DNA of 64,000 bases from Bacteroidia bacterium. GTDB lineage: Bacteria > Bacteroidota > Bacteroidia > M30B66. Of the stretch, positions 1-64,000 are shown piece by piece; within the stretch, counting starts at the first letter, position 1, and every line of letters starts with the position of its first letter. The notes under the pieces are model-generated. The model saw only the letters and a list, made by a program, of their open reading frames with translations. It ran no database searches and was not told the DNA's origin. The position numbers were made by a program, and so were the translations under genes. The stretch is from assembly GCA_965279035.1 (NCBI GenBank), contig OZ257142.1, forward strand, positions 3,360,001 through 3,424,000, read 5' to 3'.

Positions 1-340
1 GAAGAGCAACTTTGTCATTCCCAAGCTTTTGATATCCGATTTCATAACAATAAACTACAAGATCGCCCTTGGGATTCATTCCTTGATGTGTAAAATACCG
101 GAAATCAAAACCACAGGAACTGAGATAAGCCGTATGAACTCTTCTGGTTTTACTAAGAAAGCATTGCTGAAGAATTCTTCTATTTCGTGAAAGAATGAGA
201 TTAACTTCTTTCACAGCTTCACTTTGATTTAATCGTTCTCGATTATGATAAACGTTTCTACAGATATCAGAACAAAAACGTTTGTCGCTACGCCCATGGA
301 CGATTTCGCCGCATTCGGGGCAATTTTTATTAGAATACAT
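1..340 (-). CDS. Zn-ribbon-type conserved Bacteroidota hypothetical protein, 3' end beyond window
   Basis: Not in ORF track. Manual translation from ATG at 340: MYSNKNCPECGEIVHGRSDKRFCSDICRNVYHN...GFDFRYFTH...YCYEIGY, open to position 1; CxxC...FCxxxC motif. Confidence 0.8.
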   Translation of the reverse strand, partial: MYSNKNCPECGEIVHGRSDKRFCSDICRNVYHNRERLNQSEAVKEVNLILSRNRRILQQCFLSKTRRVHTAYLSSCGFDFRYFTHQGMNPKGDLVVYCYEIGYQKLGNDKVAL

Positions 341-430
341 AATGAATTAGATAAGGATAAAATTAATGTGAGATCAAACTTAGAAGAACTAGTTCAAAAA
401 GTCAAGTCAAGAATTGAAGTTTATCACCGA

Positions 431-480
431 TAGCCGTTTTAAACGTTTATATACGTATATAAATGTTTACTATACGACTA
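431..480. promoter_or_regulatory. ~10-bp-periodic operator-like array containing a 28-bp near-perfect palindrome
   Basis: AAACGTTTATATAC-GTATATAAATGTTT at 441-468 (1 mismatch), between the divergent Zn-ribbon gene and ssb. Confidence 0.5.
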
Positions 481-571
481 ATTGAAAAAGCAGCCAGTAT
501 GTTTGTCCTGTCAATTGATAACCGGAACGAACGGGTGCACCCATTTCTTTTATCATTTAATTATTAAACGT

Positions 572-925
572 ATGAACAACTTAAAAAACTCAGTCCGCCT
601 GATTGGAAATCTGGGTGGCAATCCGGAAGTGCGAGAGCTTCCAAGTGGAAAAAAGCTAGCGAAATTTTTCTTAGCAACAACCGACAAATTCAAAGACAGC
701 GAAGGAAAGCTGGTGAATGAAACTCAATGGCATAATTTAGTTGCCTGGGGAAAGACAGCCGATTTCATTGAAAAGTATGTCGAAAAAGGCCAAGAAATAG
801 CTGTCGAAGGCAAACTTCAAAGTCGCTCCTATTCGGATAAAGAAGGAACGAAAAAATACATCACTGAAATTTCGGTGAATGAGATTTTAAAGATTGGAAG
901 TGGGAAAAAAATGGTTCGTGAATGA
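572..925 (+). CDS. ssb: Single-stranded DNA-binding protein, short paralog without acidic tail
   Basis: NSVRLIGNLGGNPE...ETQWHNLVAWGK...VEGKLQSRSY OB-fold motifs; ATG 572 preferred over TTG 482. Confidence 0.93.
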   Translation: MNNLKNSVRLIGNLGGNPEVRELPSGKKLAKFFLATTDKFKDSEGKLVNETQWHNLVAWGKTADFIEKYVEKGQEIAVEGKLQSRSYSDKEGTKKYITEISVNEILKIGSGKKMVRE

Positions 926-932
926 ATCAACT

Positions 933-965
933 GGGAGCAGTTTGAAATTTCAGACTGTTCCCTTT
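933..965 (+). terminator. Putative intrinsic terminator after ssb
   Basis: GGGAGCAGTTTGAA-loop-TTCAGACTGTTCCC followed by TTT. Confidence 0.55.
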
Positions 966-1055
966 ACATTTCATGTAAGAAGGAACGTAAATCAGAAATG
1001 AAGTAGCGAAACTAGGAAATTGAATGTGCGTTAAACTGCCTACATCTAAGCATTA

Positions 1056-2408
1056 ATGTTACATTCTAATTTCATATGGTCAATTCTATCTACCCTCTTA
1101 TTATTAGGAGGCATGGTATTGATTTATGATTCTTTTCGGGTATGCAGTAAAATTATAACACTTACTGATGGCGAATCGAGAAAGAATTGGCTGTGGATAA
1201 AAAAATCAATCATTGTATTTTTTATTCTGTTTGGATTATCGGTGATTGGCACTTGGAGTGACTTTCAACCGTGGATTGTTATATTAATGTCGGTCATATT
1301 ATTTGGTGGAGCTGCCTTTGTGAATCGGATTTTAAGTTTGGCTAAATCGAGTTTAGTAACTTTAAACCAAACGCATCATTTACAACAATTTTTGGAAGAG
1401 ATATTCCAAACAATGGGAGATGCATTGATTGTAGCTGATAAACAAGGAAGAATAACATTAGTAAATAATTGTTTGGTTAAGCTAATCCAACAGCCTAAGG
1501 AAAAGTTGATAGGAATGAAAGCCGAAGAATTATTTGTAAGTGAAATAAGTGATATGCCTGGAGTGCAGCATGAGAATGGATTAATCATGCCTCATTTAAA
1601 AGAACTACCAGTTTTAGTTACAATTTCGCATACATCTGAATTGGGAGAACAAGTACAAATTATTGTTGTACAAGACATTCGAAATCAGAAAGAGAATGAG
1701 AGAAGGTTGAAAAAATACCTTCAAAAAATCGAGCAAAATAATTTAGAATTAGAGCAATTCTCTTATGTAGCAGCGCATGACCTGAAGGCTCCTTTGAGAG
1801 CTATTCAAAATTTAGCGGAATTTATTGAAGAAGATTTAAAGACTGTTCCAGTGGAAGTGATGTCTAATTTTAAATTAATAAAAGGCAGAATTTCCCGAAT
1901 GGAAAATTTAATTAATGGATTATTGGAATATGCACGTGTAGGAAAAAGAGGTGTTGATTTAGAGTTAACCAATGTGAATCAATTGGTAGCAGATATTATT
2001 GATAATCTGGGAGTTCAATCAAAATCAAAAATTGAAGTAGAAACAGAATTACCAATCATTTACACGCATAAATTATTGCTAGAACAGGTATTTTCCAATT
2101 TGATTAGTAATGCATATAAATACAATTCCAATCCAGAACCTGTGATTCGAATTTCTTCAAAAATTGAAGGTCAGAAGTTGGAATTTTCTGTAAGTGATAA
2201 TGGACCTGGAATTCCTGAAGAAAGCAAAGAGAAAATCTTTCGGATCTTCCAAACATTGCAAGCACGAGATAATTTTGAAAGTACTGGAATTGGCTTATCG
2301 ATCGTAAAAAAGATCGTAGAAGAAACCGGTTGCAAAATAAAAATTGATTCTGAAATTGGTCAAGGAAGTACTTTTCGTTTTACCTGGCCATTATCAGGTG
2401 CAGCTTAA
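1056..2408 (+). CDS. Membrane-bound PAS-domain sensor histidine kinase
   Basis: N-terminal TM helices, PAS-like segment, H-box AAHDLKAPL, N box NLISNA, DNGPG and STGIGL boxes. Confidence 0.92.
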   Translation: MLHSNFIWSILSTLLLLGGMVLIYDSFRVCSKIITLTDGESRKNWLWIKKSIIVFFILFGLSVIGTWSDFQPWIVILMSVILFGGAAFVNRILSLAKSSLVTLNQTHHLQQFLEEIFQTMGDALIVADKQGRITLVNNCLVKLIQQPKEKLIGMKAEELFVSEISDMPGVQHENGLIMPHLKELPVLVTISHTSELGEQVQIIVVQDIRNQKENERRLKKYLQKIEQNNLELEQFSYVAAHDLKAPLRAIQNLAEFIEEDLKTVPVEVMSNFKLIKGRISRMENLINGLLEYARVGKRGVDLELTNVNQLVADIIDNLGVQSKSKIEVETELPIIYTHKLLLEQVFSNLISNAYKYNSNPEPVIRISSKIEGQKLEFSVSDNGPGIPEESKEKIFRIFQTLQARDNFESTGIGLSIVKKIVEETGCKIKIDSEIGQGSTFRFTWPLSGAA

Positions 2409-2861
2409 TTAATTGGTAGTAATTGGACGATCATCCCATATAGTAGCACCATCAATTAGGTATTCTTCCAAACGTGCTTCTCCTATTTTAATGCTGACTT
2501 TATCCATTAGGAATCGAACTTCACACCGATTTTTATCTGGTAATGTAGAATCTGTATTACGAGTAGTTCCGGCGATGTAACCAATGTGAGTAACATTTCC
2601 GTGAATTGTATCTACCTGAGCTAATTCGATTGTAAACCATTTTTCTTTTTCACCTGCATTGACTTGAATGAGGTTTTTCTTCTTATTCCAATAAATGGTG
2701 TAATTCACTGGTTTTACCCCCTCAGAGAACATTTTACTTTTCCCAATCATCGAAACGCGCGTTTTTGTCCCTGAATACTCAAAGCCTTTTTTGGAATGTT
2801 GAGCAAACACTCCTGTTGAAACAGCGAAAATAAAGAAGAAAAGGATGCTAAGATTTTTCAT
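2409..2861 (-). CDS. Secreted hypothetical protein
   Basis: Signal peptide MKNLSILFFFIFAVSTGVFA/Q; ATG 2861 preferred. Confidence 0.75.
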   Translation of the reverse strand: MKNLSILFFFIFAVSTGVFAQHSKKGFEYSGTKTRVSMIGKSKMFSEGVKPVNYTIYWNKKKNLIQVNAGEKEKWFTIELAQVDTIHGNVTHIGYIAGTTRNTDSTLPDKNRCEVRFLMDKVSIKIGEARLEEYLIDGATIWDDRPITTN

Positions 2862-2984
2862 AGGAAAAGGACGAATCACAAAAATAACAAATCATCTGAT
2901 TAAAAATAGAGATTGATAGAATCATAATAAAAACTTCTTATTGCAATTTTTTATGTATTTTTTGCAACCAGAGAATGTATAAAG

Positions 2985-3536
2985 ATGGTAAGACCCGAAA
3001 TTAAATATGGCCTGCTCGGAGCAACTTTGCTTATCTGCTGGACAATAGCGCAATATTTACTTGGGTTCCATACATTTCGCCTGGGGGCTGCCACTTATGC
3101 TGGATATTTAAATTACATCATCATTTTCATAAGTCTTTGGCTTGGATTACAAGAAAAGAAAATGGATTATGGTGGAAAATTCACAGTGAGAAGAGGGGTA
3201 AAAGAGAGTATGTATCAACTCTTTATTACTGCTTCAATTTCTTCTTTTTTTATGTTTATCTATGATTATAAGATCAATCCTTTTTGGGTAGAAAATTACA
3301 TTCAATGGCAAAGAATACATGGAAATCACTCTTCTTTATTTATGCTTTTTGTAAACGATCCCAATGCAGAAGCCATTATTCTGAGTAATACTGAAACGCA
3401 TTTATGTATTTATTTTTTGGGAATAGTTGGAATCGGTGCAGGAATAGCTTTTTTACTATCAGCCATTATTGCAAATTCTAAAGCAACAATAACAACCCAA
3501 ACCAATACAAGCGTAGAGAAGGAATTAGAACTTTAG
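2985..3536 (+). CDS. DUF4199-like membrane protein
   Basis: N-terminal EIKYGL, four TM segments, YxYxINP motif. Confidence 0.7.
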   Translation: MVRPEIKYGLLGATLLICWTIAQYLLGFHTFRLGAATYAGYLNYIIIFISLWLGLQEKKMDYGGKFTVRRGVKESMYQLFITASISSFFMFIYDYKINPFWVENYIQWQRIHGNHSSLFMLFVNDPNAEAIILSNTETHLCIYFLGIVGIGAGIAFLLSAIIANSKATITTQTNTSVEKELEL

Positions 3537-4616
3537 TCCAGCTTCTATTTTCAATCCAATATCATTCTTATACACTTTCGAACTTAGGAATCGTTCGTAG
3601 ATACCAGCACCGAGATAAAAACCAACGCGTGATCGAGTTATAAAATAAAAGCTTTGTGTAGGTTCAAAACCAAAAATAAAACGGTTCGTTACTGTTGTCG
3701 TTTGAGCTAAAGGATTGAATTTCTCAAGTTCCTCAAAACCTAGAGGAATATTCATATTAAACACGAAGTGAAAATCGTCTCCAATTTTTCGCATGGCACC
3801 AACACCGATTTTCCCATAATTCAATGTTGCTTTTTCATATCCCGCTCTAACAAGTAGACCCGGATCTATCACATATTTATCGTAGGAAATTGAAAAAGGA
3901 ATAGCCCAATTCCCACGTAAGGAAGAAGAAAATCCCATATAGGAAACTCCCCAACCTTCGGCATTTGTACCAAATGCAGCATGGATAGGCAATAGACTAA
4001 CCCAAATTTTCTTTTCTGGTTCTAGTGTATTATTGAGTAAAATGCTTTTTTGCCCTTTAATTTCAGAAAATTCAATGTACTCTGTCTGCACATTTTGCCA
4101 ATTACTATTATTAAAAGCCAGAATTACATTTTCTAATACTTTACGAATTCTCCGTTCATGACTTGCCGTTACATCAGGAGCAGTTTCTTCATCAACAGCC
4201 TCTGTTTCAAAAACCTTCCCCCATTTTCCTTCTGCATTCTTTTTATAAAATTCAACTTTTATTTCTGCTTTTCCAATTTCTGATGGTCCATCAGTATGTT
4301 CTGAAATTTGGAAAAATACAACTCGCATCACAATTGGGGCTAGTGTTGTATCAGGAGTAACGGCGTAACGATAAAAATCGTTCAATGACTTTTCGAGGCC
4401 ATTTTGTAAATCAACTTGAATTTTCTTATTAAATGAACCTTTATGTACAAATCCAATTTCTGATGTATTTCCCCTACCATCAATAACTGATTGAATATAG
4501 AATTTCTGATCTGACATACGAATCATACTGTTTTTCAGGACAATGAATTCCTTTTGAGCAGAAAGCAATTGGGTAATAATCAAAAGAAAGAAAACAGTAG
4601 TCAGGCGTTTTATCAC
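3525..4616 (-). CDS. Secreted/outer-membrane hypothetical protein
   Basis: Signal peptide ending LSA/Q; beta-strand-rich C-terminal half ending in aromatic residue (AGLKF). Confidence 0.7.
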   Translation of the reverse strand: MIKRLTTVFFLLIITQLLSAQKEFIVLKNSMIRMSDQKFYIQSVIDGRGNTSEIGFVHKGSFNKKIQVDLQNGLEKSLNDFYRYAVTPDTTLAPIVMRVVFFQISEHTDGPSEIGKAEIKVEFYKKNAEGKWGKVFETEAVDEETAPDVTASHERRIRKVLENVILAFNNSNWQNVQTEYIEFSEIKGQKSILLNNTLEPEKKIWVSLLPIHAAFGTNAEGWGVSYMGFSSSLRGNWAIPFSISYDKYVIDPGLLVRAGYEKATLNYGKIGVGAMRKIGDDFHFVFNMNIPLGFEELEKFNPLAQTTTVTNRFIFGFEPTQSFYFITRSRVGFYLGAGIYERFLSSKVYKNDIGLKIEAGLKF

Positions 4617-4697
4617 AATGTGGGGTATTCAATTTAAGGATTCCAAAAGTAACATGCTCATGAGAATAAACAAGTGTCTTCCTTTAGAATGAAACGA

Positions 4698-5813
4698 TTA
4701 TCTTTTTGAAGCTATGTAAGTACTTAACGTTTGCCTGTCGGTACTAGATGGTAATAAAGGACTTACCTCAAAAAAGTAGTTTTCTTTATCTGCTATATAA
4801 TCGTACGCGAATTTTGCGAGAATCAGTTTATCTGTAGATGAGGCGAATAAAGCAACAATTTCCTTCATCTGTTTCGAAGTATAGCATTTATAGCGAGGCA
4901 ATTGTTGTTTTGCAATGTTTAGTCGAGTAGTAGAAGACGATTCATTGGCTAAAGGATCTTTGATTGTTTTAAATTCTGAATCATTTACCTTACAAGGAGG
5001 TGGTGGCAATTGAGCTTGAGCAGCAGCTCTACTTTGAATGATAAAATCGCGCAATGCAACTTGATTCGGAGCATGTGTGAATACTTGTGTCGCAAATTCA
5101 AAATTTCCTTCATCATAAATTCGCTGATAAGCCTTTTTCAATAATTCTAATCGATCATTCTCAATAGTGATTGCTGTGGCAAGTTTCATCGCTTGAGAAG
5201 TTGAAAGGCATGCAACTTCGACAATAGAAAAAGCTTCTTTGGATTTTTCTTGATCCGATTTCAGCCTAGCAATTTGACGCATATACATCATGAAATCGTT
5301 ATCAGACAAAAAGGTTTGACAATTCTTTTTCCCGTTATAAATACTAGCATCTGGATAGTTCAACAGTGGGAAATTAATTTCAATAGGTTTGGGTTGAACC
5401 GGAATTGGTTGAACAAGTACAGGCGTATTTTGAACTCTGGTAGAAGCAATATAATCGTGTAATCGAAAGGCTGAAGAGAAATAGGCAAATGAGTTATATA
5501 CATCATAGATATCTTCTTTATTTATAATGCGAGGATATGCCGATATAGCTATACCTAATCGATCATTCTCATCCGAAATAAAACCTAGAAATTCTGCTAA
5601 TTGATAAGTAGTGAGACATTCTGAACGTACAATTCCATCCAACATCGTATAGCGTTGGTTGGGAGCTTGTAATGAATTCAAATCCCTTTTTACTTGCTGA
5701 AAACGGATCGAAGAAAGCGCTTGTTGGCAATCAGGAAGTTGAGCAAATGAAATACTGCTTATTAAAACAAAAAGAATGAGAAAAAATGGAGAGAGAATGT
5801 TTGTGAGTTTCAT
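4698..5813 (-). CDS. Secreted DUF4476-repeat protein
   Basis: Signal peptide; three repeats of C(L/Y)(T/S)xxQ...F/I...D(R/K)L..A..AY..I.D. Confidence 0.75.
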   Translation of the reverse strand: MKLTNILSPFFLILFVLISSISFAQLPDCQQALSSIRFQQVKRDLNSLQAPNQRYTMLDGIVRSECLTTYQLAEFLGFISDENDRLGIAISAYPRIINKEDIYDVYNSFAYFSSAFRLHDYIASTRVQNTPVLVQPIPVQPKPIEINFPLLNYPDASIYNGKKNCQTFLSDNDFMMYMRQIARLKSDQEKSKEAFSIVEVACLSTSQAMKLATAITIENDRLELLKKAYQRIYDEGNFEFATQVFTHAPNQVALRDFIIQSRAAAQAQLPPPPCKVNDSEFKTIKDPLANESSSTTRLNIAKQQLPRYKCYTSKQMKEIVALFASSTDKLILAKFAYDYIADKENYFFEVSPLLPSSTDRQTLSTYIASKR

Positions 5814-5964
5814 AAATACGTGTAGAACCTTTATTGCCTAAAAGAAATTGTATTCTGCGAATATACCAAAAGCATTATCACCTACTCATACCATACAAAA
5901 GAGAAAGATTCACCTCAATAAATTGCTCAGGATTGACTAGGTTTGCAGCAAAGAATACCTCAAA

Positions 5965-7068
5965 ATGGACACAACATCAATAGTAAAACGCACACCTTTT
6001 TATCCTATTCATCAGCAATTAGGCGCTAAAATTCTACCATTTGCTGGATATGAAATGCCTATTACTTACGCCGGTGTAATTGCAGAACATGAATGTGTTC
6101 GAAATGCTGTTGGCGTTTTTGATGTGAGTCATATGGGAGAATTTATTCTTCGTGGAGAACATGCTCTCGAACTGATACAGAAAGTAACAAGCAATGATGC
6201 TTCGAAACTGAGCGACGGAAAAGTTCAATATTCTTGCTTTCCTAACAATCGTGGTGGAATTGTAGATGATTTATTGGTGTATCGAATCAAAGAAGATCAA
6301 TACATGTTAGTTGTCAATGCATCTAATATTGAGAAAGACTGGAATTGGTTGAAGCAAAACGACAGCTGGGGTGTTGATATGGAAGATATTTCCGAAAGAA
6401 CAGCGCTACTTGCTGTTCAAGGTCCTAAAGCTGCAGCTGCTCTTCAAAAATTAACGGATGTGAATTTGGCTGAAATGGGGTATTATACCTTTACCAAAGG
6501 AACATTTGCGGGATTTCAGAATGTATTAATTTCTGCAACTGGCTATACTGGAGCAGGTGGTTTTGAAATTTATTTCGATGTAAAACATGCAGAAGAAATC
6601 TGGAAAGCGATTTTCGAGGCAGGAGCTGAATTTGGTATTCAACCCGTTGGCTTAGCTTGTCGTGATACCTTGCGTTTGGAAATGGGATTTTGTCTTTATG
6701 GAAATGATATCAACGATCATACTTCGCCCATTGAAGCTGGTTTGGGATGGATTACTAAATTCAGTAAAGATTTTATCAATCGTCAGGAAATTGAATCTCA
6801 AAAACAACTTGGCACACAAAAAAAATTGGTTGGTTTTGAATTGCTCGACAAAGGTGTTCCTCGTCACGATTATGAAATTTGTAATGCAGATGGAGATGTT
6901 ATCGGAATTGTAACATCAGGAACAATGTCTCCAACCTTGAAAAAAGCAATTGGAATGGGCTATGTGCCGACTTCCTTGGCTAGTATTGGTTCAACCATAT
7001 ATATTCGAGTTCGAGAAAAATTATTGAAAGCACAGGTGGTGAAAATGCCCTTTTTAACCAATCAATAA
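5965..7068 (+). CDS. gcvT: Glycine cleavage system aminomethyltransferase T
   Basis: [33 protein letters not shown] motifs. Confidence 0.97.
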
Positions 7069-7080
7069 GTAGAATCTATT

Positions 7081-7818
7081 TTGGCTAATACAATTCAAAC
7101 TTGCTTCTCCCCTGCTTTATATCCGCTTTTTGCCGATAATGAAGCAATCGTTGTTGTAGTGGATGTTCTTCGAGCTACATCGGCTATTTGTACAGCAATT
7201 CATCATGGTGTTGAACGTATGATTCCTGTTGCAGGTTTGGAAGAAGCACGTGCTTATAAAGAGCAAGGATACTTGGTTGCAGCAGAGCGAAATGCAATTA
7301 AGCAGGAAGGTTTTGATTTTGGGAATTCACCTTATCATTATATGAATGAGGAAGTTCAAGGGAAAACCATTGTGATTTCTACTACAAACGGAACTCAAGC
7401 AATTGAAGCAGCAAAAGATGCATCTGTCATTGTTATCGGTTCTTTTTTAAATATTTCTGCACTGGCCGAATGGATAAAACCGCAAGGTCGTGATGTGATT
7501 ATTTTATGTGCTGGTTGGAAGAATAAATTCAATATGGAAGATTCTCTTTTTGCCGGAGCTTTAGCTAATCAACTTCTTGCGAGTGGACAATTTTCTACAT
7601 CCTGTGATTCTACCATCTCAGCAGGCTATTTATACGAAAGAGCCTCTGAGGATCTTTATGGTTTCTTAGAAAATTCATCGCATCGGAAACGTTTGAAAAA
7701 TCTTCAGTTAGAAGAAGATATCCGTTATTGCTTGACAAAAGACACCATGCAAACAATTCCTGTTTATCATGAAGGTGGATTAATTTCTACTGTTAAATTA
7801 GCGGCTGTATTAAGTTAA
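7081..7818 (+). CDS. comB: 2-phosphosulfolactate phosphatase family protein
   Basis: VVVDVLRATS, FGNSP, TTNGT, ED..FAG motifs; TTG start. Confidence 0.9.
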   Translation: MANTIQTCFSPALYPLFADNEAIVVVVDVLRATSAICTAIHHGVERMIPVAGLEEARAYKEQGYLVAAERNAIKQEGFDFGNSPYHYMNEEVQGKTIVISTTNGTQAIEAAKDASVIVIGSFLNISALAEWIKPQGRDVIILCAGWKNKFNMEDSLFAGALANQLLASGQFSTSCDSTISAGYLYERASEDLYGFLENSSHRKRLKNLQLEEDIRYCLTKDTMQTIPVYHEGGLISTVKLAAVLS

Positions 7819-7870
7819 GTTGTCCCGAATCGGGGTTTGTGTTGCTCGAATGAACGTTTATCTTTGAGTT

Positions 7871-8851
7871 ATGATCAAGCGTATTCTCTTTCTGTTGATT
7901 CTTGCTATTGGGCCATTGCTCTATTTTATTCCCTATGCGAGCAGTTGGGGCTTTTTTGCGCACAAGGAAATCAACCGAGTAGCAGTTTTTACGCTTCCTC
8001 CCGAACTTTTTGGATTTTACAAACAGAACATCGAATTCATAACTGAGCATGCCGTTGATCCCGATAAACGCCGATATGCTGTAAAAGAAGAAGCCGCTCG
8101 TCATTTTATTGATCTCGATCGCTATGGCGCATCACCACTCGATTCGATGCCTCATAATTGGGAAGCTGCTTGTAAAAAATATACCGAAGACACCTTGCGT
8201 GCTCATGGAATTGTTCCTTGGCATATTGAAGTGATGGTGAAACGTTTGACTATGGCATTCAAGTCGAACGATTACGATCGTATTCTCCGCACTTCAGCCG
8301 ATTTAGGGCATTATATTGCCGATGCCCATGTTCCTTTGCACACCACTCGGAATTATAACGGACAGTTAACAAACCAGAAAGGGATACATGGCTTTTGGGA
8401 ATCGCGATTGCCTGAATTATTCAACGAAGATTACGACTTCTTTGTTGGAAAAGCGGTGTATGTAGAGAATCCACTTGAATTAGCTTGGAAGATTGTCGGT
8501 CAAAGTTTTGCGGCAAAAGATTCCGTATTACGTTTTGAAGCTGAATTAAACGAACGATTCCCATCGGATAGAAAGTACAGTTTCGAAAATCGTGGTGCTG
8601 CTATGATGAAAGTATATAGCGAAGATTATTCTACCGAATATAATAAGCTACTTGATGGCATGGTTGAACGACGAATGCGACAAGCCATTATCACGGTGGG
8701 TAGTTTATGGTTTACCGCTTGGGTGAATGCAGGTCAGCCTGATTTAAAGCTCTATAAAGACCGCAAAATTGGCACAGATACCGAACGTGAATTGGCCGAA
8801 GAAGAACAGAATTACCAAAAAGGAGCAATCAAAGGAAGAAGTTGTGATTGA
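7871..8851 (+). CDS. S1/P1 nuclease / zinc-dependent phospholipase C family, secreted
   Basis: Signal peptide then WGFFAH; HFIDLD, HYIADAHVPLH, HGFWE Zn ligands. Confidence 0.88.
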   Translation: MIKRILFLLILAIGPLLYFIPYASSWGFFAHKEINRVAVFTLPPELFGFYKQNIEFITEHAVDPDKRRYAVKEEAARHFIDLDRYGASPLDSMPHNWEAACKKYTEDTLRAHGIVPWHIEVMVKRLTMAFKSNDYDRILRTSADLGHYIADAHVPLHTTRNYNGQLTNQKGIHGFWESRLPELFNEDYDFFVGKAVYVENPLELAWKIVGQSFAAKDSVLRFEAELNERFPSDRKYSFENRGAAMMKVYSEDYSTEYNKLLDGMVERRMRQAIITVGSLWFTAWVNAGQPDLKLYKDRKIGTDTERELAEEEQNYQKGAIKGRSCD

Positions 8852-8871
8852 GAATAGTATGAATCTATTTT

Positions 8872-9285
8872 TTATTTAGACTTCAAATATTCTGTTAAAG
8901 AAGTAATTATCGTATCCCCTATTTCATTTAAATCTGTTAAATCTTTGTCACCAGATAGCAAATGAGTAGCTTTTCCTTCGAGTGCTAATGATAGTAGAAA
9001 ATTATCTTTAGGATCCCTACAAATAGACAATTCATTATTAACCTGTATAAATTCAGCATGCTTTTCAATTATATATAAAAGCTTAATTATATCTTCTGTA
9101 TTAAAGTATTTTCTAAACTTTGGACGACAGGCAACATCAATGAATTCTTCAACTAATTCATCACTAAACAAAAGTACAATTGAATTCGAATTGATGAGTT
9201 TGTCAAGCTTAGAGTAATTTCCAGTTAATATGAAATTTATCCAAAGATTAGTATCAATAACTACTCTATCTTTTCTTTGAATCAT
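8872..9285 (-). CDS. PIN-domain putative toxin
   Basis: VVIDTN, ELVEE, CRDPKDNFLL, SGDKDL PIN acidic residues. Confidence 0.9.
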   Translation of the reverse strand: MIQRKDRVVIDTNLWINFILTGNYSKLDKLINSNSIVLLFSDELVEEFIDVACRPKFRKYFNTEDIIKLLYIIEKHAEFIQVNNELSICRDPKDNFLLSLALEGKATHLLSGDKDLTDLNEIGDTIITSLTEYLKSK

Positions 9286-9487
9286 TCCGTTTCTCTCTAA
9301 CTATTTCAACCTCCCTTGTAATCTCTTCGATTGAGGGTAATTTGATTGAAGCTTTTTTTCTTAATCTTTTTAGAACATTACTTAGATTTTCATCCGTTTT
9401 CCGAATAGAGATTAAGTTCAAATCAGCTAAATCTTGAAGTAGTTTGACAGCTTTAGGGTCTAATACGTCTATCTGATATGTTTTCAT
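9266..9487 (-). CDS. Putative antitoxin
   Basis: 73 aa, directly upstream of and overlapping the PIN gene by 20 nt; C-terminal SIEEITREVEIVRE helix. Confidence 0.75.
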   Translation of the reverse strand: MKTYQIDVLDPKAVKLLQDLADLNLISIRKTDENLSNVLKRLRKKASIKLPSIEEITREVEIVREKRNDSKKR

Positions 9488-9573
9488 ATTTCAAATGTAG
9501 TAGTTTTAATTAATCGTTGTCATCTCTAAAATGAAGCGATAATTTCAAGAATTTTTTGTTTAATAAAAAATTT

Positions 9574-10968
9574 CAGTACTGTCCGGTTAAAGTTTAAATC
9601 AGAAAAAAGGAGCGACCATTTCGATCACTCCTTTTGTGATTATTTTTGAGTTACGACACACCAAAATAATCATGAGTAAAAGTAAATATTTTACCGGACA
9701 GCCGATTTACAGTCAACTCCTTTCTTATCTGCCTCAGACGAAAGTAAAGGACATAGCTGATGAGCATAACGCTGATAGGTATTATAAGAACTTCAGGACT
9801 TATACGCACCTAGTAACGATGCTTTACGCAATCTTTAATCGGTGTACAGGTATCCGAGAAGTGACCTCAGGCCTACTTGCCTGGGAAGGCAGGATACAGC
9901 ATTTAGGAATCAACTACTTTCCCAGAAGGAGCACGATTTCAGATGCAAATACCAGTCGACCAGCCGATGTCTTTGAAGATATTTACTACTGGCTTTATGA
10001 CCGATACAAGCATTTTTTACCGGACAGCCGAAGTAAAATCGCATCCCGGCTTTATATTGTTGACTCGACAACGATTCAGTTGTTTCAGGAAGTTTTGAAA
10101 AATGCCGGTCGTAATCCCGCCGATGGTAAGCGCAAAGGCGGTATTAAGGTGCATACTTTAATGAGGAGTGATCAAGACGTGCCTTGCTTGATAAGGTTCT
10201 CTGCTGGAGCTGGAGCCGACAGCCCATTTCTGCAGAACATACACCTGCAACGTGGGTCCATTGTGGTGTTTGATCGTGGTTATAATGATTACAAGCAATA
10301 CAACCGTTTCTCGGAAGAAAATGTCACATGGGTGACCCGATTACGAAACAACACCGTGATCAAAGTCCTGCGGGAAAAGAAAATTTCAGACAAGGAAAAG
10401 CAGAACGGAATTTTGCTCGACCAGATTATAGAAATGGGCCACACCAAGCACAATAACAATACACGAGTGAAGGCACGTCTTATAAAATATGAGGACAAAA
10501 AATCGAAGAGGATATTTGAATTCATAACCAATAACAATCAATTCAAACCCTCCTCAATCGCACTGTTTTATAAAAATCGTTGGCAGATCGAATCGCTATT
10601 TAAGCGTATCAAACAGAACTATCCGATGCAAAGCTTCCTTGGAGAGAGCGAAAATGCGATCAAAATCCAAATCTGGTGTGCCCTGATCGCTGACCTTGTC
10701 TTAAAAATTGTCAAAGCAAGAGCTGGTAAAAACTGGTCGTTTTCAAATCTTGCAGCCATGGTCAGGCTACATTTGATGACCTATATCAACCTTTTTGAAT
10801 TCCTCATCAATCCTGAAAAATCGCTAATTAGAAATCAAATTAAATCCTTTCAACTGCCATTGTTCCCTCCATAGGGGGCTTTATTTTAAATAAATACCAT
10901 CAACACCCGCATTTACTGCAACTACAGAAGGTAAATCATGCAATCTCAATTTTAACCGGACAGTACTG
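9574..10968 (+). mobile_element. IS4-family insertion sequence, copy 1 (1395 bp)
   Basis: 18-bp terminal inverted repeats CAGTACTGTCCGGTTAAA; 9-bp target duplication AAAAAATTT at 9565-9573 and 10969-10977. Confidence 0.96.
9672..10874 (+). CDS. IS4-family DDE transposase (DUF4372-type N-terminus)
   Basis: FTGQP N-terminus, IVDSTT, VFDRGY, YKNRWQIE signature; ATG 9672 preferred over GTG 9636. Confidence 0.95.
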   Translation: MSKSKYFTGQPIYSQLLSYLPQTKVKDIADEHNADRYYKNFRTYTHLVTMLYAIFNRCTGIREVTSGLLAWEGRIQHLGINYFPRRSTISDANTSRPADVFEDIYYWLYDRYKHFLPDSRSKIASRLYIVDSTTIQLFQEVLKNAGRNPADGKRKGGIKVHTLMRSDQDVPCLIRFSAGAGADSPFLQNIHLQRGSIVVFDRGYNDYKQYNRFSEENVTWVTRLRNNTVIKVLREKKISDKEKQNGILLDQIIEMGHTKHNNNTRVKARLIKYEDKKSKRIFEFITNNNQFKPSSIALFYKNRWQIESLFKRIKQNYPMQSFLGESENAIKIQIWCALIADLVLKIVKARAGKNWSFSNLAAMVRLHLMTYINLFEFLINPEKSLIRNQIKSFQLPLFPP

Positions 10969-11014
10969 AAAAAATTTAAGATTCTCTAGAAAAGTTGGGA
11001 GATCAAAACCCAAC

Positions 11015-11049
11015 AAAAAAGCCCTGTAAAAATGATTTACAGGGCTTTT
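11015..11049 (-). terminator. Intrinsic terminator of rpsF-rpsR-rplI
   Basis: AAAAGCCCTGTAAA / TTTACAGGGCTTTT stem; A-run gives a U-tract on the minus strand. Confidence 0.85.
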
Positions 11050-11066
11050 GTATGAGTTGAGATAGC

Positions 11067-11513
11067 TTATTCAGCAACCACTTCGAATTCTACCGTTGTT
11101 TTGATGTCTTTGTACAATTTAACAGCAGCAGAATAAGTACCTAATTGTTTGATGCTTTCGCTATCAATGGTAATTTGCTTGCGGTCGATATCGATACCAA
11201 GTTTTTTCAATGCTTCAGCAATTTGAAGTGAATTAACAGATCCGAAGATTTTGCCTGATTCACCTACTTTTGCACCTACTTCAATTTTTGTAGCAGCCAA
11301 TTTCTCAACCAATGAAGTCGCTTCCGTACGGATTTTTTCTTCTTTGTGAGCGCGTTGACGAAGTGTTTCAGCCAATACCTTGCGGTTGCTTTCGGTAGCG
11401 AGTTGCCCCATACCTTGTGGAATCAGGTAGTTACGGCCATAACCGTTTTTTACCTTCACGATTTCGTCCTTGTGACCAAGGTTATTTACGTCTTGTGTTA
11501 GAATAATTTCCAT
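11067..11513 (-). CDS. rplI: 50S ribosomal protein L9
   Basis: VKNGYGRNYLIP, GKIFGSV. Confidence 0.98.
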   Translation of the reverse strand: MEIILTQDVNNLGHKDEIVKVKNGYGRNYLIPQGMGQLATESNRKVLAETLRQRAHKEEKIRTEATSLVEKLAATKIEVGAKVGESGKIFGSVNSLQIAEALKKLGIDIDRKQITIDSESIKQLGTYSAAVKLYKDIKTTVEFEVVAE

Positions 11514-11522
11514 GATTCCTCC

Positions 11523-11792
11523 TTATTTCAACATGTCAGCTACATATGGCATAAGCGACAAATGACGAGCACGCTTAATTGCCTGAGATACTTTACGCTG
11601 ATACTTCAATGAAGTACCTGTGATGCGGCGAGGAAGAATTTTTCCTTGCTCATTCACGAACTTCAAAAGAAAGTCTGCGTCTTTGTAATCGATGTACTTG
11701 ATACCACTTTTCTTAAAGCGGCAGTACTTTTTCTTCTTCACCTCCACCGTTGGCGGGGTTAGATAGCGGATTTCTGATTGTGGACTTGCCAT
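11523..11792 (-). CDS. rpsR: 30S ribosomal protein S18
   Basis: [21 protein letters not shown]. Confidence 0.98.
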
Positions 11793-11812
11793 CGTTCAAA
11801 AGTTTTTAGTGG

Positions 11813-12172
11813 TTAGGCTTCAGTTTTAACTGCGGATTTTGCAAATCCTTTGGTACGTTTCTTCTCGTTGTATGCAAGCGAGTTTTTGTCTAGCACAATC
11901 GTGAGGAAACGAAGCATACGCTCATCACGTTTAAATGCTACTTCGATTTTCGCCACCAAGTCGCTAGGAGCTTGATATTCGAGTAGATAATAGAAGCCAG
12001 TTGTCTTCTTTTGAATAGGGTAAGCCAGTTTGCGCAGTCCCCAGTTCTCTTCGTGAACTAGTTTCGCGCCATTCTCAGCAAGCATGGCTTTAAACTTGCC
12101 GACCGCTTCCTTCATCTGATCATCAGACAAAACGGGAGTCATAATGAAAACGGTTTCATACTGTTTTAGCAT
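11813..12172 (-). CDS. rpsF: 30S ribosomal protein S6
   Basis: [16 protein letters not shown]; ATG 12172 preferred; TACTTTTG promoter box on minus strand ~25 bp upstream. Confidence 0.98.
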
Positions 12173-12317
12173 GGGCACAATGTTTAAAAATTGGACGGCA
12201 AAAGTAGTGATTCTATCTGATTACACAACCTAAAAATTGGGATACATCATATTTCTAAAAAGAAAACGAGTCCAATCATCCAAATTGCTTCATCAAAAGA
12301 ATCTGCTCTGCAGAAAT

Positions 12318-13997
12318 TTATCGTACCATCAATTTCTGCATCTTACTACCATAAGGAGTTTGAGCTCGTATGAAGTACATACCTGATGACCAATTTATGG
12401 TATTGATGTAAAAGCGTGTTTCGCCCGATTGAATTTTACTAGCAGCTACTTTCTCTATCACTCGTCCAGAAACATCCAATACGCTCACATCAACATTCAT
12501 TGCCACATCGCTTCGAACAGGAATGCAGGTTATGCCTTTGGAAGGATTCGGATATGCTTCTACTTCAAAAAGTTTTTCCATTATTTCCTGTTGAAACGTG
12601 ATTACCGAACCTGAATCCAATACATGGAAATTCCAATATCCATCCGGCGCGCTGATTGGTCGGAATTGCGTTTTTCCGTTTTCAGCAATTCCCTGAATGA
12701 AATAAAACACTTCCGTTCCTGCGGCTTGAGCTGGAATAGATGCAGTCCATTGATTGGTGGCGCTGTTGAATAATGTCATTGGCACTTCGGAATACGCTTG
12801 AGTCGTATCGATTGTATAAAACAATTTCGCTTGGTTAATTCCGCTTCGATGCTGTAATGTAGCATTTACTAAATAATCGTTTTGTGTATCGTACGTATCA
12901 TATAAAGGCTGATGCACAATCAACATCGGATCATTCACACCAACCGAATGGGTAATGCAATGGATTGCTCCACTTGCAGGAATAATATCATTACAATCAA
13001 TTCCTATCACCCGAAAACCTGGCAGACTTTCTCGCCAAACTCGAATAGCAGTTGTATCGTACTTTTCTTCATACAAAGGGAAAAGCACCGTTTTGTTTAC
13101 AAAAACAGCATTGGCATAGGTGCGATAATCTCCGTTTTGACTAGGATATTTATTTAAATCGTCGGGTGGTTGTACTATGCGGATAATCTTATATGGTGTT
13201 TCAAATACCGAATTGAAATTATCAATCACATATAACAAGTTCGCTTCGATTTGAGGTCCATCGGAAACACCTGTTGGATATTGACCAATCAATAAGGTTT
13301 CTTCATCGAGTAGCTTCATGTGCATATCGATGTGATGTATGCCATCGTAAGGAAGCGTTTCCATTTTAATATAACGTTCAATTCCCATGAAATTGAGCAT
13401 GATATCGTTGATTTCAGCTTCGGTATGTGTTGGGTTTTCGTCTAATACAAGCTTGGAAGAAAAGGCTGTTCCTAAACCATCGCTCATATAGTTTCCGCCA
13501 GTATGAATTACTTGATTAGGTGCTGTGGTGGTTTGAACGATATTTAGATTCAACACACGCGCATAGCCGCGAGGTATCGTGTCATCTTTTGTACGTGTTG
13601 GACGATTGTATTTCCAATCAACAAGAAATAAGGAATCAACATCGTTGATATACGCTGTATTTGCACCATAATCACGAATCCATAGGGTATTATAAGGTTG
13701 AACTTTGAAGATTACATTCGGTCCAACTGGCACTCCGTAAGTAGAAACCAATTCGTTTTGAGCTGTGCTGGCATTCGTGCAATGAACAATTACTTTGCAT
13801 TCTTCCTGGGCATACCGAATTATTTCTGCTAATACTGATTTGTAATCGGTCCAAGTAACAACCAAAGCTTGAATTTCTTCCCATTCAGCAGCCGTGCGGA
13901 TAATTCCGGCTGGTGGAGTATTGCTTATTGTTTGTGCTTTAACTTGAAAAGAAAAAAGAAAAAGGAAAATAAATAGTGCTGGGTTGAAGTTCTTCAT
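12318..13997 (-). CDS. Agmatine/peptidylarginine deiminase family protein with T9SS C-terminal domain
   Basis: Signal peptide; WIRDYG, GGN, HID, GAIHCIT catalytic motifs; C-terminal YPNP...GMYFI...KLMVR. Confidence 0.88.
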   Translation of the reverse strand: MKNFNPALFIFLFLFSFQVKAQTISNTPPAGIIRTAAEWEEIQALVVTWTDYKSVLAEIIRYAQEECKVIVHCTNASTAQNELVSTYGVPVGPNVIFKVQPYNTLWIRDYGANTAYINDVDSLFLVDWKYNRPTRTKDDTIPRGYARVLNLNIVQTTTAPNQVIHTGGNYMSDGLGTAFSSKLVLDENPTHTEAEINDIMLNFMGIERYIKMETLPYDGIHHIDMHMKLLDEETLLIGQYPTGVSDGPQIEANLLYVIDNFNSVFETPYKIIRIVQPPDDLNKYPSQNGDYRTYANAVFVNKTVLFPLYEEKYDTTAIRVWRESLPGFRVIGIDCNDIIPASGAIHCITHSVGVNDPMLIVHQPLYDTYDTQNDYLVNATLQHRSGINQAKLFYTIDTTQAYSEVPMTLFNSATNQWTASIPAQAAGTEVFYFIQGIAENGKTQFRPISAPDGYWNFHVLDSGSVITFQQEIMEKLFEVEAYPNPSKGITCIPVRSDVAMNVDVSVLDVSGRVIEKVAASKIQSGETRFYINTINWSSGMYFIRAQTPYGSKMQKLMVR

Positions 13998-14089
13998 ATA
14001 CTAACATCCAATTGGAAGGAAACGAAGATACATAAAGCTCAATTAAACCGAATCTCCTTTTCGAACTCTTGAACTTGAAATAATATAAA

Positions 14090-15481
14090 ATGACTGAAGC
14101 ACAGAAAACTGCCCATTTACTTCGGAGAGCCGGTTTTGGTTATTCCCTAAGAGATAAAAGCAATTTGAGCTTTGATGAAGCAATTACTCGATTATTCTCC
14201 AGCAATAACACATTTGAAGAATTGTATTTGCAAGGTGAAGAACGAGTTACGATGGCTGAGCTAAGGAAAATGACCAAGGAAGAACGGAAGGAGATCCTTG
14301 ATGATTTAGCTGCAAACGTGAAGAAATTGAATCTCGACTGGCTTAAAATTATGGGTAAAGCAGATGGACAGCTTCGAGAAAAAATGTCGCTTTTCTGGCA
14401 TGGACATTTTGCTGTTCGCGTTCGCGGATTTGCTCAGGTTGAATCGTATATCAACACTTTACGAAAATATGCATTGGGGAATTTTGGTGATTTGTTGATG
14501 GCTATGTCGAAAGAGCCGGCGATGTTGCGTTTTTTGAATAATGTGCAGAATAAGAAGAATAGTCCGAACGAGAATTTTGCTCGCGAAGTGATGGAACTTT
14601 TCACTCTTGGACGAGGAAATTATACCGAACACGATATAAAAGAGGCCGCTCGAGCATTTACAGGCTGGGGCGTGAACGATTCGGATGAGTTTGAATTAAA
14701 AGTAAACCAGCACGATACCGGTAGTAAAACTATTTTCGGGAAAACAGGAAATTGGGAAGGTGAAGATGTGATTCGGATGATTTTGGAACGCGATGAAACT
14801 TCGATTTATATCACCCGAAAAATCTATCGTTTTTTTGTGAATGATCGAGTGAATGAAGCGCATGTAGCTGCATTAGCCAAGGATTTTAAAGCATCGAACT
14901 ACGACATTCCTAAATTACTCAAACAACTTTTTACCGCTGATTGGTTTTATGCAGATGAAAACCAAGGTGCGCATATCAAATCGCCGGTAGAATTGATTGT
15001 TGAGCTAAACCGAACCTTTGGAATTTCATACGAAAATGCTCAGCCTTTGCTAGCTGTTCAGCGAGTTTTAGGACAAACTTTGTTCTTCCCTCCAAATGTT
15101 TCGGGTTGGGCTGGCGGAAGAAATTGGATTGATAATTCTACCCTCATTACCCGAATGAATCTTCCCAAAAAATTAGCTGATGCGGGTGGTTTAGATATGA
15201 GCTTTAAGAGTATGGATGATGAAAGTCCGAACGAATTTCAACAGGCATCGCAGGTGAAAAACAAGTTTAATTGTCGATTTAACTGGGAATTATTCGAAGC
15301 TAAATTTACCAATGTAGCTACCGAAAACTTATGGCAAGCTTTGTCAGAAAATTTATTAGCAAGTAAGAGTAAACCTGATTTACCGGATTATTTAAAACAA
15401 ATTCTAACGAATCCGCACTCGGAGATTATTCGCCAAATGGCTCTTTACATCGTTCGTTTACCTGAATACCAACTCGCTTGA
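14090..15481 (+). CDS. DUF1800 family protein
   Basis: HLLRRAGFG, FWHGHF, PNENFAREVMELFTLG, AARAFTGW, PPNVSGW. Confidence 0.92.
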   Translation: MTEAQKTAHLLRRAGFGYSLRDKSNLSFDEAITRLFSSNNTFEELYLQGEERVTMAELRKMTKEERKEILDDLAANVKKLNLDWLKIMGKADGQLREKMSLFWHGHFAVRVRGFAQVESYINTLRKYALGNFGDLLMAMSKEPAMLRFLNNVQNKKNSPNENFAREVMELFTLGRGNYTEHDIKEAARAFTGWGVNDSDEFELKVNQHDTGSKTIFGKTGNWEGEDVIRMILERDETSIYITRKIYRFFVNDRVNEAHVAALAKDFKASNYDIPKLLKQLFTADWFYADENQGAHIKSPVELIVELNRTFGISYENAQPLLAVQRVLGQTLFFPPNVSGWAGGRNWIDNSTLITRMNLPKKLADAGGLDMSFKSMDDESPNEFQQASQVKNKFNCRFNWELFEAKFTNVATENLWQALSENLLASKSKPDLPDYLKQILTNPHSEIIRQMALYIVRLPEYQLA

Positions 15482-15484
15482 ACT

Positions 15485-16675
15485 ATGAAACGTCGTCAAT
15501 TTCTTCAACTAAGTGGTTTAACAACTACTGCCGCTTTGATTCCTGGTTTTTTGAAAGCATTTGAAACGAATTTGAGTGTTTTAAGTGGGAAACGTATTGT
15601 GATTGTTCAGCTTTCGGGCGGGAATGATGGTTTGAATACACTCGTTCCGTTTAGCAACAATATCTATTATGAAGCTCGACCGCGTTTGGCAATAGCAGTC
15701 GATCAGGTATTAAAGATTAGTGATGATGCTGGCTTCCATCCTGCCCTAATGGGAATGAAATATTTGTACGATGAAGGAATGATGAGCATTTACAATTCGG
15801 TTGGTTATCCGAATCCGGATCGTTCACATTTTCGGTCGATGGATATTTGGCATACCGCCAGTAATTCGGATGAATACCTCAACACGGGTTGGATTGGACG
15901 TTTATTAGATTCGAATTGCGCGGAAACTGAAAACGCGTGGTATGCGATTGAAGCGGATGATACCTTGTCGCTAGCCATGAAAGGAAGTCGGCGAAGTGGT
16001 TTTGCGGTGAAAGATCCACAACGTTTGCATGCAGCATTATCGGATCCATTTTATCAGAAAGTACAGGTTGGGAAACAAGCTTCGGAACAAGAAAGTGAGT
16101 TATCGTTTTTATACAAAACCCTTGCTTCTACTACATCGGGTGCTGATTACATTTATGAAAAATCGCAAGCCAAACCTTCGAGCGCCACGTATCCGCAACA
16201 CGAATTAGGTAAAAGCTTGAAAGAGATTTCGGGATTGATTCAAGCAGGTAGTGAGTCGCGTATTTATTATACGAGTATTTCTGGTTTCGATACACATGTA
16301 AGGCAAGCAGAGACACAGCAACGCTTGTTTCAGGTTGTTGGAGATTCGCTTAAAAGTTTTTGTTTGGATTTGAAAGCATCGGGGAATTTTAATGATACGG
16401 TGGTGATGGTATTTTCGGAATTCGGTCGACGCGTGAAGCAGAATGCCAGCAATGGAACCGATCATGGAACGGCGAATTCGGTATTTCTGTTAGGTGGAAA
16501 TTTGAAAAATGCCGGTTTGCGAAATGCGATGCCCGATTTAACCAAATTGGATGATGGAGATTTGATTCATCAGCTTGATTTTAGGCGCATTTATGCCAGT
16601 TTGTTGGATCAAGGAATTGGCTTTGACTCGACTCAAGTATTGGGTAGAAAATTTGATAGTTTAGATTTTATTTAA
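15485..16675 (+). CDS. DUF1501 family protein with Tat signal
   Basis: MKRRQFL; QLSGGNDGLN, RSHFRS, GFDTH, FSEFGRR, GTDHG. Confidence 0.92.
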   Translation: MKRRQFLQLSGLTTTAALIPGFLKAFETNLSVLSGKRIVIVQLSGGNDGLNTLVPFSNNIYYEARPRLAIAVDQVLKISDDAGFHPALMGMKYLYDEGMMSIYNSVGYPNPDRSHFRSMDIWHTASNSDEYLNTGWIGRLLDSNCAETENAWYAIEADDTLSLAMKGSRRSGFAVKDPQRLHAALSDPFYQKVQVGKQASEQESELSFLYKTLASTTSGADYIYEKSQAKPSSATYPQHELGKSLKEISGLIQAGSESRIYYTSISGFDTHVRQAETQQRLFQVVGDSLKSFCLDLKASGNFNDTVVMVFSEFGRRVKQNASNGTDHGTANSVFLLGGNLKNAGLRNAMPDLTKLDDGDLIHQLDFRRIYASLLDQGIGFDSTQVLGRKFDSLDFI

Positions 16676-16737
16676 TCCGCTTTGGGAAGATTGATAAAGA
16701 TTCAGCTGAACCTGAGCATTTGAAGAAACCAGAATCT

Positions 16738-16794
16738 GCGTTAGCGATAGAGCCAAATGCCGTGCATGGGCGATAGCGCGTTAAAACGCCCAAA
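16738..16794 (+). ncRNA. Small GC-rich intergenic hairpin element, possibly Flavo-1-like
   Basis: GCGTT...AACGC outer stem with AGCGATAG...GATAGCGCG inner architecture resembling 34292-34384. Confidence 0.3.
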
Positions 16795-16870
16795 TAAAAT
16801 GAAAAGCTTCGCGGTAATTGGATAGGTTTATTGTTAATTTAGTTTTCCAACGTATCCAAAAAATTGAAAA

Positions 16871-18040
16871 ATGCTGCATACTATTCGTTTTATACTCCTA
16901 TCTGGTAGCTTATTAACACTTATTTCTTGTGGTGGCGGCGCCGGAAGTGGAACTAAAAATGCCGATGGAAAAGAATGGGAAAAGGGCAAGGATTACACGG
17001 TACTAAAGCGTTTCAGACTAGAAGATAAACAAGGTTTTGGTGAGCCGATTACCGCATATAGTTTGCTTTTACCTGATGATTGGACAGTTAGCGGAGGAAT
17101 TAATTGGGTTGCCAATGGCCTATGTGTGAACGAATTGATTGTGAATCGCATGTCGGCTAAATCGCCAGATGGTGGATATGAATTTGAGAGTTTCCCTTTG
17201 AAAAGTTGGAATTGGTTTGACAATCAGATGATGGTTCAGGCAACGCAGCAGCAAAATGCTTCGGGTTTTAAAGCCTGTGACGTCATGCCAGCGTACAATG
17301 CAGAAGCGTATTTGCGCAATGTTTTTGCTCCGGAAGTTGGTGTGAAACAGATTAAGTCGGTGAGCGATTTTAGAGAAGTTTCGGCAGGGATGGAAAAAGT
17401 AGCTGCCGACACGAAAAATTCTTTGCAACAGGCTGGTATTACTAACGTGAGCTACAATCCAACAGCCATCATTGCTCAGGTTGTTTTTGCAGATGGGAAA
17501 GAAGGTTTAGCAGTTGTTGCAGTCAACCAAACGATTAATCAAATGCCTGATTACATGCAAGGTGGATATTCGAATGGATATGTATGTTCGGCCGATTCGA
17601 AGCTATTGCTCAAGTATCCGAAAGGACAAGAAAAAGAGGCAAAAAATCTGTTGAGTATGATTATTAGCAGTGTTCGGATTAATCCGGCTTGGCAAAATGC
17701 AGCTGGACAAATAATGCAAAACATTGCTAAAGGACAACAAATAGAAAACGCCAAGCGACAAGCTATTTGGCATGAAGCGCAGAATGCTATTTCGGAAAGT
17801 CAGCGCTCAACATGGGAAAATCAACAAGCGAGTAATGATCGTATTAATGAAGAATTCAGTCGCACCATTCGAGGTGTAGAGCAATGGAGCGATCCAACCA
17901 CAGGCGATAAAGTAGACTTGACTTTAGGTTATTCTGAAGCTTGGAGTAAAGGGGACGGTACGTATATTTTGAGCAACAATCCTCTTTTTGACCCAACAGT
18001 TGCCTTGCAGGAAGACTGGAAAAAACTAGAAAAGAAGTAA
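16871..18040 (+). CDS. Conserved hypothetical lipoprotein
   Basis: Lipobox LISC followed by Gly-rich linker; Gln-rich C-terminal helix. Confidence 0.75.
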   Translation: MLHTIRFILLSGSLLTLISCGGGAGSGTKNADGKEWEKGKDYTVLKRFRLEDKQGFGEPITAYSLLLPDDWTVSGGINWVANGLCVNELIVNRMSAKSPDGGYEFESFPLKSWNWFDNQMMVQATQQQNASGFKACDVMPAYNAEAYLRNVFAPEVGVKQIKSVSDFREVSAGMEKVAADTKNSLQQAGITNVSYNPTAIIAQVVFADGKEGLAVVAVNQTINQMPDYMQGGYSNGYVCSADSKLLLKYPKGQEKEAKNLLSMIISSVRINPAWQNAAGQIMQNIAKGQQIENAKRQAIWHEAQNAISESQRSTWENQQASNDRINEEFSRTIRGVEQWSDPTTGDKVDLTLGYSEAWSKGDGTYILSNNPLFDPTVALQEDWKKLEKK

Positions 18041-18466
18041 TTACTCTTTAAAGACTAGGATTTCCTTCATCACGGTTTCCATCTCGGTAAACTTGCCTTT
18101 GAAGCGAGTTCCACGAACGATGTGATTATCGATCCAATGGTAGTTCCCACCACGTGGTTTACCTAACAATATTCCATGATATTTAAATCCGTGACGATTG
18201 AGCCATTCTTCAGTAATGTCGCGTAAATCCTCGGTACGTGAAGTAAAAAACGTGATAATATGACCTTCGCCGTACCATTTATTGAGCGTTTCTAAAGCAT
18301 CAGGATATGGCTCAGCAGTAACCATACGCTCAGGTTCTTCATTCGGCACATCGTCGCAAATGGTTCCATCGATGTCGATCAGGTAATTAATCACTGATTT
18401 AGGCAATACCGGACTGATATGATGTCCTTGCTCGTCGAAAGTTTCTTGCAGCTCTTGCTCAGTCAT
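18041..18466 (-). CDS. Small HAD-superfamily phosphatase-like protein
   Basis: IDIDGTIC motif I, FFTSR, GKP, WIDN. Confidence 0.8.
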   Translation of the reverse strand: MTEQELQETFDEQGHHISPVLPKSVINYLIDIDGTICDDVPNEEPERMVTAEPYPDALETLNKWYGEGHIITFFTSRTEDLRDITEEWLNRHGFKYHGILLGKPRGGNYHWIDNHIVRGTRFKGKFTEMETVMKEILVFKE

Positions 18467-18606
18467 GGCTTTTGCGTTTTATGCAAAGATAAGGTTCAAA
18501 CAATAACTATTATGCAAACGAATTAGAATTTTTCTGATGTTTTATACACGACATTGTTGAAAATCTAGATAAATGAGCAATTGGAGTGTTAAAAAGACAC
18601 TTTTGG

Positions 18607-18800
18607 TGTGCTGATGTGCTCCTTTCGACAAGCTCAAGGAGCGTGATATTAAGCGCCGAGCTTATGTCGAAGCATGCTGTTTAGATTTCGTTCCGCTCGC
18701 TGAGCCTGTCGAAGCGAGCTTTGATTAATGTGCTGATATGCTAGTGTGCTGATGTGCTGTTGGTATTTCGTTTCGCTCGCTGAGCCTGTCGAAGCGAGCT
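18607..18800. repeat. REP-like palindrome cluster with GATGTGCT-type spacer repeats
   Basis: GCTCGCTGAGCCTGTCGAAGCGAGC at 18695-18719 and 18775-18799; opposite-orientation relative GCTCCTTTCGACAAGCTCAAGGAGC at 18618-18642; degenerate copy 18653-18673. Confidence 0.8.
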
Positions 18801-18847
18801 AGTTAGTACGTTTCAAAATTCGTAATTCGTAATTCGTAATTCGTAAT

Positions 18848-20242
18848 CAGTACTGTCCGGTTAAAATTGAGATTGCATGATTTACCTTCTGTAGTTGCAG
18901 TAAATGCGGGTGTTGATGGTATTTATTTAAAATAAAGCCCCCTATGGAGGGAACAATGGCAGTTGAAAGGATTTAATTTGATTTCTAATTAGCGATTTTT
19001 CAGGATTGATGAGGAATTCAAAAAGGTTGATATAGGTCATCAAATGTAGCCTGACCATGGCTGCAAGATTTGAAAACGACCAGTTTTTACCAGCTCTTGC
19101 TTTGACAATTTTTAAGACAAGGTCAGCGATCAGGGCACACCAGATTTGGATTTTGATCGCATTTTCGCTCTCTCCAAGGAAGCTTTGCATCGGATAGTTC
19201 TGTTTGATACGCTTAAATAGCGATTCGATCTGCCAACGATTTTTATAAAACAGTGCGATTGAGGAGGGTTTGAATTGATTGTTATTGGTTATGAATTCAA
19301 ATATCCTCTTCGATTTTTTGTCCTCATATTTTATAAGACGTGCCTTCACTCGTGTATTGTTATTGTGCTTGGTGTGGCCCATTTCTATAATCTGGTCGAG
19401 CAAAATTCCGTTCTGCTTTTCCTTGTCTGAAATTTTCTTTTCCCGCAGGACTTTGATCACGGTGTTGTTTCGTAATCGGGTCACCCATGTGACATTTTCT
19501 TCCGAGAAACGGTTGTATTGCTTGTAATCATTATAACCACGATCAAACACCACAATGGACCCACGTTGCAGGTGTATGTTCTGCAGAAATGGGCTGTCGG
19601 CTCCAGCTCCAGCAGAGAACCTTATCAAGCAAGGCACGTCTTGATCACTCCTCATTAAAGTATGCACCTTAATACCGCCTTTGCGCTTACCATCGGCGGG
19701 ATTACGACCGGCATTTTTCAAAACTTCCTGAAACAACTGAATCGTTGTCGAGTCAACAATATAAAGCCGGGATGCGATTTTACTTCGGCTGTCCGGTAAA
19801 AAATGCTTGTATCGGTCATAAAGCCAGTAGTAAATATCTTCAAAGACATCGGCTGGTCGACTGGTATTTGCATCTGAAATCGTGCTCCTTCTGGGAAAGT
19901 AGTTGATTCCTAAATGCTGTATCCTGCCTTCCCAGGCAAGTAGGCCTGAGGTCACTTCTCGGATACCTGTACACCGATTAAAGATTGCGTAAAGCATCGT
20001 TACTAGGTGCGTATAAGTCCTGAAGTTCTTATAATACCTATCAGCGTTATGCTCATCAGCTATGTCCTTTACTTTCGTCTGAGGCAGATAAGAAAGGAGT
20101 TGACTGTAAATCGGCTGTCCGGTAAAATATTTACTTTTACTCATGATTATTTTGGTGTGTCGTAACTCAAAAATAATCACAAAAGGAGTGATCGAAATGG
20201 TCGCTCCTTTTTTCTGATTTAAACTTTAACCGGACAGTACTG
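18848..20242 (-). mobile_element. IS4-family insertion sequence, copy 2 (1395 bp)
   Basis: Same terminal repeats as copy 1; 9-bp target duplication ATTCGTAAT at 18839-18847 and 20243-20251. Confidence 0.96.
18942..20144 (-). CDS. IS4-family DDE transposase
   Basis: Translation identical to copy 1 in the ORF track. Confidence 0.95.
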   Translation of the reverse strand: MSKSKYFTGQPIYSQLLSYLPQTKVKDIADEHNADRYYKNFRTYTHLVTMLYAIFNRCTGIREVTSGLLAWEGRIQHLGINYFPRRSTISDANTSRPADVFEDIYYWLYDRYKHFLPDSRSKIASRLYIVDSTTIQLFQEVLKNAGRNPADGKRKGGIKVHTLMRSDQDVPCLIRFSAGAGADSPFLQNIHLQRGSIVVFDRGYNDYKQYNRFSEENVTWVTRLRNNTVIKVLREKKISDKEKQNGILLDQIIEMGHTKHNNNTRVKARLIKYEDKKSKRIFEFITNNNQFKPSSIALFYKNRWQIESLFKRIKQNYPMQSFLGESENAIKIQIWCALIADLVLKIVKARAGKNWSFSNLAAMVRLHLMTYINLFEFLINPEKSLIRNQIKSFQLPLFPP

Positions 20243-20293
20243 ATTCGTAATTCATAATTCGTATATCGTAATCCGTAATCCGTAATCCGTAAT

Positions 20294-20686
20294 TCATTCC
20301 ACTTTCTTCTCCGAATCTTCCCCAAACCATTCTTCGATATCGCGGCGTTCTTTTTTAGTTGGGCGGCCAGTGCCGCGATCGCGCCAGACGAAACGGGTTT
20401 CCTTCATCCGATCGATGCTTTTGTATTCGGATTCTGGGGTGAGATCTTCCATGTATAGGCTTACATCTTTGGCTGCTACACGGTTCTCGAGAAGTGCTTT
20501 TACACGAATGGTTTTCTGAATTTGGGAAAGTTGAATGGTATATTTCTCCCCTTCTTTCACATCACGGGCTGGTTTTACATTATCGCCTTCGAGTTTTACT
20601 TTGCCACCTTTGATTGCATCAATCGCCGTCGAACGAGTCTTGAAAATCCGAACTGCCCAAAGGTATTTATCAATCCGAACTCCCAT
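20294..20686 (-). CDS. hslR: S4-domain ribosome-associated heat shock protein Hsp15
   Basis: RIDKYLWAVRIFKTRS, GRPTKKERR. Confidence 0.9.
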   Translation of the reverse strand: MGVRIDKYLWAVRIFKTRSTAIDAIKGGKVKLEGDNVKPARDVKEGEKYTIQLSQIQKTIRVKALLENRVAAKDVSLYMEDLTPESEYKSIDRMKETRFVWRDRGTGRPTKKERRDIEEWFGEDSEKKVE

Positions 20687-22176
20687 TAGTTGTATCTACG
20701 TACTTTCCAGGCCGATTTGCTCGTTGTTACAACAGGTGCTAATGCTGGAATTACGCTCACTTGATTTTCACGATCCCAAGCAGCAAATAAAGCAGCAACT
20801 TCCAATTCATCTGCACTTGCTGGTCGCTCGAGCAATTCAGGTTTGAAATAATGCTTCACGAAATTCGTATCGAAATTCCCAGAAACAAAGGCTTCGTGTT
20901 GAAGCGCAAAGCGGCAAAACGAAAGGGTTGTTTCGATTCCTGCAATTTGGTAATCATCAATGGCACGAATCATCTTAGCAATCGCTGCTTCCCGATTTTC
21001 TGCATGAACGATTAGTTTGCTAATCATCGGATCGTAATAGATTGGAATATCCATTCCTTCCTCAAATCCACCATCTACGCGAACTCCATTACCAATAGGA
21101 AGTTGATAAACAGAAAGATTTCCAATATCGGGAAGGAAATTATTTGCAGGATCTTCGGCATACACGCGGACTTCGAGCGCATGTCCATTGATGGTTAGTT
21201 CATCTTGAGTGAAACTTAATTTCTCACCACGAGCTACTTGAATTTGTTCTTTGACTAAATCTTTCCCAGAGATTAATTCCGTAACCGGATGTTCTACTTG
21301 AAGTCGGGTATTCATTTCTAGAAAATAAAAGTTGAGTTTATCATCCACTAAAAACTCAACTGTTCCTGCCCCCACATAATCACAAGCTTTTGCTACTAGA
21401 ACGGCACATTCGCCCATCGCTTTTCGCAATTCGGGACTTAATATAGAAGAAGGAGCTTCTTCAATCACCTTTTGGTGGCGACGTTGGATGCTACATTCGC
21501 GTTCGAATAAATACACACAGTTTCCATGTGTATCGGCCATTACTTGAATTTCGATGTGACGAGGAGAAGTCACGAAACGCTCGATAAATACAGAACCATC
21601 ACCAAATGCAGAAGTAGCTTCAGAAATAGCTAATTGGAGTTGTTCGTTGAACTCAGCGCTATTTTCTACGATACGCATTCCCTTACCACCGCCACCTGCT
21701 GAGGCTTTGATTAAGATTGGGAATCCGATTTCTTCGGCAATTTTACGTGCGGCATCTACATCCGAAATGGCTTCTTCGGTGCCTGGAACGAGCGGAATAT
21801 TATAGGCTTTTGCAGCCGCTTTTGCAGCTAGTTTTGAACCCATCATTTCCATTGCTTCAGGTGATGGACCGATAAAAGTGATACCAGCTTCCTTCACGGC
21901 TCGAGCAAATCCAGCATTCTCGGAAAGAAATCCGTAACCAGGATGAATGCCATCAACACCTAATTCCCGACATACTTCCAAAATTTTATCACCCCGTAAA
22001 TAGGATTGACTGGAAGCTGGCGGACCAATGCAAACCGCTTCATCGGCGTATCGAACATGTGGAGCATTACGATCGGCTTCAGAGAAAACCGCAACTGTTT
22101 GAATTCCCATTTCGCGTGCAGAACGCATGACACGCAGGGCAATTTCGCCCCGATTGGCTACGAGTATCTTTTTCAA
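20686..22176 (-). CDS. accC: Biotin carboxylase subunit of acetyl/propionyl-CoA carboxylase
   Basis: ILVANRGEIA, HPGYGFLSEN, GGGGKGMR, ERECSIQRRHQK, EMNTRLQVEH; acyl-CoA specificity not determinable. Confidence 0.9.
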   Translation of the reverse strand: MKKILVANRGEIALRVMRSAREMGIQTVAVFSEADRNAPHVRYADEAVCIGPPASSQSYLRGDKILEVCRELGVDGIHPGYGFLSENAGFARAVKEAGITFIGPSPEAMEMMGSKLAAKAAAKAYNIPLVPGTEEAISDVDAARKIAEEIGFPILIKASAGGGGKGMRIVENSAEFNEQLQLAISEATSAFGDGSVFIERFVTSPRHIEIQVMADTHGNCVYLFERECSIQRRHQKVIEEAPSSILSPELRKAMGECAVLVAKACDYVGAGTVEFLVDDKLNFYFLEMNTRLQVEHPVTELISGKDLVKEQIQVARGEKLSFTQDELTINGHALEVRVYAEDPANNFLPDIGNLSVYQLPIGNGVRVDGGFEEGMDIPIYYDPMISKLIVHAENREAAIAKMIRAIDDYQIAGIETTLSFCRFALQHEAFVSGNFDTNFVKHYFKPELLERPASADELEVAALFAAWDRENQVSVIPALAPVVTTSKSAWKVRRYN

Positions 22177-25115
22177 TGTACTAAAGCGCTTGTGTGAATG
22201 ATTTTATGATGAGATTGTTCGCCTTTTACAAAAACAGAAAGTATGTAAACTCCTGCGGGATATTCTTTCATATCAATAATTCCAGAGGAAACTACTGTGC
22301 TAGAAATGAGCTTACGTCCTGATGCATCGAATAATGTACAAAGTGCCGATTCAGGTGAATTTAACTTAATTTTTAATTCGTGTTCCACCGGATTAGGATA
22401 AATACTCAAATTCGAATTGGCAAGTTGTTCCAACCCATCAATAATAATGTGCATCGTACTTGAAGCAGTACATCCGTTAGGAGAAGTTACTATACAGGTA
22501 TAATCTCCACTTTCGGTCGGAGTCCAATGATAGGTATTTGAATTAGGAAGTGTCACACCATTAAACAACCACTGAAATGAACCTACTGCTCCAGTTGAAA
22601 TTGTTCCTGAACCATAAAACAACAAAGGTGCTGAAGGAGATTCTTGAACATTGATGAATGATTGTAAATCAAGTGTGTCGGAATAAAGACTATTGGATGC
22701 AATTAGTTGCACATTATAAAGTCCAGCAGCCGAATAAAGAACGATTGGATTTACATCATTAGAAACATAAGGTAAAGCACCCGGGAAACTCCAAGAATAA
22801 GAAGTTGCATTGGTACTTGCATTATTAAATTGTATCGGTCGATTGGTACAGAATTGCATAAAACCCAATGTAAATGCCGCTTCAGGTTGAATAATGATCG
22901 GTGTTGAACAAATACCAGAAACACGCACATTATCTACATAAATATTATTTCCACCTGCGTTATATGATTCAAATTTTGCACGAAGCGAAGGAGCACCATC
23001 CCATGTAGAAAGATCTAAATTAAAACAGTCAGGACCAATGGTTGAGGCTATGCACCAATTGATGTTGGAAGTAGGAACAAAGTTCGATGTTGTTGTATTT
23101 CCTGTAGCAAAAGATCCTTGACCATTTTCGGCCAATGAGGCTAAGCGGATCCAATTTGCTCCTTGATCGGTAGAAATTGAAATAATTAAAGAATCTCTTA
23201 CGGAAGTAACACGTCGGCGGTGTGCATGCTCAAAATACAAGGAATTTCCGGTAGTGTTTGCTAGTGAAAATTCCGGGCTAATCATCGCATCGCGTTGTCC
23301 AATCAAGGTTTGATTATCGAAAATTTCAATTTCCGCTGCATGCGTTCCGGGACTTGTTCCCCCAACAGAACTCAATGTCCAGGTGTTCACATTGTCGGGA
23401 TTTTCGAGCGTCCAACCAGAAGCACTTAATGAAGAACCTTCGAATGTTTCATTGAAAACGATGCGTGTACTTGTGTTATTGACATCCACGTATGACGGGA
23501 TTTCCAATGTGTCGCTTCCATAATTGTTGAAAGCAATGAGTTGAACAGGATAAACACCAATGGTATTATAGACTACTGTTGGAGATTCAAGTGTGGAAGA
23601 ACTTGGTGTTCCGCCAGGGAAATTCCATAAAAAGCTATTGGCATTCGAAGTAGTTTGATTTTGGTAAGTCACCGATAAACCGGGACAACCATTTCGAGAA
23701 ACTTGTGGAGCAGAAAAGGACGCACTCGGAGGAGCAGTTGTATCACAGATAAACGTTTGAACTTGCTGCAATGCACCCAATAAATTCAATCGGCGACTTC
23801 CTGCAACCTGATTGTTTAAAGAGCTGAGTTGTTCTGCACCATTGAGGAGATAATCGCGCATTAAAAGAGCAACAGAACCAGGATTACTTTTCGATTCGGC
23901 AATTAATTCCTGACAAGCAGCGCCATACATCAGTCCAATTGCTCCAGCAACGTGCGGCGTTGCCATGGAAGTTCCAGTTAGATTGGCATAATTGGAATTA
24001 GTTACTGTTGAATAGATTGCAGTACCAGGAGAAGCGATATCAATCGAAACAACACCATATCCGGCATTGGTATACTTCACATCAGTATTGGTTGAATTCG
24101 TAACAGCGATAAGGAATTGAGAAACACAAGCTGTAGGAATATCACCCGTTTGATCGATGTTAAAATTTGCATTGGCGGTAGCACCTGCATTGAGAATTCC
24201 ATGAGTTCCAAGCGTATCGTAAAACGAACACCAAATTGGATAATCGGCAGGATTGCCTTGATCAACACCAAAAGAGGCATTGGTAGATACCACATAAGCG
24301 CCTTTTACACCATTAGTTTCGTCATATAAAATGCGCATTTCTGCTGCATAAGCATAAGCAGCTACAACAGTAGCTTCATCACCAGATGAACCAGCTATAG
24401 GAAGGATTTTGGCAGCCCAGTTTACTCCTGAAATTCCGATAATATTATTTCCTCTTGCCCCGATAATACCCGAAACGTGTGTCCCGTGTTGATCAGATGG
24501 AATTGTACCATTGTTATCATAAGCGTTCCAGCCATTTACATCATCTACATATCCATTTCCATCATCATCAATTGAGTTCCCAGGAATTTCCAAATGATTG
24601 ACAAAAATATTCTGCACTAAATCGGGATGATTCAATTGAAATCCACCATCAATAACAGCTACAACAATCGTATCACCTGAAGAAGTTAATCCACCTGTAG
24701 TAATATCCCAAGCATCCTCGGCTTGTATATCTGCACCAGCAGTACCACCCGATTGAGCAGTATTATTTAATGACCATTGTTGGGTGAAAGAAGGATCATT
24801 GGGAACGGTTGATCGAAGCTGAACTTGGTGATTATGTTGAGCTAAAACTACTTTTGGATCTTTACTTAGGTAGTTTAATTTTTCATCATCGTTTCCGGGC
24901 AAACTGGTAAAAAGCCAAATATGAAAACGAGCTGACAAAAGTCGAGAGGCTTTCATTTCCCATTCGGGATGATTGATTGCCAAATTACGTTCAATCAGAG
25001 CAGCAGAATGTTTCCCTTTAAGTTGAACTAGAAATTCACCGGGAATATTATTCGACTGGGCATTTACGAGATTGAGTAAAAGTCCGAAAAAGAGTAAAAA
25101 TAGAATTCGCTTCAT
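22173..25115 (-). CDS. S8 subtilisin-family protease with PKD domains and T9SS C-terminal domain
   Basis: VAVIDGG, HGTHVSG, GTSMATPHVAG triad; WNFPGG/WSFPGA PKD motifs; IYPNP...GVYIL. Confidence 0.92.
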   Translation of the reverse strand: MKRILFLLFFGLLLNLVNAQSNNIPGEFLVQLKGKHSAALIERNLAINHPEWEMKASRLLSARFHIWLFTSLPGNDDEKLNYLSKDPKVVLAQHNHQVQLRSTVPNDPSFTQQWSLNNTAQSGGTAGADIQAEDAWDITTGGLTSSGDTIVVAVIDGGFQLNHPDLVQNIFVNHLEIPGNSIDDDGNGYVDDVNGWNAYDNNGTIPSDQHGTHVSGIIGARGNNIIGISGVNWAAKILPIAGSSGDEATVVAAYAYAAEMRILYDETNGVKGAYVVSTNASFGVDQGNPADYPIWCSFYDTLGTHGILNAGATANANFNIDQTGDIPTACVSQFLIAVTNSTNTDVKYTNAGYGVVSIDIASPGTAIYSTVTNSNYANLTGTSMATPHVAGAIGLMYGAACQELIAESKSNPGSVALLMRDYLLNGAEQLSSLNNQVAGSRRLNLLGALQQVQTFICDTTAPPSASFSAPQVSRNGCPGLSVTYQNQTTSNANSFLWNFPGGTPSSSTLESPTVVYNTIGVYPVQLIAFNNYGSDTLEIPSYVDVNNTSTRIVFNETFEGSSLSASGWTLENPDNVNTWTLSSVGGTSPGTHAAEIEIFDNQTLIGQRDAMISPEFSLANTTGNSLYFEHAHRRRVTSVRDSLIISISTDQGANWIRLASLAENGQGSFATGNTTTSNFVPTSNINWCIASTIGPDCFNLDLSTWDGAPSLRAKFESYNAGGNNIYVDNVRVSGICSTPIIIQPEAAFTLGFMQFCTNRPIQFNNASTNATSYSWSFPGALPYVSNDVNPIVLYSAAGLYNVQLIASNSLYSDTLDLQSFINVQESPSAPLLFYGSGTISTGAVGSFQWLFNGVTLPNSNTYHWTPTESGDYTCIVTSPNGCTASSTMHIIIDGLEQLANSNLSIYPNPVEHELKIKLNSPESALCTLFDASGRKLISSTVVSSGIIDMKEYPAGVYILSVFVKGEQSHHKIIHTSALVH

Positions 25116-25163
25116 GAGATGGTTTGATGTGGCAAGTTACCAAAGAAAACGCCTTGTAGAAAC

Positions 25164-25189
25164 AAAAAAAGGCGCACAAAGGCGCCTTT
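25164..25189 (-). terminator. Intrinsic terminator after sucC
   Basis: A7-GGCGC-loop-GCGCC-TTT. Confidence 0.7.
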
Positions 25190-25207
25190 CTGAGTAAATT
25201 TTAATGT

Positions 25208-26398
25208 TTAGGAAAGAACTTCTTTTACGCTATCGGCAGCTTCTTGAAGAAGGATTGCAGATTTAACGCGTAATCCAGAATCATCGATGATTTTTTTCGC
25301 TTCAACTGCATTGGTGCCTTGAAGACGAACGATGATGGGAACACGAATTTCTCCGATGTTTTTGTATGCATCTACAATTCCTTGTGCAACTCGATCGCAA
25401 CGAACAATTCCACCAAAAATATTTACCAGAATCGCTTTCACATTTTCATCTTTAAGGATGATACGGAAAGCTTGTTCTACACGAGCAGCATCGGCAGTTC
25501 CGCCCACATCGAGGAAATTAGCAGGATCGCCTCCAGCTAATTTGATAATGTCCATCGTTGCCATTGCCAAACCAGCTCCGTTTACCATGCAACCAATGTT
25601 TCCATCGAGTTTCACATAGTTCAGGTTGTGTTCACCAGCTTCTACTTCTGTAGGATCTTCTTCGGTTGTATCGCGCATCTCGAGAATATCGGGATGGCGA
25701 AACAATCCGTTTTCATCCAAATTCACTTTGGCATCCACAGCGATGATTTTGCTGTCGGACGTTTTCAATACAGGATTAATCTCGAATTGAGATGCATCGA
25801 TCGAATCGTATGCTTTGTATAATGAAGAAACAAACTTCACCATTTGCTTATTCGATTCGCCCGTCAAACCTAAATTATAGGCAATTTTTCTAGCTTGAAA
25901 GCCTTGTAAACCCACGCGTGGATCGATTTCTTCTTTCAGGATTTTCTCAGGAGTGCTATGAGCAACTTCTTCGATATCCATTCCTCCTTCGGTAGTATAG
26001 ATAATGATGTTACGACCAGTTTGACGATCTAACAAAACGCTCATGTAAAACTCCTTGGTTGGTTCAGCACCAGGATAATAAACATCTTGAGCAACAAGCA
26101 CTTTGCGAACAAACTTCCCTTCAGGACCTGTTTGAGGAGTAACGAGTGTCATTCCTAAAATCTGATCGGAGATGGATTTTACCTCGTCTAAACTTTTAGC
26201 CAATTTCACTCCACCACCTTTCCCACGGCCACCAGCATGGATTTGGGCTTTGATAACCCACCATCCGGTTCCGGTTTGCTGTTGAAGTAATTTGGCGGCT
26301 TCAACCGCTTCCTCAGGAGTTTCGGCAACTATACCCTCCTGAATACCAACGCCAAAGCGTTTAAGAATAGATTTTCCTTGGTATTCGTGAATGTTCAT
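25208..26398 (-). CDS. sucC: Succinyl-CoA synthetase beta subunit
   Basis: MNIHEYQGK, KAQIHAGGRGKGGGVK, NGAGLAMATMD, NIFGGIVRCD. Confidence 0.98.
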   Translation of the reverse strand: MNIHEYQGKSILKRFGVGIQEGIVAETPEEAVEAAKLLQQQTGTGWWVIKAQIHAGGRGKGGGVKLAKSLDEVKSISDQILGMTLVTPQTGPEGKFVRKVLVAQDVYYPGAEPTKEFYMSVLLDRQTGRNIIIYTTEGGMDIEEVAHSTPEKILKEEIDPRVGLQGFQARKIAYNLGLTGESNKQMVKFVSSLYKAYDSIDASQFEINPVLKTSDSKIIAVDAKVNLDENGLFRHPDILEMRDTTEEDPTEVEAGEHNLNYVKLDGNIGCMVNGAGLAMATMDIIKLAGGDPANFLDVGGTADAARVEQAFRIILKDENVKAILVNIFGGIVRCDRVAQGIVDAYKNIGEIRVPIIVRLQGTNAVEAKKIIDDSGLRVKSAILLQEAADSVKEVLS

Positions 26399-26584
26399 GT
26401 GTGCTTGAATTTGCTGGCAAAAGTAGTTGATTTAATGAAGTATGAAACAGGAAAAGAAGCTCTTTTCATTCAGTGTGTATCAAGCTAGTTGCTAACACTT
26501 ATGTGTGAATACAATTTCTTTGTAACTATTATTTAGAAATACTCGTTTGGGGCTACATTAGTGTTTCACAAACCACACAAATCC

Positions 26585-27148
26585 ATGTACCGAGAATCTA
26601 CCACCTCGGCACAGGAATCAGTCCTTATTTCACAACGCATCTTGGGGAAAACGATGCATATGTGGATGGACATTCTCTGTGCACAAAAAATTCAACCACC
26701 AACCAAACAAAAACTCATTCAATTCCTCTCTACGAACTATATGATGTATGAGAGCGATGCAGAAATGCTTGCTCGTCAGTACCTCATGTTAAACGCGAGT
26801 GAATCAGGGTCTACATATCCTGATGGACATGAGATAACAGTAACGCGTACGTTTCCGGTTGGAATGCATGTTTTAGAAAGTTACTTTACCGAACAAGGGC
26901 TTCGGGGAGAACATTTAAAACTTGAAATGCAGCTAATACGCTACAATCCAGGTAAAAACATCCGTTTCCAATTAGAAAATGATGAAGTACTACTTGCCAA
27001 TTTTAACGGAAAGAGTGCAGGAAAATGTCAGGTAACGCTTCAACATACTAAATTAGCCGACGCAGCAAGAGCCGAAGAGATGCGCACATTCTGGAAAGAA
27101 TGTCTGCAAGAGCTTTCGGAGCTGTTTAACGGCTATGATAAGCGCTAA
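26585..27148 (+). CDS. Hypothetical protein with SRPBCC/START-like C-terminal domain
   Basis: [10 protein letters not shown]...[10 protein letters not shown]...MRTFWKECL pattern; ATG 26585 preferred. Confidence 0.55.
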
Positions 27149-27797
27149 ATCCATTACCAAATCATTTGGTGGACTACAGGTCCTTAAAGGAGTTGATTTT
27201 GAAATCAACACAGGAGAAATTGTGTCTATAGTTGGAGCTTCGGGCGCTGGAAAGACAACGTTTCTTCAAATTTTAGGCACTTTAGATCGACCGGATTCGG
27301 GTGAATTGGATTTTGATGGAGAGAAGCCAACTGGTTTAAATGATCGAAAATTATCGGCATTTCGAAACCTGCATATTGGATTTATTTTTCAGTTTCATCA
27401 ATTATTGCCCGAGTTTACCGCTTTAGAAAATGTGATGATTCCGGGAATGATTGCAGGTAAATCTCGTCCCGATTTAGAAAAAAGAGCCAAAGAGCTACTC
27501 GAGCAATTGGGTTTGAATGATCGTTTAGATTCTAAACCTTCTACCCTTTCGGGGGGAGAACAGCAGCGAGTTGCTGTTGCTCGCGCATTAATGAATTCCC
27601 CTAAATTACTTCTAGCCGACGAACCCAGTGGAAATTTAGATTCGAAAAATGCCAAAGAATTACATGATTTATTTTTCGAACTCCGCAAAAATCTAGGACA
27701 AACAATCGTCATCGTTACACATAACGAAGAATTAGCGCGCATGGCAGATCGCAGACTCGTGATGGTTGATGGAAGATTTCAACAGCTTGGTGAATAA
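27135..27797 (+). CDS. lolD: LolD-like ABC transporter ATP-binding protein
   Basis: [38 protein letters not shown]. Confidence 0.8.
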
Positions 27798-27917
27798 GTT
27801 TCAGCTCAATTTTCAGCTCTGTACAAACAATTGTGGCAATGTGCCCAATTGATTGAGAACAGATCCTTTTATTATTGCCATTCGTTCCGGGCTTCGTTCC
27901 ATCTTAAAAAAGATGTG

Positions 27918-29711
27918 ATGTCAACAGCCCTTTATACCGAATCTGCAGGAGCGGTCTTGCATACCCATTTTGGATATTCTGAATTTCGTCCATTACAGGA
28001 AGAAATCATCCAGACAGTTTGTAATCAAGATGATTGCCTTGTTTTGATGCCAACTGGTGGAGGGAAATCACTGTGTTTTCAAGTGCCTGCCTTGATGAAA
28101 GAAGGAACTGCCTTGGTCATTTCTCCCTTGTTGTCTTTAATGAAAGATCAAGTTGATTCTTTAAAAGCCAATGGGATTTTAGCGGAAACATGGAATAGTG
28201 GAACATCACCCGAAGAGGAATTTGAGATCATTCAAGATTGTCGTCATGGGAAATTGAAGTTATTGTATATCTCTCCAGAAAGACTTCAAGTGTTGATGGG
28301 AAGTTTTATGAATGAGGTTCAATGGTCCTTGTTTGCTATTGATGAAGCCCATTGTATTTCAAATTGGGGACATGATTTTCGACCTGAATACACCAAACTT
28401 CAAGGCTTAAAAGAACGTTTTCCTCAAGTCCCAATTATTGCACTCACGGCAACTGCCGATTTAACTACACGCGAAGACATTGTGCTTCAATTGGGATTGA
28501 AAAATGCGCAACGATTTATAGCATCTTTCGATCGACCAAACCTTTCATTAGAAGTTCGCGGTGATATGCGAAAGGATTTGCAGGATCAAGAAATTGTCAG
28601 TTTTATTCGCCAACGAAAAAATCAGAGTGGAATTATTTATTGCAGCAGTCGAAAAAAAACGGAGATGTTATCCCATTCGTTAAATAGAAGAGGAATTCGA
28701 AGTGAGTTTTATCATGCAGGAATGGTGTATCATGATCGAGTGCGTGTACAAGAGAATTTTTTATACGATAGAACACACGTGATTTGCGCCACCATTGCTT
28801 TTGGGATGGGAATCGATAAATCGGATGTGCGCTATGTGATTCATTATAATTTACCACGCAGCTTAGAAAGCTATTACCAAGAAATTGGTCGTGCTGGGCG
28901 CGATGGTTTACCAGCAGAAACACTCTTGTATTATCATAACAGTGATTTTAGTTTACAAAGAAGATATGCTTTAGAAAGTGGACAAGTTGAATTAAATCTT
29001 TCCAAATTAAATTTGATGAAAGAGTATACCGAAGGAATTGAATGTAGGCGCAAAACGCTGCTTCGGTATTTTCATGAAGCGTATTTAAACGAATGCGGAA
29101 ATTGCGATCGATGTAGGTTAAGCAAAACGAATTATGAGTTTGCAGAAGAAGCCCTTGAACAAAAAAAACCTCAAGGTTTATTAGAACATTTAAGACAGGT
29201 TCGGTTGCAACTAGCTCGACAAGAAAAGCTCCCTGCTTATATTATTTTTCATGAAAGCACTTTGAAGGAAATTGTAGCATTACGCCCAGAACAACTCCAA
29301 GAAATAAGCAAAGTTACCGGTATGAGTGAGAATAAATTCCGGAAATATGGACGTTATTTCTTTCTTGAATCTGCCCAATGGTTTCGAAATAATGGATTTA
29401 GTATTCCAAATGAAACTAGCTTACTTACTTGGCTTTTATTGAGAGAAGGAAAATCACCAAATGAAGTTGCAGAAATTCGTTCTATTGGATTAAGCAGTAT
29501 TTATTATCACGCTGAAATTTTGCATCGAGCAGAATTCAAATTTGATCATTCAGCCTTTTTATCAGCAGAGAAAAAACAAAAGATTGAATCAACACTCGAC
29601 CAGCTGAAATTTCAAGGAAAAAGAAAAAACATTCATGAATTATTTAAAGGTGAGATAAGCCATAATGAAATTTCCTTTTATCTCGATTGCTATGAACAAA
29701 TTAGTGAATAA
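27918..29711 (+). CDS. recQ: RecQ-family DNA helicase with HRDC and C-terminal HTH
   Basis: MPTGGGKS, DEAHC..WGHDFRP, QEIGRAGRDG, CRR...CGNCDRC; ATG 27918 preferred. Confidence 0.92.
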   Translation: MSTALYTESAGAVLHTHFGYSEFRPLQEEIIQTVCNQDDCLVLMPTGGGKSLCFQVPALMKEGTALVISPLLSLMKDQVDSLKANGILAETWNSGTSPEEEFEIIQDCRHGKLKLLYISPERLQVLMGSFMNEVQWSLFAIDEAHCISNWGHDFRPEYTKLQGLKERFPQVPIIALTATADLTTREDIVLQLGLKNAQRFIASFDRPNLSLEVRGDMRKDLQDQEIVSFIRQRKNQSGIIYCSSRKKTEMLSHSLNRRGIRSEFYHAGMVYHDRVRVQENFLYDRTHVICATIAFGMGIDKSDVRYVIHYNLPRSLESYYQEIGRAGRDGLPAETLLYYHNSDFSLQRRYALESGQVELNLSKLNLMKEYTEGIECRRKTLLRYFHEAYLNECGNCDRCRLSKTNYEFAEEALEQKKPQGLLEHLRQVRLQLARQEKLPAYIIFHESTLKEIVALRPEQLQEISKVTGMSENKFRKYGRYFFLESAQWFRNNGFSIPNETSLLTWLLLREGKSPNEVAEIRSIGLSSIYYHAEILHRAEFKFDHSAFLSAEKKQKIESTLDQLKFQGKRKNIHELFKGEISHNEISFYLDCYEQISE

Positions 29712-31854
29712 TGCTCATCTCATTCACCAAATGACTGGCACCAGCAAATTTGTCGATAATGAATAGCGTGTACCGAATATCAGCTGTGATGTTGCGCACT
29801 TGGTTGATATCGTAATACACATCGCTCATGGTTCCTTCCCAATTGCGGTCGAAGTTAGTTCCGATAAGCTGTCCTTTTGCATTGAAAACCGGACTACCTG
29901 AATTGCCTCCTGTTGTGTGATTTGATGCTGCAAAGCAGGTGTGAAGTGTTCCATCTTTATCAGCATATGGTCCAAAATCTTTATTCTGAATCAGTTCTTT
30001 TAATCGTTCGGGAATGCTGTAATCGATCACACCCGAATTGCTTTTTTGTATAAGTCCATCGGCGGTCGTGAACCAAGTATAATTTACACCATCAGCAGGA
30101 GAATAGCCTTCGGTTTTCCCATAAGCAACACGTAAAGATTGATTCGCATCGGGATAATAACGCTTTTCAGGAATGACTTCGCGTTGCGCTTTTACATACA
30201 AGCGGTTCATGGGAATGAGATGCGCCATAACTGAATTGTAATTCTTCAGAACTACATTTCGGTAATGATCAAAATAAAACAAAGCCAGTTTGATTGCTAA
30301 ATCGTTTTTCAATTTTGAAATAGAAGCGGAATCAGGATTTTCGAGTAGTTTATTTACAGCTGTTTCATCATCTAAAAAACTCGAATCAAAAGCAATGCTT
30401 GTTACAACTTCAATTTCATTTTTACCTGATTGTGCAGATAATCCAGCAATAAAATCAGGTGAAACAGGATGAGCAGAATGAGCATAATAACTTGTCAACA
30501 TAGCCGTCATGATTTCACGATCGAGCATTGAATAATAATCTTTGAAAAATTCAGCAGCTCTTTTTTTCTGAGCACTTAAAATCTCTTTCCCTTTTTCAGA
30601 ATTCCAATCATTTGTATTGTTGAGCATATCTCGAAAACCATTCGCAAATCGAAGTAGTTCTATCGTTAAAACACCTTCGTTAAATAAATCCATTTCGGGT
30701 TGAATGTCTTTCAACGTAGCATACTCACGATTAAAGTCGGATTGAAGATTTTTATAGGAACTGAATTTTGGATCAGCATCTACCCTACTCTGAAATTTCG
30801 ATTCAAATTCTTTTTTCTTATCTATTGCGTGTGCACGTGTAAGTCCTTTTGCTTCGCCCGCCCATTTCTTGTGATAATTGCTTACACCAGAATATTTATC
30901 TGCATACTTGATAAAAACTCCCCGATCGGCCGACATGTATTTATTCATCACATCGAGACGTTGTCCGCGTAAATCCACTTTGAGAGGATTACTCAAATTC
31001 ACAATTTGATCTACTGCATTAGAAGTCAAATACTCATTGGTTCGAGCTGGAAAACCGTAGACCATTGTAAAATCGTTTTCCTTAATTCCACTGGTTGAAA
31101 TAGGAAAATGATAACGTGGTTGAAATGGTACATTCTCAGGAGAATAGTCGGCAGGTTTATTATCCTTGCCTGCATAAATTCGGAATAAACTAAAGTCGGC
31201 TGTATGACGCGGCCACACCCAGTTGTCGCTGTCTTTTCCGAAATTCCCAATGGATTGTGGTGGTGCACCTACCAAGCGCACATCACGAAAAACTTCAGTC
31301 ACAAAAAGCACATATTCGTTTCCGTTATACATGGGTTTAATGATGGCTTCGTAATGTGTATTGATAACGGCTTCTTTAACCAATTCCATCGAACGTTGTG
31401 TAATGATATTTTCACGTTCGCTTTCATCCGTTATTTTATCAAGTCCTTCAATCATACGTGCAGTCACATCTTCCATGCGAATGATAAACGTTACAGTTAA
31501 TCCTGGATTGGGTAATTCTTCTGCGTGATTCTTTGCCCAAAACCCATCTTTTAAATAATCATGATCTAAACTGGAGTGATCTTGAATTTGTCCAAAACCG
31601 CAGTGGTGATTGGTTAGCAACAAGCCTTCTTTACTAATAACTTCCCCAGTACAACCGCGTCCAAAAAGCACCACTCCATCTTTCATGCTCGATTTATTGA
31701 CACTATAAATATCCTCAGCAGAGATTTTCATCCCCATTTTCTTCATGTCCTTTTCATTGAGTTGCTTCAACAACATGGGGAGCCACATACCTTCGTCGGC
31801 AAGCAGTCGAACGGTGAAAAGTATAAAGGTCAATAGAAGAGATAGTACGCGCAT
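29701..31854 (-). CDS. S46 dipeptidyl peptidase (DPP11-like)
   Basis: ADEGMWLP, TNHHC, WPRHTADF, TGGNSGSPV, FDRNWE. Confidence 0.92.
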   Translation of the reverse strand: MRVLSLLLTFILFTVRLLADEGMWLPMLLKQLNEKDMKKMGMKISAEDIYSVNKSSMKDGVVLFGRGCTGEVISKEGLLLTNHHCGFGQIQDHSSLDHDYLKDGFWAKNHAEELPNPGLTVTFIIRMEDVTARMIEGLDKITDESERENIITQRSMELVKEAVINTHYEAIIKPMYNGNEYVLFVTEVFRDVRLVGAPPQSIGNFGKDSDNWVWPRHTADFSLFRIYAGKDNKPADYSPENVPFQPRYHFPISTSGIKENDFTMVYGFPARTNEYLTSNAVDQIVNLSNPLKVDLRGQRLDVMNKYMSADRGVFIKYADKYSGVSNYHKKWAGEAKGLTRAHAIDKKKEFESKFQSRVDADPKFSSYKNLQSDFNREYATLKDIQPEMDLFNEGVLTIELLRFANGFRDMLNNTNDWNSEKGKEILSAQKKRAAEFFKDYYSMLDREIMTAMLTSYYAHSAHPVSPDFIAGLSAQSGKNEIEVVTSIAFDSSFLDDETAVNKLLENPDSASISKLKNDLAIKLALFYFDHYRNVVLKNYNSVMAHLIPMNRLYVKAQREVIPEKRYYPDANQSLRVAYGKTEGYSPADGVNYTWFTTADGLIQKSNSGVIDYSIPERLKELIQNKDFGPYADKDGTLHTCFAASNHTTGGNSGSPVFNAKGQLIGTNFDRNWEGTMSDVYYDINQVRNITADIRYTLFIIDKFAGASHLVNEMSIIH

Positions 31855-32045
31855 AGTGATGGAATTTCAGGCCGAAAATGGCGAAAAATATTGGAATTAG
31901 CAGGATTGAGTATTAAGGTTAACCGTGATAATTCATTAAACCATCATTTTGAAAGATTGAATGATTCATTAATTATTAATAAAATAGAATCATAAATCAG
32001 TATATTTAATTCATACTAGAATATCATTATTAAATTCAATTTATT

Positions 32046-32507
32046 ATGGCTAATACCTATTCCAAACTACTGGTCCACCTCATTTTTGTAGTTAAATACC
32101 GACAAAGTTTAATTGCTAAAGATTGGAAAGATGAATTGTGCAAATACGCTACAGGAATCATAACTAATAAGCATCATAAATTAATTGCTATTAATTGCAT
32201 GCCTGATCATATGCATCTTTTACTAGTTTATAATCCCGAAACCCGTTTGCCTGATATTGCTCGCGATCTTAAATCAAATACTTCGAGATTCATAAATGAA
32301 ACTAAAAAGTGTAGAACTAGGTTCGAATGGCAAAGTGGTTATGCTGCATTTAGTGTTGGTCATTCGCAATTATCGATGGTTGCTAGGTATATCGAAAATC
32401 AGGAGCTTCATCATAAAAAGAAAGCTTTTCGAAAAGAGTATCGAGAACTTCTTACTAAAAATGAAATTGAATTTGAGGAGCGGTATCTTTTTGTGGAACC
32501 TGCTTAA
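32046..32507 (+). CDS. tnpA: IS200/IS605-family Y1 HUH transposase (possibly REP-associated)
   Basis: HLIFVVKYR, PDHMHLL (HUH), WQSGY, YIENQ; no tnpB adjacent. Confidence 0.9.
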   Translation: MANTYSKLLVHLIFVVKYRQSLIAKDWKDELCKYATGIITNKHHKLIAINCMPDHMHLLLVYNPETRLPDIARDLKSNTSRFINETKKCRTRFEWQSGYAAFSVGHSQLSMVARYIENQELHHKKKAFRKEYRELLTKNEIEFEERYLFVEPA

Positions 32508-32546
32508 AAGTTTATTCAAAACTGAATTAGGAAAGGGTGATTGGGG

Positions 32547-32674
32547 CGGAGGTGCTGGGAGTGGCTTGGGTGACAGATATGACGCCCCGATGGGGCTGGT
32601 GGAGGGGCGTTGATTGAATCGGAGGTGCTGGGAGGGAGTTGGGTGACAGATGCCGCCCCGATGGGGCTGGTGGA
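32547..32674 (+). repeat. Two ~56-bp direct repeats each ending in a GCCCCGATGGGGC hairpin (REP-like)
   Basis: Units 32547-32603 and 32620-32674; hairpins 32584-32596 and 32655-32667. Confidence 0.85.
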
Positions 32675-32737
32675 AAAATAGAGAATACGTGAACCTCTTT
32701 TTTGGCGTTGCATAAGAGCGAACGAAACCCTTTCCTT

Positions 32738-33688
32738 ATGTCGATCCAAATTCAAGTACCTCAGCCTTGCCATGCTTCTTGGGATAAAATGTCTCCGCAG
32801 CCAGATGGCCGTCATTGCAAATCATGCGATAAAGTAGTTGTTGATTTTAGTCGGATGAATGATGAAGAAATCAAAGATTGGTTTCGTAAAAAAGAAGGAG
32901 AAAAGGTGTGTGGCCACTTTCGGGTAGATCAGGTAAAACGTTTGCAGATTGTAGTAAAACCAAAAGAATTTAAGCAGTTAGGATGGTCGCCAGTACAAAT
33001 GTTTCGGGTGGCCATTTTTTTGGTGTTTTTCTCAAGTTTATTTAGTTGCAGTCCGAACCCAGAAAATGGAGGTGCTATGACCGAAATTGTAATTGATGAA
33101 CAAAAAAATCATGCTGATGGAGTAAGTGGATTGATGTTAAGTCCTCCCTTAGAAATTGATACACCAATCACTCAAACTATCACTATTGAAACTATTACAG
33201 GAGATAGTATTTATCCAATTGACACGAGTCGCTACATCCCAATGGTGAATGGTGGTTTAACTGTTCCAACTGTTGAATCATGTGTTAAAGGCGAAGTGCG
33301 AAAAGTACCTGATGTAATTGAAAAGGACACTATTACCGAAAATTCATATATAAAAGGGAAAGTAATGCCTCCTTCTATGCTTAAACGCGAAGCTGAATTT
33401 CCTGGTGGAGCAAATGCCTTACAAAGATGGATTCTTCAAAATGCCCATTATCCCGAAGTGAATCGTGCACGAATGTTTCAGGGTGAAGTTGTTACCCTAG
33501 TAAGCATTTCGGACAAAGGAAAAGCGAGAATAATAAATTATCGTTCACCTGAAAATGTACCTGATTGTTTTCAGCGAGAAGTGGAACGTCTTTTAATTGA
33601 TATGCCTACATGGCAAGCTGCGATACTAAACGGAAAAAATGTAAATTCGGAAGTAGAAATTACCTTCCCATTTTCATTGGGAGATTAG
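32738..33688 (+). CDS. Cys-rich N-domain protein with TonB C-terminal-like domain
   Basis: PQPC..W..M...GRHCKSC...VVDFS.M...VCGHF; TM segment; EAEFPGG...QGEV...MPTWQAA..NGKNV; ATG 32738 preferred. Confidence 0.75.
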   Translation: MSIQIQVPQPCHASWDKMSPQPDGRHCKSCDKVVVDFSRMNDEEIKDWFRKKEGEKVCGHFRVDQVKRLQIVVKPKEFKQLGWSPVQMFRVAIFLVFFSSLFSCSPNPENGGAMTEIVIDEQKNHADGVSGLMLSPPLEIDTPITQTITIETITGDSIYPIDTSRYIPMVNGGLTVPTVESCVKGEVRKVPDVIEKDTITENSYIKGKVMPPSMLKREAEFPGGANALQRWILQNAHYPEVNRARMFQGEVVTLVSISDKGKARIINYRSPENVPDCFQREVERLLIDMPTWQAAILNGKNVNSEVEITFPFSLGD

Positions 33689-33700
33689 AATTTCTGTACT

Positions 33701-34267
33701 ATGAAAACGGCAGCAAAAATTAAAGTTCCTCAACCTTGTTCACAGAATTGGAATAAGATGCCTATCCAAGATCAAGGGCGTTTTTGTAAACATTGTTCTC
33801 ATGTAGTAACCGATTTTACTCGTATGAGCGATGAGGAAGTTGTTCGATTTTTAGTTCAACACAAGAACGAAAAAGTATGCGGACATTTTCGGAACGATCA
33901 GTTGAGTCGCCTAAAAATTACTGTTACACCAGCTCAGTTGCAATCGGTAAACTGGACAGTTCTTCAACAAGTTCGAATTGCTATTTTTCTCGTTTTTGCT
34001 AGTACCTTATTTAGTTGTACGCCGACAGATTCGAAACAACAGGCGCCTGAAATTGTGATTGAGAAATCCGATTCAATTGATTTAAAATCAAGCGATAATT
34101 CGATTCCGCATTCAGTTCAATTGCAGGATACACTTCGTAACAAAAATAAAAAACGTTCAGTCAAAATTCAGGATAATGAAATAGAAGTGATTAGTGGAGA
34201 ACCTGAAATTTATGAAGTTACTTCTGGTGCACCCATGTTAGAAGTTGAGGTGGATACAATCAACTAA
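33701..34267 (+). CDS. Paralogous Cys-rich N-domain membrane protein
   Basis: PQPCSQNWNKM...GRFCKHC...VTDFTRM...VCGHF; TM segment ending LFSC. Confidence 0.75.
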   Translation: MKTAAKIKVPQPCSQNWNKMPIQDQGRFCKHCSHVVTDFTRMSDEEVVRFLVQHKNEKVCGHFRNDQLSRLKITVTPAQLQSVNWTVLQQVRIAIFLVFASTLFSCTPTDSKQQAPEIVIEKSDSIDLKSSDNSIPHSVQLQDTLRNKNKKRSVKIQDNEIEVISGEPEIYEVTSGAPMLEVEVDTIN

Positions 34268-34291
34268 TCGAAATTTCTCAATTATTACCGA

Positions 34292-34384
34292 GCAGCAGGG
34301 ACAGCAGCGATTACCCCGCAGAGTATGCCTTCGCCGAAGGCTAGGGCATAATTGAGGAGTAAAAGCGAATGGCCCGGCCGCTGC
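34292..34384 (+). ncRNA. GC-rich long intergenic stem-loop, possibly Flavo-1-like repeat/RNA
   Basis: GCAGC...GCTGC outer stem, AGGGAC...GGCCCG, inner TATGCC...GGCATA stem. Confidence 0.4.
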
Positions 34385-34418
34385 ACTAGTGAATTTGAAA
34401 TAGAAAAATTTAAAAAAT

Positions 34419-34451
34419 AAAAAAACCGGATGCAGCATTGCCGATCCGGTT
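34419..34451 (-). terminator. Intrinsic terminator after glutathione peroxidase
   Basis: A-run plus AACCGGAT / ATCCGGTT stem. Confidence 0.7.
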
Positions 34452-34468
34452 CATTTGGATTGGGTAAT

Positions 34469-35041
34469 TTATAAAGCAGAAGTAATGTCTTCGCTCATTG
34501 GTTTCACTGCTGAAGTATAAAACTTAAGCAACTTGCCATTTTCATCAATTAAATATTTGCAGAAATTCCAATTTGGAGCATCGTTGTTCCAACCATTGAG
34601 GTCTTTGGAACTTAACCATTTGTATATGGGAGCCATGTCAGCTCCTTTCACCGAAATTTTCTCCATCATTTGAAACGTAACACCGTAATTCTTTTGGCAA
34701 AAGCCCTGAATCTCGGTATTGGTTCCAGGTTCTTGTCCGCCGAAATTATTTGCAGGAAATCCTATGATACGCACTTTATCGCCATATTTTTCGTGAAGCT
34801 CTTGCAAGCCTGCATATTGAGGAGTATAGCCGCATTCGGAAGCTGTGTTTACAATGAGCACCTTTTTGCCTTTGAAAGTGCTAAAGTCGATTTCTTTCCC
34901 ATCGATGGCTTTTAACTTAAAATCGTAAAAGCTAGTAGCTGTTTTGGCTTCGGTTGTTTCCATAGTTTGAGGACGAGATTCTACACGGGCGCAGGAAGAA
35001 AACAAACTTCCAGCAATTAAAAGATAAAAAAGGTGTTTCAT
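34469..35041 (-). CDS. Glutathione peroxidase family lipoprotein (Cys type)
   Basis: Lipobox FSSC; VNTASECG, GFPANNFGGQEPG, WNFCKYLID. Confidence 0.93.
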   Translation of the reverse strand: MKHLFYLLIAGSLFSSCARVESRPQTMETTEAKTATSFYDFKLKAIDGKEIDFSTFKGKKVLIVNTASECGYTPQYAGLQELHEKYGDKVRIIGFPANNFGGQEPGTNTEIQGFCQKNYGVTFQMMEKISVKGADMAPIYKWLSSKDLNGWNNDAPNWNFCKYLIDENGKLLKFYTSAVKPMSEDITSAL

Positions 35042-35102
35042 GTTTTTTGAAATTCAACGTTAAAACATTTCCAATAGGACATTGTTCGTCAAATCGAAAA
35101 AA

Positions 35103-35516
35103 TTAAAAATTACTTCCTTGATAGGCATTCACTTTTGCACGCCATAAATCGGGAACAGCCATGCTCCGGTTTTCTTTGTAATGAAAACAAACAATGGCAC
35201 TTGTTCCTGTAGCTTTTAAAATAGGACCAGCATCACCATCGACTATAAAACGATAAGAAAACGTAATGCTCTTATTTCCAATGGCAGTGATTTCGGTTTC
35301 GATACGTAGCACATCATTGAAATAAATAGGAATGCGAAAATCCATGGTGTAGTTAGCTACAATCACTCCGGATTCGTTCCAGTTATGATTGGCACTGATT
35401 ACATCGTTGAAATAATGAACACGCCCCAATTCCATGTAGGTAGGAAATTTTGCGTTGTTGATGTGATTGAGCACATCGATATCGGAAAAGCGAATTTGAA
35501 TGGGCGTACTATGCAT
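35103..35516 (-). CDS. Acyl-CoA thioesterase (4HBT hotdog fold)
   Basis: IRFSDIDVLNHINNAKFPTYME.GR. Confidence 0.88.
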   Translation of the reverse strand: MHSTPIQIRFSDIDVLNHINNAKFPTYMELGRVHYFNDVISANHNWNESGVIVANYTMDFRIPIYFNDVLRIETEITAIGNKSITFSYRFIVDGDAGPILKATGTSAIVCFHYKENRSMAVPDLWRAKVNAYQGSNF

Positions 35517-37389
35517 GTTTTATAGGGTGATCGAGTTTCTCAAAAACAGAATTATTGCTTTTGTATTCAGGCACCATCGCCTTCATGAGAGAAACTATTT
35601 CAGCATTGTTTTGAGTTGAGAATAAATCAACCAATTCATCCACTTGCGCTTTCACTAAGGTATAATCAAATTCCTGAATCTTAGCACGCATAATTTGTGG
35701 ATGATGCGTTGGAAGTGTATTTTCTTGATCGTTTAGTAATTCTTCATACAACTTCTCCCCTGGTCGCAAACCTGTATAAACAATCTCAATATCTTTCCCT
35801 TCGGTAAGACCGTATAGTTTCAACATTTTCCTTACTAAATCGACAATCTTCACCGATTTACCCATATCGAAAATAAAAATCTCTCCACCCTGCCCGATTG
35901 TTCCAGCTTCTAGAACCAATTGACAAGCTTCTGGAATGGTCATGAAAAATCGTGTGATGTCGGGATCAGTAACGGTGATAGGACCACCACGTTCTATTTG
36001 ATTTTTGAAAATAGGAATGACCGAACCATTTGAGCCTAGCACATTTCCGAAGCGTGTAGTTACAAAACGTGTTTTACATACTTGTCCGAGCGATTGTACA
36101 TACATTTCTGCAATCCGCTTAGATGCACCCATTACATTGGTTGGATTAACGGCTTTATCGGTAGAAACCATCACGAATTTTTTCACTTCGAACTCAGCTG
36201 CTAAATCTGCCAAAATTCGTGTACCCATCACGTTTGTTAGAATGGCTTCTGAAGGATTGCTTTCCATGAGGGGCACATGTTTATAAGCAGCTGCATGATA
36301 AACCACATCGGGTCGAAAATGTTCAAAAACACGACGCATACGTTCTTCGCTACGAATGTCACCAATCACTACTTCAAATCCACGAACATTTAGTTCATCC
36401 AATAAAATCCGTTCAAGCTCATATAAAGGACTTTCGGCTTGATCTAAAAGAATGAGTTTTCCCGGCTTGAATGGAAGAATCTGTTTTACGATTTCACTTC
36501 CTATGGATCCAGCAGCACCACTCACAAGAACCGTTTTACCAGCTAAATCATCCCGAATTTTTTGTGAATCGAGACGGATTGGATCACGTTCAAGTAAATC
36601 GTTGATATTGATTTTCTTAATCTGCTTGAAACTCAACTCTCCATTTATCCAACTTTTTACCGGTGGCACATTAAACACTTTGGTATTATTCGATAAACAA
36701 AGTTCAATTACTTCCTGTTTCCGTGCAGGTGGCAGATTTTCAATAGCAATGATTAGTAGTTTAATATCGTATTGTTCTAATAAATCTTTTAAGTCAGCTG
36801 AAGATCGAATACTAATTCCCTGAACTTTTTTTCCAATTTTTTGGGGATTGTCATCGATGTAGGATATGACTTTGTATTTCGCGCCGGCATCGCGCTCTAT
36901 TGCTCGCTTAGAGGTAAGTCCAGTATCACCAGCACCATAAATTAAAACTCGAGTTTTCTCTCTTCGATCTTTGCTGAACTCATAAAAAACTGACTTCATC
37001 AAAATCCTCGAAATTACCATCAGAAAAAATGTAAGAATGGCGTCGATGATGATAATTGAGAATGGAATCAAGTATTGTTGATGAACCCAATACATGATTG
37101 GATTCATTAAAAGAAAAAAAGTTGTGCCTAGCGATATTGAAATAAAAATCCGCTCAACATCTTTCGTATTGGTAAAACGAATGAGTCCACGATGCGTTTG
37201 AAATATGAGAGAAGAAATTGCTCTAACGACAATTACAACTGTGAAGATTAAAGGCATAGTGGCCTTTTCATCATCGGGAATATGAAAATTGAAGCGCAAT
37301 AAAAAAGCAGCCCATATAGAAATAAAGCAAGTAATGAGATCACCTAAAAAGATAATCCATACTGGTGCATTATGTCGGTTTAACGCCAT
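35509..37389 (-). CDS. CapD/PglF-type nucleoside-diphosphate sugar 4,6-dehydratase
   Basis: N-terminal TMs, IYGAG, GAAGSIGSE, HAAAYKHVP, STDKAVNPTNVMGASK, RFGNVLGSNGS; ATG 37389 preferred. Confidence 0.93.
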   Translation of the reverse strand: MALNRHNAPVWIIFLGDLITCFISIWAAFLLRFNFHIPDDEKATMPLIFTVVIVVRAISSLIFQTHRGLIRFTNTKDVERIFISISLGTTFFLLMNPIMYWVHQQYLIPFSIIIIDAILTFFLMVISRILMKSVFYEFSKDRREKTRVLIYGAGDTGLTSKRAIERDAGAKYKVISYIDDNPQKIGKKVQGISIRSSADLKDLLEQYDIKLLIIAIENLPPARKQEVIELCLSNNTKVFNVPPVKSWINGELSFKQIKKININDLLERDPIRLDSQKIRDDLAGKTVLVSGAAGSIGSEIVKQILPFKPGKLILLDQAESPLYELERILLDELNVRGFEVVIGDIRSEERMRRVFEHFRPDVVYHAAAYKHVPLMESNPSEAILTNVMGTRILADLAAEFEVKKFVMVSTDKAVNPTNVMGASKRIAEMYVQSLGQVCKTRFVTTRFGNVLGSNGSVIPIFKNQIERGGPITVTDPDITRFFMTIPEACQLVLEAGTIGQGGEIFIFDMGKSVKIVDLVRKMLKLYGLTEGKDIEIVYTGLRPGEKLYEELLNDQENTLPTHHPQIMRAKIQEFDYTLVKAQVDELVDLFSTQNNAEIVSLMKAMVPEYKSNNSVFEKLDHPIKHA

Positions 37390-37451
37390 GTGCCAAATAT
37401 AACCAAATCTGCTGCCTTTTAGAAATTGGCAAGTTGTCAGTATTACGATGT

Positions 37452-37580
37452 GCGATATACGACATAAGATTTTCGATATAAATGGAGGACAGGCATTAGT
37501 TTTCATTTGAATTAATGAAACGGAATTCACCAACCTAGCAGTTTTTTCGTATATCGTAAAGCGATGCGATCGTATATCGT
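37452..37580. promoter_or_regulatory. Divergent operator-like repeats TCGTATATCG
   Basis: Direct copies 37547-37557 and 37570-37580; inverted copies 37452-37462 and partial 37473-37480. Confidence 0.5.
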
Positions 37581-37635
37581 TTAAAAATTCAAAGTTTCGT
37601 GATTTTAATTAGGTTTGCATTCCTTCAACCAGCTG

Positions 37636-38712
37636 ATGCGCGTATTATTCATTGTACCTTATCCAATAGGCAAAGCAGCCAGTCAGCGCTTTCGTTTTGA
37701 ACAGTATTTTTCTGCGCTTGATGAAAATAAAATTCAATACGAACTCAAGCCTTTTTTGACTGAAAAAATTTGGGATATTCTCTATTTGCCCGGTCGTTTC
37801 CCTCAAAAAGCACTTGCTATTTTTGGAGGACTTTTCAGGCGTTTCTTTTTATTATTTCAATTAGGAAAATACGATGTACTCTTTATTCATCGGGAAGCAA
37901 CGCCCATTGGACCTCCATTTTTCGAGTATTTCGCATCGCGTTGGTTGAAGAAAAAAATAATTTATGATTTTGATGATGCCATTTGGATTCCTAATTATTC
38001 GGAGGCAAATAGTGGCTTTTCCTTTTTGAAAGGCTATTCCAATGTAAAACATATTTGCAAATGGGCTTGGAAAATATCCTGTGGAAATCCTTATTTATGC
38101 GATTACGCTCGACAGTTTAATACACATGCTGAAATTGTTTTCAACCCAACTACAATCGACACAGTTCATTTACATAATCAGGTAAAAAATCAGGATTCTG
38201 GACGAATGGTCATTGGGTGGACTGGTTCACATTCTACTATTCGTTACTTACATGATCTCATACCAGTACTTCAAAAACTCGAAAAAGAAATTGATTTTGA
38301 TTTTGTGGTGATTTCTGATTTACCGCTCGAAGTGGAATTGAAATCACTCGTTTTCAGAAAGTGGAAAAAAGAAACTGAGATTGAAGATTTGATGGAATTC
38401 AATATTGGTGTGATGCCTTTGATGGATGATAAATGGGCTAAAGGAAAATGTGGTTTCAAAGCTCTGCAATACATGGCTTTAGGAATTCCAGCCTTGGTTT
38501 CTCCCGTGGGAGTGAATACCGATATTGTAGATGATGGAATAAATGGATACATCTGTTCAACACCCGAGAATTGGGAAAAAGCTTTGCGATTATTGCTAAG
38601 CGACCGAACTCTATTGAAACAGATTTCAATCAATACACGATCGAAAATCGAAAAAGCCTATTCGGTGAAATCCAATACGAATAACTTCCTTTCTTTACTC
38701 GGATACTCATGA
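37636..38712 (+). CDS. GT4 (GT-B) glycosyltransferase
   Basis: ASQRFRFEQY, YDFDDAIW, IGWTGS, GKCGFKALQYMALGIP. Confidence 0.9.
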   Translation: MRVLFIVPYPIGKAASQRFRFEQYFSALDENKIQYELKPFLTEKIWDILYLPGRFPQKALAIFGGLFRRFFLLFQLGKYDVLFIHREATPIGPPFFEYFASRWLKKKIIYDFDDAIWIPNYSEANSGFSFLKGYSNVKHICKWAWKISCGNPYLCDYARQFNTHAEIVFNPTTIDTVHLHNQVKNQDSGRMVIGWTGSHSTIRYLHDLIPVLQKLEKEIDFDFVVISDLPLEVELKSLVFRKWKKETEIEDLMEFNIGVMPLMDDKWAKGKCGFKALQYMALGIPALVSPVGVNTDIVDDGINGYICSTPENWEKALRLLLSDRTLLKQISINTRSKIEKAYSVKSNTNNFLSLLGYS

Positions 38713-40028
38713 AGAAGGTTTTAATACTGAGTTATTTTTTTCCTCCGTGCAACCTCACTGCTTCTCAACGAAGTTTAGGTTGGGCAAAATACCTCCGTGC
38801 TGAAGGTTGGGATCCTATCGTTATAACGCGCAATTGGGATATTCATATTGGACAACCCGACGATATGCATAAAGATTCGGGTACCGAAATTCATCACAAA
38901 AAACAAGATGGATATGAAGTGTATTACCTTCCTTTTAGAGGGAATCTGCGCGATCGATTGTATTCAAAGTATGGAAACACCCGTTACCGACTTCATCGCA
39001 AAGCATTATCTTTCATCGAACTCAGTGGTCATCATTTTCATACCTCGTTCATCCCTTTTTCGAATCTTTACCATTTTGCTTTAAAATATTGCCATGATCA
39101 TCCCGAAGTGGAAGCCATTGTAGTAACGGGAAATCCATTTGAGATTTTTCGATTTGGTTATAAGCTTCATCAAAAAACTGGCATTCCTTGGATTGCTGAT
39201 TACCGTGACGATTGGACCACAAGTGAAGTAAATGAGAATCGTGGATTTCTTGATTTCTTCCTGAAGGAAATGGAAAAAGGCAGTGAGAAAAAATGGATTG
39301 GAACAACACATTGTATTACATCTATTTCACCATTCTATGCCCAAAAAATTGGGGATTTTGTAGGAAAGCAAGGACATGTTTTGCTGAATGGATTTTTTGA
39401 AGAAGAATTAAACGGATTTCAAAACATTCCATTGGAGGAAAATTTTACCATCATTTATATAGGGATGTTGTATCCTTCTCAGCAGATTGAAATTTTTCTA
39501 GATGCTTTTAAAATGTTGGTGGAAAAGAATCCCGAAAGCCGTGATCGTATTCGATTAAGTTTTCCAGGGATTTTGTTTTTAAAGGATGTTGCCAAACGAG
39601 TTTGTGATTACATGAAAGGCTACGAAGATGTGGTACATTTAAGTGAACGTATTTCGCGTGATAAGGTGCTCGAACTTCAAGCAAAAGCACATCTATTATT
39701 GATGGTTTCACACAAAGGCGCGAAAGGAATTCCTTCAAGTAAAATATATGAATACCTAGGAATTGGCAGACCTGTATTGGTTTGTCCAGGTGACGATGAT
39801 ATTTTGGACGAAACTTTTTCTGCATATAATCTTGGACATATTGCCAATACTTCAGAAGAAGCATATCAGGTTTTACAAAAACTTTTCGATCGCTATCTTC
39901 AAGGACAATACTCTGAACTAAAAGCTGATTCGAATTACACTTCAAACTTTGCGCGATCTCGTCAAGCAAGTGTTTTAGCAAATTTGCTTAATGAAGCATC
40001 AGAAAAGTCCGGGCATTCCGGGGATTAA
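38709..40028 (+). CDS. GT4-like glycosyltransferase
   Basis: YFFPP, WIADYRDDW, LLNGF, SSKIYEYL. Confidence 0.87.
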   Translation: MKKVLILSYFFPPCNLTASQRSLGWAKYLRAEGWDPIVITRNWDIHIGQPDDMHKDSGTEIHHKKQDGYEVYYLPFRGNLRDRLYSKYGNTRYRLHRKALSFIELSGHHFHTSFIPFSNLYHFALKYCHDHPEVEAIVVTGNPFEIFRFGYKLHQKTGIPWIADYRDDWTTSEVNENRGFLDFFLKEMEKGSEKKWIGTTHCITSISPFYAQKIGDFVGKQGHVLLNGFFEEELNGFQNIPLEENFTIIYIGMLYPSQQIEIFLDAFKMLVEKNPESRDRIRLSFPGILFLKDVAKRVCDYMKGYEDVVHLSERISRDKVLELQAKAHLLLMVSHKGAKGIPSSKIYEYLGIGRPVLVCPGDDDILDETFSAYNLGHIANTSEEAYQVLQKLFDRYLQGQYSELKADSNYTSNFARSRQASVLANLLNEASEKSGHSGD

Positions 40029-40298
40029 TCCTCCAGCCATTGAACGCATTTCCGATTCATTAACACGTTCGGCTTGCTCCAATGCTCGGTTAACTGCAAC
40101 TTGAATCAAGTCTTCTAATTGTTCTGAATCTCCTAAGTCGAGTAATTCGGGGGAGATATTCACAGCGGTAACTTTCTTATTTCCGTTCATGTGAATTTTT
40201 ACTTTCCCTTGATCAGCATCACCTATTACTGTAATAGCTTCAAGACGAACTTTAATTTCGTCCATCCGCTTTTTCATTTCCATGAGTTTGTCGAGCAT
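39999..40298 (-). CDS. ybaB: YbaB/EbfC nucleoid-associated protein
   Basis: G.A..GKVKI..NG, LEDLI..AVNRAL, C-terminal IPGMPGLF. Confidence 0.88.
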   Translation of the reverse strand: MLDKLMEMKKRMDEIKVRLEAITVIGDADQGKVKIHMNGNKKVTAVNISPELLDLGDSEQLEDLIQVAVNRALEQAERVNESEMRSMAGGLIPGMPGLF

Positions 40299-40380
40299 TG
40301 TTCAAATTTTACAGCAAAACTAATCAATCAGAAATTGCAATGAGGCGTGTTTTTTCGATGGATATTTGCAAAAAACACAC

Positions 40381-40650
40381 ATGGAAGCAACGATTGATAT
40401 TAGTCTTTACCCTTTGGATGAAAAATATGCAACCATCATCAGCGATTTCATCCTTAAACTTAAGGATAACAAGGATTTACGTGTTGAAGTAAATGGACTA
40501 AGTACCCAACTATTCGGATCATACGATCATCTATTTGCCCTTCTTCAAACCAGTTTAAAGCCAGTATTGATGGAATATCCAGCAGTAGTTGTTTTGAAAA
40601 TTGCTCGTGGAATGCATACACGCGATGCTTTACCGGCAATTTTGAAATAG
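40381..40650 (+). CDS. YkoF/thiamine-binding-like protein
   Basis: IDISLYPL...FI..L...VNGLSTQLFG.YD pattern; ATG 40381 preferred. Confidence 0.7.
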   Translation: MEATIDISLYPLDEKYATIISDFILKLKDNKDLRVEVNGLSTQLFGSYDHLFALLQTSLKPVLMEYPAVVVLKIARGMHTRDALPAILK

Positions 40651-40833
40651 TATACCATAAAATGTCCTTTTGATGAGGTGAAAAATTCGAGCTTATCAAC
40701 CAAAACACTTATGAACAACAAGTGAATAACCTCAGAAAATAATTGAAATAATTGGATTTTAAAGGGCTTACAATCATTCTCTTCGGTTGAAAACCTAGTG
40801 CATATCGCGTTCAAAACTACCACACGATTTTTC

Positions 40834-40894
40834 TTGTTTAGTACCTGACTTTGTGCACCTTTGATACAGCAGATAACAACAACGTTCTTTAACA
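40834..40894 (+). promoter_or_regulatory. Promoter-like motif followed by boxA-like element
   Basis: TTG(40834)-N19-CACCTTTG(40856-40863), 1 mismatch to TAnnTTTG; CGTTCTTTAACA at 40883-40894 resembles boxA TGCTCTTTAACA. Confidence 0.5.
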
Positions 40895-41330
40895 CATAGG
40901 AAATTCAGTTTACTGAAAATCTCAAAAAAACAGCGAATGAAAATTTGCTGCACGATGTAAACCAAGATAAAGATCACCACGTGATTCCATTTTGGGGAAA
41001 AGGGCAACCGATTCTTTCATCTATGTGATTTCGGGAAGAATGTTTCTAAATGAAATGATAGAGCGCCATTCTCAAATTAAGTGTGTTGAAATACATATTT
41101 AGCTATCGTTTGGAAGAGCCCATCATGAATTTTAGATTTCATTGATAATTTGTTCTGATTTGAATGCTTGAAACAGCAATTAAAAAAGACAGAGGAGAAC
41201 GACCACAGCACAAACCAGGCTCTTTGAGAGTCGTGTGTCTAAAGATTAAGTTAAATGCTTTGCTGAATTGTTACGGCAAATCAGCTCGAAAACGGAAATT
41301 CTGGTCAAACAGGATTTCCGTTTTTTTTTT
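40868..41330 (+). ncRNA. Candidate large structured non-coding RNA (~460 nt), family unknown
   Basis: Promoter-like motif, boxA-like element, many hairpins and a + strand terminator, with no credible ORF. Confidence 0.5.
41289..41330 (+). terminator. Strong intrinsic terminator with U-tract on + strand
   Basis: AAAACGGAAATTCTG / CAGGATTTCCGTTTT stem; T10 at 41321-41330. Confidence 0.85.
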
Positions 41331-41373
41331 GCAATTATGTCAATTGAATGGAATGAAGTATTGAAATTCTCTA

Positions 41374-41649
41374 CTAAAATTTCAAATACACATACACAAC
41401 AGCATAAACGAAAGTCATTAGTAATATGCCTTTCCCCGTTTTTTCATAATGCCCTTTCTGCATATATTGTCTAAATGGCAAAAGGTTGACAACCAAAGCC
41501 AAAACAAGCATCGTTGGTTGATCGAATCGAGTAACAACTTTACCTGTGTTCAAGGTAATAGTGACAAATTTTTCTAAAATCAAATATACAATCATAGGTA
41601 TCACAGCTCCTATCAATGCTCCAAATATGAAGTTGTCTTTCTTAAACAT
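41374..41649 (-). CDS. Small 3-TM membrane protein coupled to surE
   Basis: Three hydrophobic segments; start overlaps the surE stop by 8 nt. Confidence 0.75.
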   Translation of the reverse strand: MFKKDNFIFGALIGAVIPMIVYLILEKFVTITLNTGKVVTRFDQPTMLVLALVVNLLPFRQYMQKGHYEKTGKGILLMTFVYAVVYVYLKF

Positions 41650-42412
41650 CTTGTTCCCAACTTTTAAATTTATTTAATGCAGCATGTGCTGTAATATCGA
41701 ATTGGCAAGGAACAACCGAAACATAATTATTTTCTAATGCCCAAATATCTGTATCCGTTCCAGAATCGTAATTCTTAAAAACGCCTGTCAACCAAAAATA
41801 GGGTTTACCTGATGGATCTTTTCGCTCATCAAATTCTTCTTCCCAATTGGCAATGGCTTGTCGACATACTTTTATGCCCTTAATCAATTCCTTGCTCACA
41901 TTGGGAATATTAACGTTCAAACAAATGCGATCGGGCATTTCGTTTTCGAGCGCTTGAGAAATGAGAATACGAGCAACATCTTGAGCGGCAGAAAAATCGG
42001 CATCAATTGAATGGTCGAGCAAAGAGAAACCAATCGAAGGAATTTGTTCCATTGCACCTTCCATCGCAGCCGACATCGTTCCAGAATAAATCACATTGAT
42101 AGAAGCATTTGAACCATGATTTATTCCTGAAACTAATAAATCAGGTTTACGATGAAGAATTTTATTTACTGCTAACTTGATACAATCTACAGGAGTTCCT
42201 GAACAGGCGTATTCAATTGTACCGTCTATTTTGATTGGATTTACACGTATGGTTGCATTGATTGTAATGGCATGTCCCATTGCCGATTGAGGTTTATCGG
42301 GAGCAACAACAACCACATCTCCAAATTCTTTTGCTACTGCAACCAGCGCACGAATACCTGGTGCAGTAATCCCGTCGTCGTTACATACAAGTATTAATTT
42401 CCTCTCGGCCAT
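41642..42412 (-). CDS. surE: 5'/3'-nucleotidase SurE
   Basis: ILVCNDDGITAPGI, SGTPVDC, SGINHG, YSGTMSAAMEG. Confidence 0.97.
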   Translation of the reverse strand: MAERKLILVCNDDGITAPGIRALVAVAKEFGDVVVVAPDKPQSAMGHAITINATIRVNPIKIDGTIEYACSGTPVDCIKLAVNKILHRKPDLLVSGINHGSNASINVIYSGTMSAAMEGAMEQIPSIGFSLLDHSIDADFSAAQDVARILISQALENEMPDRICLNVNIPNVSKELIKGIKVCRQAIANWEEEFDERKDPSGKPYFWLTGVFKNYDSGTDTDIWALENNYVSVVPCQFDITAHAALNKFKSWEQDV

Positions 42413-42563
42413 GAATTATTTTTGCAGCCAAATTAGGCATTTTGGTTATGGCAAAAGAGGATTGACAAGTTGATTTATGTTATTTATATGAGAATTAATA
42501 ATAGGAATTGCCCGCTAAAGAAAACTGCGGAAACTCTGAATTAACCATCAAAATGATAGAAAT

Positions 42564-42598
42564 AAAAAAAGTCCTTCCGTAAGAAACGAAAGGACTTT
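42564..42598 (-). terminator. Intrinsic terminator after tRNA-Arg
   Basis: A7-GTCCTT...AAGGACTTT stem. Confidence 0.75.
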
Positions 42599-42603
42599 GG
42601 AAG

Positions 42604-42677
42604 TGATCCCGTTGAGATTCGAACTCAAGACCCACAGCTTAGAAGGCTGTTGCTCTATCCAGCTGAGCTACGGAACC
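42604..42677 (-). tRNA. tRNA-Arg(TCT)
   Basis: Reverse complement GGTTCCGTAGCTCAGCTGGATAGAGC-ACAGC-CTTCTAA-GCTGT...GTTCGAATC; TATCTTTG promoter box at 42691-42698. Confidence 0.96.
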
Positions 42678-42828
42678 AATTTCAGGGTGACAAAGATAGA
42701 AAAATCGATCTCTAAGCAGTTAAATCTGAAAAATCATTGCAGTTTTTCGTGATAAAAAAGTGAAATATTCGGGCATTGATTCAATACTATTTTGAAAATC
42801 AGGCACTTTGAAAAAACATTCAAGAAAG

Positions 42829-42858
42829 TTTGGAGGGAAACATTTTTTGGTACATTTG
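42829..42858 (+). promoter_or_regulatory. Bacteroidota sigma-A promoter for tRNA-Ser/tRNA-Pro
   Basis: TTTG (42829-42832) ... TACATTTG (42851-42858). Confidence 0.7.
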
Positions 42859-42871
42859 CAGCCCACGCCAC

Positions 42872-42961
42872 GGTGAGGTGGGTGAGAGGCTGAAACCACC
42901 AGTTTGCTAAACTGACGTACGGGTAACTGTACCGCGGGTTCGAATCCCGCCCTCACCGCCA
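42872..42961 (+). tRNA. tRNA-Ser(GCT)
   Basis: GGTGAGG/CCTCACC acceptor stem, TTGCTAA loop, long variable arm, GTTCGAATC, encoded CCA. Confidence 0.96.
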
Positions 42962-43021
42962 GTAAATTCTGAAACCAACCGGAATTCAGAATGAGTGCAA
43001 AAAAATTACCTTCGGGTAGTT

Positions 43022-43096
43022 CGGGATGTAGCGTAGTCCGGTCATCGCGCCTGGTTTGGGACCAGGAGGTCGCAAGTTCGAATCTTGCCATCCCGA
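43022..43096 (+). tRNA. tRNA-Pro(TGG), integration site
   Basis: CGGGATG/CATCCCG acceptor stem, CCTGG-TTTGGGA-CCAGG anticodon arm. Confidence 0.96.
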
Positions 43097-43101
43097 CGAA
43101 T

Positions 43102-43140
43102 AAGCCCCTAGTATGTTGATTACTAGGGGCTTTTCATTTT
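43102..43140 (+). terminator. Element-supplied terminator behind tRNA-Pro
   Basis: AAGCCCCTAGTA / TACTAGGGGCTT stem followed by TTCATTTT. Confidence 0.85.
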
Positions 43141-43250
43141 ATGTGAACACGTATTGAACACGATTTTCAAAATACGGTGCTTTCACGGCTCAATTGCCAA
43201 CCTACCACCCCAATAGTGAAAATAGTGAATAAATGGTCGGCTTATTCTGG

Positions 43251-43850
43251 TCATGCTGCTTGTTTCAATAGCTTCTTAACTTTCTGAACAGTTCCTAGTG
43301 CCACGTTGCAGCGACTAGCTATATCTCGTAACGGTTTTTTCATTCGAAGATGGATTACAACTTCTTTGTAGTGTTTCAGAACTTCTTCTGGTGATTCCGT
43401 TGTTCCTTTCTCACGTCCTTTATACACTCCACGCTTTTTAGCTTCTGCAATACCTTCTAATTGACGTTCACGTAAGGTCGAACGTTCCATTTCGGCTATG
43501 TTAGCCAGCACACTGACAATTAGCTTGAACGTTGGATTCTCTTTTCCGTTAACCAGTGATTCTAATCCTAGGTTATCCACTCTTAAGATTACACCCGCAA
43601 CTGTAAAGTTCTCGATTGTCTGCAATACATCGAGTGTGTTACGCCCAAGTCTTGAAATGTCACTAACAGATACGTAGTTGATTTCGCCACGTTTAATCGC
43701 TTCTAATAGCTCATTTGCCTTTGGTCGGTCATGGAATAGAATAGCACCAGAAACCTTATCCATAAAAATCATTTCATCTGGATGCTGTTTAGCCATCTGG
43801 CGGGCTTCATTCTGAGAAAAACAACTTGTCCGAATATATCTTGCTTTCAT
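43251..43850 (-). CDS. Small serine recombinase (resolvase/invertase)
   Basis: YIRTS catalytic Ser, DKVSG, ISRLGRN, AEMER...RERQLEGI, YKGR, C-terminal HTH. Confidence 0.93.
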   Translation of the reverse strand: MKARYIRTSCFSQNEARQMAKQHPDEMIFMDKVSGAILFHDRPKANELLEAIKRGEINYVSVSDISRLGRNTLDVLQTIENFTVAGVILRVDNLGLESLVNGKENPTFKLIVSVLANIAEMERSTLRERQLEGIAEAKKRGVYKGREKGTTESPEEVLKHYKEVVIHLRMKKPLRDIASRCNVALGTVQKVKKLLKQAA

Positions 43851-43893
43851 GATTCATCTGTTTGATGAACCAAAGATAATAATTTATTTCTAA

Positions 43894-44001
43894 TGTACTA
43901 TTTTTAGGGTAGTTATTTTTAGCACAGCAAAAAGGCACATAATTGCCACATATTTTTCTTTCACCTATACCACCGTTTGGTTATAGTCTTTTTTTGGTAC
44001 A
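43894..44001. promoter_or_regulatory. Putative res site
   Basis: Inverted half-site pairs TGTACTA/TAGCACA (43894-43926) and TATACCA/TGGTACA (43966-44001), the latter centred on TTATAG. Confidence 0.55.
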
Positions 44002-44028
44002 CCATGATATTTATAGCTAAACGTATAC

Positions 44029-44196
44029 ATGGAAACAATCGACCTACAAAACCAGCTTAAACTGAAACAAACCGAATTGAACCTAACATCAGATATCGAC
44101 AAACGCCAAAAGCTTGTGAATGATATTGAAATCATCAAACACAAGCTTTCGATTGACCGCATAAAACAAATTATAAAACAAATTCAGAACCGTTAG
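44029..44196 (+). CDS. 55-aa coiled-coil protein (below ORF-track cutoff)
   Basis: METIDLQNQLKLKQTELNLTSDIDKRQKLVNDIEIIKHKLSIDRIKQIIKQIQNR; stop overlaps the HUH gene stop. Confidence 0.6.
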   Translation: METIDLQNQLKLKQTELNLTSDIDKRQKLVNDIEIIKHKLSIDRIKQIIKQIQNR

Positions 44197-44837
44197 GCAG
44201 CATCCCTATTGATGATAATGGTGCTATCCAAAATATCCCAATCATCATTCACCAATCCATCTTTGACCATGTAAAACAATCCAGCTTCATACTTATTATA
44301 TGGTTCGATATCTATTCGATTGCCTACCAGATAAGATTGCATATCCGCTTTAACATCATCCAGCAATTCGTTCTTTGAACAATAGATTACAAAATGATTG
44401 TGATATCCTTTGCGATTGGTGAACGACTCAGTAGTGAAGAATAAACGTATTTCTGATGCATCACCATACTTAGCGGCTAAAGCATCATATAAACCATGCA
44501 TCATCTTAAAACATGATTTCTTGTTACGTTCATGCGCATAAGCCACGGTAACGAATAAACTCCATTCTTTATACCATAAATTCGATTGAAGTGAATCCTT
44601 ATCCATTAGACAATCAATTACATTTCGCATTGAATTGTTTTCTCTATTCAATTGCTGATTTTCATCAAACATTATTTCGCTATCAAAAAACTTTGCGTGA
44701 CTAACAGGAAATAAACGTTTATTATTCTTCAAGCGTGATTGTTCCCAATATTCTGGATACTTCTTATAAAACCTATATAATGTGCTTTTACTTATTGATG
44801 TTCGTTTTATAAACTCTGTGATATTTTCTAATTTCAT
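44193..44837 (-). CDS. HTH + HUH endonuclease (rolling-circle Rep-like)
   Basis: ISKSTLYRF HTH; motif I FVTVAY, motif II YHNHFVI, motif III YMVK. Confidence 0.65.
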   Translation of the reverse strand: MKLENITEFIKRTSISKSTLYRFYKKYPEYWEQSRLKNNKRLFPVSHAKFFDSEIMFDENQQLNRENNSMRNVIDCLMDKDSLQSNLWYKEWSLFVTVAYAHERNKKSCFKMMHGLYDALAAKYGDASEIRLFFTTESFTNRKGYHNHFVIYCSKNELLDDVKADMQSYLVGNRIDIEPYNKYEAGLFYMVKDGLVNDDWDILDSTIIINRDAA

Positions 44838-44944
44838 TTACCATAGTATATTTCTTTAAATGTTATTTGATACAAGAATCCCATACAAGAGGTATCATCC
44901 TCGCATCTTTACAATAAATACTACATATTTCTTAAAAAGTCAAG

Positions 44945-45012
44945 CAAAATGACACAGTTTAGCAAAATAAAATTCAATTACAAAGTGTTTCAAAATGACA
45001 CAATCCAGCAAA
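44945..45012. repeat. 22-bp imperfect direct repeat upstream of the HUH gene
   Basis: CAAAATGACACA-nnnn-AGCAAA starting at 44945 and 44991. Confidence 0.65.
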
Positions 45013-45384
45013 CTAGGCAATTCTAGCCCCAATTTTATTCACACCATCATAGGTATTAGTTTTAGAAGATAAAATTTTATTTCATCCAGAAGAGGGGTAA
45101 CTGAAATTCAAAATCCTCAAAAAGTATCCTAAGTAGCCCCCCCTACACGATTTAAATAATAATTAGCACCTAAACGTTAAAAAAGGGAATTAGCCGAAAC
45201 GTGTTAGCATTAATGCATAAAGTACACATAACCAAGTTATTCTACACTAATTTCATCAATTTCGGACATGCTACGAATTGTTTCATTTAAAGCCCAATTA
45301 TAAGCTGATAATGAAGAATTTTGACAATAATCGAATTGCTCCAAGCTCAACATTTCTAATTAGTATTATTTCAGCGGCAGAAGT

Positions 45385-46086
45385 TTAATGTAAAAGTGAA
45401 TCGACAAGCACAAGCGTTTCATATTCATCAGATTCAGGATTATACATATTGAGAAGAACCTTATTTTTCTTCATATCTCTATTTGTAATAAAGAACATAC
45501 TTTTATCAAAGTTGTTTTTTTCTGTTGATTGATTTTTAATGAAGTTAACGCTTTCCTCATATTTATTACCAGAATATGAATGTATGAATGATTGACTAAA
45601 ATCAGAAATCTTCAACTCGGTTTTATGTCCATCATCTAGTTCACTCGCAAAAATGTATGTTTTAGTAACTTTATCCAATAACTTAATTTCTAGCAATCTT
45701 TTTTCTGGCGAATTATAAGGCTTATCAAATGTTAATAGAAATCTTTTGTTAGCATATGGACTAATCATTCGATTATTTCCGAAACTCTCATCACAAAAAA
45801 ATGGTGGCTGATTTTTTAATTGTGTCAGTTGTTCGTCATCTAGTGAAATAGATTCGCCACCTTCAGTTTGAAAATCATATGATGGGAAACGTGCGTAACA
45901 TTGACAGCTTTTAAAACTCACAATTACCTGATTTTCATTTTCAATAATTGCTGTATCAATATTTTTTTCGCTAGGATTTTCGCCTGAATCTTTTGATGAT
46001 TTTGAAGAACACGCAAAAATGACAATTGATAAAAAGCCGATTAACAAAAAAGTTAATTTATTTGTTTTGATTGGAAAATTAGCCAT
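45385..46086 (-). CDS. Hypothetical lipoprotein (island cargo)
   Basis: Lipobox IFAC followed by Ser/Lys linker. Confidence 0.7.
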   Translation of the reverse strand: MANFPIKTNKLTFLLIGFLSIVIFACSSKSSKDSGENPSEKNIDTAIIENENQVIVSFKSCQCYARFPSYDFQTEGGESISLDDEQLTQLKNQPPFFCDESFGNNRMISPYANKRFLLTFDKPYNSPEKRLLEIKLLDKVTKTYIFASELDDGHKTELKISDFSQSFIHSYSGNKYEESVNFIKNQSTEKNNFDKSMFFITNRDMKKNKVLLNMYNPESDEYETLVLVDSLLH

Positions 46087-46268
46087 GTTAGTTCTTTGTC
46101 TGAAATGGGTTTAGCTTATTGTAAGCTTCAAAATAAATTATGCAAATATTATTGTGAAACAAAGTGAAAAGTTACATATTATTCCTAAAAGATGAACTCC
46201 ACATTAATCCGAATGAGTCTCAAGTAAAAAATTAATATTGATGAATATTGAGATTAAAATAATTATAA

Positions 46269-48170
46269 TTAACGGTGATGCCCTTGACAAGTACAATTCA
46301 TTCCAATACCACCATAAGAAAAAGGCAACCCTCTTTCAATCCATTTCCCAACCTTCTCATTATCTTTATATTCTCCCAATGTTGTAATCTTTCCGCTTCT
46401 ATCTCGCACTTCATAACTTCCTTGTTTTATCCCACGACTATCGGTATGCCACTTTATCAAATTATTTCCCTCCCAAGACTCAAATTCATTAAGAATATTT
46501 GCTTCTGCATTATTACTTTTTGATTTTGCAATAGAACAAAGCTCCTTCAACATTTCATAACATTTCTGTGCTTGTTCTTTTCTAACAACAATACTAAATC
46601 CTTTTCTTGTCCCCATTTTATAATAATTTATACATCTACATGTTGCTTCATCAATATCAATATCAAAAGGGTCTTGTTTACTATCAAAATCAAAGCCTGA
46701 TGAAGACCTCGCCCAAAAATATTTGGGTTCAAAACCAGTCGCAAAGTCCATACATATGCATGAATATTGGAAAGTCAAATCGTTAATATTAATGTCAGTT
46801 AAATGCCCCCATTGTATATCAGTTGTTTTAAATACATTAATATCATTTTCGCTATAAAATATTTCTTTTACTTTGGCTGCATAACCTCTAGGTGAGAATG
46901 ATGCAGATAATTGATATGCATTACGAGTAGATACTAATTTTTGATTGCATTCCTTAACACACTTGTCTATAAAACTATAATTATCCCTTTCTTTCTGTGA
47001 AATATTTTCATAAGGAATGGATTTGATTTCCAAATCAACGGTTTTTTTATTTAATGACCCAACACTTTGAAATGCGGTTAACTGTTTGTCTATAATTATA
47101 AAGTCATTGCTTATCTCAAATTCCCACAGTCCACAACCTCTCTTTTGAGGGAGCTTGCAAAGATTTGAAACTTGAAATCTTGATTTATGCAAAGTATCAA
47201 TGTAATAATAGATATCACCATCTTCAAATATATTTTCTGATAAATTAATTGTTTTCTTTTTAGTTAATAAATATAATGTATCCTTATAAATATAAGTATT
47301 TCTAATGCCATTTAAAGGGATTTCTTTCTTAGTGTCTAGGTCATATATAAATTGACTCCCATCAATATTATTTGAATAGATGTTAACATAAAGTTTGTTT
47401 TGAAAGCATGATAATTCTTTAATTGTACCCATACTTGCTAACCCAGCTTTATCTATATTTTTTTTATTCAAGCCAATGAAATCAAGCTTATACCAATTTT
47501 TACCCTTGTCTGAACTAGAATAAATATTCTCCATAGTAGCAATGAAGAATTCATCTCCCTTTGAGCAAATTTTAAAATCTTGCTCAATAATTGGAATAGT
47601 CACTTTAGTCCATTCATTGCAATCTTCTGATATGTATAAGCAATTTTCATAATATGAACTAAATACAAAAAGATTTTCAGAAACCACAGCTTGAAATAAC
47701 CCCGCATTAATATTTTCATCAAATCCTATTTCACTTTCATTTATTGAAATAGATTTGTTAATACTAATCCTATTAAATGTTCTTCCAAAATCCTCACTTA
47801 TAAAGAACTTTCCAAGTGTAAAAAATATCAAATTATTCCCTTTTACAAATATTTGTTTCGGCATAATTTCTCTTCTCACCCCATCATTGGGGGCTATTTG
47901 ATACTTTATATCCGAGAAATCCCAACTCCTCCCTTTGTCGTAAGAATAAAAACAATATCCGTCATCAAAACTTCTTGAAAAGCCTAATATTGAATCTCCC
48001 TTACTTACTAATATTTCAAATGTTATTTTTGTTGTTTTAGAGCCTGAATCAGGTGTTTTTCCAATAAATTCTATGGCTTCATTTTGTGAAAAACAATTAC
48101 CCGTATTTATTAGAATCAAAAAAAGAAAAAAAGAAGTCTTAAATAGAAATTTACAAATAAAATTAATCAT
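46269..48170 (-). CDS. Secreted BNR/Asp-box beta-propeller protein with MORN-like C-terminus (island cargo)
   Basis: Signal peptide; SYDKGRSW, SEDFGRTF, SEDCNEW, SSDKGKNW; KQGSYEV...GEYKDNEKVGKW. Confidence 0.65.
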   Translation of the reverse strand: MINFICKFLFKTSFFLFLILINTGNCFSQNEAIEFIGKTPDSGSKTTKITFEILVSKGDSILGFSRSFDDGYCFYSYDKGRSWDFSDIKYQIAPNDGVRREIMPKQIFVKGNNLIFFTLGKFFISEDFGRTFNRISINKSISINESEIGFDENINAGLFQAVVSENLFVFSSYYENCLYISEDCNEWTKVTIPIIEQDFKICSKGDEFFIATMENIYSSSDKGKNWYKLDFIGLNKKNIDKAGLASMGTIKELSCFQNKLYVNIYSNNIDGSQFIYDLDTKKEIPLNGIRNTYIYKDTLYLLTKKKTINLSENIFEDGDIYYYIDTLHKSRFQVSNLCKLPQKRGCGLWEFEISNDFIIIDKQLTAFQSVGSLNKKTVDLEIKSIPYENISQKERDNYSFIDKCVKECNQKLVSTRNAYQLSASFSPRGYAAKVKEIFYSENDINVFKTTDIQWGHLTDININDLTFQYSCICMDFATGFEPKYFWARSSSGFDFDSKQDPFDIDIDEATCRCINYYKMGTRKGFSIVVRKEQAQKCYEMLKELCSIAKSKSNNAEANILNEFESWEGNNLIKWHTDSRGIKQGSYEVRDRSGKITTLGEYKDNEKVGKWIERGLPFSYGGIGMNCTCQGHHR

Positions 48171-48225
48171 GTTGTGAGATTAGATTTTGAATTAACACTT
48201 TAAAAAGTTCGGCATTAGTGGTGAA

Positions 48226-48747
48226 TCAATATTCAATGTGTCCTTTACCATCACAAGTTATACATTTTCTTCCTTCTTTTTCAACGGTATTAGGTTTCAG
48301 TATATTTTCAATCCCAGTTCCGTTACACTTTGAGCATTCGTCTCCTGGAACTCGTCCTTTATTATTTGTATCATCAATATACGAATTCATTTTATTTGTA
48401 TGTCTAAGCCCGCAACTAGGACTACATATAAAGCATTGATATGGGTCTTCGCATAATTTCCATAATCCGTTTGAAACTTCCTTATAACCTTTACCAATGA
48501 ATTCTTTTCCACAAATTGTGCACGTTTCCTTTGATATTTTGTCCCTATTTATTCTTGAGACTGTTCCATAACTATTAGGTTCTGATTTTGTTTCATTTAT
48601 TTTTACTTCTTTGTTGCTTTTCGGAATAATAATTAATGCGATGCTCAAAGTGAAAATTGAAATTCCAATAATAGCAGTTATAATTTTCTTAGCTTTTTTC
48701 TGCTTTATTCGAATTTGACCTTTTGTTAATATATCATTCTGATTCAT
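48226..48747 (-). CDS. Single-TM Cys-rich protein with DnaJ-type CxxCxGxG pair (island cargo)
   Basis: Basic N-terminus, TM, CTIC...CFICSPSC, CSKCNGTG, CITCDGKG. Confidence 0.7.
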   Translation of the reverse strand: MNQNDILTKGQIRIKQKKAKKIITAIIGISIFTLSIALIIIPKSNKEVKINETKSEPNSYGTVSRINRDKISKETCTICGKEFIGKGYKEVSNGLWKLCEDPYQCFICSPSCGLRHTNKMNSYIDDTNNKGRVPGDECSKCNGTGIENILKPNTVEKEGRKCITCDGKGHIEY

Positions 48748-48770
48748 CTTATAAATTATATTTTACTAGA

Positions 48771-49229
48771 TTAATTAAAACCACCAGTTATTCCTAACAA
48801 CTTTTTGAATTTGGCAACTTCTGATTCTGATAAGTATCGCTTACGTGGTGATTCAACTCGCACCTTAATTGTTTTTTGGTCTCTCAGATGCTTGTTCAGA
48901 TTCTGAACGGTCATTTTTAGCTGTTTTGCTACCTCAACTATGGTGAACTCCTTTTCGTTTGGATTCACTTTAACAATCCGTTCAGCTTCTATGGAATGAA
49001 TGTGCTCATTATGGTATTGGCGAAATGCACTTTTCAACTTCCATTGAAGTAATTCTGCTTTCTTGTCAAATTCGAATCTAATTTTAGGAAGTGGCTTACC
49101 TTCATTTGCTTTCAACACTGAATTGTAAAATGTTTTCATTGCTGATGCTAATGCCTTATCAACTGTATTATCGTCTATCTCCAGTTGAGCAAAAATCTCC
49201 AGTAGGTTGTTCGCTTGCTGCCTATCCAT
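48771..49229 (-). CDS. HTH DNA-binding protein, probable excisionase/regulator
   Basis: FTIVEVAKQLKMTVQNLNKHLR...RKRYLSESEV; overlaps the integrase stop. Confidence 0.65.
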   Translation of the reverse strand: MDRQQANNLLEIFAQLEIDDNTVDKALASAMKTFYNSVLKANEGKPLPKIRFEFDKKAELLQWKLKSAFRQYHNEHIHSIEAERIVKVNPNEKEFTIVEVAKQLKMTVQNLNKHLRDQKTIKVRVESPRKRYLSESEVAKFKKLLGITGGFN

Positions 49230-50484
49230 TTGTTAAATCATTGAATACCTTAATGTTCTCAGAAATCAACTCGTAATTAGGGTTTATATATTCTTGCAAA
49301 GTACTTAATTTCTTATGTCCTGTCATTTTCATGATAGCGTTAAGATTAACGTTGTTATTTACCAAATTGGTGATGAATGTTCGCCTACCCGTGTGGAATG
49401 TTATCAGTTGATACTTTGGAGCATCTTCGTTATCAGCACCATAAACATAATATTCGTTGAATTCATCTAACGTACTCAATGCTTCGTGAATGTACTTGTT
49501 CGTATTCACCTCTGAATACAGACGAAGATTGTAATCATACTTCACAAGTATCTGTTCTGCAAATTGGCTTAACGGTATTTCTACATCTGCTTTCGTCTTT
49601 TTCGTCACAAGCTCCAAAAATCTTCGACCACTTTTTGTCTTCACCATTGATTTTTTCACACTTCTAACATCACTAATTCGAAGTCCTGTATGACAAGCAA
49701 ACAGAAACAGGTCGATTGCTTTCTGATGTGTTTCCTTACTGAATGTTGTCTGGTGTATCAGTTTCATTTCAGCTAGTGTTAAAGCATAGTGGTCATTGCC
49801 CACTACTCGAATACCATATGAATTCAGAACATTAAAATTTGTCAAATGACCATTCAACACCAGCCATTTGCCAAATCCCTTTAAACAGCTGAATCTTTTG
49901 TGGCGTGTTTTCGAACTTTGCTTCTTCGTTAAAAAGATATAGTTTACTATTCGTGGACGGTCATTCGCAAGAAACTGGTTAAAACGTTCCAACCATTCAT
50001 TCGAGTTGATTGCATTCAATGGTATTGAACCAGTCACTTTCTGGTAATCCATCAATGCGTTATAGGTTGACTTATAATCTTTCAATGATTGTATCGACCT
50101 ATCTGGATTCTTGAAGAACAATGCTTTCTCGGTCAAAAACTGCTGGTAGTATTCTGTAAGTTCTGCATCCGACTTCAATCGAATAGAATCAGAATTAAGT
50201 TGAAGCTGTTTCTTCACATAAGCACCATCGGGTTTTATTCGGTGCTCATACATATATGTATCTATGATGTGCTCAATATCCGAATGAACTCTGGCAATTA
50301 TCCTATTCTTACGTTCGTGGTCTTCATCTGACTGCCTCACCCGTTCGGCTTTCTTATCAAAATCTTTCGATTTCACATAAACTGTTGTACTTTCCCGCAA
50401 AGTGCTGATGTGCTTATAATAAATCACAACAAGCTTTTCCTTTTGAACATTTTCCCTGTAGAGGGTAACTGAACTATAACCCAT
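49222..50484 (-). CDS. Tyrosine integrase
   Basis: HTGLRISD, TKKT, FHTGRRTF, TGHKK, EYI (R-K-H-R-H-Y intact); ATG 50484 preferred. Confidence 0.94.
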   Translation of the reverse strand: MGYSSVTLYRENVQKEKLVVIYYKHISTLRESTTVYVKSKDFDKKAERVRQSDEDHERKNRIIARVHSDIEHIIDTYMYEHRIKPDGAYVKKQLQLNSDSIRLKSDAELTEYYQQFLTEKALFFKNPDRSIQSLKDYKSTYNALMDYQKVTGSIPLNAINSNEWLERFNQFLANDRPRIVNYIFLTKKQSSKTRHKRFSCLKGFGKWLVLNGHLTNFNVLNSYGIRVVGNDHYALTLAEMKLIHQTTFSKETHQKAIDLFLFACHTGLRISDVRSVKKSMVKTKSGRRFLELVTKKTKADVEIPLSQFAEQILVKYDYNLRLYSEVNTNKYIHEALSTLDEFNEYYVYGADNEDAPKYQLITFHTGRRTFITNLVNNNVNLNAIMKMTGHKKLSTLQEYINPNYELISENIKVFNDLTNG

Positions 50485-50672
50485 AATTAAAACTATAACT
50501 GAACACGATTTGAACACGATTTAACGAAAATAGTGAAAATACTGAAACTATTTAGTGAAACCTAAACCAACAAAAACGACCTCAACAATGAATATATTAT
50601 CTGTTAATCAATCACTTACAAATTCAATTGTGAAAACAGTGAAAACTGTATTCGAATCTTGCCATCCCGACG

Positions 50673-50705
50673 AAAGCTCTGTTAGCATGCTAACAGAGCT
50701 TTTTT
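50673..50705 (+). terminator. Displaced native tRNA-Pro terminator after the distal att site
   Basis: Perfect palindrome AAAGCTCTGTTAGCATGCTAACAGAGCTTT followed by T-run. Confidence 0.85.
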
Positions 50706-50915
50706 ATTGGCATAATGTGTCTAATATTAAGATTTAGTTTTAATTATTAATCATCGTATTCAATCAGCAATCAGGTTAAATTGAATCTGAATGAGAGTTG
50801 TTGGAAATTATGAATAAAACTATACAGGTTTCAATCGTGGACTAAGTAAGAAATAGAGCATAGTAAACGTATTATTTCGAAACTAGTTTTCCCTTTTAGG
50901 GTATATTTGTATAGT

Positions 50916-52220
50916 ATGCCATTTATAAAATTTGCTTCCCGTGCTGTTCGCAATTCGGGGAATTTAATGATCGACAAAGCCAATCAGCTTTTTGTTATGC
51001 TGCTGATGGTAATGTTTAGCTATTCGATTATATTCAGCTTGATAGATTATAATCTACAGTATTATCATTCAGCAATTGTTAATTTATGCATGCTTCCTAT
51101 TTCATTACTTTCTTTTTATCTATTAAATAATAAACACACACGAGCTGCAAAATTAATAGCAATATTATTTGCTAATTATGTAATTACATCTCACTGCTTC
51201 ACATATTCTCCAGGTTCATTTGTATGTTCTTTTTATTTTCCAATTATCATGTGTTCCTTGGTTATTCTACCTGGCAAAGACCGTGTAATTGGATATGGAT
51301 TGGCCATTTTTACTTTCCTGTTGCTTAATATCATGTTGTTTGCAGAGTATCCAATCGAGATGCATTCAATTTCTAGAGATGAAATGAAACTTCAGTGGCT
51401 AATGAATTCATTAGGTGCTGCAATTCTAACTCTACTTGTAACCTCTTTTATCCTTCGAGTTAACCAACAAATACAGCTTGAATTAACCAATCAAACCGAA
51501 GAAGCAACTCAAAAAAACGATCATCTTGAATTAAATATCCGAACTAAAAACAGATTATTTTCTATTATTTCTCATGATTTACGAAATCCACTAATCACCA
51601 TCCGTGGAGCATTTGACATGCTTAATAATGATGAAATACCTGAAGATAAGAAAAGGTACTTATTGGTAGAATTAGGTAAACGAGTTGATAATACAATGGT
51701 GTTGATGGATAATCTTCTCATGTGGTCGCGTACTCAATTGGATGGAATTGTTTATCAACCTGAAGTTATTGATCCGAATCATTTGATTAAATCTGTTGTT
51801 CGACAATTAGAGCCTCAAGCGGAAGAAAAAAAGATTCTTATTATTCAACACTGCCCTAAAACACTATTAGTCAATGTTGATAGAAATATGTTTGAATTGA
51901 TTTTTAGAAATCTAATTTCAAATGCAATTAAGTTCACCCATCCCGAAGGGTATATTAAGATTGCTATCGAAAAGGAAGACAATAAAGCAAAAATAACCGT
52001 TTCAGATTCAGGTATAGGAATGACTCCCGAAGTACTTGAAAAGCTTAGGAATAAAGAATTCTTTTCTAACCCAGGAACTAAAAAAGAAAAAGGTACTGGT
52101 TTGGGTCTTGTTTTATGTCAAGAATTTATTGCAAAACATCGAGGTGAATTGATCATTGAATCACAACCTCAATTAGGCACAATCATTACCGTTTTGGTTA
52201 ATGTTTTTGAAGAAGAATAA
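50916..52220 (+). CDS. Multi-TM sensor histidine kinase
   Basis: ~6 TM; IISHDLRNPL, RNLISNAIKFT, DSGIG, GTGLGL; ATG 50916 follows a TATATTTG box. Confidence 0.92.
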   Translation: MPFIKFASRAVRNSGNLMIDKANQLFVMLLMVMFSYSIIFSLIDYNLQYYHSAIVNLCMLPISLLSFYLLNNKHTRAAKLIAILFANYVITSHCFTYSPGSFVCSFYFPIIMCSLVILPGKDRVIGYGLAIFTFLLLNIMLFAEYPIEMHSISRDEMKLQWLMNSLGAAILTLLVTSFILRVNQQIQLELTNQTEEATQKNDHLELNIRTKNRLFSIISHDLRNPLITIRGAFDMLNNDEIPEDKKRYLLVELGKRVDNTMVLMDNLLMWSRTQLDGIVYQPEVIDPNHLIKSVVRQLEPQAEEKKILIIQHCPKTLLVNVDRNMFELIFRNLISNAIKFTHPEGYIKIAIEKEDNKAKITVSDSGIGMTPEVLEKLRNKEFFSNPGTKKEKGTGLGLVLCQEFIAKHRGELIIESQPQLGTIITVLVNVFEEE

Positions 52221-52293
52221 AAATTATCAAACTCTATTTTTACAAAACTATATTTCTAAAATTAAACCAAAAATAAATTAATAAACGAGTAAA

Positions 52294-53598
52294 ATGTTGT
52301 TCCGTCGTATTTCGAATTACTTTGTGAAGAATACCGGAAATCTCATGATTGACAATGCAAATCAGTTGTTTTTCATGTTGATCATTGTCACTTTCTTTTA
52401 TTCAATCATTTTTGGAATAATTGGTTTTCATCTGAATTATACCAATTCAGCTTATGTTAATTTATCTTTATTACCCGGTTCATTGTTAGCATTGTTATTA
52501 TTGAAAAAAGGGATTCCACTTATTGGAAAGATCCTTTTGATAATTCATGCAGACATTATCATTGCATTATCCTGTGTATATTTTTCCCCAGATACTTATT
52601 CAATTTCATTCCTTTTCCCAATATCGATTTGTGCTTTAGTAATTCTTCCCGGAAAAGAAAAAATGATTGGATATGTTTTAGCTTCATTTTCCCTCCTACT
52701 ACTCATTGTGCTTTTGCTTGGAGATTACGATGTTGGACGACCTAATATGCCAATGAACGAATTGAAATTGCAGTGGATTATCAATGCAATTGGTGCTGTA
52801 ACACTCACATTTCTAGTTACTCAATTCATTTTAAATGTGAACAATCAAATTCAATATGGACTCACGAAAAAAACAGAAAAAGAAGTACTAAAAAACCAAG
52901 AATTGAATTTAAATATTGATACTAAAAATCGATTATTTTCTATCATTTCTCACGACTTACGAAATCCGCTAGTTACAATTCGTGGAGCATTTGATATGCT
53001 TAATAGCATTGATGTACCTGATGAAAAAAAGAAGTTTCTAATTGCCGAATTAGGGAAACGAGTTGATAATACAATGGTTTTAATGGATAATCTATTAATG
53101 TGGTCAAGAACACAATTAAATGGTATTGTTTATCAACCCGAAATTATAGATCCTAATTATTCTATAAGATCTGTTGTTCGCCAACTTGAGGGACAAGCGG
53201 AAGAGAAAAAAATCATGATTGTTCAACAATGCCCAGAAACAGTTATGATCAATGCTGATCGAAATATGTTTGAATTAATTTTCAGAAACCTTATTTCTAA
53301 TTCTATCAAATTCACTCAGCCCGAAGGCTATATCAATATATTGATTAAGAAAGAACTAAATAAAGTAAAGATTACCGTTTCTGATTCTGGAATCGGAATG
53401 AGTACAGAGTTAATTGAAAAATTAAGAAATAAAATTTTCATTTCAAACTTAGGAACTCAAAAAGAAAAAGGAACTGGATTAGGCTTAGTTCTATGTCACG
53501 AATTTATTGAGCGAAATAAAGGTGAACTCATTATTGAGTCGCAGCTACTTGCAGGAACGATCATTACCGTTTTGTTTGATTATTTGGAAGTTGAATAA
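52294..53598 (+). CDS. Multi-TM sensor histidine kinase, tandem paralog
   Basis: Same motifs; kinase core nearly identical to the upstream gene. Confidence 0.92.
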   Translation: MLFRRISNYFVKNTGNLMIDNANQLFFMLIIVTFFYSIIFGIIGFHLNYTNSAYVNLSLLPGSLLALLLLKKGIPLIGKILLIIHADIIIALSCVYFSPDTYSISFLFPISICALVILPGKEKMIGYVLASFSLLLLIVLLLGDYDVGRPNMPMNELKLQWIINAIGAVTLTFLVTQFILNVNNQIQYGLTKKTEKEVLKNQELNLNIDTKNRLFSIISHDLRNPLVTIRGAFDMLNSIDVPDEKKKFLIAELGKRVDNTMVLMDNLLMWSRTQLNGIVYQPEIIDPNYSIRSVVRQLEGQAEEKKIMIVQQCPETVMINADRNMFELIFRNLISNSIKFTQPEGYINILIKKELNKVKITVSDSGIGMSTELIEKLRNKIFISNLGTQKEKGTGLGLVLCHEFIERNKGELIIESQLLAGTIITVLFDYLEVE

Positions 53599-53816
53599 TT
53601 ACTTGGTAGTTCGATTTTCAATTGAGAACCAAATTCACATACAGTTTTCAACAAAAACCTCAATTACAAACATGTAAGGAAAATCTATAAATCGAAGCAA
53701 CATTCGGTTTTGATTCGAGTAATACATATTCAAACCATCGTTCTCTAAGCTGTTTAAAAGATTAGGAAACTGGCTTAGAATCGAAAACACAACAAACGAA
53801 CTTTAACAAAAAAAAC

Positions 53817-54629
53817 ATGATTCGGAAACTCTTAGCACCGCTTGCACTGTTTGTATTCTTATCTACACAAATAACCGCTGCAGAAAGTATTGTCCGTATT
53901 GCTCAAACACTTTCACAATCGAAAGCATACGCTGGTGGAACTTTTCTTGTAAAAATTAAAATCGAACGAAGAAGCCTAGATAGTTTCTTTCAAATTGAAC
54001 AAGAACTACCTAAAGGAATGACTGCCATTGGTGTTGAAAGTCAAGGAGCTACTTTCAGTTGTAAAGACGGTAAAGTGAAATACAACTGGCTCCGATTACC
54101 AGCTCAAGAAGAAATTCAAGTCATCTATAAAGTATCTATTCCCTTCGAAATGCGTGGGAAACAATCCATTGAAGGAAGATACTACTACATTCAAAATGAG
54201 GAAAAAGAAGTTTTTACTCTTCCTAAAAATACCATTGAAGTAGTTGAATTCATTGCAGCTAGCGATTCTTTAGCAGAAAAAACACTCTTAGGTGTAATCA
54301 ATAACAACGAAGATAAACCTGCTTACATGGAAGAAGCTAAAATGGATTTGGAATATAAAGTTCAAATTCTGAGCTCTACACGTGCACTTGATCGGGATTC
54401 AATTCGTAAGGAATATGCGATAAAAGACAAATTACAAGAAGAAAACTTCAACGGACTTTACAAATACACGGTTGGTTCTTTCAGTACTTACGAACAAGCA
54501 CGTGACTTCAAAAACAAACTCGATTTCTCTCGCTACATTCCTTTTGTAATAGCTTATAACCGAGGAACCCGCATTACTGTAGGTGAGGCGATGAGCTTAG
54601 CATCTAAGAAGAAAACAATTCAAAAATAA
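53817..54629 (+). CDS. Secreted protein with beta-sandwich N-domain and SPOR-like C-domain
   Basis: Signal peptide; YKVQI...NGLYKYTVGSFSTYEQA...FVIAY..G.RI. Confidence 0.65.
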   Translation: MIRKLLAPLALFVFLSTQITAAESIVRIAQTLSQSKAYAGGTFLVKIKIERRSLDSFFQIEQELPKGMTAIGVESQGATFSCKDGKVKYNWLRLPAQEEIQVIYKVSIPFEMRGKQSIEGRYYYIQNEEKEVFTLPKNTIEVVEFIAASDSLAEKTLLGVINNNEDKPAYMEEAKMDLEYKVQILSSTRALDRDSIRKEYAIKDKLQEENFNGLYKYTVGSFSTYEQARDFKNKLDFSRYIPFVIAYNRGTRITVGEAMSLASKKKTIQK

Positions 54630-54654
54630 TAAACTGTGCTGTGTTAATCCTCCT

Positions 54655-54692
54655 AACGTCCTGTAGTGTAAACTGCAGGACGTTTTTATTTT
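54655..54692 (+). terminator. Intrinsic terminator
   Basis: AACGTCCTGTAGT / ACTGCAGGACGTT stem plus TTTATTTT. Confidence 0.8.
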
Positions 54693-54724
54693 ATCGGGGA
54701 GCTTGAATTTCCGATATTCGTTGC

Positions 54725-55768
54725 ATGAAGCAAACACAGTTTCTGGTTTTAGTTATCGCCCTATTCCTACAGAATTTCATTTCGGCTCAAGTGGATGCTG
54801 TTGGAATCGAATATGAAATTCCTAGTCAAATAGAAGCCGGGACTCCTTTTATTATCACTTTAAAACTTAACCGAGCTTCATTAACAGGTATTGCGCGTAT
54901 TCAACAATCTTGGCCTCGTGGATTTACCTTAAATGAAATGGAGAATGCAGGTGCAATTTTCTCTTTCAGTAAAACACAATTGCAATTTCTTTGGGTAACT
55001 CTTCCTACAGAGAAAATTATCACCTTGAAATATGAAGTTCTTGCAGGAAAAGAATATTCGGGTAAACTTGAGATACCAGGCGTTTTAATCTATTTAGATG
55101 GCTCTCAACGGAAAGAGATTCCATTTCCACCTCTCAAACTCGACATCAAAGGAAAAGGAACTAAATCGTTCGAAAAACCTTTATCTCCAAATCTTAACTC
55201 TTCCGAAATCAACCCTATTAAATCAACTGTTGCTATCAATTCAGGTGCGCAGACAAAAACAACTACACCAATAAAAAAAGAAAATCCTCCTGCTAAAACG
55301 GAGAAAAAGGAAATTCCTAAAGAAGCTGTCAATCCTGCTAAAAAAGAAGTAAAAACAGAAGCTGCACCTAAACCTATCGATCAAAAGAAAAATCCAATTA
55401 AACAGGAAAATAAACCAAAGGATACTGAAGCTAAACCTGCTAAAAAAGAAGAAACACCTACTACTCTAAACACCTCAACATCTACAAGTAAATCTCTTAT
55501 TACATTTAGAATTCAATTGGCAGCGGTTCCTCAAAAAGTCGATAAAGAATCTATCGCTCGCGATTTTAATGTAGATGCAAAGGAGTTGCAAGAAGAAAGT
55601 CATAACGGACTTTTTAAGTATACCTTTGGTGAATTCCCCAGTCTAGTTGAAGCGCGTAAAAAAATGAACACTAATCCCAAAATGAAAGGGAAAGCATTTA
55701 TTACGGGATATCGGAATAATATCCGAATCGACTTAGAAGAAGCTATCCGTTTAAGTAAAGAAAAATAA
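54725..55768 (+). CDS. Paralogous secreted protein with Lys/Glu/Pro linker and SPOR-like C-domain
   Basis: Same N- and C-domains as 53817-54629 (FRIQL...NGLFKYTFGEF...AFITGY). Confidence 0.65.
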   Translation: MKQTQFLVLVIALFLQNFISAQVDAVGIEYEIPSQIEAGTPFIITLKLNRASLTGIARIQQSWPRGFTLNEMENAGAIFSFSKTQLQFLWVTLPTEKIITLKYEVLAGKEYSGKLEIPGVLIYLDGSQRKEIPFPPLKLDIKGKGTKSFEKPLSPNLNSSEINPIKSTVAINSGAQTKTTTPIKKENPPAKTEKKEIPKEAVNPAKKEVKTEAAPKPIDQKKNPIKQENKPKDTEAKPAKKEETPTTLNTSTSTSKSLITFRIQLAAVPQKVDKESIARDFNVDAKELQEESHNGLFKYTFGEFPSLVEARKKMNTNPKMKGKAFITGYRNNIRIDLEEAIRLSKEK

Positions 55769-55772
55769 GCCA

Positions 55773-56813
55773 GTGCCAATTCAAGATTATCGACTTCGTA
55801 GAAGAATCATTTTACTCCTGACACTCATATCAGGTACGTTTTTACTTTATGCTTTACACGAACTTTTTCCAGCATTTTTAGGTGCTGTAGTTTTATACGT
55901 CCTGTTCCGTCCTCTTTTTGGCTTGCTTCGGTATGTAAAAAAATGGCCCAATTGGTTAGCTACATGGACGATAATGTTGCTCACGTTCTTGCTCATCGTT
56001 CTACCGCTTACCACCGTTGGAATAATGATCGGAACCAAAGTTTCAAACCTTCTTAAACATACCGAAGCCATTACTTCCATCCTTGATAAAGTCCAGAATT
56101 ATTTTGGAATAACCTTGAATGATGATTCAACCGTTGAAAAGATACTAGGCTTTTTACAAGACAATTTGTTTGGTGGTGTGAGCTCCTTTGTGAACGGAGT
56201 TTTTGGGATAATATTCACGCTTGGAATGATGTATTTCATTCTGTATTTCATGTTGAGCAGTCACCGTTCGTTTGAAAAAACTCTCGTCAAATACATGCCC
56301 TTCAAAAAGGAAAACACACTAAGATTTGCAGCTGAATTAAGGAATTCAACCTATTCTAATGTGCTCGGACAAGGACTCATTGCCTTCGTTCAAGGTAGTT
56401 TGGTAAGTGTTGGATTATGGATTTTCGATTTTAATGATCCCGTTTTTTGGGGGATAATTTCGTTCTTTCTCTCCTTCCTTCCTGTGATAGGCGCACCTAT
56501 CGTGTTTGTTCCTGCAGGATTAATCGCTATAGCAAACGGACATGCATCCGATGGTTATGGAATCATTCTTTGGGGATTTATCCTAGTAACGAATATCGAC
56601 AACGTATTACGCTATTTTATTTCCAAATACATGGCTGATACACATCCTCTGGTTGCCATCATCGGGGTGATTATTGGGATTCCTATATTTGGAATACTGG
56701 GATTGGTATTCGGTCCGTTGCTGATTTCCTGGTTCTTCCTGCTTATTAAAATTTATGAGGAAGGAAAAGATGAGGAAGAAACGGATGAAGAGGATGAAAG
56801 TATCCTTGCCTAA
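55773..56813 (+). CDS. AI-2E family transporter
   Basis: Multi-TM; FLPVIGAP, IDNVLR, HPL...GVIIG...FGILGLVFGP. Confidence 0.9.
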   Translation: MPIQDYRLRRRIILLLTLISGTFLLYALHELFPAFLGAVVLYVLFRPLFGLLRYVKKWPNWLATWTIMLLTFLLIVLPLTTVGIMIGTKVSNLLKHTEAITSILDKVQNYFGITLNDDSTVEKILGFLQDNLFGGVSSFVNGVFGIIFTLGMMYFILYFMLSSHRSFEKTLVKYMPFKKENTLRFAAELRNSTYSNVLGQGLIAFVQGSLVSVGLWIFDFNDPVFWGIISFFLSFLPVIGAPIVFVPAGLIAIANGHASDGYGIILWGFILVTNIDNVLRYFISKYMADTHPLVAIIGVIIGIPIFGILGLVFGPLLISWFFLLIKIYEEGKDEEETDEEDESILA

Positions 56814-58328
56814 TTATCGGTGACTGCGTTTCGAACTTCCAAATAAAACCCCAAAAATTCCTCGCACTAATTCTCGTCCAATACTGCGCGTAACAGAAGA
56901 ATTCATCACTTCTTCTAACATCGTCTTTTCTTGTTTACCCGATTTTTTGGGTGATGTAGAAGTTGATGTTGATTCTTGTTGTTCTTGCAAACGAGAATTC
57001 AGCATTTCGTATGCACTCACCGGATCGGTTGTTTCGGCATATTTGGCAAATAACTCTGACTGTTGAAGATGATCTTGATATTCACTTGCAGGAAGCGGTC
57101 CCATAACTGCTGCAGGAGGAACGAGATGAGTATGAACCACTTCCGTTGGAATTCCTTTCGCGTTGAGTACAGTTACCAAAGCTTGTCCAATTCCCATTTG
57201 GGTGAGCGTTTCTTCAATCTCGTAAAAAGCCGAACGCGGATAGGTCTTCACAGTATCTTTCAAAGCTTTAGCATCGTTGGGTGTGAAAGCACGTAATACA
57301 TGCTGAAAACGGTTTCCCAACTGAGCCAACACATTCACCGGAATATCTTGAGCCATTTGAGAACAAAAGAATACCCCTACTCCTTTCGAACGAATCAAGC
57401 GGACAATCTGTTCTACTTGATCCAAAAATGCTTTAGGAGCGTCGCTAAATAACAAATGCGCTTCATCGAGGAAGAATACTAATTTGGGTTTGTCTAAATC
57501 GCCTGCCTCGGGTAAGGTTTCATACAACTCAACCAATAAACTCAATAGGAATGTAGAAAACACGGCTGGTTTATCTTGCATATCGCTCACATTGAGCAAA
57601 CTCACCACACCTTGTCCATCAACTTTCAACATCAAATCGGAAATATCAAACGATGGTTCTCCAAAAACAGCCGCTACTCCTTGCTGCTCTAATGAAACAA
57701 TCTTACGCAAGATGGTTCCGGAAGTAGCACTTGAAATAATTCCGTAGCTTTCTTTTATCTCTGCTTTTCCGGGACCTTCGCTTAAGTAATTGAGGACTTT
57801 TTTCAAATCCTGCAAATCCACAATGGGAAGACCTTTATCGTCGGCATACTTAAACAGGATAGACAAAACACCTGTTTGCGTTTCGTTTAGTTCGAGGATT
57901 TTGGCGAGCAAGACAGGACCAAATTCCATCACTGTAGCCCGCATTTGTGCACCTAATTTCCCACTGAGTGAATACAGCTCAATAGGAACTCCTTCGGGTT
58001 GAAAGTCAATGTTTAAGGCGGATGCACGTTCTTCGATTTTAGCATTGGAAACACCTGGTTTACCTAATCCACTTAAATCACCTTTGATATCGGAAAGAAA
58101 TACCGGAACACCTGCTTTACTCAACTGTTCTGCTAAAACCTGAAGCGTACGTGTTTTACCCGAACCAGTAGCACCAGCAATCAAACCATGACGGTTCATC
58201 ATACTCAAGGGAATATTCACCCGAGCATCGGATAAAATTTCTCCATGGAGCACTCCACATCCTAAAAAAATATGTGCTTGACTATCGGGATATGACGATT
58301 GAACTGCTGTGATGAATTCCTGTTTCAT
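56814..58328 (-). CDS. DUF853/YjgR HerA-like ATPase
   Basis: NRHGLIAGATGSGKT, DIKGDLSG, FFLDEAHLLF, RLIRSKGVG; ATG 58328 preferred. Confidence 0.92.
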   Translation of the reverse strand: MKQEFITAVQSSYPDSQAHIFLGCGVLHGEILSDARVNIPLSMMNRHGLIAGATGSGKTRTLQVLAEQLSKAGVPVFLSDIKGDLSGLGKPGVSNAKIEERASALNIDFQPEGVPIELYSLSGKLGAQMRATVMEFGPVLLAKILELNETQTGVLSILFKYADDKGLPIVDLQDLKKVLNYLSEGPGKAEIKESYGIISSATSGTILRKIVSLEQQGVAAVFGEPSFDISDLMLKVDGQGVVSLLNVSDMQDKPAVFSTFLLSLLVELYETLPEAGDLDKPKLVFFLDEAHLLFSDAPKAFLDQVEQIVRLIRSKGVGVFFCSQMAQDIPVNVLAQLGNRFQHVLRAFTPNDAKALKDTVKTYPRSAFYEIEETLTQMGIGQALVTVLNAKGIPTEVVHTHLVPPAAVMGPLPASEYQDHLQQSELFAKYAETTDPVSAYEMLNSRLQEQQESTSTSTSPKKSGKQEKTMLEEVMNSSVTRSIGRELVRGIFGVLFGSSKRSHR

Positions 58329-58380
58329 AGTTTGCGGAAACGACAAATTACGGACAGGCAAGCATCGGAATAAAGGCTCT

Positions 58381-60525
58381 TTATGCTTTTTTCTTCACAG
58401 CGGCTTTTTTATGACGAGCAGTCAAGCGAAACACCTGTACCGACAAGGGAGGCAAATCAATTGCGATAGAATGTGGGCGACCATGTTTCTCAACATCGGT
58501 TGATTCGTACTTGTGTTTTGCCGAATAATCACTTCCCCAGTAGGCTTTGCTATCACTATTGAATATGACCGAATATTTACCACCATCTGGAACACCAATT
58601 CGGTAATTTTCCTGAGGAACTGGAGTGAAATTGCAAGCTATCACCAAATAATCTTCCGGCTTTTCTCCTCTGCGGATATAAGTTAAAGTACTGTTGCGAC
58701 TATCGTTTAAATCGATCCACTCAAATCCTTTTGTATCGAATTGCAAGCTGTGAAGAGCTGGTTCTTTGCGGTATAAAGCGTTCAAGTCTTTTATGAGTTT
58801 TTGCAAACCGCTATTGGGCTCAAAACCTGTGAGATGCCAGTCGAGACTCGTTTTGTAATTCCACTCGCTATATTGTCCAAACTCATCACCCATGAAAAGT
58901 AATTTACTTCCCGGATGCGTGAACATGTAGGAATACATAGCGCGCAGATTGGCAAATTTCTGCCATTGATCGCCCGGCATGCGATCGATAAGCGAACCTT
59001 TTCCATGAACTACTTCATCATGCGAAAGTGGTAGCATGAAACTTTCGGTGAAGGCGTAATAAATCGAGAATGTTACATCGTTTTGATGATGTTCGCGGTA
59101 GAGCGGATCGGTTTTGAAATAACGAAGTGTATCGTGCATCCAGCCCATCATCCATTTCATCCCGAAACCTAAACCACCATCGCGCACCGGACCGGAAACT
59201 TTTGGCCAAGAAGTCGATTCTTCGGCAATCATCTGGATTTCGGGAAAATGATAATACATCGTTTCATTCAATTCCTTGAGGAAAGAAATGGCTTCGAGAT
59301 TTTCGTTTCCACCGTAAATATTGGGCTCCCACTCGCCATCCTTGCGAGAATAGTCGAGATAGAGCATTGAAGCTACCGCATCAACCCGTAAACCATCCAC
59401 TTTGTACACATCGGCCCAAAACATAGCGGAGCTGATGAGGAAAGAACGCACTTCAAATCGTCCGTAATTGAAAATGAGGCTCTTCCAATCGGGATGAAAG
59501 CCTTTACGCAAATCTTGATGTTCGAAAAGATGCGTGCCGTCGAATTGCGCTAGGGCAAAACTATCCTCTGGAAAATGCGATGGAACCCAATCGAGTATTA
59601 CTCCAATTCCAGCTTCGTGAAAAGCATCTACCATCGCCATGAATTCCTGTGGTGAGCCAAATCGAGAAGTTGGCGCGAAGAATCCTGTGGTTTGATATCC
59701 CCATGAACCCGAATAAGGATGTTCAGTTAAAGGTAGAAACTCAACATGCGTGAAACCCATTTCCTTCACGTATGCGACAAGTTCTTTGCTTAAATCGTTG
59801 TAGCTGAGATAATCGTCTTCTTTGGAACCGGGCTTTTTCCATGATCCAGCATGGACTTCATACACCGACCAAGCTTTGGATGCCGAACCGCGACCTTTTT
59901 GTCCTAACCACGTTTTTGCTTTCCAAGAATAATTCAAATCCCACACGATGGAAGCGCGCTTAGGTGGCACTTCGTTGAAGAATGCAAATGGATCGAATTT
60001 CTCCAAAATGCGACCTGTTTGTGCATTACGAAGCATGTATTTGTACAAACTACCGTGTCCAACTCCGGGAATAAAAACTTCCCAAATTCCTGAGCCATCA
60101 CTTCGTGCCGACATGTGGCCTTGCTCTGGATTCCAACCATTAAAGTCACCAATCACACTAACTGCGGATGCATTCGGTGCCCAAACGGCAAAGAAAGTTC
60201 CTTTAACTCCATTGTTATCGCATAAGTGAGCGCCTAATTTTTGGTAGAGGCGATAGTGTTTTCCCTGACGGAAGAGGTAAATATCAAAATCGGTGAAGAG
60301 CGAAAAACTCGAAGGATCATCTTTTCCATTTCCTAAGTTCTGAGAGCTAGCCAAAAGATCGGTTGTCTTTACTTTGGTTTCTTTAGTTATTTCGACTTTT
60401 GCTACAGCCGATTTGACCGCTTTTTTAACCGATGATTTAGGTGTTGGAGTTTCGCTTTTTTTACTGACAGCTTTCTTAGCTGGTTTCACTTCCACGATTT
60501 CGGCAGTATCTTTCTTTTTCGCCAT
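58381..60525 (-). CDS. glgB: 1,4-alpha-glucan branching enzyme
   Basis: FAVWAPNA, SWGYQ, DWVPSHF, DGLRVDAVASM, AEEST, LPLSHDEVVHGK. Confidence 0.97.
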   Translation of the reverse strand: MAKKKDTAEIVEVKPAKKAVSKKSETPTPKSSVKKAVKSAVAKVEITKETKVKTTDLLASSQNLGNGKDDPSSFSLFTDFDIYLFRQGKHYRLYQKLGAHLCDNNGVKGTFFAVWAPNASAVSVIGDFNGWNPEQGHMSARSDGSGIWEVFIPGVGHGSLYKYMLRNAQTGRILEKFDPFAFFNEVPPKRASIVWDLNYSWKAKTWLGQKGRGSASKAWSVYEVHAGSWKKPGSKEDDYLSYNDLSKELVAYVKEMGFTHVEFLPLTEHPYSGSWGYQTTGFFAPTSRFGSPQEFMAMVDAFHEAGIGVILDWVPSHFPEDSFALAQFDGTHLFEHQDLRKGFHPDWKSLIFNYGRFEVRSFLISSAMFWADVYKVDGLRVDAVASMLYLDYSRKDGEWEPNIYGGNENLEAISFLKELNETMYYHFPEIQMIAEESTSWPKVSGPVRDGGLGFGMKWMMGWMHDTLRYFKTDPLYREHHQNDVTFSIYYAFTESFMLPLSHDEVVHGKGSLIDRMPGDQWQKFANLRAMYSYMFTHPGSKLLFMGDEFGQYSEWNYKTSLDWHLTGFEPNSGLQKLIKDLNALYRKEPALHSLQFDTKGFEWIDLNDSRNSTLTYIRRGEKPEDYLVIACNFTPVPQENYRIGVPDGGKYSVIFNSDSKAYWGSDYSAKHKYESTDVEKHGRPHSIAIDLPPLSVQVFRLTARHKKAAVKKKA

Positions 60526-60579
60526 GCGAGTTGGATGTTCTTATTATGTGAACAATATTTATTTCGTTAATCAGGTTGA

Positions 60580-62244
60580 TTAATCGAGGTAGTGTTTGAC
60601 AAATTTGACTAAGCTTTGAAGCGGAATCAGTGCCCAATCGGGACGGTTATTTATTTCGTATCCCAACTCGTAGATTGCCTTTTGAAAGGAATATATCTGA
60701 AGTAGATCATTCACTTTATCGTCCGAAGGAATTAAGCCACTGCCTAGTGTAGTTTCGATGTAGGATCCAAGAAAATAGCGACTTACAAAGTGATACCAGA
60801 TATCGGCTACAGGGATGAGTTTATTTTGAAGATCTTGATCATGTTGAAAATTCTGAAAGAGTGTTGCGTAGGCTGCATAGCGATAGGAACGCATCATTCC
60901 TGCAACATCTTTTAGAGAAGGATATTTATCGCGTCGTTCGGTATGAGGTTTATCCGGTTCACCTTCAAAATCAAGAAGGAAAAAATCGCCATTCGAAACC
61001 AATACCTGTCCGAGATGGTAATCACCATGAATGCGAATACGCTTGCCTTGCAGAGGTTTTTCAAGTACACGACCAAAGAAAGCTTTTACCTTTTCTTTGT
61101 CTTTAATCATCGAAGCAGCATCGTCACGTAGGGTGGGGGGTACGCGATGTAAATTTCGTTCGAGAAGTTCAAATTTACTTTCCACCAAATACATCAATTC
61201 TTTATAAAGTTTCTTTTGAAAATCTTCATCTACTTCTTCTGCTGCAAATGCAGGATTGCTATTGCTATTTAATAAAGCAAGATGAAATTCAGCTGTCCGT
61301 TTTCCTAATAACCGAGCTGCATGAAATACATCTTCTCCAATTAATTGTTGTAAAGCTTCAGGTGTTTTTTCCCAAGAAATAGAAAGCACATGTGGCTTCA
61401 AAGGCAAAGGGCGAAGATGATATTCTGTTTCAATGACTTGTTTATAGAAGCGATCTAATTGCAATACAGTATTTTTCCAAGCATCACCTTCGTTAGGAAT
61501 GAGCTGTTGCAACATCACCAACAGCATCGGCGGTTTTTCGGGATGCTGAATTTCTATCGAACCTGCATAAGCTGGTAGCTGATGAAATGTATCCTGCGTT
61601 GTGAGAAAATTCACGATTTCCCAATCGGGATTGATCATGTATTCGACTTTACGAAACAGTTTAAGGAAATAGGTATCGTTGAAGATGACAGCCGAATTGC
61701 TCTGATCTGCTTTGAGCACATGCGACTTCAAGGGCGAAGGCAATCCGTGTTGCATGAGGAATTTCCCAGAGCTCGCTAGCAATGGATAATGATCACCTTT
61801 TTGAATTTGCCGTTTATTCATGAGCAAAAACAGGGTATTCCTGAAATCTTCATCATAGATTCCATCTATTAAATAACCTACAGAGTTTCCTTCTCCAATG
61901 CGCGCTATAACTGCATCAGCAGGAAAATTACCTAAACCTGCAAACCGCTCATGAATGAACACGATAGGTAATGTATAAATCTCAGTTGGCCCATCAGGAT
62001 AACGGACTTTCAGCAAAAGAACACGAGCAATACTGGAAGCCGTTTCGAGTGGAATATTCTGATAAATTTTTATCCCCGTTATCAATCGAGCTTTTCCACC
62101 AAACCAGCGCATCCGCTTAAGAAATACGGGAAGTATTTGATTTTCGAGTTGATGAATACAGCGTTCTTGCTGAAATAAATCGTTCCATTCAGCATCGATG
62201 TGAGGCTGAGCGATGTCTTTAATTCGTTGCAATGATTCAGGCAT
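60580..62244 (-). CDS. mak: Maltokinase (Mak/Pep2 family)
   Basis: RWFGGK, DQSNS, LKLFRK, RIHGDYHLGQVL, DFEGEP, DVAGMMRSY, KAIYELGYE.NNRPDW. Confidence 0.88.
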   Translation of the reverse strand: MPESLQRIKDIAQPHIDAEWNDLFQQERCIHQLENQILPVFLKRMRWFGGKARLITGIKIYQNIPLETASSIARVLLLKVRYPDGPTEIYTLPIVFIHERFAGLGNFPADAVIARIGEGNSVGYLIDGIYDEDFRNTLFLLMNKRQIQKGDHYPLLASSGKFLMQHGLPSPLKSHVLKADQSNSAVIFNDTYFLKLFRKVEYMINPDWEIVNFLTTQDTFHQLPAYAGSIEIQHPEKPPMLLVMLQQLIPNEGDAWKNTVLQLDRFYKQVIETEYHLRPLPLKPHVLSISWEKTPEALQQLIGEDVFHAARLLGKRTAEFHLALLNSNSNPAFAAEEVDEDFQKKLYKELMYLVESKFELLERNLHRVPPTLRDDAASMIKDKEKVKAFFGRVLEKPLQGKRIRIHGDYHLGQVLVSNGDFFLLDFEGEPDKPHTERRDKYPSLKDVAGMMRSYRYAAYATLFQNFQHDQDLQNKLIPVADIWYHFVSRYFLGSYIETTLGSGLIPSDDKVNDLLQIYSFQKAIYELGYEINNRPDWALIPLQSLVKFVKHYLD

Positions 62245-62256
62245 ATTACTAATTGA

Positions 62257-64000
62257 TTATGATAAGACTGAAATTTGAAAAATATGTGCTGCAATCAACT
62301 TCGGGTCGAGTTCAATATAATTCCATTGTCGATTCCAGCGGTAATGATTATCGTCCATTAAATCGTGCATTTCAAGTGTATGTCCTTCGTGAGCCGGCAT
62401 CAGCGTTTCAGGAAGTTTTACCCAACCTGTTTGCTTGTTTACTGGATCGAGATTGACAACAGTCAGAACTTTATTGGTTCCGTCCCGACTGATCTTGTAA
62501 TACGCGATTAGTTGTTCGTTATCTGTTTCGCAAAATAGAATGTTAAAGGTAGTATGAAAGGCGTCATTTTCTTTACGAATTCGGTTGATCTTTCTTATCA
62601 ATTCACGAAATGGTGTTGATGCATGCCAATCCCAATGACGAGCCTCGTATTTTTCAGAATTAAAATATTCTTCTTTCCCCGGCATAGGTTCATTTTCGAG
62701 TAATTCGTAAACCGGACCATACATCCCATAATTGGACGATAAAGTTGCTGCTAAAACATAGCGTGCAGCCGAATGTGCATGATCAGTTTTTTGAATATAG
62801 AATGGTAGAATATCGGGTGTATTGGGCCAGAAATTTCCGCGGAAATAATCACGTAATTCTGTTTCTGTGAGTTCTTTAAGGTATTTTTCGAGTTCAGCTT
62901 TTGTTTGTCGCCAAGTGAAGTACGAATACGATTGTTGAAACCCAACTTTAGCCAAGCGCGCCATAATTTTAGGTCGGGTGAAGGCTTCGCTCAAGAAAAT
63001 CACTTGGGGATGATCCCGTCGCATTTCACTCATTATCCACTGCCAGAAAATAAAGGGTTTTGTGTGTGGATTATCTACTCGAAAGATGTTGATTCCTTTC
63101 GCTATCCAAAACTCAATAACACTTTTTAATTCGTTCCATAGATTTTCCCAATCTTCTGTTTCGAAGTTGATGGGCAACACATCTTGGTATTTCTTAGGTG
63201 GATTTTCAGCATACTGAACAGTGCCATCGGGACGCCAACGAAACCATTGAGGATGCTCTTTTACGTATGGATGATCGGGTGAACATTGGTAAGCTAAATC
63301 GAGTGCGATTTCGATACCTTGCTTTTTTGCAGATTTCACCAATTTTTCAAAATCAACCATGGTTCCCAATTCAGGGTTGATGGCTTTATGTCCGCCCAAA
63401 TGAGAACCTATTGCCCAAGGTGAGCCCGGTTCGCCTGCTTGAGCAGTGGTGCTATTATTCTTACCTTTCCGATGGGAAATTCCGATGGGATGAATTGGAG
63501 GAAAATAAAGTGTATCAAATCCCCAATCGGCAATGAGAGGCAAGAGTGCCTCACAATCTTTGAATGTTCCAGTACGAGTAGGATCGGGTGATGAGGAGCG
63601 AGGAAAAAACTCATACCATGTACTGAATTGCGCTTTTTCACGCTCAACAACTAATGATAGAATTTGTCCATTAGTTTCATTTTCACGTAAGGGTAAGGAT
63701 TCAATTAAATCTTCCAAACGATCGCTTTTCGCAATAATTACAGCATTTACATACTGTTCTTCGTTCTCGAAAAGATCAGCAGTGGTGTTGAGCCAAACAG
63801 CATCTTCCCCTTTCGATTTCTTAGCAATTTTTCGCAAGTGCTCTGCTCCTATTCGTAATTCTAAATCGAGCTTCTCCCCTGTTTCAGCCTTTTTACAAAA
63901 ACCATGATGCCAGCTTAAGGCATGATCTATCCAAGCCACGACGGTATATTCATACATTCCGGGATTTCCTGTTACAAAACTTCCTGTCCATTCATCATTA
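62257..64000 (-). CDS. glgE: Alpha-1,4-glucan:maltose-1-phosphate maltosyltransferase, 5' end beyond window
   Basis: WYEFFPRS, PPIHPIG, YAENPPKKYQD, FRVDNPHTKP, LSEAFT, NTPDILP; frame stays open to the window edge (NDEWTGSF...). Confidence 0.96.
   Translation of the reverse strand, partial: NDEWTGSFVTGNPGMYEYTVVAWIDHALSWHHGFCKKAETGEKLDLELRIGAEHLRKIAKKSKGEDAVWLNTTADLFENEEQYVNAVIIAKSDRLEDLIESLPLRENETNGQILSLVVEREKAQFSTWYEFFPRSSSPDPTRTGTFKDCEALLPLIADWGFDTLYFPPIHPIGISHRKGKNNSTTAQAGEPGSPWAIGSHLGGHKAINPELGTMVDFEKLVKSAKKQGIEIALDLAYQCSPDHPYVKEHPQWFRWRPDGTVQYAENPPKKYQDVLPINFETEDWENLWNELKSVIEFWIAKGINIFRVDNPHTKPFIFWQWIMSEMRRDHPQVIFLSEAFTRPKIMARLAKVGFQQSYSYFTWRQTKAELEKYLKELTETELRDYFRGNFWPNTPDILPFYIQKTDHAHSAARYVLAATLSSNYGMYGPVYELLENEPMPGKEEYFNSEKYEARHWDWHASTPFRELIRKINRIRKENDAFHTTFNILFCETDNEQLIAYYKISRDGTNKVLTVVNLDPVNKQTGWVKLPETLMPAHEGHTLEMHDLMDDNHYRWNRQWNYIELDPKLIAAHIFQISVLS

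Follow-up and report, generated by a model that had tools for sequence, protein, structure and literature searches.

A probable stand-alone gene for a highly structured non-coding RNA with an rRNA-type boxA leader in a small order of uncultured Bacteroidia

Introduction

Does a gap between two convergent genes of a Bacteroidia genome hold the gene for a large non-coding RNA (ncRNA), and if so, what kind of RNA would this be? To our knowledge, few classes of bacterial ncRNA reach a length of several hundred nucleotides, and every one of them has led to new biology. A sequence-only reading of the window (the whole 64,000-nt stretch of DNA analyzed here, to which all coordinates refer) had proposed an independently transcribed large ncRNA of unknown family at this site. 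The proposal is supported by a unit conserved in 12 of 12 copies, by covariation within the fold, by the lack of an Rfam match and by cover with contigs from RNA libraries. We put at roughly 80% the probability that positions 40868-41330 of the + strand are a stand-alone gene for an apparently abundant, highly structured ncRNA of an undescribed family, headed by an rRNA-type boxA leader. That the 5' end resembles an rRNA-type boxA had not been recognized in the sequence-only reading. Orphan large ncRNAs are themselves already known, and what is new here is the coupling of one of them to a putative boxA leader.

The Locus and Its Predicted Transcript

The gap, described earlier as about 720 bp between convergent genes, spans 723 bp (40651-41373), lies between a 94-aa ORF on the + strand and a 91-aa ORF on the - strand, and holds the ncRNA gene on the + strand (Table 1). 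The nearest + strand gene, which is YkoF-like, ends 218 nt upstream of the predicted RNA start. No tRNA or tmRNA was found within the gap by ARAGORN, and a repeat search of the gap found no direct repeats in it or flanking it.

Housekeeping promoters of Bacteroidota consist of a -33 TTG and a -7 TAnnTTTG element at a spacing of about 19 nt. The site at 40834-40863 carries both elements at about this spacing and is thus a predicted promoter of this type; the earlier claim of TTG-N19-CACCTTTG holds as it was made. The layout is kept in all 12 copies of the RNA as TTG, exactly 19 nt, CA[CT]CTTT[GA], 4 nt and AGCA, with the -7 box beginning with CA instead of the TA of the consensus in every copy. 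A sigma-70 promoter scan, which does not cover Bacteroidota promoters, reported nothing at 40834-40863.

Between promoter and terminator lies a folded RNA body of about 420 nt. The strong + strand terminator claimed earlier was found at 41289-41330 with the sequence GAAAACGGAAATTCTG-GTCAAA-CAGGATTTCCGTTTTT and a T run up to 41330, and it shows the features of an intrinsic terminator, namely a G+C-containing hairpin, a subsequent T run and compensatory change in relatives. It is the sole terminator-like site that a terminator scan reports in 40000-42000, but shuffled sequences give 1.5±1.3 such sites, and therefore the scan by itself proves nothing. All complete copies end with a hairpin and a T run, and the terminator stem has compensatory changes in both subgroups described below (helix 19 in group 1, helix 17 in group 2).

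Table 1. Features at the RNA locus, in window coordinates.
Feature	Position	Strand	Remarks
YkoF-family ORF, 94 aa	40366-40650	+	family match E 1.7e-5
-33 element TTG	40834-40836	+	predicted Bacteroidota-type promoter
-7 element CACCTTTG	40856-40863	+	19 nt after TTG
Predicted transcript, ~463 nt	40868-41330	+	start inferred from promoter
Position of boxB-like hairpin before boxA	40869-40880	+	degenerate in window: GCAG..CAAC, 2/4 pairs
Putative boxA, C-GTTCTTTAACA	40883-40894	+	CGTTCTTTAA invariant in 12/12 copies
5' domain, ~460-nt subgroup only	40893-41028	+	hairpins 40904-40917, 40931-40950, 40962-40995, 40996-41015
Small conserved hairpin TTC-GGGAA-GAA (group 2: TTCC-GAAA-GGAG)	41030-41040	+	12/12 copies, 100% paired
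Central long irregular stem	41057-41124	+	helices 41057-64/41118-24 and 41066-69/41110-13; cap hairpin 41080-86/41093-99
Helix TTTGTT/GACAGA enclosing hairpin 41159-68/41175-84	41149-41193	+	covariation in A3
GGAGAACG	41194-41201	+	complements CGTTCTTT of boxA region, 8/8 pairs in window
GCAC/GTGT helix with hairpin GGCTC/GAGTC	41208-41236	+	76-85% paired, weak support
3' hairpin, loop GTTACGG	41259-41288	+	helix 18 (A3): 7 pairs changed on both sides
Intrinsic terminator	41289-41330	+	15-bp stem 41289-41303/41310-41324, 6-nt loop, T run to 41330
91-aa ORF	41374-41649	-	no Pfam family; overlaps start of surE
surE	41642-42412		adjoins/overlaps 91-aa ORF

Relatives of the RNA

Relatives were reached through SurE, for which 80 loci were fetched, the closest (76-83% identity) being those of five uncultured Bacteroidia (L001-L005, from genomes G001-G005). 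When the gap was compared with all 80 loci by BLAST and nhmmer, only L001 resembled it. In L001 the 91-aa ORF and ybaB flank the unit, without a YkoF gene, and pairwise comparison with the window shows the promoter and the first 30 nt strongly kept, the body diverged and the terminator kept by compensatory changes. A BLAST search of G001-G005 with the window RNA matched the 5' block in G001 and G005 only, in the latter at another genomic context, and otherwise gave three short spurious matches. The pattern AGCANANNANNNCANCGTTCTTTAAC, with at most one mismatch, found eight copies in 7 of the 24 species genomes of G001's order, a small order of Bacteroidia, and none when reversed as a control. 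A metagenome scan gave three loci, one identical to the G006 copy and two new, of which one holds two tandem copies and the other a single copy. Beyond the window, this amounts to 11 further copies in seven genomes of the order and on two new metagenome contigs, or 12 distinct copies in total. The carriers are uncultured freshwater and soil Bacteroidia.

The copies fall into two subgroups by length, and each genome carries one subgroup type only. Group 1 (454-472 nt, hereafter ~460 nt) comprises the window, G006, G007, G009 and G001, the G007 copy being cut by a contig end, while group 2 (403-408 nt, ~405 nt) comprises G016, G005 with two copies, G019 and the three metagenome copies. The window RNA is 87% identical to those of G006 and G007, 69% to that of G009, 53% to that of G001 and 43-49% to those of group 2; between the subgroups the RNA bodies are 43-53% identical. 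Group 1 copies adjoin the same 91-aa ORF and surE (syntenic in the window, G001, G006 and G009), and group 2 copies have an ORF resembling a short-chain dehydrogenase upstream and a convergent gene downstream, these neighbors being named from their translations alone.

In all 12 copies, promoter, body and terminator are kept together as one unit, in at least three genomic contexts. The unit moves and duplicates as a whole and is untied to any neighboring gene, since the contexts differ and the group 1 syntenic site holds no RNA unit in G002, G003, G004 or G005 (the gap there is 150 bp in G003). Tandem ~405-nt copies, each with its own promoter and terminator, are seen 1130 bp apart and 87% identical in G005 (L120), and 760 bp apart and 81% identical on a metagenome contig (L152).

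Conserved Fold

The many helices listed in the sequence-only reading raise the question of how far the RNA folds better than chance. Over 40868-41330 the fold energy reaches z = -4.32 on the + strand, with 0 of 100 shuffles as good, against z = -2.32 on the - strand, and with the terminator left out (40868-41287) the + strand value is still z = -3.21.

Conservation was evaluated with RNAalifold on separate alignments of the two subgroups. For the five sequences of group 1 (alignment A3) the consensus fold has 114 pairs, 90.1% of them paired across the sequences, and 42 pairs changed on both sides, compared with 17.5±2.8 in column shuffles (0 of 500 as many) and 9-13 when the partners were slid by 1-3 columns. 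For the seven sequences of group 2 (alignment A2) the corresponding values are 135 pairs, 96.0% paired and 23 pairs changed on both sides, compared with 10.4±2.2 for shuffled columns (none of 500 as many) and 3-7 for slid partners. The structures were predicted from the same alignments, so that the slid controls are somewhat flattering, and the sequences are few and related. The excess of covariation is large, is spread over most helices and supports the fold. The existence of a structured RNA is decisively backed because 11 homologous copies elsewhere show this covariation.

The support differs from part to part of the RNA. In A3, all ten pairs of helix 15 and three of the six pairs of helix 14 changed on both sides, as did 12 pairs of the central stem (helices 10-13). 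The cap hairpin of that stem carries the conserved loop GTTGAAATAC, a putative T-loop (UGNRA), within a region whose 10-mer GTTGA[AG]A[TC]AC is present in 12 of 12 copies, and the loop motif [GA]NTA[AC]GG of the 3' hairpin is present in 11 of 12. A possible helix CACATAG/CTATGTG, which would close the 5' domain, is 84% paired in the five sequences with no compensatory changes.

The helices named in the sequence-only reading all lie where they had been placed, with standard pairs only (93 pairs, nested), and as a fold they survive in part. Mapped onto A3, these pairs are 80.7% paired, compared with 90.1% for the consensus fold, and include 18 both-side changes against 9.5±2.2 expected. Four helices are well kept (41080-86/41093-99 and TGCT/AGCA at 100%, the terminator at 91%, TCGGGA/TTCTGA at 87%), whereas three show poor pairing over all or part of their length, namely AGACA/TGTCT (60%), TTTGCTG/CGGCAAA (57%) and ATCATGAA/TTCATTGAT (67.5% overall, with its distal half lost).

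It is important to consider whether the two subgroups are one family at all. They could instead be different RNAs that share only an expression cassette made up of the promoter, the hairpin-boxA leader and the terminator, as the low identity of the bodies (43-49% between the window and group 2) and 5' domains unlike in size and helices would allow. Attempts at a joint view point the same way: MAFFT mis-registered the subgroups, so that no joint alignment was obtained, and the covariance model R1, built from the central domain of group 2, could not align group 1, does not find the window and scores G001 at only 13.8 bits. Against this, several elements inside the bodies are common to both subgroups and collinear. 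After the 5' block come the TTC(C)-GNRA-like hairpin and the stem with the GTTGA[AG]A[TC]AC loop, both in 12 of 12 copies, followed by a GGAG element, the 3' hairpin and the terminator. In addition, G001 is intermediate, its CGTTTCCGAAAG, TAGTACGATT and CATCACGGTTAG resembling group 2, and the occurrence of one subgroup type per genome also speaks for a single family. On balance we regard two unrelated RNAs in a shared cassette as improbable and treat the copies as one family, in which homology of the RNA bodies between the subgroups would rest on these short collinear motifs.

Distribution

Within the searches made, the family does not extend beyond a single small order of uncultured Bacteroidia. 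A search of 400 sampled Bacteroidia genomes, allowing up to two mismatches, gave 30 matches in 29 genomes against 29, by our count, in the control; none of those outside the order has a promoter context, and they resemble random hits or coding sequence. For the bare motif GTTCTTTAAC no genome-wide enrichment is seen in five genomes (63 matches, compared with 197 for the reversed control), and among 30 of its loci examined the promoter context occurs at RNA copies only. Searching the order for TTTGN{12,28}GTTCTTTAAC gave no new members above noise, and model R1 found only the three known group 2 genomes among the 24.

The fact that only 7 of 24 genomes carry the RNA and that the syntenic site is empty in four close relatives means that this is not a core housekeeping RNA, or else that incomplete assemblies and divergence hide copies. 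Patchy presence, together with the tandem duplicates, makes an accessory role more likely than an essential one.

The same patchiness, the different sites used by the two subgroups and the tandem duplicates would also be expected of an RNA that, like GOLLD or ROOL, belongs to an element of mobile or phage origin instead of being a chromosomal cellular RNA. Moreover, three tRNA genes and a resolvase gene stand 1.3-2.5 kb away in the window. Group 1 is, however, syntenic beside the 91-aa ORF in four genomes, the copies have no flanking repeats, and searches of 50,697 phage and 72,556 plasmid records gave no match. One match on a viral contig (L154) was rejected as a member, being without promoter context. 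An origin in a mobile element therefore seems very improbable to us, and we keep to a chromosomal RNA gene.

The three tRNA genes (Arg-tct, Ser-gct and Pro-tgg) occupy 42603-43097 and are followed by the serine recombinase (resolvase) gene at 43251-43850; this region may be the edge of an integrated element.

Known Families and Coding Potential

A search of the whole window against Rfam 15 at gathering scores returned three tRNAs only. With permissive filters, the region 40600-41500 gave ten matches, all at E >= 0.15 and far below gathering scores, and eight member loci gave none at E <= 0.01. The earlier statement that neither a tmRNA nor an RNase P RNA is present also agrees with our searches, which found neither in the gap and both elsewhere in member genomes. 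For RNase P RNA, RF00010 has no match in the window, and the genuine gene (266-276 bits) was found elsewhere in four of five member genomes. For tmRNA, ARAGORN and Rfam report nothing in the gap and a gene over cut-off elsewhere in two of five member genomes (G006 and G019). A search with the 6S RNA model RF01685 (6S-Flavo) matched none of five genomes, and likewise none of 14 control genomes. Full-text literature searches, whose coverage leaves out most subscription journals, found no description of this RNA.

No ORF of at least 20 aa is common to all copies. Six of the seven group 2 copies have an ORF of 32-45 aa (MKFA...) at RNA positions ~129-260; its substitutions follow hairpins, it is stopped after seven codons in G016, and it is absent from group 1.

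Such short ORFs, and a + strand gene end only 218 nt before the predicted start, could suggest that the RNA encodes a small protein, or that it is the tail of the YkoF-like gene's mRNA, as a long 3' UTR or by read-through. All 12 copies nevertheless keep the promoter, the RNA is present in G001 without the YkoF gene, group 2 has other neighbors altogether, and the substitutions track base pairs, not codons, with no conserved ORF. Both versions of this idea are scarcely credible beside a stand-alone ncRNA gene.

A Putative boxA at the 5' End

The invariant 5' block CGTTCTTTAAC appears to be the lineage's own rRNA-operon-type boxA, because it matches the consensus, because the same motif stands in the order's rRNA leaders, and because the layout of a hairpin followed by boxA is shared. 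The passages of Baniulyte et al. (2017; PMC5725501) used here give a boxA consensus, GYTCTTTAANA, derived for gamma-proteobacteria. Positions 40884-40894 of the window (GTTCTTTAACA) fit this gamma-proteobacterial consensus at 11 of 11 positions, and the other 11 copies fit it at 10 of 11 (PMC5725501). The motif begins 21 nt past the -7 box in every copy, about 15 nt into the predicted transcript. A hairpin stands 3 nt upstream of it in 11 of the 12 copies, the exception being the window, where the stem is broken; the hairpin sequence is GCAG-AUGA-CUGC in G001, G006 and G007, GCAA-AUGA-UUGC in G009 (a compensatory change) and GCA..UGC in group 2. No boxC-like element was identified in the RNA family.

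For comparison we used the six 16S rRNA genes that could be recovered from the 24 genomes of the order (L155-L160). In all six leaders GTTCTTT[GA]A (GTTCTTTGAA) is found at -118 to -131 before the 16S gene, and in five of six a small hairpin stands directly before this boxA at about -125, with arms (GACAG/CTGTC, AAGTC/GACTT, CGAAC/GTTCG, GACC/GGTT) that differ and yet stay complementary, that is, covary. All six also have a near-match boxA (e.g., TTTGCAGCCC..GTTCTTTAAA) after at least one upstream promoter-like -7 box, and the exact GTTCTTT[AG]A after the distal -7 box. Among five 16S-23S spacers, seen within 400 nt, GTTCTTTGAC occurs in two and GTTCTTTACA in two, with an overlap in one spacer. 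Four RNase P RNA genes of the order are without a boxA-like motif.

Within the 450 nt upstream of 16S, the leaders have two or three promoter-like sites, each consisting of an A-rich tract, TTTGG, about 19 nt and TnnTTTTG, and the boxA-like GTTCTTT[AG]A lies within ~10 nt after at least one upstream site. A further variant, GAGTTCTTTACAT, which is also seen in two 16S-23S spacers, lies in the tmRNA gene of G006 (L198) between a promoter-like box and GGGGCCG, some 15-25 nt upstream of the mature 5' end, and is absent from the tmRNA gene of G019.

Conservation of the block could also be structural, and not for Nus factors, because the boxA region has invariant internal complements in the RNA itself (group 1, GGAGAACG; group 2, CGGTTAA), and neither putative pairing varies. 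Of the eight possible GGAGAACG/CGTTCTTT pairs seven are invariant, and group 2 has only GGAG at the place of GGAGAACG. To the idea that the locus is what is left of a degraded rRNA operon leader and has survived by chance, which the promoter type and boxA common to rRNA leaders might suggest, we give practically no credence, as outside boxA there is no resemblance to leaders and covariation in two diverged subgroups signifies selection on the fold.

Cover in RNA Libraries

An index search with window positions 40300-41700 found 22 runs, DNA runs included, from 14 studies, among them 17 RNA-library runs holding 4-18% of the words. Contigs were aligned from 4 of the 17 RNA runs, belonging to four studies (freshwater, wetland in two cases, and peat metagenome), and yielded seven metatranscriptome contig pieces, all within 40877-41304. 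Close strains and relatives of the source are present in those libraries, since three pieces differ from the window by 1-2 positions and the others by 3-19. In one contig a sequencing adapter directly precedes 40877, 9 nt past the predicted start, which fits many cDNA fragments ending near the 5' end of the RNA. The flanks 40300-40876 and 41305-41700 are uncovered in the aligned runs, and an uncovered part proves nothing about transcript ends. We count this cover as consistent with expression and not as proof of it, because contigs cannot give strand, ends or level and DNA may occur in RNA libraries.

Discussion

In E. coli, the Nus complex counteracts termination by Rho, leaves intrinsic termination in place and helps RNA to fold. 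A stand-alone gene with a boxA leader could then work as follows. RNA polymerase would start about 5 nt after CACCTTTG, and the nascent 5' end, with its small hairpin and boxA as in the lineage's rRNA leaders, would load NusB/S10 and other Nus factors. The polymerase so modified would resist Rho along an untranslated transcript of 0.4-0.47 kb and help the RNA to fold, transcription would end at the intrinsic terminator, and the RNA would then act in trans. Antitermination by Nus factors with chaperoned folding is what we infer from the 5' block for this untranslated RNA, and it seems a reasonable fit to an untranslated, highly folded RNA ending at an intrinsic terminator, because the complex spares intrinsic termination.

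As to function, our best guess, and a tentative one, is that the RNA serves as a protein-binding scaffold or a sequestering RNA made in step with ribosome synthesis. Rather unlikely is a new class of large cellular RNA that is made by the rRNA transcription machinery (the Nus-factor antitermination complex), hence co-regulated with ribosome synthesis, and that works in association with ribosomes or translation or else as an RNP scaffold that assembles itself. Should that second possibility hold, dependence on boxA would here be shown for a structured ncRNA for the first time.

The antitermination module of rRNA leaders (boxB hairpin and boxA, with NusB/S10/NusA/NusG/SuhB) is a close known counterpart. 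The motif GTTCTTT[AG]A, its promoter-proximal position and the hairpin before it in 11 of 12 copies are alike in both, whereas here the putative module stands at the head of an orphan RNA of 0.4-0.47 kb with an intrinsic terminator, and not of an rRNA operon. Antitermination by Nus factors was long regarded as a device of rRNA (and phage), and CRISPR arrays also carry boxA. Outside rRNA, boxA is further described in the suhB 5' UTR and other mRNAs, by a survey that, as its authors state, left non-coding RNAs aside (Baniulyte et al., 2017; PMC5725501). These cases resemble the one proposed here in that Nus factors act on non-rRNA transcripts and that long untranslated RNAs need protection from Rho; they differ in being mRNA leaders or repeat arrays in proteobacteria, as opposed to a structured ncRNA in Bacteroidia. 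The boxA leader suggests that Nus-factor antitermination also serves a large orphan ncRNA in Bacteroidia; if so, the known scope of Rho evasion and of chaperoned folding would widen. The general importance of this RNA is limited by the narrow and patchy distribution of the family.

Among large orphan bacterial ncRNAs, OLE, GOLLD, ROOL, HEARO and raiA have Rfam models. The RNA described here is like them in its length of several hundred nucleotides, its many covarying helices and its narrow lineage, and unlike them in having no match in Rfam 15, a strong predicted promoter of its own and a boxA, and in that most copies are not beside tRNAs or phage genes. The IMES RNAs, which are structured RNAs of marine metatranscriptomes, are similar as structured RNAs of uncultured bacteria recovered in environmental RNA libraries; our RNA differs in lacking an Rfam match, in the freshwater, wetland and peat origin of its libraries and in its Bacteroidia host. 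The RNA polymerase-binding 6S RNA and Ms1 are, like it, stand-alone, apparently abundant and non-coding, but they form a rod with a central bubble, whereas the consensus folds found here are multi-branched.

Two minor observations concern the neighboring genes. The YkoF-family ORF sits between ybaB and the RNA gene in the window and is missing at the matching site in G001 and G003, and therefore its presence at 40366-40650 is a recent gain or loss. The 91-aa ORF is hydrophobic and is kept beside surE in all five of L001-L005, with 50-71% identity.
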